DNA of 63,781 bases, filler included, from Collodictyon triciliatum (Eukaryota), in assembly GCA_043381765.1 (NCBI GenBank). It is 23 parts of 23 records of this genome, joined end to end, with 100 filler letters (N's around TTAATTAATTAA, not from the genome) between each part and the next. Parts side by side here need not be neighbours in the genome. Positions count along the whole stretch, not along the records: positions 58,778 to 61,527 come from JBHJMP010008437.1; 22 more parts are not named here. The stretch is one strand, 5' to 3'. Below the pieces are notes generated by a model. That model ran no database searches, had not been told where the DNA came from, and worked only from the letters and a program-made list of their open reading frames with translations. The first letter of the stretch is position 1; each line of letters begins with the position of its first letter. Of the stretch, positions 1 to 63,781 are shown piece by piece. The position numbers were made by a program, and so were the translations under genes.

Positions 1-28413: not shown

Positions 28414-30560
28414 TCAAGCGCTGCGGTAGTAGACTACAAAAGTGGTTGAAAAGCCAACCTAATGCAACAGAAAAGACAATAATTAATTCAAAAGGCTGAT
28501 TTTAAAAGAAAAAAAAAGGTTGAGTATACTCTGTCATTTTTTCATTTTTATTTTCCTGTACTTCATTCACTCCTTTGAAAGAAAAAATAATCTAATGTCG
28601 CAAAATATTGTACTTCCGTGGAAGACAATACAAATTACATGTACGGGATATATGACTTTTTTTTCTTCCTCTCAATTTCAAAGATGAGAAGATGCTTTAC
28701 GAGAGAGCGCATTTCCATCAGACTGATACTATCGTCTGTCATCACTACATCACCCGTTACAGCAGGGATTATAATGTCATAGTTTTCCTTGGTCTCAGAC
28801 TAAAATATATTTAAAAAAAAAGCCTAGATGAACTCATGAGGGATATTCCTATTGAATAGGAGACTTTGGGGCAGATGTTTGTGTAGATTATACGAAAGGA
28901 ACTGAATTGAATGGAGCGGGAGTTTGTGGGAGGAACACATAAAATACCCGAAGTTTGATGGAAAGGTATTTGCGAAGTTGCCCACAGTTCAGGCTTGGAG
29001 ATGTTGTGAGGAAAGGATGCGTCAATGGCTTTCCTTGTTTTTCACTCGGGTATGGAGCAAGATAGAGCGTCACCTCCTATGTTTGGAGATATTCAACATG
29101 ATTCGCATTGTAGTCATATTTAACTATAGTGTGTATTAAATAATTGTAAAAAAAAAAAAAAAGTATTGGGCAGAGAAATCACTTCAAAACTTTGGTAAAG
29201 CTAAGGAATGGTTATTGAAAAAGGTATAAGTTATCAAAGGGCCTTCTTTGGGTGGAAGGAAAAAAGTATAAATAAAACATCGGCTTCTGATATGTTTTTG
29301 TGCATTCGAGAGGCAATCAAAAATAAATAAAAAATATATTGCATGAATGGGTACATCAAAATCAGTTCCTGGAGGTGTCTTTGGACGATGCGAACCACTT
29401 TGCTTTGCCTTGGCTATTTTCGAAGGAAATGTAGTAAAGCATCAGTTATCAGATCAAAGTGTAACAAGTTTATGTGATTGCTATCAATTGGATCAATATG
29501 TCATGCTAGTAACCAGGATATAAATCATATGAGCTTATAATATGTGAATCTCAGCATCAGAACCTTTCTCCAGATAGCCTGCTTCTCTGCCGTATTCATG
29601 TTTGGCGGGTTGTTTGTGTATGATTTGAGGCACTAAGCTTTGAATAGACCGACCCATATTTGGCGACTCGACTTCTGCGCTCTGCAATGTGCTTGCAGGT
29701 GCGGTCGGTGTGGCGTCCTTGCTGAAAGGCTGAAGGACAAAAGTAAGAAGAGAAAAAAATTAAATACAGAGTTATAGTCATTTAGAATTCAACTGAGTAT
29801 CAGACATAGGAAGTCGTGTCATGTAAAGTTAATGGTTGTGTATGCTGAGTTTCAAATTGTTTTATTTTTTTAAAAAAAAAAAAAAGAAGGAAGGTAAATC
29901 AACAACCTGCTTTGTTCCTTTTGTGAGCCCTTGCCTTTTCATTCCTTGCTCGACTATTTCTCCTAATGCCGCAAGACTATTCTGCTGAATAGCTGATGCA
30001 ATTTGAACCATGTGCTCTTCGTATGCTTCCTATTCAGACATAAAGTATCATTCGGCTGATTACTGGATAAAATTAAGAAAAAAGAAGGTATATTTAATTA
30101 GAACATTTATATATGTTTATCCCTTCTGAGCTCACCTGGTCAGGAAAGATGGCAGCGATAAGTCCATCCATATTTGTGTCAGGTCGCAATGAACGCTTGG
30201 ATGCACATTTCGTTCGACAGGTTGGGCATTCATGGTTTCTGTGACAAAGGAGAAAAAAAACAGAACGATGGATGGCATGGAATAGAATCTCAAGAAAGTT
30301 GAAAAAAATGACTCAAAGCTTTTGCAGAAAAAAAGAGCTAATTTGATTGGAACAGAATTACTTAAGAAAATGGAATAAGGTGATTCGTTTTGTTCTCTAA
30401 AAAATTTGTCCCTTTACCCAAGTCGAAGTGATTTGTTGATGCATTCCCTACAAAAGCGGTGGAGACAATCCATCACCATCATTGTGTTATTCATCAGGCC
30501 GAGGCATATTGGGCAACTGAGCTCCTGGTTTAGGACACGAATCATAATGCGGCTTTTGAT
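28414..30560 (-). CDS. RING1: RING1/RNF2-like E3 ligase (PRC1 core subunit: RING plus RAWUL-like domain)
   Basis: [72 protein letters not shown]-terminal [10 protein letters not shown]...[22 protein letters not shown]...FVVYYRSA*. Confidence 0.88.
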
Positions 30561-30827
30561 CTAGTTAGTAGGAGAAAGTCTTTATTCAACAAAATAAGAT
30601 GATGATTGATGATTGATGATTGATGATTGATGATTGATGATTGATGATTGATGATTGATGATTGATGATTGATGATTGATGATTGATGATTGATGATTGA
30701 TGATTGATGATTGATGATTGATGATTGNNNNNNNNNNNNNNNNNNNNNNNNNNNNNNNNNNNNNNNNNNNNTTAATTAATTAANNNNNNNNNNNNNNNNN
30801 NNNNNNNNNNNNNNNNNNNNNNNNNNN

Positions 30828-30876
<49 letters not shown>

Positions 30877-31327
30877 AAAAAAAAAGAAAAAGAAAAAGAA
30901 AAAGAAAAAAAGGTAAGATAGCAGAAGCAGAAACAAAACGCCATCGTTCAAATACAACAAAAAAAAAGAGGTTGGTGTGGATGACCTAATGCCAGTTTAT
31001 TGACCACGTCTGCACCCAAAGATGTCGTCCTCTCATCCGAGTTACAAACGCGATACAGAAAGACTACAAGTTATCTCTTCGTTTTTTAGAATAGACAGCC
31101 AGGAGACTTTGTCACCAATCAATATAACAAGGGGCTGTGGATGGGACAGAAGGGTTTATGGGCATCAAAAAAACATCTCATAGGCACCGGGAGGAGGCTA
31201 CGACGATTTAACTGAATCAAAGTGATATTCGTGTGCTGGTGTGTCCAAAGTAGAAAATGTCTGTAGCGTACGCTGAGAAGAAACGTATCATGGGTGAATG
31301 GTTACCACATAAAAATGACAGCTGTTT

Positions 31328-32056
31328 CTAAGACGATGCAGCCAGAGACTGTGCAACGTTTTCCTGAATAGGATTATTGGATTAGAGAGGATACAGCATA
31401 GCGAGTGTTGTATGCTTGCTTCTCGTAATTATAACGGGTGTAGTTTATGCATACCAATGAGCCAGGAATAAGTTCAACAGTGACAATGATCCGAGGCTTT
31501 ATTCCCTTGTTGCCGCCCTCCTTAACCTGGGATGTCTTGATGGCTTTGGTGAGAAAAAAAAGTGGATCAATATTCGTGGAGCAACTTGTAGGACAAATAC
31601 ATGCATATCGAGCCAGCTTGGGTCGGGCTCGGATATGCTGATAGTTAACAAAGACACGGTCCAAGTCGAGCAAATATGCTGAGACCTTCATATAGTAACC
31701 TACATTTGACTGTAGCAATCTTGTTGTTTTTAAGGATTTCTGCCACGGATATGGTCGAGGTAATAGCTGCAATTACATAAAAAAGAGCTTAATTAAAAAA
31801 AAAACATGGACACAAATAAATATACATGTGTGACGTTTTTATGAAGGGTAGTCTTTATATCTTAAACGCCTCTATTATTGGATGTAAAACAAAGCAACGC
31901 AAGACCTGATCCAAGACCGCTGATCTCCAGAACTGGATGAGAAGAAAAGATCTTCTTTGCCAGACTAACATAGAAATAAACGGATTTCTTCTGTGATACA
32001 GCAATCACGTTCTTTGCGTGTTGCGGAAGAGCTTGAATCCCTGCTTGGTCAGCCAT
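31328..32056 (-). CDS. Alba DNA/RNA-binding protein, complete, 4 coding exons
   Basis: MADQAG...NVIAVSQKKSVYFYVSLAKKIFSSHPVLEISGLGS|AITSTISVAEILKNNKIATVK|.IKTSQVKEGGNKGIKPRIIVTVELIPGSL|ENVAQSLAASS*. Confidence 0.9.
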
Positions 32057-32937
32057 GTGCTTCTACAAACGTCAGCTTAGTGAGTCTTCGCTAGGAAAGC
32101 AAAAGCAACACCAGGTCGAGGCAGTTTGGGCTGAGTGCCACATAATTGGGTAAGGACAGCGGACTTGTTAAAACACTCGAGCCCGCTTCGGCTCCTGCGA
32201 TGTAAGAATGGCTGCAACCAGATTGTAACGAAAGAGCCGATCACCGTTGATTCTCGGAAAGCCTTTGAAACTCTCATGGGAAGAGAATGGTTTGGCTGGG
32301 GAATTACCGGATTCTCTCGATCCGAGATCAAATCCAGATCGCCGACTCGCGTTGGCGGGCGGCTGTGCAGACGATTGCCACAGCTGGTTGGATACAATCC
32401 TCCCGCTCATGCATCACCTCCACCACCACGCAAGCTTCGGAGAATTCAGATCAGCCTCATTTTTTTCTTTGTGGTATCGATACCAATCTTATAACCAAAT
32501 AAGGACAACTGTACCAAGCAATCTGGTTTTACATTTGTGGAATGAAGGGCAGAAGGGTGGGTTCCTTATATCGCTTGCGATTTGCGATTTGCGAATTCTT
32601 GTCTTGGTAGTGTTTATTGAGTGAAAGAGTCGGATCGGTGAAAATAAGATTCATCGGAATGAGTAAAGAAAGAGTAAAGAAAAAAATCTTTGAAACCAAA
32701 ATATATGACAGGTGACTGTATAGTGGAATCCTATAGCATATTAGGCAAAAATGCCAAGACGATACGCAAAGGTCTCACATACGCGAAGCAACACACAGAC
32801 ATCGCCTCGTATGAAATAGGAAAAAAGTGTTGGTAAATTCCGTTCTTATGATTGTTGGCATCTATGAATCCTATATGTTTCATTAAATAAATTCAGATTA
32901 AAATGGTTAGTTAAACATTTTTCTACCGTTGTAAATA

Positions 32938-33321
32938 CTATTTGGAGCTCGCCCACTTTTGTAAAAAGGCACTATTTAGAATTGTTATCGATTGCCTCAG
33001 ATTTTCGCCTTTATTGCCCTCATTCTTTTGCATGCTTTTTAAATGTCGCTCAGGATGGGTTAAGAATGAGTGCACCTTGTCGATGATGTTAAAGCTAGCA
33101 GCTCTCATCAGATAAAGTACAAACACAGGTAAACCAACGAGCTGACACACACGCGGAAAAGATCAGGAAGCACTTTATCATCACAGGCATACCAATAGAG
33201 CAAGTAAAATAAGCAAGAGATACAAAAAAACATTTGCTGCATATATTATTTTACAAGGCAACTCTTTCAATCAAGAATGTCATCACTTGGCACATGTGGA
33301 CTTTGATTTCTTCCATTAGAA
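32938..33321 (-). CDS. C-terminal exons of a single-pass membrane protein
   Basis: Removing two ~50-nt GT-AG introns gives ...HVPTNVFLYLLLILLALL|LVGLPVFVLYLMRAASF.... Confidence 0.45.
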
Positions 33322-33444
33322 TCTTATCGAAAAGTAAATGGTGACAATGTCGGTATGCCATCAGATAAGGAAAAGTAGTGAATACGTAGAGATATCATGG
33401 TTGCATAATGTGCAATATGAGATAGTGATAACAATAACAATAAC

Positions 33445-33526
<82 letters not shown>

Positions 33527-33712
33527 NNNNNNNNNNNNNNNNNNNNNNNNNNNNNNNNNNNNNNNNNNNNTTAATTAATTAANNNNNNNNNNNNNNNNNN
33601 NNNNNNNNNNNNNNNNNNNNNNNNNNAAGCAATAATAATCATAATAATCATAATAATCATAATAATCATAATAATCATAATAATCATAATAATCATAATA
33701 ATCATAATAATC

Positions 33713-33778
<66 letters not shown>

Positions 33779-33838
33779 GTAATAATAATAATTTGAGACC
33801 CATATAAATATTTTGATTTTATCCTTTTCTATAATTAG

Positions 33839-36191
33839 GAATCCAATAAGTGAGATGATTCAAATGGAAGTCACCTCCAACAACAGAGACCTCATTTGTA
33901 CTAAACATACTTTTCTATATTGCCCCATTTCCCCTAATTCTTAAGGAATCTTCCTCTAAGAGCCGCACATTTCATCATATTTGCACAATATGAAGCAACA
34001 ATATGCTAAGTTAAAAAAAAAAAATAGGTGACCCAATAGTAACTCTTAATCCCAATGAGACGGCGACATATGAAATCATTTATTTGCCTCGTAAGTATTT
34101 TCATTATATAAATCTCTGTGACTTATCCTTACATTTTTCCTTTAATATACCTCTGACCTCGGCTTATTCCCACCAATTCAGTATTTATTGGGTTCAGACA
34201 GGCATCTGTTTCGTTCTTTAATGCCAATGTTGGAGAATTCTGGTAATTTTTGTATCTTTTGCATCGCTTTTGTTTATAAAAAAATCGAGGAATTGCATCG
34301 TACTCAAGAAGACGATTATTTATATCGACGACTAAACATGTACCTCCATCCCCTATATTTTAACATTATTTTAGGTATCAATTTGAATTAGATTCCAATG
34401 AAGCCCCTGCAGAAGACTTACCCATTTTTTCTGTGGAAATAGGGAAAACAGCTGTAAATAATTCGCTTGATTTGATATTTTCCTTCCTCTACATCGCTAT
34501 TATAATTTATATATCATTATCATTATCATTATCATTATCATTATCATTATCATTATCATTATCATTATCATTATCATTATCATTATCATTATCATTATCA
34601 TTATCATTATCATCAATTTAATAGCCTTGAATAGCTAGAAAAAAACATAGCCTTTCGAATAAATTATGTTGTTGATGTTGAAAGGAACATGTAATCGTCA
34701 TTGAAAACCCCTTGCCGGATGACGTTGTGATGAGAGTAACGTCAAGTAATCCCAAAGTCTTCATGGTTCGCAAGATTGAAATGATTCTACCTGGTGACGG
34801 GCAATTGGAAATTCCAGTTGTCTACTGCCCATCAGCAATAGACCAAGTAATAAGTTATCTTAAACCGCATATATATTTCATTATTTATTCATTCAGATAT
34901 TTTAACAAAGGATGAAGTTGCGGTCATTAAATGCGAGACGGCCTTGATTGGAAACTTTGGTTATCGCGCCACGGGAAGAGGACTGCCTCCAGGCGTCATG
35001 ACTGAGCACGTAAATAAAAACAAGAGAAAAAAGCCAATCACAAAAAATACCACTTAGTCATATTCTCTCTATCATCATGAATATTATCCTCGACATCAAT
35101 ATCAATATCAATCGCATAATGAGTTTTTGTTCTTCAATCTAGATTATTACGTCGACAGTGAATCAGACAAACTCCTCGGTGATTATATTCAAGAATCCGT
35201 TCTCTGTTACTGCGTCGATTGAAATAGTCCTCGATACACAAGAGCAATCTCCATTCACGGTGAATTTTATAAAACAATAACCGTAAAAAATAAATATTAG
35301 AAACAAACCATTATTACTGCTTAATCGCTTCCTCTGTACTATTTCAATTAGACATCTGATTAATTCTATATATTAGAATGTTACCGCTCTGCAAAATGAT
35401 GATGATTAGTTTTTTTTTTCTATCTTTTTTTAAATGGGGCTTCACTCTATCGTTTTGTAGTTACTACTCAAAAAAACTAGTGGGGTGTCTGTGCCAGGTT
35501 ACGGAGAGTTCCATATACCGATATCTTTCTATCCCGATAAGTGAGTTTTTCTGGGTGGTGCATGTAATTCTTCCGATGCAACGCGTGAACTCTATTCCTC
35601 AATATTTATCAAATTGCTCTATGGAAGAAGGAATCACTATTCATATATCTTGGAATATAGGCTAAGTACGTGGACATGTGCAGCTGTTGTTAGGGTCAAA
35701 GACATGCAGTTCGTATTCCCTGTCAAAGTGAGATAGCCAACAAAGTCTCCAAAACGTTTAATTTGTTACACATTTTGCATGCATCATCTATCATTACCCC
35801 AACTAATCTAATAGTAACCATAACATAAGTTGTATTCATTTAAATCAAATGGCATGATTAACATACACGGCTCTCACTACGCGATGCACAGGGGATGGCT
35901 GAAGCTCCGCTGCACGAGTATGTTTATAGTTTCTCTGTTCGAGCAAGAGAGCACTTTGAGGATGAGTTTTCCGTTCACCTGGAAGGACTGGAAAGCAGTA
36001 AGAAGGAATGAATCGATGAATCCTTCCATATCAAGCCTCAATAGTGAACCAAGCTGATTAATTAACCAGACAATAAAGCGTTTTTTTTTAGCTGCATATG
36101 CTAATAGCGGTTTCTTTATTGATTTTCTAATTAGTCATAAGTGCGTCCGATCTGGATTACGATATTGAAATTCCAGAAGATGTAAAACAAG
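33839..36191 (+). CDS. CFAP47: Cilia- and flagella-associated protein 47-like, internal exons
   Basis: Spliced: VSFFNANVGEFW|YQFELDSNEAPAEDLPIFSVEIG...IENPLPDDV...VVYCPSAIDQ|...YRATGRGLPPGVM...IIFKNPF...|LLLKK...IPISFYP...FVFPVK|GMAE. Confidence 0.78.
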
Positions 36192-36582
36192 GTACTGAAG
36201 TTTCGTAATCGTAATCGTAATCATAATCATAATCATAATCATAATCATAATCATAATCATAATCATAATCATAATCATAATCATAATCATAATCATAATC
36301 ATAATCATAATCATAATCATAANNNNNNNNNNNNNNNNNNNNNNNNNNNNNNNNNNNNNNNNNNNNTTAATTAATTAANNNNNNNNNNNNNNNNNNNNNN
36401 NNNNNNNNNNNNNNNNNNNNNNTTAGTATTATTATTAGTATTATTATTAGTATTATTAGTATTATTATTAGTATTATTATTAGTATTATTATTAGTATTA
36501 TTCTTGTTGTTAGTATTTTAAAAGAAAAGATGAATAATATAAAATGCGTTCAAAAGAGGTGGTCATTATGCATGATAAGTAC

Positions 36583-38878
36583 CAGTTTGCATGGTGGAAA
36601 ATCTCGCGAGTTTTGTTGCCATGATCTCAGAGAATCTTTCAAGTGTTTTTGACAGAATATTTGCTTTGGCTTCCAGACTAGAGGCGGTGAAAACATAAGG
36701 GCCTTCCGGGCGAATAATCAGTATGTCCAGAGGAAAAAGGTCTGATAAAAATGATAAAATTCGTTTGTCGTTTATGTCACAGCTATGTTTACCAAAAAAA
36801 AAAAAAAAAAAATAATCATCATCAAAGCCTGCTAAATTTTCTTAAAATATCCATGACCATACCTGATTCAACATCGACTAACCAAAGGGCTTCAAGGTCA
36901 ATTTGCGTCAAAATCTTCTTTTCTAAGTTTTATTTATTTGTTTGTTTTGTTTGCCAGTAGAATAATATGTTTCTTGATAATTCTCACAATTAGTTAAAAT
37001 TGAGAAGTTGATGATTTGGTCATGAAACTTCATCACTTGTAATGAATTTCTCTCGTGAGAAGAAATTCAATTGTAGAATATGAAAATACATTAAAGTGAG
37101 TTGAATAACATCTCCTAATACACACCAGCGCATATCAAAAACGTGTCCGAAAACAGGATTAGGGTGCTTTTCTTAAGCTTCGTGTTCGATGAATTTCTAA
37201 TGCGCCGTCGTTTGTACATGCAATTTTTTCCCCAGAGAACAAAAGATATATCAACAATCATTCATTAGTATGACTGGTTCGAATTTGGTCTATAAAACTG
37301 TGAAAATTAATTACATGAGGTAATCATAAATTAAAATCTTGCCCCGAGTTGATATTTCCATTCACTTCAGTAATGTAGTGCCTGGTCGGTGATAGTATTT
37401 TCTGTATTTATAATTCAAAACAATTATCGAAGATTGCATCGATGTTCTGATGATTATTTTTTTATTATTATCACGCGTCTTTAAAAGATATATGAAGAAT
37501 GAATCAAATTACATCAAATCCCTCAATATTTCGAAGCTTATCGTTTATATACGCAGTCTTGATGTGGCTGTGATAAATAATGATTATGTCACTAATGAAT
37601 AGCATAATAGGAAGGCTATGTTACTCTTGTCTGTTTTTCTTTTGAGTTCCTTTGTCGTTTGTCGCATAAGGAGGCAACACATGATGAAGGAAAAGGAAAA
37701 AAAGCGATAAATGAAAACTTGTTTGCGCGAGCTGCAGTCGCTTTGATGATATTATATGCTTTTTGGATGTCCTAAACGAATCATGGGATCGTGATTATAA
37801 AAATTTTCATGAATGGTATATTCATAATGTATACAATATGATAAGACTTATTTTCTGTTAATGTTTGTCATGAGATATATGTGATGTGCCAAAAGAGAGT
37901 TAAATGTGCTTTAAGATAAATATAAATATATATATCGGGTTTATCTAAAGACTAATGAAAGAATTGGGTATACATCATATCCAGCCTCTGAAATGTCGGT
38001 ACATTTTATTATTTCCTGGGATTGGATGCGTTTAGCCAATTAATAGATTCAACGTTCATCAATCATGCTATTTAAATTGAAATATTATCAGTACCTCAAG
38101 CAGCATTTTATATCGGGGTATTCTTTGGACTGGCTGAATCAAAAGGGACAGTAAGTCGAGCCCTAGAGACTGAGGGTGATTGGTCACTTCCTAGATGATC
38201 GAAGGTGTTGGGGTTATACATGTGTGCCACTTGTTTGTCTATCACCTTAATGTAATGGTGTAATTCGCACTTAAAAAAAAAATCAGGTCAAGATGCATTC
38301 AAGTGAGAAAGTTGTAACAATCCAAGTACTTAGGTTTCGTACATTATTCGATGCGCACACATATGATTTTAATAAAGAAATGTTTTGGGAAAATATGTGA
38401 ATCCAAACCTTGACAAATGTTTCATATGCGGGTATCCTGATACATCTTTGGTAAGTTGCTGCCGCTGTCTCATAGTTGTCGATATAAACATCATACAATT
38501 TCAAGAATTTTTCCTAGATCAAATTTTAAATTTTGAAATAAGATTACTGCAACCGGGAAAAAAAAACATTTGGTATCAAAATGGTGTAATTACGAATAAA
38601 TCAACACGCAATCTAATGAAATATGACTGTGTCATGAGTTGGTATTAACTGCTTCTATAAATGCACTGCTAATATCCTCGAGTGGAGTAGATCCACTCAC
38701 ACTTTTTTTTAAGCTTGGAAGGATGAGGCCCTGCAGATGGATAATGAATATGTTTGGAGTTGGGATGTCAGTAGACTTTGTTCAAAATGTGCATGAAATA
38801 GCCGTAGAAGATGGAATTCTTCAAAAAAAAATTACTTTGTGAACACCAAGAATGGATTCTGAAGCAGAGAATATTTTT
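36583..38878 (-). CDS. Dbl-family RhoGEF (DH-PH), internal exons
   Basis: KIFSASESILGVHK|...FLKLYDVYIDNYETA...|LDLLSLLIQPVQRIPRYKMLLE|EIIKCT...; PH-like segments LILFSDTFLIC and PYVFTASSLEAKANIL. Confidence 0.88.
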
Positions 38879-39218
38879 CTTTAACAAGAAATAGAATCAG
38901 TACATAATTTGCAAAATTAGTTTATGAGTGTATCGCAGTGATATGAGAATGAGAAGAATACGATTCAGATGAATCTCGTGGTTATTTTCGTTCAGTTTCA
39001 TTTTGTTACGATATTCGTTTTGTTTTGTATTGTTTTGTATTGTTTTGTATTGTTTTGTATTGTTTTGTATTGTTTTGTATTGTTTTGTATTGTTTTGTAT
39101 TGTTTTGTCTTGTTTTGTNNNNNNNNNNNNNNNNNNNNNNNNNNNNNNNNNNNNNNNNNNNNTTAATTAATTAANNNNNNNNNNNNNNNNNNNNNNNNNN
39201 NNNNNNNNNNNNNNNNNN

Positions 39219-39295
<77 letters not shown>

Positions 39296-39449
39296 AAAAA
39301 CAAAAACAAAACAAAAACAAAAAAAAATACAAAAAGAAACTTTCTCAAAATTCCCTCTTTCATTACTCTGCACAAGAGACACCGAAAAAGAATGAACAGA
39401 AACTAAACCCAATCTGCACAAACAGCAAAACATAGCAGACACCACGGGT

Positions 39450-41723
39450 ATGAGGCTTTCCCTAAGATTTAGCGCCGCTTCTCTACTCCTTCTGCTCGGC
39501 GTTTTGTCAGGCACCCTTTGTGACCAAAAGTCACATCGCTACGAACTAAAAGACGAAGTCTCTCTCTATGTCAACAAGATTGGGCCGTACTCGAATCCAT
39601 CCGAGACATACGCATACTATTCTCTTCCATTTTGCACTCCACATAAAGTCCAAAAAAAACATGCCAGTCTGGGAGAAAAACTGGACGGCGATGTGATGGA
39701 AACGTCTCTTTACGACTTGAGATTCAAAGGTTCGAAATCTTTAAATCTCTTTCATATGCAGATATATATATAATTCCAGGTATGTATCATCAATCATTTG
39801 CCATTATTGTATTCATTTTATAGTTGATGTCGAATGGCAGGCCATTTGCAAGGCACAATTTGATAAAGAGGATGTCAAGAGCCTGCGAAAGGCCATAGAA
39901 AAAAACTATTACTTTGAATTTGTATACGGTAAGTTGAAATGTTTCAAACAAAGTCATGAGAATGACGAACTATTGTCTTACTTTCTATTCAAGATAGAAA
40001 CGTATTTTTTTATTGAGGCTAAGGGTGGTTTGTTTTGTCCTCATACTACTCTCCTTTCTTAGGATCATTACAATCGGCTTTTGTATACTTTTTTTTCCAA
40101 TAAAAATATTTCTATGATAAAATCTTAGATGATTTGCCTATGTGGGGGTTCATCGGAAACACTGATGTACTTATTGATGTTGATGGACAGCACAAAAATC
40201 GCTATTTCCTCTATACCCACCTTCACTTCAAGATTGCATTTAACAAAGATCAAGTATGTTTGTCGAAGTTTGCTTATTTATTTATTTCCTCATATTTGTT
40301 CTTTCTTTTCTTTCTTTTCTTTCTTTTTCTTTTCCTCAGTATGTCTCGATGTAAACATAAATATTCTTCTCATAACAGTATCAATCCCCTCTAGATTATT
40401 AGTGTAAATGTCACTTCCGATGCTTCACAAATGAAAGAGATTGGAACAGATCCCCAATCGATTGAATTTTCCTACTCTGCAAAATGGATAGAGACAAGCC
40501 TTCCTTTCAAACAGAGAAGGTACTCTTGATAGACATTTATTTCCTGCAGTCAAACCAATTGTCTCATTTTCTTTTTGATATGTATATATACTACAATCAC
40601 TGCGTTTCATGAATACCTCTTATAATCCATAAATTTATGCCCAAATCTTTTGGTGACAGCAAAAAAAAAAAAAATAATCAAAAATTGAATATATAATGAT
40701 TTCACTTCATTATAAGAATGCACATGCCACATTTTTCTTCTTCATCACAATCACCCACTCACACAAGCATATTACCTCTTCTTTCTCTCGGAAATAGGAG
40801 CGTTTATACCCAATACAGTTTCTTTCCTCGTGAACTTGAAATCCATTGGCTTTCCATTATCAATTCCCTTGTTCTTGTTGTTTTGCTCACTGGGTTCCTC
40901 GCAATTATCCTTATTCGAGTTCTAAAGAACGATCTGATTCGCTATTCTAAAGTTGAAGAGGAAGAAGGAGATGGTATGCGACGCAAGTTGCATTTCGCTA
41001 TCACACGATTTTGCTCACATCTATTTTGAGATCATAATGTAGACCTTTTTCTTTCAAAAATTTAAATCTAAATATAACATGCAGCGGAAGATGATTATGG
41101 ATGGAAGCTCGTGCACGGAGACGTATTCCGATTCCCCCGTCAGAAATCAATTTTTGCATCACTTGTTGGGATAGGCACGCAGATGCTCACTGTCGGGTTC
41201 TGTTTACTTGGTCTTGCTCTGGTTGGCGTCTTTTACCCCTACAATCACGGTTCTATGTATAGTTCAAGCCTGTTTTTGTACCCTCTGACATCAGGTAATA
41301 CACTACACCACACATTATCTCGAAACAGGTGTGGCGAACTTATGTCCTCCATAGGACATATTCATCTATCCTTGGATTGTTTTCTTTCTTTCTTTCTTTC
41401 AAGATTATATGTTTTCTGGAAGACAATATTTTAATTTTCCTCATTATTTTCGATAGTGATCAATCATTGGTCTGTTTCCCTTTATATAATCATTCTTTAT
41501 TGCTCTTCTATCAACATAGTAATATCCGGATATACATCAGCCTCCCTGTACAAAAAAATGGGAGGTGAGAAATGGGTTTGGAATATCGTGCTCACTGTGA
41601 CGATATTTGCGCTCCCTGTCTTTGCTGTATCGACCTTCCTCAATACCGTGGCAACAATCAAGACATCTTCTATGGCCGTTCCGTTCCTCACTGTGGCTGG
41701 AATCGTCTTTGCTTGGGCATCCG
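39450..41723 (+). CDS. TM9SF1: Transmembrane 9 superfamily member (TM9SF1-like), first 7 exons
   Basis: Signal peptide, [73 protein letters not shown]. Confidence 0.93.
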
Positions 41724-41818
41724 GTATTGCTTCAGCTAATTTTTTTTTCATGCATATTCATTAGATGACCCGCATAACCTTGAAATGAATCCACATGTTA
41801 TTGGTATTGCAGTACTTT

Positions 41819-41910
<92 letters not shown>

Positions 41911-42932
41911 TGANNNNNNNNNNNNNNNNNNNNNNNNNNNNNNNNNNNNNNNNNNNNTTAATTAATTAANNNNNNNNNNNNNNNNNNNNNNNNNNNNNNN
42001 NNNNNNNNNNNNNTTTTTTTTGTTTTTTTGTTTTTTTTTGTTTTTTTTGTTTTTTTGTTGTTTTGATCTAAACCTCCAATTGACTGATGTTGTCTTTACT
42101 CCCTTGTGGCCTCACAGCGCCATAACCTACTTACACTCACACGTAAATTACATTAATACATTAAATTTTATATATAAAACAACATGTCTCGATCTGTGGT
42201 TGTGCTTTATTATAAACTATATAATTTCCAAAATTGTATTAGAAAAGGGAAGAAAACGCCACAGTCAGGAAGACCACAACGTTGCTCGAATAGTGCCAAC
42301 CGCAACCGGACTGCTTCTTGGAAAAATTATGGTGGGGGTTTTTGCTTCCCCATAACATAACAGGTATGATTCAATTTTTTGAGCCACACCACAAGAGCCA
42401 AGGAACGCGAATCATTGTCAATGGCACGGTCTGTTGAGATGTCCAGCTTACTCAGTAGATTGACAGGTACTTCAATCTGCGTGCTGAAGCATAATTTATT
42501 CTTCTGGGAATGGCGCTTTGGCCACTGGCAGGTAGGCATGGAGCGTAATAAGATAAAGTAAAAAAGCAGGCCAAAAGACACAGAGCAGCAGAGTTGAATG
42601 ATTCATGCGTGAATGAGACGTTCGATTTCTCAAATCCCGTTCCTTCGCGGAGGAAAGAAAACTTCAAAACGTGTAGTTCGTGCTTTGGTGTTTCTTTGAA
42701 TATTTAGGCTGAAGTCTGGAGTAAGGCTGCGTCAGGCTTGTTATATTTTCTTCTCCAGTACTTCTCCGTGATGGAGTGGCGAGTAGAACGTACCGTGCAA
42801 CCTGAAGAGATAAAGCTAATTGTTAGCTTTTGCGCACGAATGTTTCCTCCTCTCATCAAACACCCCGTCAAGCGAGGTTGATAGGTATTTAACTTCCTTC
42901 AAACACAAGGGCAGATAGCTGTGGTTGTCTCC

Positions 42933-44310
42933 TCAATGATTAAAAATCTTTTTGATAACATAAAATCTTACATAGTTGGCATATTTAGCCAAGAAGCTGG
43001 CCAAAAGGACAGAGCAAATTCCAAGGATGATACCTTAATGTAATATTTACCATTATCTCAAGACGAAAGGATACAAAAAGAAACGCCTATGTTGTTCATC
43101 ACATTTAAAAGAGGGGTTTTCTATGTAAAGGTCATTATGATGTTTTGTGCTTGAACAATTAATATCTCACTGCAGACCTGTGACAAGAAAAACAAACACA
43201 GAAAAATACAAAAAACAATCAATAAAAGAAGTCAAGCACGAAGAGTCGATTGATAGTGATTCAAAGGGTATAGCAGCATGGCTCATACCAAGCACAAAAA
43301 GGCCGATAGAGCCTTCCCAATGAACTATTGGCCATTTGAAAATCTCTCCCACAGTTCCCCAATCATCTTCCCTCTAATTATGTAGACTCAATTGTCAAGA
43401 AGGCCATAAAATATGAAAATTAACAACCCTTACCAAATCATCGTACGTATCATCGTAGAAGAGAATAACGAATATGTTGGCTATGAAAGCCAAGGAAGAA
43501 CCCAACAATGCAAGGGTAACAGCAAACATTAAAATGGAAATAAAAGGCTTGATAAATGCAAAGTAAACAACACATCTCCAACTGAATGAGCTGAAGACTA
43601 TTCTCTTGATGTTACTCCAGAGCCCCAACCCACTGATGATGTTTGAGGCGGAAGGAAGTGACAAGACAACCTCCATATGCTTCCGAACAATCGTCATTTC
43701 TATGACACCGAGGAACCTTATGGCAACCAACGAGATAGTCAGAAGTGGGATTCCAATGACGATGATGCTCAGGCTGAGGCTGGTAGATATGGCGGTGATA
43801 GTCTGTAAAAGGGGGTTGTTAGATGAATACATATTAAATCGATCTAATACTTACAATTCCAAGGTATTTTCTTCTGGTGCATATTCTTTTATATTATTAC
43901 ACAATACTCATATGATAGATAGGATAACTAAAAAAAGGGCAACCGACTATAAATGAAACTTTGAAATGTTCACTCTGACGAACATGATGATTGGTTAGAT
44001 AGTACGAGAGCGAGAGTAATACTTAAATACATGATACAGTATATCTATTATTCCTCTTTCTTTTCATTTTGCTCTTCCTTAGTCGAATCATATTGTATGA
44101 TTATTAAGAACAAAAGGTGCATACTTTTAAAAAAAAATCTGGCCGCAGGGAAGTAAAAAAAAAAAGCAAGATAATATGTCACATGGGCCTAAAACTTACG
44201 AAAGCGAACGAAAAGAGCGCAAAGGACGGGTCAACAAGAAGCACGTAAAGTAGAAGCCACCACGTAAAAGGATCACCCAATGGATATAAGTACTCTAAAA
44301 AGGCGGCCAT
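42933..44310 (-). CDS. Membrane protein resembling the bacterial 'putative sensor' domain (PF13796-like), 4 exons
   Basis: DPFTWWLLLYVLLVDPSFALFSFAF|TITAISTSLSLSIIVIGIPLLTISLVAIRFLGVIEM...GLWSNIKRIVFSSFSWRCVVYFAFIKPFISILMF...; stop at 42933. Confidence 0.65.
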
Positions 44311-45331
44311 GAAGAGCAGACTATAAAGAAGATTGTTGTCCGATTTAGACAGGGGGAAGGTGAATGCTTGGGTTCAGGGTATGAACGAGTGTTTTGTGAA
44401 GGAGAAGAGATCAATGTTAAAAAAAAAAAGACGAGAAAAAAAGAGAGAGAAAAAAAGAGAGAGAAAAAAAGAGAGAGAAAAAAAGAGAGAGAAAAAAAGA
44501 GAGAGAAAAAGAGAGAGAGAGAAAAAAAGAGAGAGAAAAAGAGAGAGAGAGAGAGAAAAAGAGAGAGAAAAAGAGAGAGAGAGAGAGAAAAAAAGAGAGA
44601 GAAAAAGAGAGAGAGAGAAAAAAAGAGAGAGAGAGAAAAAGAGAGAGAGAGAGAAAAAAAGAGAGAAAAAAAAAGAGAGAGAGAGAGAAAAAAGAGAGAG
44701 AAAAAAAGNNNNNNNNNNNNNNNNNNNNNNNNNNNNNNNNNNNNNNNNNNNNTTAATTAATTAANNNNNNNNNNNNNNNNNNNNNNNNNNNNNNNNNNNN
44801 NNNNNNNNAAAAAGAGAGAGAAAAAAGAGAGAGAAAAAAGAGAGAGAAAAAAGAGAGAGAAAAAAGAGAGAGAAAAAAGAGAGAGAAAAAAGAGAGAGAA
44901 AAAAGAGAGAGAAAAAAGAGAGAAAAAGAGAGAAAAAGAGGGACATGGGAGGCGAAACCTGGAGCAATGAAATACGAGTTGCGCTCATTCTTTTCAACAA
45001 CCAGAAAGGAGAGCGTCGCTGAGAACGACTCGAATATAATTATAGTAAACTATATTATTCAGAAAAAAAAGAGAGCCAAGAAAGCCTTGGAGCCAGGGCT
45101 TGTTATGCTATTTATTTATTTATTTTTTTTTATTATTCTTCCTTTCAATAAGTGTTTAGCCACTTTTTGTTTTTCAAAAGGAAGCAAAATCGAATAAAAA
45201 CAAAAAAGCCGCAAGAATAACACAGGAAATTTAAAAGACAGTCAGCTTGCAAGCTTTTGCACGCAGGATTTTCTTGCTTTTGTTTATATGGGCAGGGCGG
45301 AGCGTAAGGTTTTGACTTTCGAAGGGGCGAA

Positions 45332-47375
45332 TTAATGCGACGGGGCTTCAGAAAGAGGGAATATCTTACTCCTGACCGCTGGGAAAACAAAGACTTTGAC
45401 AAAGTAACAGAAAAAGAGGCCGTTCAGAACCCCGATAACAACAGATATCCAGACCTGATAGGCCACCAGCTGCATCACAAGGGCGCCGAAGAAGGACATG
45501 TAAAGCACGTTCAGGCTGAGGAACGAGAGATTTTCGTCGGTCTCCTTCTCGAAAGGCTTAAACTTCACTTGCATGTATATCGATACCTATCGAGGTTATC
45601 GTCATTTGTTAAGCAAACGGAACTGAATGGCCTCACGATTAGAAAGCAAACGATAAGAGACAATGCCACCCTTTGCATGAAAGTGTTGCAAAGTTGAGCA
45701 CGTAGATACGAATGAGATTTGAGTAAGTAAAAGCCGACTTACTTGTATCCATGCAAATAATGTAAAGTAGAGGGCTGTGGAACTTGTGTATGGAACAATT
45801 CGAATACTCAAACCGAAAAGCAAAGACTGAATTAGTCTCACAAACACCCACCAATAACATCGCTATATATATCATCAAATAAGTGAGGACAGAATTATAT
45901 ATACATATACTCAAAGATATACAAAATACTTGGGATGATAAACATTCATAAAGGTACTTTCTCGTATATCCCTGCTATCGACTTCGATTGCGTAATGACA
46001 ATGTCATCCCACACAGCCGGCATGTTCCGTGCTCCTTTATCACTTATATTTTGGCCGACTTCATCCCGGTGTTGATTTCCTTCAGATTTTTCGTGACTTA
46101 GGCTCTTTGGCATCACAGTAGGTGTGTTCTGAACACCAGATGAAGAAGCACCTTCTCCAGAGCCACCCCTCTCGGATGGAGGTGATATATTTTGATGAGA
46201 TGCGGTGTTCTTGACCATCTCAACACTTATGGCTCCATCTTCTGGTACAGAGGCAGTAGCGATGCAATGGGGAGTGAAATGGCTTGGACTGCTTGCTGTG
46301 GTTGTGTTGCTTTTGACCTGTATTGGATGCACTTAGATTCGTGGTTCTTGAACATGTTTATCTTTCTAGAAGTAGTATGATGCAGCCACAAATCCTTTGG
46401 ACCTAAATTCAGCTTCTGGACGAACGAAAGACTCAAAAGAATAAGAATAGAAAATATGATTGCGAATCAATACGCCAAGATGCACCGCGACCATATCTTT
46501 GACCCTGAAGTCCATAACTCGGCTATGAGAACTAGCTTATTTGGTCATGATTGAATGCGCAAAACCATACACAATTGATGCGGCAAGAGAGATACCAGGA
46601 AACCGAGCCAAAAAGAATTAAAGAAAGTGAGTAAATGTGAGACCCTGAGGAGAGACCTAGCCAAGAAATACCACGCTAAAACGGTGGACTCACGTATGTT
46701 TTTACTAGAACGGTAATATTACCAACAAAAAAAAACTGGATATCAGACGCATTTAAGGAATAACTGATTACAAAAATGCTTTATTCAAAATGTGGTGATA
46801 AGAGGAACCATGCACGAAGTATTTCTAACATGCAACCAAGACCACAAATATTCAATCCCCTGCGAAACATCCAAAGAAACGTAATCTCCTGAACCAAGAG
46901 TCTCAGCTTCCGCGAGATGATTCTCTCTTATCTCACGAAACTGCAAGATGCTCTTTTGTATGCAATAAAATAATATAAATGTAACATAATTTAGATATGT
47001 TTTATATATCTCCGACTGCAATATATCATAGCATATTGCAAAAATGATTCAAAATTAATTTCCACATATATACTATTTAGTTCTTAACCAGATATAGAAT
47101 TATTCTGAGCCTAACCCAAATTGATTTTTTTAAACCACAAATAGATAAATTTGATTAAGGATCGAATTCTAGACAATTTCCAGATTAAAATATATCTAAC
47201 CTATCCTAGGAATTGTGGCTATTTGTACACGTCATCATAATTGACACGAATTAAATCTCGCCTCTGTATCGCTCCAAGAACATCACCGCCCCACAGGCAG
47301 AGCGCCCTGGATCATAATGCGAACAAACTCCGACTGGCTCGCGGATTCTACCTTCCCCTTCAGTCCTTCAACCAA
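45332..47375 (-). CDS. Multi-pass membrane protein with a TRP_C/Pkd2-Flc-like C-terminal TM region, 3' part
   Basis: IYEK|RCYWWVFVRLIQSLLFG...FAWIQ|VSIYMQVKFKPFEKETDENLSFLSLNVLYMSFF...*. Confidence 0.6.
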
Positions 47376-47891
47376 CTAGGAACCGAGCAACCCTAACAAC
47401 AAAGAAAACAAAAGAAAACAAAAGAAAACAAAAGAAAACAAAAGAAAACAAAAGAAAACAAAAGAAAACAAAAGAAAACAAAAGAAAACAAAAGAAAACA
47501 AANNNNNNNNNNNNNNNNNNNNNNNNNNNNNNNNNNNNNNNNNNNNTTAATTAATTAANNNNNNNNNNNNNNNNNNNNNNNNNNNNNNNNNNNNNNNNNN
47601 NNAAAAAAAAAATAAAATGGGGAAAGCAGCCCTAACATCAAATGTTTGTATAAAACCCCCCCCCCCCCCCCCCCCCGACTTTGTTTTTGTGGAATAAGAA
47701 ATAATATGAAACTAGTGTGTTTGAAGGTAAACAACGCGTGGCTGCAAACACATTTCACTAACAAAAAGAAAAGAAAAAAAAAGAAAAGAAGGTTCAAAAG
47801 TGTAAGGGCTTCGCAAGATGGCAAAAAGATAGTGCCTTCTGTGCGTTGTTCTTTCCAACAATAACAATAGAGGACATTGCATTTGACTAAC

Positions 47892-47987
47892 CTCTAGGTA
47901 CAAAGGGGCATTTGTGTCTGTGGGTGCGTCCATAATCATGAAGTGCATCCCGCTGTAATCAATTATGGTTGGTGGAGTCGGCAGCAT
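47892..47987 (-). CDS. First coding exon of a PRL/PTP4A-type phosphatase
   Basis: MLPTPPTIIDYSGMHFMIMDAPTDTNAPLYLE followed by donor GTTAGT matches the PRL N-terminus (P..I.Y..MRFLI.D.PT..N...Y). Confidence 0.75.
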
Positions 47988-49255
47988 GGCGTGTTCTTGG
48001 GTTCCTTAGACAAAAAGAATACATGAGAATGTTGGTTGGCGCAACTGAGTAGCTCGGGGGGCGGGGGTTTTAGCGAGTGGGTTGTGTCTTTGTTGCTGCT
48101 CTGCTGAAGAGAAGGAAAAAGAGTAGGCGCAAGCTCTACCAGGCCATAGGAATTCGATCAACCTCTATTCATACGAGTGCAACAAAAAAAAAGTTCAAAG
48201 AGGTTTTTGGTTGTGGAAAGCAGAAGAGGAATAGATAGTCCTCTTTTTTTTTTTCTTCTTCTTTCTTTATTCGTGGGAAAGGAAGATCATATTTGGTTCA
48301 TTGTTATTGTTATTTTTCAGGCCTCGAGTACTCTGAAATATCTGATGATACCAACAACAACAACAAAAAAAAATGTGTCCAGAGAACGTTGTCTAGAAAT
48401 GAAAAGGAACGACGGAGGATGCCTGTGGTTTGTTTTTGATTTTGCGGGTCTTTGTGGATGGCGTAAGGACAGTTGCTTGGAGACATTCGCACAATGGGGC
48501 CGCCCAGCGATCACCACACACACAACAAGAAAGCCTCCTGCCTGCAGTTTACTACATCATACGTGGTTGTGATCAATCTCGCACAGAGCCGCACAAGACC
48601 AGTAATCAAGTACGGTTTTTCAGGCCTTGGCTTTTCTTCAATTTTTTTTTTTTTTTTTTGAGGCTTTGTTGTTGGCTGGATTGATCCTGGTTATCATAGC
48701 GAAGGATCGTGATGCTGCAAGCTCCTATAAGGGATTTTTCTGAATAAAATATGTTGTGAATGTATAAATGTGGTCAAAATGTATCGAAATAGGTTATTTC
48801 CATGTAGTATCAGTTGTGTTCGGGTATGCAGGCGCGATGTAGTGCAGTGCATTAAAAATGTATATATATAATACTTATACTGTTAATTAGTTTATATTAC
48901 GATTAATTACGAGTGTTTATGTCATTATATGTATATTTTAATGAATTCCATATTTATATTAATCCCTCTGCACCTTTTCTGGGATAGATAGGAAGCTTGA
49001 AAACCTCAAGACTTACGCGGTGGTGGTGTTTATTGGTTGGGAGAAAAACGAAAGAACAAACAGAGACTAAGTGAATACCTTTCTGCCCTCAAACGCTACA
49101 GATGAAAGGTGCACACACCCAATATCGACTCTGGTTGCTGCAGGTACAATTGGGTGTGCGTTTAGTTAGCTTTGCTGGAAAAGAGCTGCATGTTTTCCTC
49201 TTAATCATCGTTTTTATTGGGCATTGCAAGAAGGGCAGTCGTGAAGGTTGAAGAC

Positions 49256-49801
49256 ATGGAGATCAACTTGGTTATGAATTATTTGAAGTATGATCGGAAG
49301 TGGGAGCAGCTGTCCACTGTCAGAATCGACCACTTGTCTGTGGTTATGATTGCTGGGGTTGAACATGCGACGCAGAAGGTTTGTTGTTTTGTTCTGCAAC
49401 CCAACACGCCTTATTGAAACTTGAGTTTTTGTGCTTGAGCCAAGTGTGGCTTTGACCCACAACGCGCGCGACTCTATCACCAATTGTCGGTAACCTGAAA
49501 GCTTTCTCTGTTACGCAACATCAACCAACAGCCTCACATCGTCTTTCCTTTGAAGGCATCAGATTCTGTGACCATGAGTTTGTGAGTACCATGCCTACAC
49601 TAGTCGCTGTCATTGCCCAACCCCTGAACTATTCGATAAATACGACATCTTATGCTTAATATCTTGCATAGGCTCATGGATGCTTTCAATCCAGGAGCGA
49701 TCCAACAGCACTCTGATGCCTGTCAGATGATAGCTATTGTCGATACGGATGGGACAGTTTTGTTGTATTACTGGAAGGAAGGAATGGACTCAACAATATG
49801 A
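49256..49801 (+). CDS. SEN15: tRNA-splicing endonuclease subunit Sen15, 3 exons (49256-49378, 49532-49581, 49672-49801)
   Basis: MEINLVMNYLKYDRKWEQL...MIAGVEHATQK|PHIVFPLKASDSVTMSL|LMDAF...MIAIVDTDGTVLLYYWKEGM*. Matches the Sen15 LAI.D.DGT.VYY motif. The start may lie further upstream. Confidence 0.8.
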
Positions 49802-50809
49802 GATAAAGATGTGCAAATACACGAAAACACAAACAAGCAAGCAAACATATAAAAAAAACATACAAACAAACATGTAAACAAACAAGTCAGAAATAACCAC
49901 GGGAATGTACCAGGATCAAAAGTGAGAATGAAACGAGAGAGGGGTTATTTGACGCTCCGTTCCCTTCGCTTCAAGATGATTCGGCGCTTTGGACTATTTC
50001 TTCAGCTCCTGGCGGAATAGCACCCTGGCTCTTTGTCCTTTACTCGCTACAAATATAACACCACGTCTTTAATGAGATAGACTCGTGCGAACAGCAATTC
50101 GAGCGGAATAAAAGTTTTTCTGTGGTCACATCAAAACAGCCACGAGCCGATTCTTGTCGCAAGAAACGCACAAGCGCGGTTGGCGTGCTCACAAAACAAA
50201 TAAAAAAGAAATAAAAAAGAAATAAAAAAGAAATAAAAAAGAAATAAAAAAGAAATAAAAAAGAAATAAAAAAGAAATAAAAAAGAAATAAAAAAGNNNN
50301 NNNNNNNNNNNNNNNNNNNNNNNNNNNNNNNNNNNNNNNNTTAATTAATTAANNNNNNNNNNNNNNNNNNNNNNNNNNNNNNNNNNNNNNNNNNNNAAGA
50401 AATAAGAAAAAAGAAATAAGAAAAAAGAAATAAGAAAAAAGAAATAAGAAAAAAGAAATAAGAAAAAAGAAATAAGAAAAAAGAAATAAGAAAAAAAAGA
50501 AAAAAAGAAAAAAAGAAAAAAAGAAAAAAAGAAAAAAAGAAAAAAAGAAAAAAAGAAAAAGAAAAGAAAGAAAAAAAGAAAAAGAAAAAAAGAAAAAGAA
50601 AAAAAGAAAAGAAAAAGAAAAGAAAAAGAAAAGAAAGAAGGGAAATTGCAAAGGATAACCAATGAAAATATATAATAATAGTCATTTGTGACTAAAGGAA
50701 TATTACATTCCTTCAAACATTAAAATCCCAACATGTATTATATTCCTTTCTTACAAGTCTCCCTTTCATTCGCTCTTCTGTTCTATTGAGCATAATTTAT
50801 TTTTCTCAG

Positions 50810-52936
50810 AGAATCATGCAGACGGTGCGTTGCGCAGACTTAGACAGAGAAATACCAGAATTGATGGGGATTTCAAAGGCGATACTGGACAACGTTATCT
50901 TTTGTCACCAAGAGGAGTCTGATTGGCCTCTGGATACAGCATCTAACCTTAAAAAGAAGTTTGACGAAATATTTGCGTCCACAAGGTTTTTTTTTTTCCA
51001 TTTCATCCAAGTATTTCAAACCCTGACCTTATAAAGCTCTCAAAACTTAGTCGTTGAATAGCAAGTTCAATAAAATGAACCGCATATTTACTATGGAACA
51101 GGTACAGCAAAGCTTTGGAAGTAATAAAGAAATTCCGACAAGAACAAAGCATAAAGATAAGAGAACTGACTACTGAATTGAAGCTATTAAAAGAGATCAA
51201 AGATATTGCTGACGAGGTTTTTCAATCAGCATTCCTTCCCCTTTTTCAAATTCCTCTGTTATTTTCTTTTGTGCTATCATTCTTATTACAAGGTTTATTT
51301 CCAAAACTAGATTTTTCATAATGCTTTCTAATCCTATCGCAGAAACAAATGGAAATTAACACATTGAAGAAAAAGGCTGAAGAATCAAGCCAAAGCTCTG
51401 GTGATATCAGCCAAAGAGTATCCAAGATAGAACAGCAGATAGTCTCCCTAGAAGAAGTAATTTTAGCATGTTTTTTCTCATAACCCATGAATATTACTAT
51501 GCGCAACCATATTTCTACAAAGCCTTATTTATTTCTTTCATTTTCTTCGAACTTCTTACACGCATCAAACTATAGGAGTTACAATCCACTAGCCAAATTA
51601 GCGAGAATATTAAGGCTCTTCAAGCCAAAAAGAGCTCGGGCGAGAAGGCGATTGTGCACCTTCAAGAATCGGCAGCCCAATACAAAGGTTTTTTTTATTT
51701 ATTTATTAAAACACACAGGGAATCTCTTAGAAATTCAGTTGACTGATAACACTGCGAGTACCCATTAACATTTTATTTTGAATGGCTCATTTTCTAAAGC
51801 AGAAAGCGATGAAGATATTCAACTCCGATTATCCAAAGTATCGACTGACTCGTCAAAAATACAAGAGGATTTAAATAACGCTACCGAAACAATGCACAAG
51901 ATCAAGTCGTATCTTAAGAAGGAAACCGAAGAGCTGCAGAAATATGCGTACCAGAAGGGCAAGCTCGAGGGAGCAATTAGAGTATTCTTTTTACACAGTT
52001 TTTTTTAATTTGGAAAATCTATATTGAAATGATTTGAGCAATTACCTAAGTTCATGTACTACTTGTCGCCCAGTCAAGAGAGAAGAAGATTGAAGAACAA
52101 AAAGAGTTTCATTCAAAAGTAAAAGCAAAGTATCAGCTCAAGACGGACAATTCTTCGCCGATGGATTCTCAATTTGAAAGTCAAATGAACGAAGCAAAGT
52201 CGAAGCAGACGAAGATATTGGCTAATGGAAAGGTTTTTATTCAAAAATTTAACCGAATAACTGTTTTATGCACTTGTAAGAAACATAATGAATTTTTGCA
52301 ACTCGCACAGGGAATATGAAGCTAAAGTTCTTTTTTCTTACTTCATCGCCTTGCTCATAGTCTTCGTTAAGTGCTGGTGTTGAGCTGCTTAGAGAGCAGG
52401 CAGAAAAGTTAAGACGGCAAGAGATGTCCATGGACGAAGGCTTAAGTCAACGCACGGAAAGGAGAGTGTGTTTTACATATATTTACACCCTTGACAAACC
52501 TGAATTTCGTATGTTTTTGAAAGTTACAAAAAGTAGAGATAAAATGCATTATCAACCCACCACAATTACAGGAAAAATTGGCCAATGAGAAGCAGCTGCT
52601 CATGGAAAAGCTAAAGAGAAATGAAAATATGGACGCAGCTATTCGAGACCTTTCAAAAAAGATCCAATCGCAGGTTAAGATCCAAAAATGAAGTTTTTTT
52701 TCTTTTGACAACCAAATTTGACTTTTCGATCTCATTTCTTTCTTTTATATTTTATTTTATTGAATCGATCCTCATATTTGTCCACTTTTTTTTCAACCTC
52801 CTAATAGGAAGAAGATATTAAGATGCTGAGCTCCTCTTTGGACTGTGATGTCATATCCGCGACTATTGAGAGTTGCAAAGATGCAAAAAGACAATTTGAT
52901 ATCGAGATTCAACAACTGCTTCTGGAGGAACGAGAG
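50810..52936 (+). CDS. RAD50: DNA repair protein RAD50, internal exons
   Basis: [65 protein letters not shown], followed by coiled-coil exons. Confidence 0.95.
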
Positions 52937-54043
52937 GTTAACATCTCGTTCGCTTTTTAATTTATTTCATTGCATTCTTTTCCACAATATTTTTCTTTAC
53001 TGCAATCTATAAACAAAAAACAAAAAAACAAAAAAACAAAAAAACAAAAAAACAAAAAAACAAAAAAACAAAAAAACAAAAAAACAAAAANNNNNNNNNN
53101 NNNNNNNNNNNNNNNNNNNNNNNNNNNNNNNNNNTTAATTAATTAANNNNNNNNNNNNNNNNNNNNNNNNNNNNNNNNNNNNNNNNNNNNAATATTACAA
53201 ATGGCTTGGAGAAAAGTCGGATGGTCTATACAATGTAGTGCATGTTTTCTTGAACAATACAAAGTAAACACCATTAATTACAGGTACACTTTCTTAGACC
53301 ATTCAAAAACAAATATATATATAACATGTAACACATAACACTAAACAACTAACAAAACTCTCAAAAAACTAATTAAAACGAAAATCACGAGACAGATTGA
53401 TACACACCAGATGATGGCTTTCGAATCACTGCGTTTCACAAATGGATACTTGTCTTTGGTTCATTACAATATCAGAGGAAATAAACTGCATTCTTTAAAT
53501 AAAAAAACTAAATTTCAACGTTTTTCAATAGATTTGTATCAGTAGTCCATTATTTTAAATATTATAGTTACTCAAGACAAGTAAAGGTCCAATCTGATAT
53601 ATTCCATTCCTTGATTATTTTTTTATTCTTCCTTTCAATTTTGTGCAGGAAAGTGAATATTCAATTCCTTGATAAAATAAATGAATCTCTTTACCTCTGG
53701 GACAATTTGCATGCATATATTTTTCAATAAAACATATTGATTGCAATTTTTGTATCAGAGATACAAAAATTGTACGTATCACCACACATAATAATCAATC
53801 ATTGTGTCGTGTATCAGAAAAATACAAATCAGAACACATGGAATGTGATATTATTTTCTTTCTTTGATTCAAAAAAGTTTAAAAATAACTTCTAAGAACA
53901 TTATAAATTTCATAAAAATATCATATGAAAGATGTATATATGATATTATTGATTAAAAATGAAGTATTAAAATATAGTTATTATTTATAAGCGTATAAAG
54001 ATCCTGGGAAAAAACCTCATACATCATAACAAACTCATCTAGT

Positions 54044-55884
54044 GGGTATCACGGCTTGGTAATATTTTCGCCCGTACATGGACATGCTGTGAGAAAATTC
54101 GAGGCTCTCCGAAAATTCTCTGTCACTTCTAATACCTGCAGTACATGGCCCCGCCGGCCGGCATTAGTAAATTGGGATGAACCTGGGATGAACCGTTCAT
54201 CTCGCTCCAAATTTTTGACCGGCCGGCAGGGCTTTGTTCATCCTAAGCATATTCTAATATATTCAAAGAACACATTGCCAAAGTAATATTTCTATATTGA
54301 TAATTTCTTTCCTGTTTGAGATGAACCTGGTTTCCAATCATACAACTGCAGTGTCACCTTCTTGACTGCAGCACCTTCTGAAGGTTTTTTTTTATTTATT
54401 TGCTTATTTTTATAAATAAATATCTACATATTGATTGCTTTGTTTTGTTTCGTTTCGTTTTCTTTTGTTTTTTTCTGTATTGCTTCGTTTTTTCCTTTCT
54501 TATAGTAGTGCTATTATCATTCTCTTCCAAAAACCACATATTCATTTCTTTTCATACTTGTGTACACGATTTTTAAGTCTTTATTACTTTTTCTTGTTTT
54601 TCTGATTTTGTTTTTCTTTTATTATTTTAATATCCAATACTGTTATTCTTGCTCTTTGCTGATTAGTTTTTTTTTCCTTGTGCATGTTAATTTTTATCAT
54701 TTTTAACTGTTCTCTTTTCTCGTGCTTCACGCTCCTTGATCCTCGATATTTGTTTCTTGTTCGTATCTCGTTTCTAGTTGCTCGTTTCTAGTTTCTCGTT
54801 ACTTGTTGCTCGTTGCTCGTTTCTAGTTTCTCGTTACATGTTGCATGCTGCTAGTTATTAGTTATTAGTTATTAGTTTCAAGTTTCTAGTTTCTCGTTGC
54901 TCGTTACTTGTTTCTCGTATCTCGTATCTCGTTTCTAGTTTCTCGTATCTCGTTTCTCGTTTCTCGTTTCTCGTTTCTCGTTTCTCGTTTCTCGTTTCTC
55001 TTTTCTCTTTTCTAGTTTCTCGTTTCTAGTTTCTCGTTACTTGTTTCTCGTTGCATGTTGCTAGTTGCTAGTTGCTAGTTGCTAGTTGCTAGTTACTCTC
55101 TTTTTCCTTCAAATTTTTTCTATCGATTTTTTTTATTGTTTATTCCCTTTTTATTATTCACTATTCACCGCTAGCTGTTCCTTACCACTTGCTTGTCGTT
55201 TCTTGATCCTGTGTCTGTCAAATTCTTTTCTTTTATTCTTTTCTTTTTTTTAATCACTATTCGTTTCTTGATGTTTCTTGCCACTTGCTTCTTATTCCTG
55301 TAATTTTTTTTTTATTCTTTTACTATATATTCTCTATTGGCTACATTCTGCTTTTCGATCTTATTTCTTGTACATTTTCTACTTTCTCTTACATATTGTC
55401 CCTCTTAATAGTCATTTTCATATATATTTTATAACTTTTTTAATTATAATTTCCAATTCTATTCTTTTGTTTTATTCTTTTTTTTTCTTGTTTCGTATTT
55501 TGTACTTTTAGTAAACCCTCGCTATGACACCTTTTTCTGGGTGAGCGGAGGATCTCGTTTTTATTTTCTCGACAAATTAAATCACGAAGAAAAATCACGG
55601 ATCTTGAGCCTTGTCCATTCCTCTTAGCCCCGCTTACGTATATGTTTACCTTATAAACGCCCTTCAATATTATTCATTCAAGTAAAGACTGTTATTTTTC
55701 TACTGTACTATAATTGTATCACCTATAAAAAAATCTGTATATAAAACATAGGATTACATGTGTGTTCCTGACCGCCCATAGGTAATTACTAGTTTTTTTT
55801 GACTAGTCCAGGTGTATAGGCTGTGGGATCCAGATTGAACGGATACACATACAGGGTATGATTTGTGATCCTTTTTTGATACCC
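54044..55884. mobile_element. Possible non-autonomous TIR element with GC-rich hairpins
   Basis: GGGTATCA at 54044 and TGATACCC as the last 8 bases of the contig. Subterminal hairpins and GATGAACC repeats; no coding capacity. Confidence 0.3.
54750..55095. repeat. Mosaic 7-bp minisatellite (TTTCTCG/TTTCTAG/TTGCTAG/TATCTCG/TTATTAG)
   Basis: 7-nt periodicity with blocks of variant units. Confidence 0.9.
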
Positions 55885-56242
55885 NNNNNNNNNNNNNNNN
55901 NNNNNNNNNNNNNNNNNNNNNNNNNNNNTTAATTAATTAANNNNNNNNNNNNNNNNNNNNNNNNNNNNNNNNNNNNNNNNNNNNAAAAGAAAAAAAGAAA
56001 AAAAGAAAAAAAGAAAAAAAGAAAAAAAGAAAAAAAGAAAAAAAGAAAAAAAGAAAAAAAAGAAAAAAAGAAAAAAGAAAAAAAGAAAGAAAAAAAAAAG
56101 GAGAACGCAAGAAAACTCCCACCCCTCCCCACCGCGCAACATCTCTAAAACCCCATCGACCATAGCCCACTTTGAATCGAATAAAAAAAAAACAAGCAAA
56201 CACGCAAACAAACAGCCTCACCCACAACAGCCGGCCCCCCAC

Positions 56243-58577
56243 ATGGCAGAACCACGCACCCGCACACCCGCACACACAGCCCCAAACGCTTCTGCACGTC
56301 TCAACACACAGCAGACAAACCCGGAGCCCAAGAAAGGGGCGCTCAAAAAATACACACACACGCTCAAAGGCTGGGACACGCGCATCTTCCACCTGGACGC
56401 CACTGGGTTGTGGTACACACATCCTGGCGAGAGAGACACAACAAAGACGCGCTTCATCCCGCTGCTCAGCGCATCCATCACCGTGTCCACAGAGGACGGC
56501 ACACGCTTCGACATCAAGACACCCACGCACTCATACAAGCTGCGCGCAGCAAACGCACAGGAGCGGCGCCAATGGCTCACGCAACTGCGGCTCACCCAGC
56601 AGCAGCTGCGCATCGCCCATCCAGACCCAGCTTCATCACTTCTCTACGAGCCACCCAGCCGCTCGCCATCCAGTGCGCGGGCCACTTATCCGGGGCCGGG
56701 CATTCTGCGCCCAGTCACCGGCCTGACCGACCCGAGCGCATCGGCCATGCCACTCTCAGCATCAGCATCAGCATCAGCATCTGCCTCCACTACTACCATC
56801 CACACGCTCTCGCACCTGACGCATCAGTCGCCGTCTCAGCTGCACGCACACGAGACGGCCTCTGCCCCGGCCTCGGCGCATTCCTCCTTGGTTGCTCGCC
56901 GCATTCGGGCGCAGGAGTATGCGTTTGCCAAGGAGCTGCAGGAGCTGCAGGAGCTCGCCTGGAAGTCCGGCTCTGCTGACATCTACCAAAAGACCCAGCG
57001 CTTAGCCCAAACGCAGCGTGACTTGCGCGACGCTGTGCAAGAAACCTTGAAAGCCTATCAGAGTGCAGATCTCGATGAGATGCGCTCTGCAAAACCACCG
57101 GTGGCCGTGCAGAGGCAGCCTCAGTCGTCCCCGAGTTTCGCTGTGGAGCGCACAAAGATTTGGACGCAAACCATCCCATATCCGCCCGTCTTGGATATCT
57201 CAGACTCTGCTCGCCCAAAGGAAGGTCGTTACGTCGGTCGGAAATCCTTTGACCTCAGTCAGTCAGGAGGAGAGCTCGACTTTGATTCAGAGTCCCATAG
57301 AAACCCATCGCGCTCTTTTCATCAGAGCACGGCAGACGTCACTCGTCAAGAAGCACTCCATAGCTTCTCAGGGAAGGAAAATAGAGACACCGTCCACACA
57401 AGTCGCGACGCCAGCACAAGAATGGACGCTGGGAGTCCAGACGAAGATGACTCTCTGATTCTGTCCGATATTGACGAAGGAACTGAGGAAGCTGCTCACG
57501 AGGTAATTAAAATCACAAGCAACTCGTTTCTGCCTCGCTCTTTACATGGGATGAACATATGGCGCGACCGGCTGCCAGCTAATCGCCCGTCTGTTCGTGA
57601 GTTTGGGCTGTGGAATATATTCAAGGATGCTGTGGGTAAGGACTTGACTCGGATCACCATTCCCATGATACTATGCGAGCCCATCACGTTTCTACAGCGA
57701 ATCAGTGAGGATATTGAGTACTCTTCAACACTGGACAAGGCAGCAGCCATCGGCAAGACTGACCCATTCCTGCAGCTGGGTTATATCGCAGGGTTTGCCG
57801 TGTCCGTCTACTGCTCGACAGCTGGACGTGTTCTGAAGCCGCTAAATCCGCTGCTTTTTGAAACTTACGAGAGCATTCGCCCAGACAGAGGCTTGATGTT
57901 GATTGCAGAGCAGGTGAGCCACCACCCACCCATCGGTGTGGCCACCTGCATCTCGGATTCTGGCTGGCAACTGACCTATGATTCCGACATGGTAAGTCGC
58001 TTTTGGGGCAAATCCATGGAGATTCGGCCGACCGGCTTGTGCCACTTGCATATCCCAGCCACCAACGACCATTTCTCATGGAACAAAGCACAGGCCAATG
58101 TAAACAACGTACTTCTCTCATCCCGCTGGATCGACTACGAAGGGGATGTCAGAATCAACAACCACCGCACAGGCCATCACTGTGTTCTCCGCTTCGTTCG
58201 CAAAGGCTGGTTTGCCGGGCCCACCTTTGAAGTGAAAGGCCAAGTGTACGATCCGGACGGAACCCCGCGGTTGGATTTATTTGGTGCATGGAACGAGGCT
58301 CTCACAGCATTCCCTACACACCCTAGTAACAGGATGGTGGATTCCCTTGACAAGCTACTGAAGCAGGAGTCCGACCCGAGTGTCCCAATCAATAAGGGCA
58401 CGGTTGTATGGGAGGCCAACGTGCGGCCTCCACATAGTGTCGATCAGTATCAGTTCACGGCTTTGACCATGCAACTCAACGAAATGGATCCAATCTCTAA
58501 GAATGGACTCTGCCCAACCGATGCTCGCCACCGCCCGGACATTCGCGCCTTAGAGGAAGGCGACATGGAAAGAGCCG
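56243..58577 (+). CDS. Oxysterol-binding protein-related protein (PH plus ORD); one 2.3-kb exon, gene continues beyond the contig
   Basis: PH domain KKGALKKYTHTLKGWDTRIF...ERRQWL; ORD motifs GKDLTRITIP, EPITFLQR, KPLNPLLFETYE, EQVSHHPP, PTDARHRPDIRALEEG; donor GTGCGT at 58578. Confidence 0.95.
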
Positions 58578-58777
58578 GTGCGTTACACTTTGACACAAAA
58601 CATCACTTTTTTTTTTTTTTTTAATGCAACCCCCTTACATCATCTTTGGTAAATGTTCAACCATCCTTTTCTTTTCGNNNNNNNNNNNNNNNNNNNNNNN
58701 NNNNNNNNNNNNNNNNNNNNNTTAATTAATTAANNNNNNNNNNNNNNNNNNNNNNNNNNNNNNNNNNNNNNNNNNNN

Positions 58778-58873
<96 letters not shown>

Positions 58874-60071
58874 CCTGCATTTTTTAAAAAATAGCGATAT
58901 GAAAGGTGTAGTGATTGTCATTCATGACAGGAAACCATTCGCAGTTTTTGTTATAGCAAAGGTCCATACATCAATTTTGCTTAATTTTTTGAGTATAGAA
59001 GGCCCTATTATAATAAGACAAAAAAATTGAATGAGAAAAAATTGGAGCCAAAGAGTGATGGAAGGCGATAGAAGAAGGTCATCAGATCAAGGTAACAATC
59101 AGGAAACGAGACTAACTGACCAGAAGCAATCTAAAGAGAGTGTAATGAGGTTAAATTAATCGTCTGGAGCAATCAAGGCTGAGTGCACAATACATATTGT
59201 TGTAAAAAAAAAAAGGGAAAATATGATCTGTAAAAAATGAAGACATAAATACACGAAAATAAAGAAAGCAGAAATTTGATAAAATAACTATGCTTTATGT
59301 GCAATCGTTACGAATACAATTTACCCGAATAAAACTGTGCGGTATCTTTTTCTGGGGATTTGCTCCACTTTACAGCGCATATTACTACAAGATTATCATG
59401 TAGGAAAGCGATGCTTGCTCTGATTGAGCAAAAAAAAAATACTCTATACTATTCGAAACAAAAAATACAAAATAAATAAAAGTAGCAAGTGGATAGAGGA
59501 CAACCTTGATATGTACCGTTCAAATGAAGCAGCAAGACCAATACACAACCAAATAATCTTTAAGCATCAAAGGCTTGTGTCACAAAACCAATATGTTAAC
59601 TATGCATTACCAAAAAGTTATTCATACTTCAATGAGCTATTACAAATAACATATTATTCTGGAGAGACTTAAACATATTACTTTTTTTTTTTTTTGGAAA
59701 AGGCTTGAGAGGAAGCATATTTGTGAGTTGTGAAATAACAATCAGGGAATTTTTTTGCTTTTGTGAGTGTAGATATTGTGATTCGTATTAAAGATAAAAA
59801 GAGTCGAAAATAAAAATAGCGTAGGTGACATATAGAAAAGAAAGTAATCTCATAAGAGACAGAGAAACACATACACAGGAATGCAAATAATTTTCAAATA
59901 AAAGAACGGGTTTACCTCTTCATGAGATATGTCACTAAATGTATAACTATTGGATGTAATTCTAATATGAAGACCCAAATCTATGCAATTCTCGATGGCC
60001 ATGGCATATTCCAAGCTGTTTCGATATAAAATCATCAGTCCGAATACCTACAAACTGGAGAAAATGAGTCG

Positions 60072-60842
60072 TTGGGCCAAAACCATGGCATTATAGACCC
60101 ACCGATAGTCAAAAGCTGGAAGCAAGCCCGTATATCTCAGCTACTCCCGAAACACCGCGCCCTACTTCTCAATATCTCCAAGAGAGAGCTGTGGATAGGC
60201 GCGCGTGTAGTTCATGTAGCAAGACCTCCCCAGAATACACCATTGCCACAGTGGAGACGACTTTATCGAACACACATTTGTGAAGTGCTCTCTTGCTCAA
60301 TAAGTGACAGAATCTACCCAAACAAGATGCTCTCTGAGCTTGATTACGCTCCCAACCGTCTCAGCGCATCTAACATCCTGTTTGGCCCACAATACCAAAT
60401 GACCCACGACTCTAGAATACTCTGGACAGTCACAAGGGGACATATGCTGTGGTTCTTATGGAGTGTGCGTGCATTCTCTCGCTCTAATGATTCACCCGAA
60501 CGAGAAATCAATGTATCCAGGCTTGAGAGCCTCGTGCAATACAGCTTCCTGAACAGCCTGCTGAAACACGCTCGCATTCTTCGCTACTCTGACCGCAAGC
60601 AAAGAGAGATATGGGAATGTGTCGTGCGATATCTCCCACAGCACATCCAACCCCTGCTACCCACTCAACCAATCAACCAGTTGGGACGCCCACCTGACCA
60701 GCTCGCTATCACTGATTTCTTTCCAGTGCTACCCTCTCCACCATAGCGTCTTCTACTCGCGTTTGCTCTCTCCCATGCGCTCCTATTTCGCTTCTTTTTA
60801 TGGCATAACCTTGTTGCACTTTGAATCGAATAAAGGAAAAAA
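60072..60842 (+). mobile_element. 5'-truncated L1/Tx1-like LINE, copy B (ORF2 C-terminus with frameshifted zf-RVT, 3' UTR, A-tail)
   Basis: SWKQARISQLLPKHRALL...LWIGAR; alternate-frame HCHSGDDFIEHTFVKCSLAQ; MLWFLWSVR; ends TTTGAATCGAATAAAGGAAAAAA. A second copy is at 11223. Confidence 0.85.
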
Positions 60843-61024
60843 CATGCCTTGGAATGAATGACATGATTCGGAATATCTATTATTATCAAAGGATAAAAAA
60901 TGAAATAATAATCGATGAATTGAAAACTGTTGAAAAATTAAATCAATTAGAACATTCAAATATTGCAAGTTTCTTAATAGAAAGTATAGTCAATTATTTA
61001 ATGTTTCTTTTATCTTTATATTGA

Positions 61025-61324
61025 TTAATCCAACAACGGATCAGATAATTGTTTTCCATTCTTCAGATTTTTCATCTTGACCAATGTTCGCTTGATTTCG
61101 CCACTTCTGAACAAAGGAATCACAAAAGCGATTGACGTAAAATAAAGCAGCCATATTGAGTTCGTTCCAATAAGCAAAACTGTAATCCACGATTGCGAGT
61201 CAAACAGAGTCGACATGAGCGAAAGGAAGAAGGACAAAAAAATAATGTAGAGGCTGGACAACTCCATCTGATTTTCGATTTTCGAGTTGTAAGGCTTGTA
61301 TTCTTTTTGCATCCAAATTGAGCT
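61025..61324 (-). CDS. Terminal exon of a TRP_C-like multi-pass membrane protein (paralogue of 45332-47375)
   Basis: ag|SSIWMQKEYKPYNSKIENQMELSSLYIIFLSFF...WITVLLIGTNSIWLLYF...PLFRS. Confidence 0.6.
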   Translation of the reverse strand, partial: SSIWMQKEYKPYNSKIENQMELSSLYIIFLSFFLSLMSTLFDSQSWITVLLIGTNSIWLLYFTSIAFVIPLFRSGEIKRTLVKMKNLKNGKQLSDPLLD

Positions 61325-61720
61325 CTAATAGTTTGTGCTTGATTTAGTATTTCATTTTCAAAAATTTTATCCCATATTGTGTCATATAAATAAATATTTA
61401 ATCAACCTGAATAACGATGATGAGAAGGACGAAAAAAACCGCTGGGCTTGTGTATGGAATGACACTGAGCACAAACGAAAAAGCGATGCGGCGTGCGATT
61501 ATGACAAACTCCCAATACTTGAAGGTCNNNNNNNNNNNNNNNNNNNNNNNNNNNNNNNNNNNNNNNNNNNNTTAATTAATTAANNNNNNNNNNNNNNNNN
61601 NNNNNNNNNNNNNNNNNNNNNNNNNNNTTTTTTCATTTTTTTTCATTTTTTTCATTTTTTTTATTTTTTTCTTTTTTTTTCGTTTTTTTTGTTTTTTTCT
61701 TTTTTTTTTTTTTTTTTTTG

Positions 61721-61752
<32 letters not shown>

Positions 61753-62025
61753 CAATTAGTGTAAAATGATGGGGCTTTTGCCCGTTGCGTTCGTTCACAA
61801 AAGCGAGAGCAAGTCATCAAGAAGGGGAAGAAAAAAAAAGAATAATGATAATAAAAAAATATAAAGGAATCATCACGACTTCGAGAATTTAAAAGCAAGA
61901 GACTGATCTATTTGGTCCTGAAACACACCTTTAATACAGACAAGTGTGTGGGTTATATAATGTAAGAGATATCTTGGAGTTTTTTGGGGCCCTCAAGAGA
62001 AGTTTATTTGAATTTTTCATATGTG

Positions 62026-63518
62026 CTAGGGTATTTCCTGTATTATGACTTTGTTGCCAACAAACATATCTTTTGTCGCCTGGTTGACGTGCTTATATAT
62101 ATGTAGAGGACTCTCCGCGGAATGTGCAAGGCAAGCAAGTTTTTTTCGAGATTTGCCCACCGTGTGCTCTTCAATGTTGTAAAGCACATGCTTTATCGAA
62201 TCGCCTATGATTGATTGCACCATAACTAATTCTACTACGTATACTCTCTGAACATCAGTTTCCGTCATGTAAGATTGAAATTCAGTTCTATCCTTCGCTA
62301 ATGTAGTGGCCAACTAGATGGTGATACATATTAAAGATATCTTCTAGAAATAAAGTATTACGACTTCAAAGCGCAATGATGGTTTGATTAATTGCTATTA
62401 CTTACCAAAAGCTTTGCAGGAATTCTCCCATCGATTAATGAAGCGTAATCACGCCTGGCATATTCAGCACTCCGTGAAACTAAAAGAATTGGTTTATTGC
62501 GAACTCGTTTCATTACCTCCAGAACAATACCAACTATACCCTTAGTTGGAGCCGATGCACGGTACATCTTCATGGTATTATGTGCCAAAGCCGCTGTTGT
62601 ATGGATAGCTATTTTATCGCCCTCAAAAGTGCGATACAGGTTTTCCATATGCGCTGTCACTGAGTCACATGTCATAATCAGTCTTACTGGCTTCATGGCC
62701 TGAATAAATTGTAGGAGTTGCACTGCCGAATCTGTGCTACATAATCTATCCATTCCTTCAAGTATGACTATCCTAACACAGCTAGGGTCTATTGCGTTTC
62801 GATCGACCAGATCACCGAGTCTTCCGATGGTACCGACGGCAACCTGACAACCTTCACGAAGCTCTTCTAGATTTCGATGGATATTTGTCCCTCCCACGCA
62901 CAAGCAAGTTTTTATTACCAATCTGCTGGCTATATCATCTAGTTTCTATGTTCAAGTTGACGCTAAGTTAAGTAAATATTTACAACATCCAAGGTGAAGA
63001 ATGGATATAACACACTGAGATGACACCAGATTTCCATTATATACATGGTATCTAGACAGTATGTGATATGTGGCTATGACAGTTCATCATTCTTTACATA
63101 AAGTTTACGCTTGACCATGAATTTATATATTGATGATTTGTGTGTGTTCTGTGACATAATTTGCATAATAACGATGATGATTTCCATTGGAAATGTGGAA
63201 GCATACCTGCTTTAGATACTGGCATCTTTCGCGAATAGGGCACACAATGATCGCTTGTACAGAGGGGTTCTCTGGTTGCACCTCGTTCAGACAGGCGAGA
63301 ATATACGAGAGGCTTTGCCCTTGCTTTGGAGGGCAGCGCAGTAGACAGGTTTCAACGCTCAGAAGAGCCTTGAGCGAGCACTCCTGGAAGGGTGTTGGAG
63401 TCTCGATTTTCAAGCTGGCCAATATAGCCAGAAGGCTGGGCTTGAGTGGTGCTTGAGAGAATGCAAGGAGAATCTGGTCTGTTGACGGTTTTACAAAGAC
63501 CACTCGTGATGTGTCCAT
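62026..63518 (-). CDS. eIF4A-like DEAD-box protein with degenerate catalytic motifs; 3 exons (63207-63518, 62406-62945, 62026-62313), 379 aa
   Basis: Q-motif ETPTPFQ, QAIIVCPIRER, VGGTNI, VAVGTIGRL. Walker A is CPPKQGQS and motif II is LEGMD. Both introns are phase-0 GT-AG. Confidence 0.8.
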
Positions 63519-63685
63519 TCCTATTCAGCTCTCTTGCTCTGATGTCACGGGTAAGCAAAATCTTGGTGATTGCTGTCTGTATGCTTTCAGAGGGGTTGGT
63601 GGCTTTTCTTCTTAGTTCCTTCGTTCGTTTATTGGCTTGGTTGCGTATTTGTTTACGTGCTTGTTTTCCCTTTCTTTACATGCGC

Positions 63686-63781
<96 letters not shown>

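Follow-up and report, generated by a model that had tools for sequence, protein, structure and literature searches.

The LINE copies and their family

The window analysed here, 63,781 nucleotides of Collodictyon triciliatum DNA, is a string of ~2.7 kb contigs joined by linkers of N, and in it lie pieces of one L1-like LINE family (family 1 below). Copies A and B are fragments on separate small contigs, and both preserve the end of ORF2, where the motif QLAITDFF, a candidate PCNA-binding (PIP) box, stands 7 residues upstream of the stop. The features are listed below, with residues of the tail numbered on P0122, an ORF2 fragment of the family.

59985..60842 (+): copy B of L1-like LINE family 1, 5'-truncated and with a decayed 3' end; homology to other copies starts at ~59985
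60133..60310 (+): zf-RVT (CCHC zinc finger) region of copy B, frameshifted; limits approximate, projected from PF13966 in copy L002
60666..60746 (+): ORF2 C-terminal tail of copy B (P0122 residues 398-423) and stop; pLDDT under 50, the human-matching fold ending at residue 396
60699..60722 (+): candidate PIP box QLAITDFF (TD type) of copy B, from translation; stop at 60744-60746; conserved across lineages
60747..60842 (+): 3' UTR of copy B, with AATAAA at 60829-60834 and a short A-rich end; other copies end alike
11223..11479 (+): copy A, a family-1 3' end cut by the contig start; 89.7% identity to copy B over 253 bases
11329..11352 (+): candidate PIP box QLAITDFF of copy A, from translation; stop at 11374-11376
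8508..8559 (+): very short family-1 copy, 3' UTR only and no coding part; 90% over 52 bases against the 3' end of copy A

Relative to copy L002 the ORF2 of copy B has four indel sites, three of which recur in a comparison with sequencing contigs, and with its start near 59985 it is therefore a dead fragment. The open frame of copy B itself gave no Pfam match, zf-RVT included; PF13966 (zf-RVT) falls at residues 220-278 of copy L002 (E 1.6e-7), Pfam finds RVT_1 and zf-RVT in family-1 copies, and the order in the longer copies is APE endonuclease, RT, then zf-RVT. Copy L044 aligns with a full-length relative over residues 10 to 1200, and a 632-residue frame upstream of ORF2 in copy L212 was not matched to any named ORF1 family. 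A profile of relatives scores human LINE-1 ORF2p at E 3e-145 versus 9e-52 for R2, and judged by its sequence family 1 is an L1-like LINE, a label that does not separate L1 from Tx1.

A DNA search of the organism's own genome returned 1276 candidates for family 1, 40 of which were scored (88-94% identical). Most copies are 5'-truncated, and they close with a 3' UTR of ~85 bases, AATAAA and a short A run. A crude search for target-site duplications on 15 of 30 loci gave matches of 6-8 bases or none, and the 3' junctions of loci L001-L030 often show a short A run followed by T. Copy B, on the contig at 58778-61527, matches locus L005 in its 3' flank, and locus L006 in both truncation point and 5' flank, at 87-89%, a pattern pointing to segmental duplication, inter-copy recombination or allelic contigs. 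Pieces of family 1 also occur in RNA-library contigs from three freshwater runs, contigs of a kind that cannot show transcription. On locus L064 (7646-9901, minus strand) an LTR-retrotransposon-like pol frame of 752 residues adjoins the breakpoint of a LINE copy. Elsewhere in the window, a short stretch at 56160-56195 resembles the extreme 3' end of the LINE and lies ~50 bases upstream of a PH and oxysterol-binding gene (56243-58624); a 514-residue Gly/Thr/Asn-rich frame at 19885-21429 (+) has no Pfam match above cut-off and appears by eye to be of viral fibre type; and the 168-residue Cys-rich frame beside it, at 21710-22216 (-), is possibly of viral or mobile origin.

Conservation of the motif at the end of ORF2

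An earlier note on this DNA had placed QLAITDFF near the ORF2 stop of both copies, as translation bears out at both positions, and had argued for purifying selection from the fact that all 6 differences between the copies over 37 codons, from YLPQ to PSP, are synonymous. Our recount gives the same figure, 6 of 6. The 50 alignable codons as a whole, however, yield 7 synonymous differences and 4 non-synonymous, with non-synonymous ones standing at both edges of the 37-codon stretch, which was thus favourably cut. None of the 11 differences falls within the 8 codons of the box, so the pair of copies speaks for constraint on the reading frame and tells nothing specific to the box; we have rejected the two-copy count as evidence of that kind.

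The motif itself is unlikely to be an accident of composition. Given the residue composition of ORF2, a canonical box within the last 25 residues has a chance expectation of ~0.001, and of 6e-6 once threonine at position 5 and aspartate or asparagine at position 6 are also required; among 120 unrelated oxysterol-binding proteins, a weak control taken from a single protein family, none has a canonical box in its last 30 residues. A degenerate DNA pattern for the box had 192 exact matches against 0 for controls. A looser DNA pattern gave 53 matches against 17 for controls, and among the 32 of these loci that were examined, the matches with LINE C-terminal homology upstream belong to families 1 and 2 only (family 2 is described below). 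Loci L181 and L186 carry PIP-like strings directly before stops with no LINE homology upstream, which may be chance or the ends of host PCNA partners.

Selection within family 1 was assessed by projecting 37 of the 40 scored copies, together with copy A, onto copy L002. Among singleton changes pN/pS is 0.7-1.1, the level that decay of inserted copies would give; among changes common to at least 4 copies, which we took to mark active source lineages, it falls to 0.03-0.3 across the C-terminal region. Since only the best-scoring copies were used and a few have flanks in common, they are not fully independent and the class of shared variants is inflated. With this limit, the non-synonymous to synonymous ratio at codons 374-416 is 2:10 for shared variants versus 57:20 for singletons (p=2e-4). 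After the box the shared variants of the family are 3 non-synonymous to 1 synonymous. For the box alone the counts are thin, 0:3 shared versus 10:4 among singletons, and the result is borderline (p=0.05). The claim of purifying selection on the box stands in part: the box is conserved in 34 of 38 copies and in diverged lineages, but the family statistics restricted to it do not go beyond that borderline value.

Conservation across lineages is a stronger test of the box than counts within the family. A zf-RVT search of the genome led to two further LINE families, and the ORF2 of one of these, family 2 (48% identical to family 1; 1751 candidates), ends with QFLITDYF followed by 14 residues; three of its copies have Y7C in common and three have D6N. 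A search of representative proteins gave 20 matches. P0125 and P0144 end with QTAITD(F/Y)F and P0130 with QSVITNFF, while P0128, a partial case, has Q, T and FF in register with asparagine at position 4. P0133 and P0145, the latter a cluster mate of P0130, end with no box, probably through frameshifts. The consensus Qxx[ILM]xx[FY][FY] is present in 34 of 38 family-1 copies, 26 of 30 family-2 copies, P0125, P0144 and P0130. The earlier note had held that absence of the motif from related LINEs would speak against it; the box is instead kept in family 2 and in two database lineages.

Only four independent lineages carry the box. They are 38-54% identical to P0122, and they keep Q409, I412, T413 and F416 along with an aromatic residue at 415. 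Compared in pairs, the four are 50-88% identical across the box and 62-76% across the zinc finger, with 0-25% for the 28-residue linker that precedes the box; four of 8 columns are invariant in the box as against none of 28 in the linker, and four of the five invariant columns of the tail lie within the 8 of the box (p=0.0026). Further out there is no terminal box in seven distant relatives at 26-30% identity (six read, plus cluster members), nor at any of 14 distant LINE loci in a metagenome scan. A PIP-like string does occur inside the zinc-finger helix at 9 of those 14 loci, an indication that loose matches are common. A query with a five-sequence alignment found no full-length close relative among 2327 candidates, which is weak evidence.

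Such a pattern could also be produced at the RNA level, if the box were part of a 3' recognition element for ORF2, or by mere recent common descent of the copies. The box lies ~110 bases from the polyadenylation signal, stringent LINEs reportedly recognise the RNA of their 3' tail, and the family copies are ~90% identical. Synonymous variants nevertheless segregate within the box (29:8 at the Q codon, 26:11 at the D codon) and the 3' UTRs of families 1 and 2 are unrelated, both of which argue against RNA constraint; of the 8 bases at each codon position, the two families have 6 in common at the first, 6 at the second and 4 at the third. The linker, moreover, is fully diverged, which bears against both versions. 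We regard this explanation as largely excluded and highly improbable, and selection on the encoded peptide, as a PIP box, remains the preferred reading.

Structure and origin of the tail

An AlphaFold2 model of P0122, a 423-residue fragment of ORF2, was built with 15 sequences and has a mean pLDDT of 80, which drops under 50 for residues 398-423; low pLDDT is only a proxy for disorder. Residues 190-396 superpose on residues 1065-1264 of human ORF2p (Z 16.6, rmsd 3.1, 187 aligned), and the box starts 13 residues past this human-matching fold, at about the point where the 1275-residue human protein ends, so that it appears to sit on an appended tail. The placement of the box in a disordered C-terminal tail after zf-RVT, proposed earlier, thus agrees with the prediction. 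A PDB sequence search with the C-terminal alignment gave no matches.

The segment might instead be an intramolecular packing element of ORF2 whose resemblance to a PIP box is incidental. The model has a short helix at 408-412, modelled from the fragment only, and in human ORF2p the PIP helix is described as packing on the palm and fingers (PMC10830420). Against such packing, no part of the tail reaches a pLDDT of 50, the conserved residues are spaced as in a PIP box, for which a chance match is expected at about 1e-3 or less, and the outgroups end with no box at all, so we consider self-packing very unlikely. A functional PIP box on a flexible tail accords better with these observations.

In a midpoint-rooted tree of 14 rows, the carriers and the partial P0128 form one clade (99/98; 80/97 with P0128 left out), and on these sequences the grouping suggests that the tail was gained once, within one L1-like clade. 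Of the acquisition proposed in the earlier note, the disordered-tail box after zf-RVT and an apparent single gain in one clade hold up; PCNA binding and a coupling to replication are candidate functions. The genome also holds family 3 (locus L081 at G000:C5672, and 20 related loci), whose ORF2 stops right after the last helix; the tail is absent from all 13 copies that cover the stop (20 loci, 193 candidates), and the 3' UTR is ~370 bases long. Because family 3 has spread with no tail, the tail is not needed by all LINEs in the genome, and family 3 is a natural tail-less control alongside the carriers.

For human L1 ORF2p two modes of binding PCNA have been proposed, and the use that the element makes of PCNA is a matter of debate. 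The internal PIP helix of human ORF2p, residues 404-419, also anchors the tower on the palm and fingers according to the structural account (PMC10830420), and because it is structural its mutants are hard to interpret. A 'PUB' site in the wrist (N968, W1011, I1014) has been predicted to bind PCNA, with support from pull-down mutants (PMC7617806), and a review describes the mode used by the human protein as still debated (PMC12503042). The earlier note had human L1 ORF2p bind PCNA through the internal box, a statement now out of date, since the wrist site has been proposed (PMC7617806) and the mode is unsettled (PMC12503042).

The ORF2 of family 1 resembles human ORF2p in joining APE endonuclease, RT and a CCHC C-terminal domain in one ORF2 and in the fold of that C-terminal domain (Z 16.6), and a link with PCNA is proposed in both. 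It differs from the human protein in that the box is on a free tail past the human-matching fold and in that the helix aligned to the human PIP has no glutamine; this helix reads KKN(T/I)Hx(F/S)F in all 14 distinct family-1 copies (22 loci), its first position being K in place of Q. A third difference is found at the wrist, which is helical in the human protein, with 12 helices reported (PMC10830420): the stretch aligned to the distal wrist is modelled here as a small beta-barrel, at P0122 residues 72-144 (L002:2302-2871, minus strand), a mapping that is indirect and relies on a profile alignment and one model. In this one model the barrel matches Tudor, KOW and PWWP domains at Z 5-6, in the range of common folds; its ESM Atlas matches are unnamed short proteins only, and it could bind nucleic acid or chromatin.

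The model and alignments are consistent with a clade that has neither of the human PCNA interfaces. A PIP-aligned helix with no glutamine, together with a wrist stretch modelled as a barrel, leads us to suggest that the tail could be a clamp tether of convergent origin. That the tail strictly replaced the wrist site, one for one, is unsupported, as the barrel-like sequence pattern is found in tail-less relatives too.

Predicted docking on PCNA and known systems

We consider it likely, from the conservation described above, that the tail is a functional TD-type PIP box, appended once in the ancestor of the clade and kept by selection, with a predicted docking site on PCNA. As in known PIP boxes, Q1 and I4 would insert, with the two aromatic residues, into the pocket under the PCNA interdomain loop. 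The host, a divergent intron-bearing eukaryote, has one detected PCNA gene with an ordinary interdomain-loop exon, and the host-type PCNA P0153 matches the first exon of that gene at 95% identity. The short flexible linker might then tether ORF2 to DNA-loaded PCNA, and either bring it to replication or repair intermediates with a nickable target or keep the clamp in place where insertion occurs, for second-strand synthesis and repair; in so doing the tail may fill the role of the human internal PIP helix or wrist PUB site through a different interface. The steps from motif to binding and from binding to function are all inferred. The TD pair, present at positions 5-6 in families 1 and 2 and P0125 and replaced by TN in P0130, is reported to raise affinity for PCNA and to be rare among PIP boxes (PMC3973308), and it favours tight binding. 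Flank charge is approximately neutral in family 1, net -1 in P0125 and basic upstream of the box in family 2. PCNA binding is reported to be favoured by positive flanks, and a canonical motif may prove a false positive (PMC6881253), so that the neutral flanks of family 1 temper the expectation from TD.

The partner of a functional short linear motif need not be PCNA, and other hubs, among them Mlh1 and the C-terminal domain of Rev1, have to be weighed. RIR and MIP motifs are not known to need Q1, I4 or T5. These three, the anchor and affinity positions for PCNA, are among the invariants of the tail, which tells against another hub even though the aromatic pair is conserved, as such a partner would lead one to expect, and even though PIP sequences are described as overlapping RIR and MIP motifs (PMC7225939). 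We judge another partner very improbable.

PCNA might also be bound to a different end, with the tail acting mainly as a PIP degron through which DNA-bound PCNA presents ORF2 to CRL4-Cdt2, so that the protein is destroyed once insertion is done or during S phase. All four lineages keep T5, and family 2 fits the full signature Q-x-x-hydrophobic-T-D-aromatic-aromatic-x-x-x-R as it has been published (PMC3973308), with R or K at +4 in 26 of 30 copies and a basic upstream flank. The +4 residue is basic in only one of the four lineages, however, being P in family 1, H in P0125 and P0144, and P in P0130; no K or R stands there in the window's own family, R being found in family 2 only, and three family-2 copies share Q. 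Degradation as the main role seems very unlikely. The reading of the tail as a docking site for PCNA may be taken further, to a clade with neither human interface that independently evolved a high-affinity C-terminal PIP tether, clamp recruitment being then a convergently selected part of target-primed reverse transcription, and the tether of one sister family having turned into a Cdt2 degron that limits how long the enzyme lasts; we offer this fuller account tentatively, as a possibility that falls well short of even chances.

If the docking reading is right, the lineage would add independent support for selection on clamp binding during LINE retrotransposition, and the distribution of the box suggests that L1-like elements may have found their own route to the host replication and repair machinery. 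As the tail is free and its PIP box clean and removable, it would also offer a handle for separation of function, with the tail-less family 3 of this genome alongside. In the full-text literature, a scope that leaves most subscription journals and Repbase outside, we found no description of a C-terminal PIP box on a LINE ORF2, nor of a beta-barrel at its wrist position. Clamp motifs on mobile-element enzymes are already known, and what is apparently new is the C-terminal PIP box on a LINE ORF2.

Among cellular proteins the nearest likeness is to the TD-type PIP boxes and degrons of p21, Cdt1 and Set8, with which the tail shares Q-x-x-I-T-D-aromatic-aromatic in a predicted disordered segment; unlike them it has the +4 basic residue in family 2 only, and the flanks in family 1 are not basic. 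Among mobile elements, the DNA transposases Pogo, Tigger and Lemi1 are reported to carry PIP boxes, and IS and Tn7 proteins beta-clamp motifs, in a distribution read as convergent (PMC5371812). The LINE tail is like these in placing a short sliding-clamp motif on a mobile-element enzyme and differs from Pogo, Tigger and Lemi1 in the enzyme that bears it, a LINE ORF2 being a target-primed reverse transcriptase.
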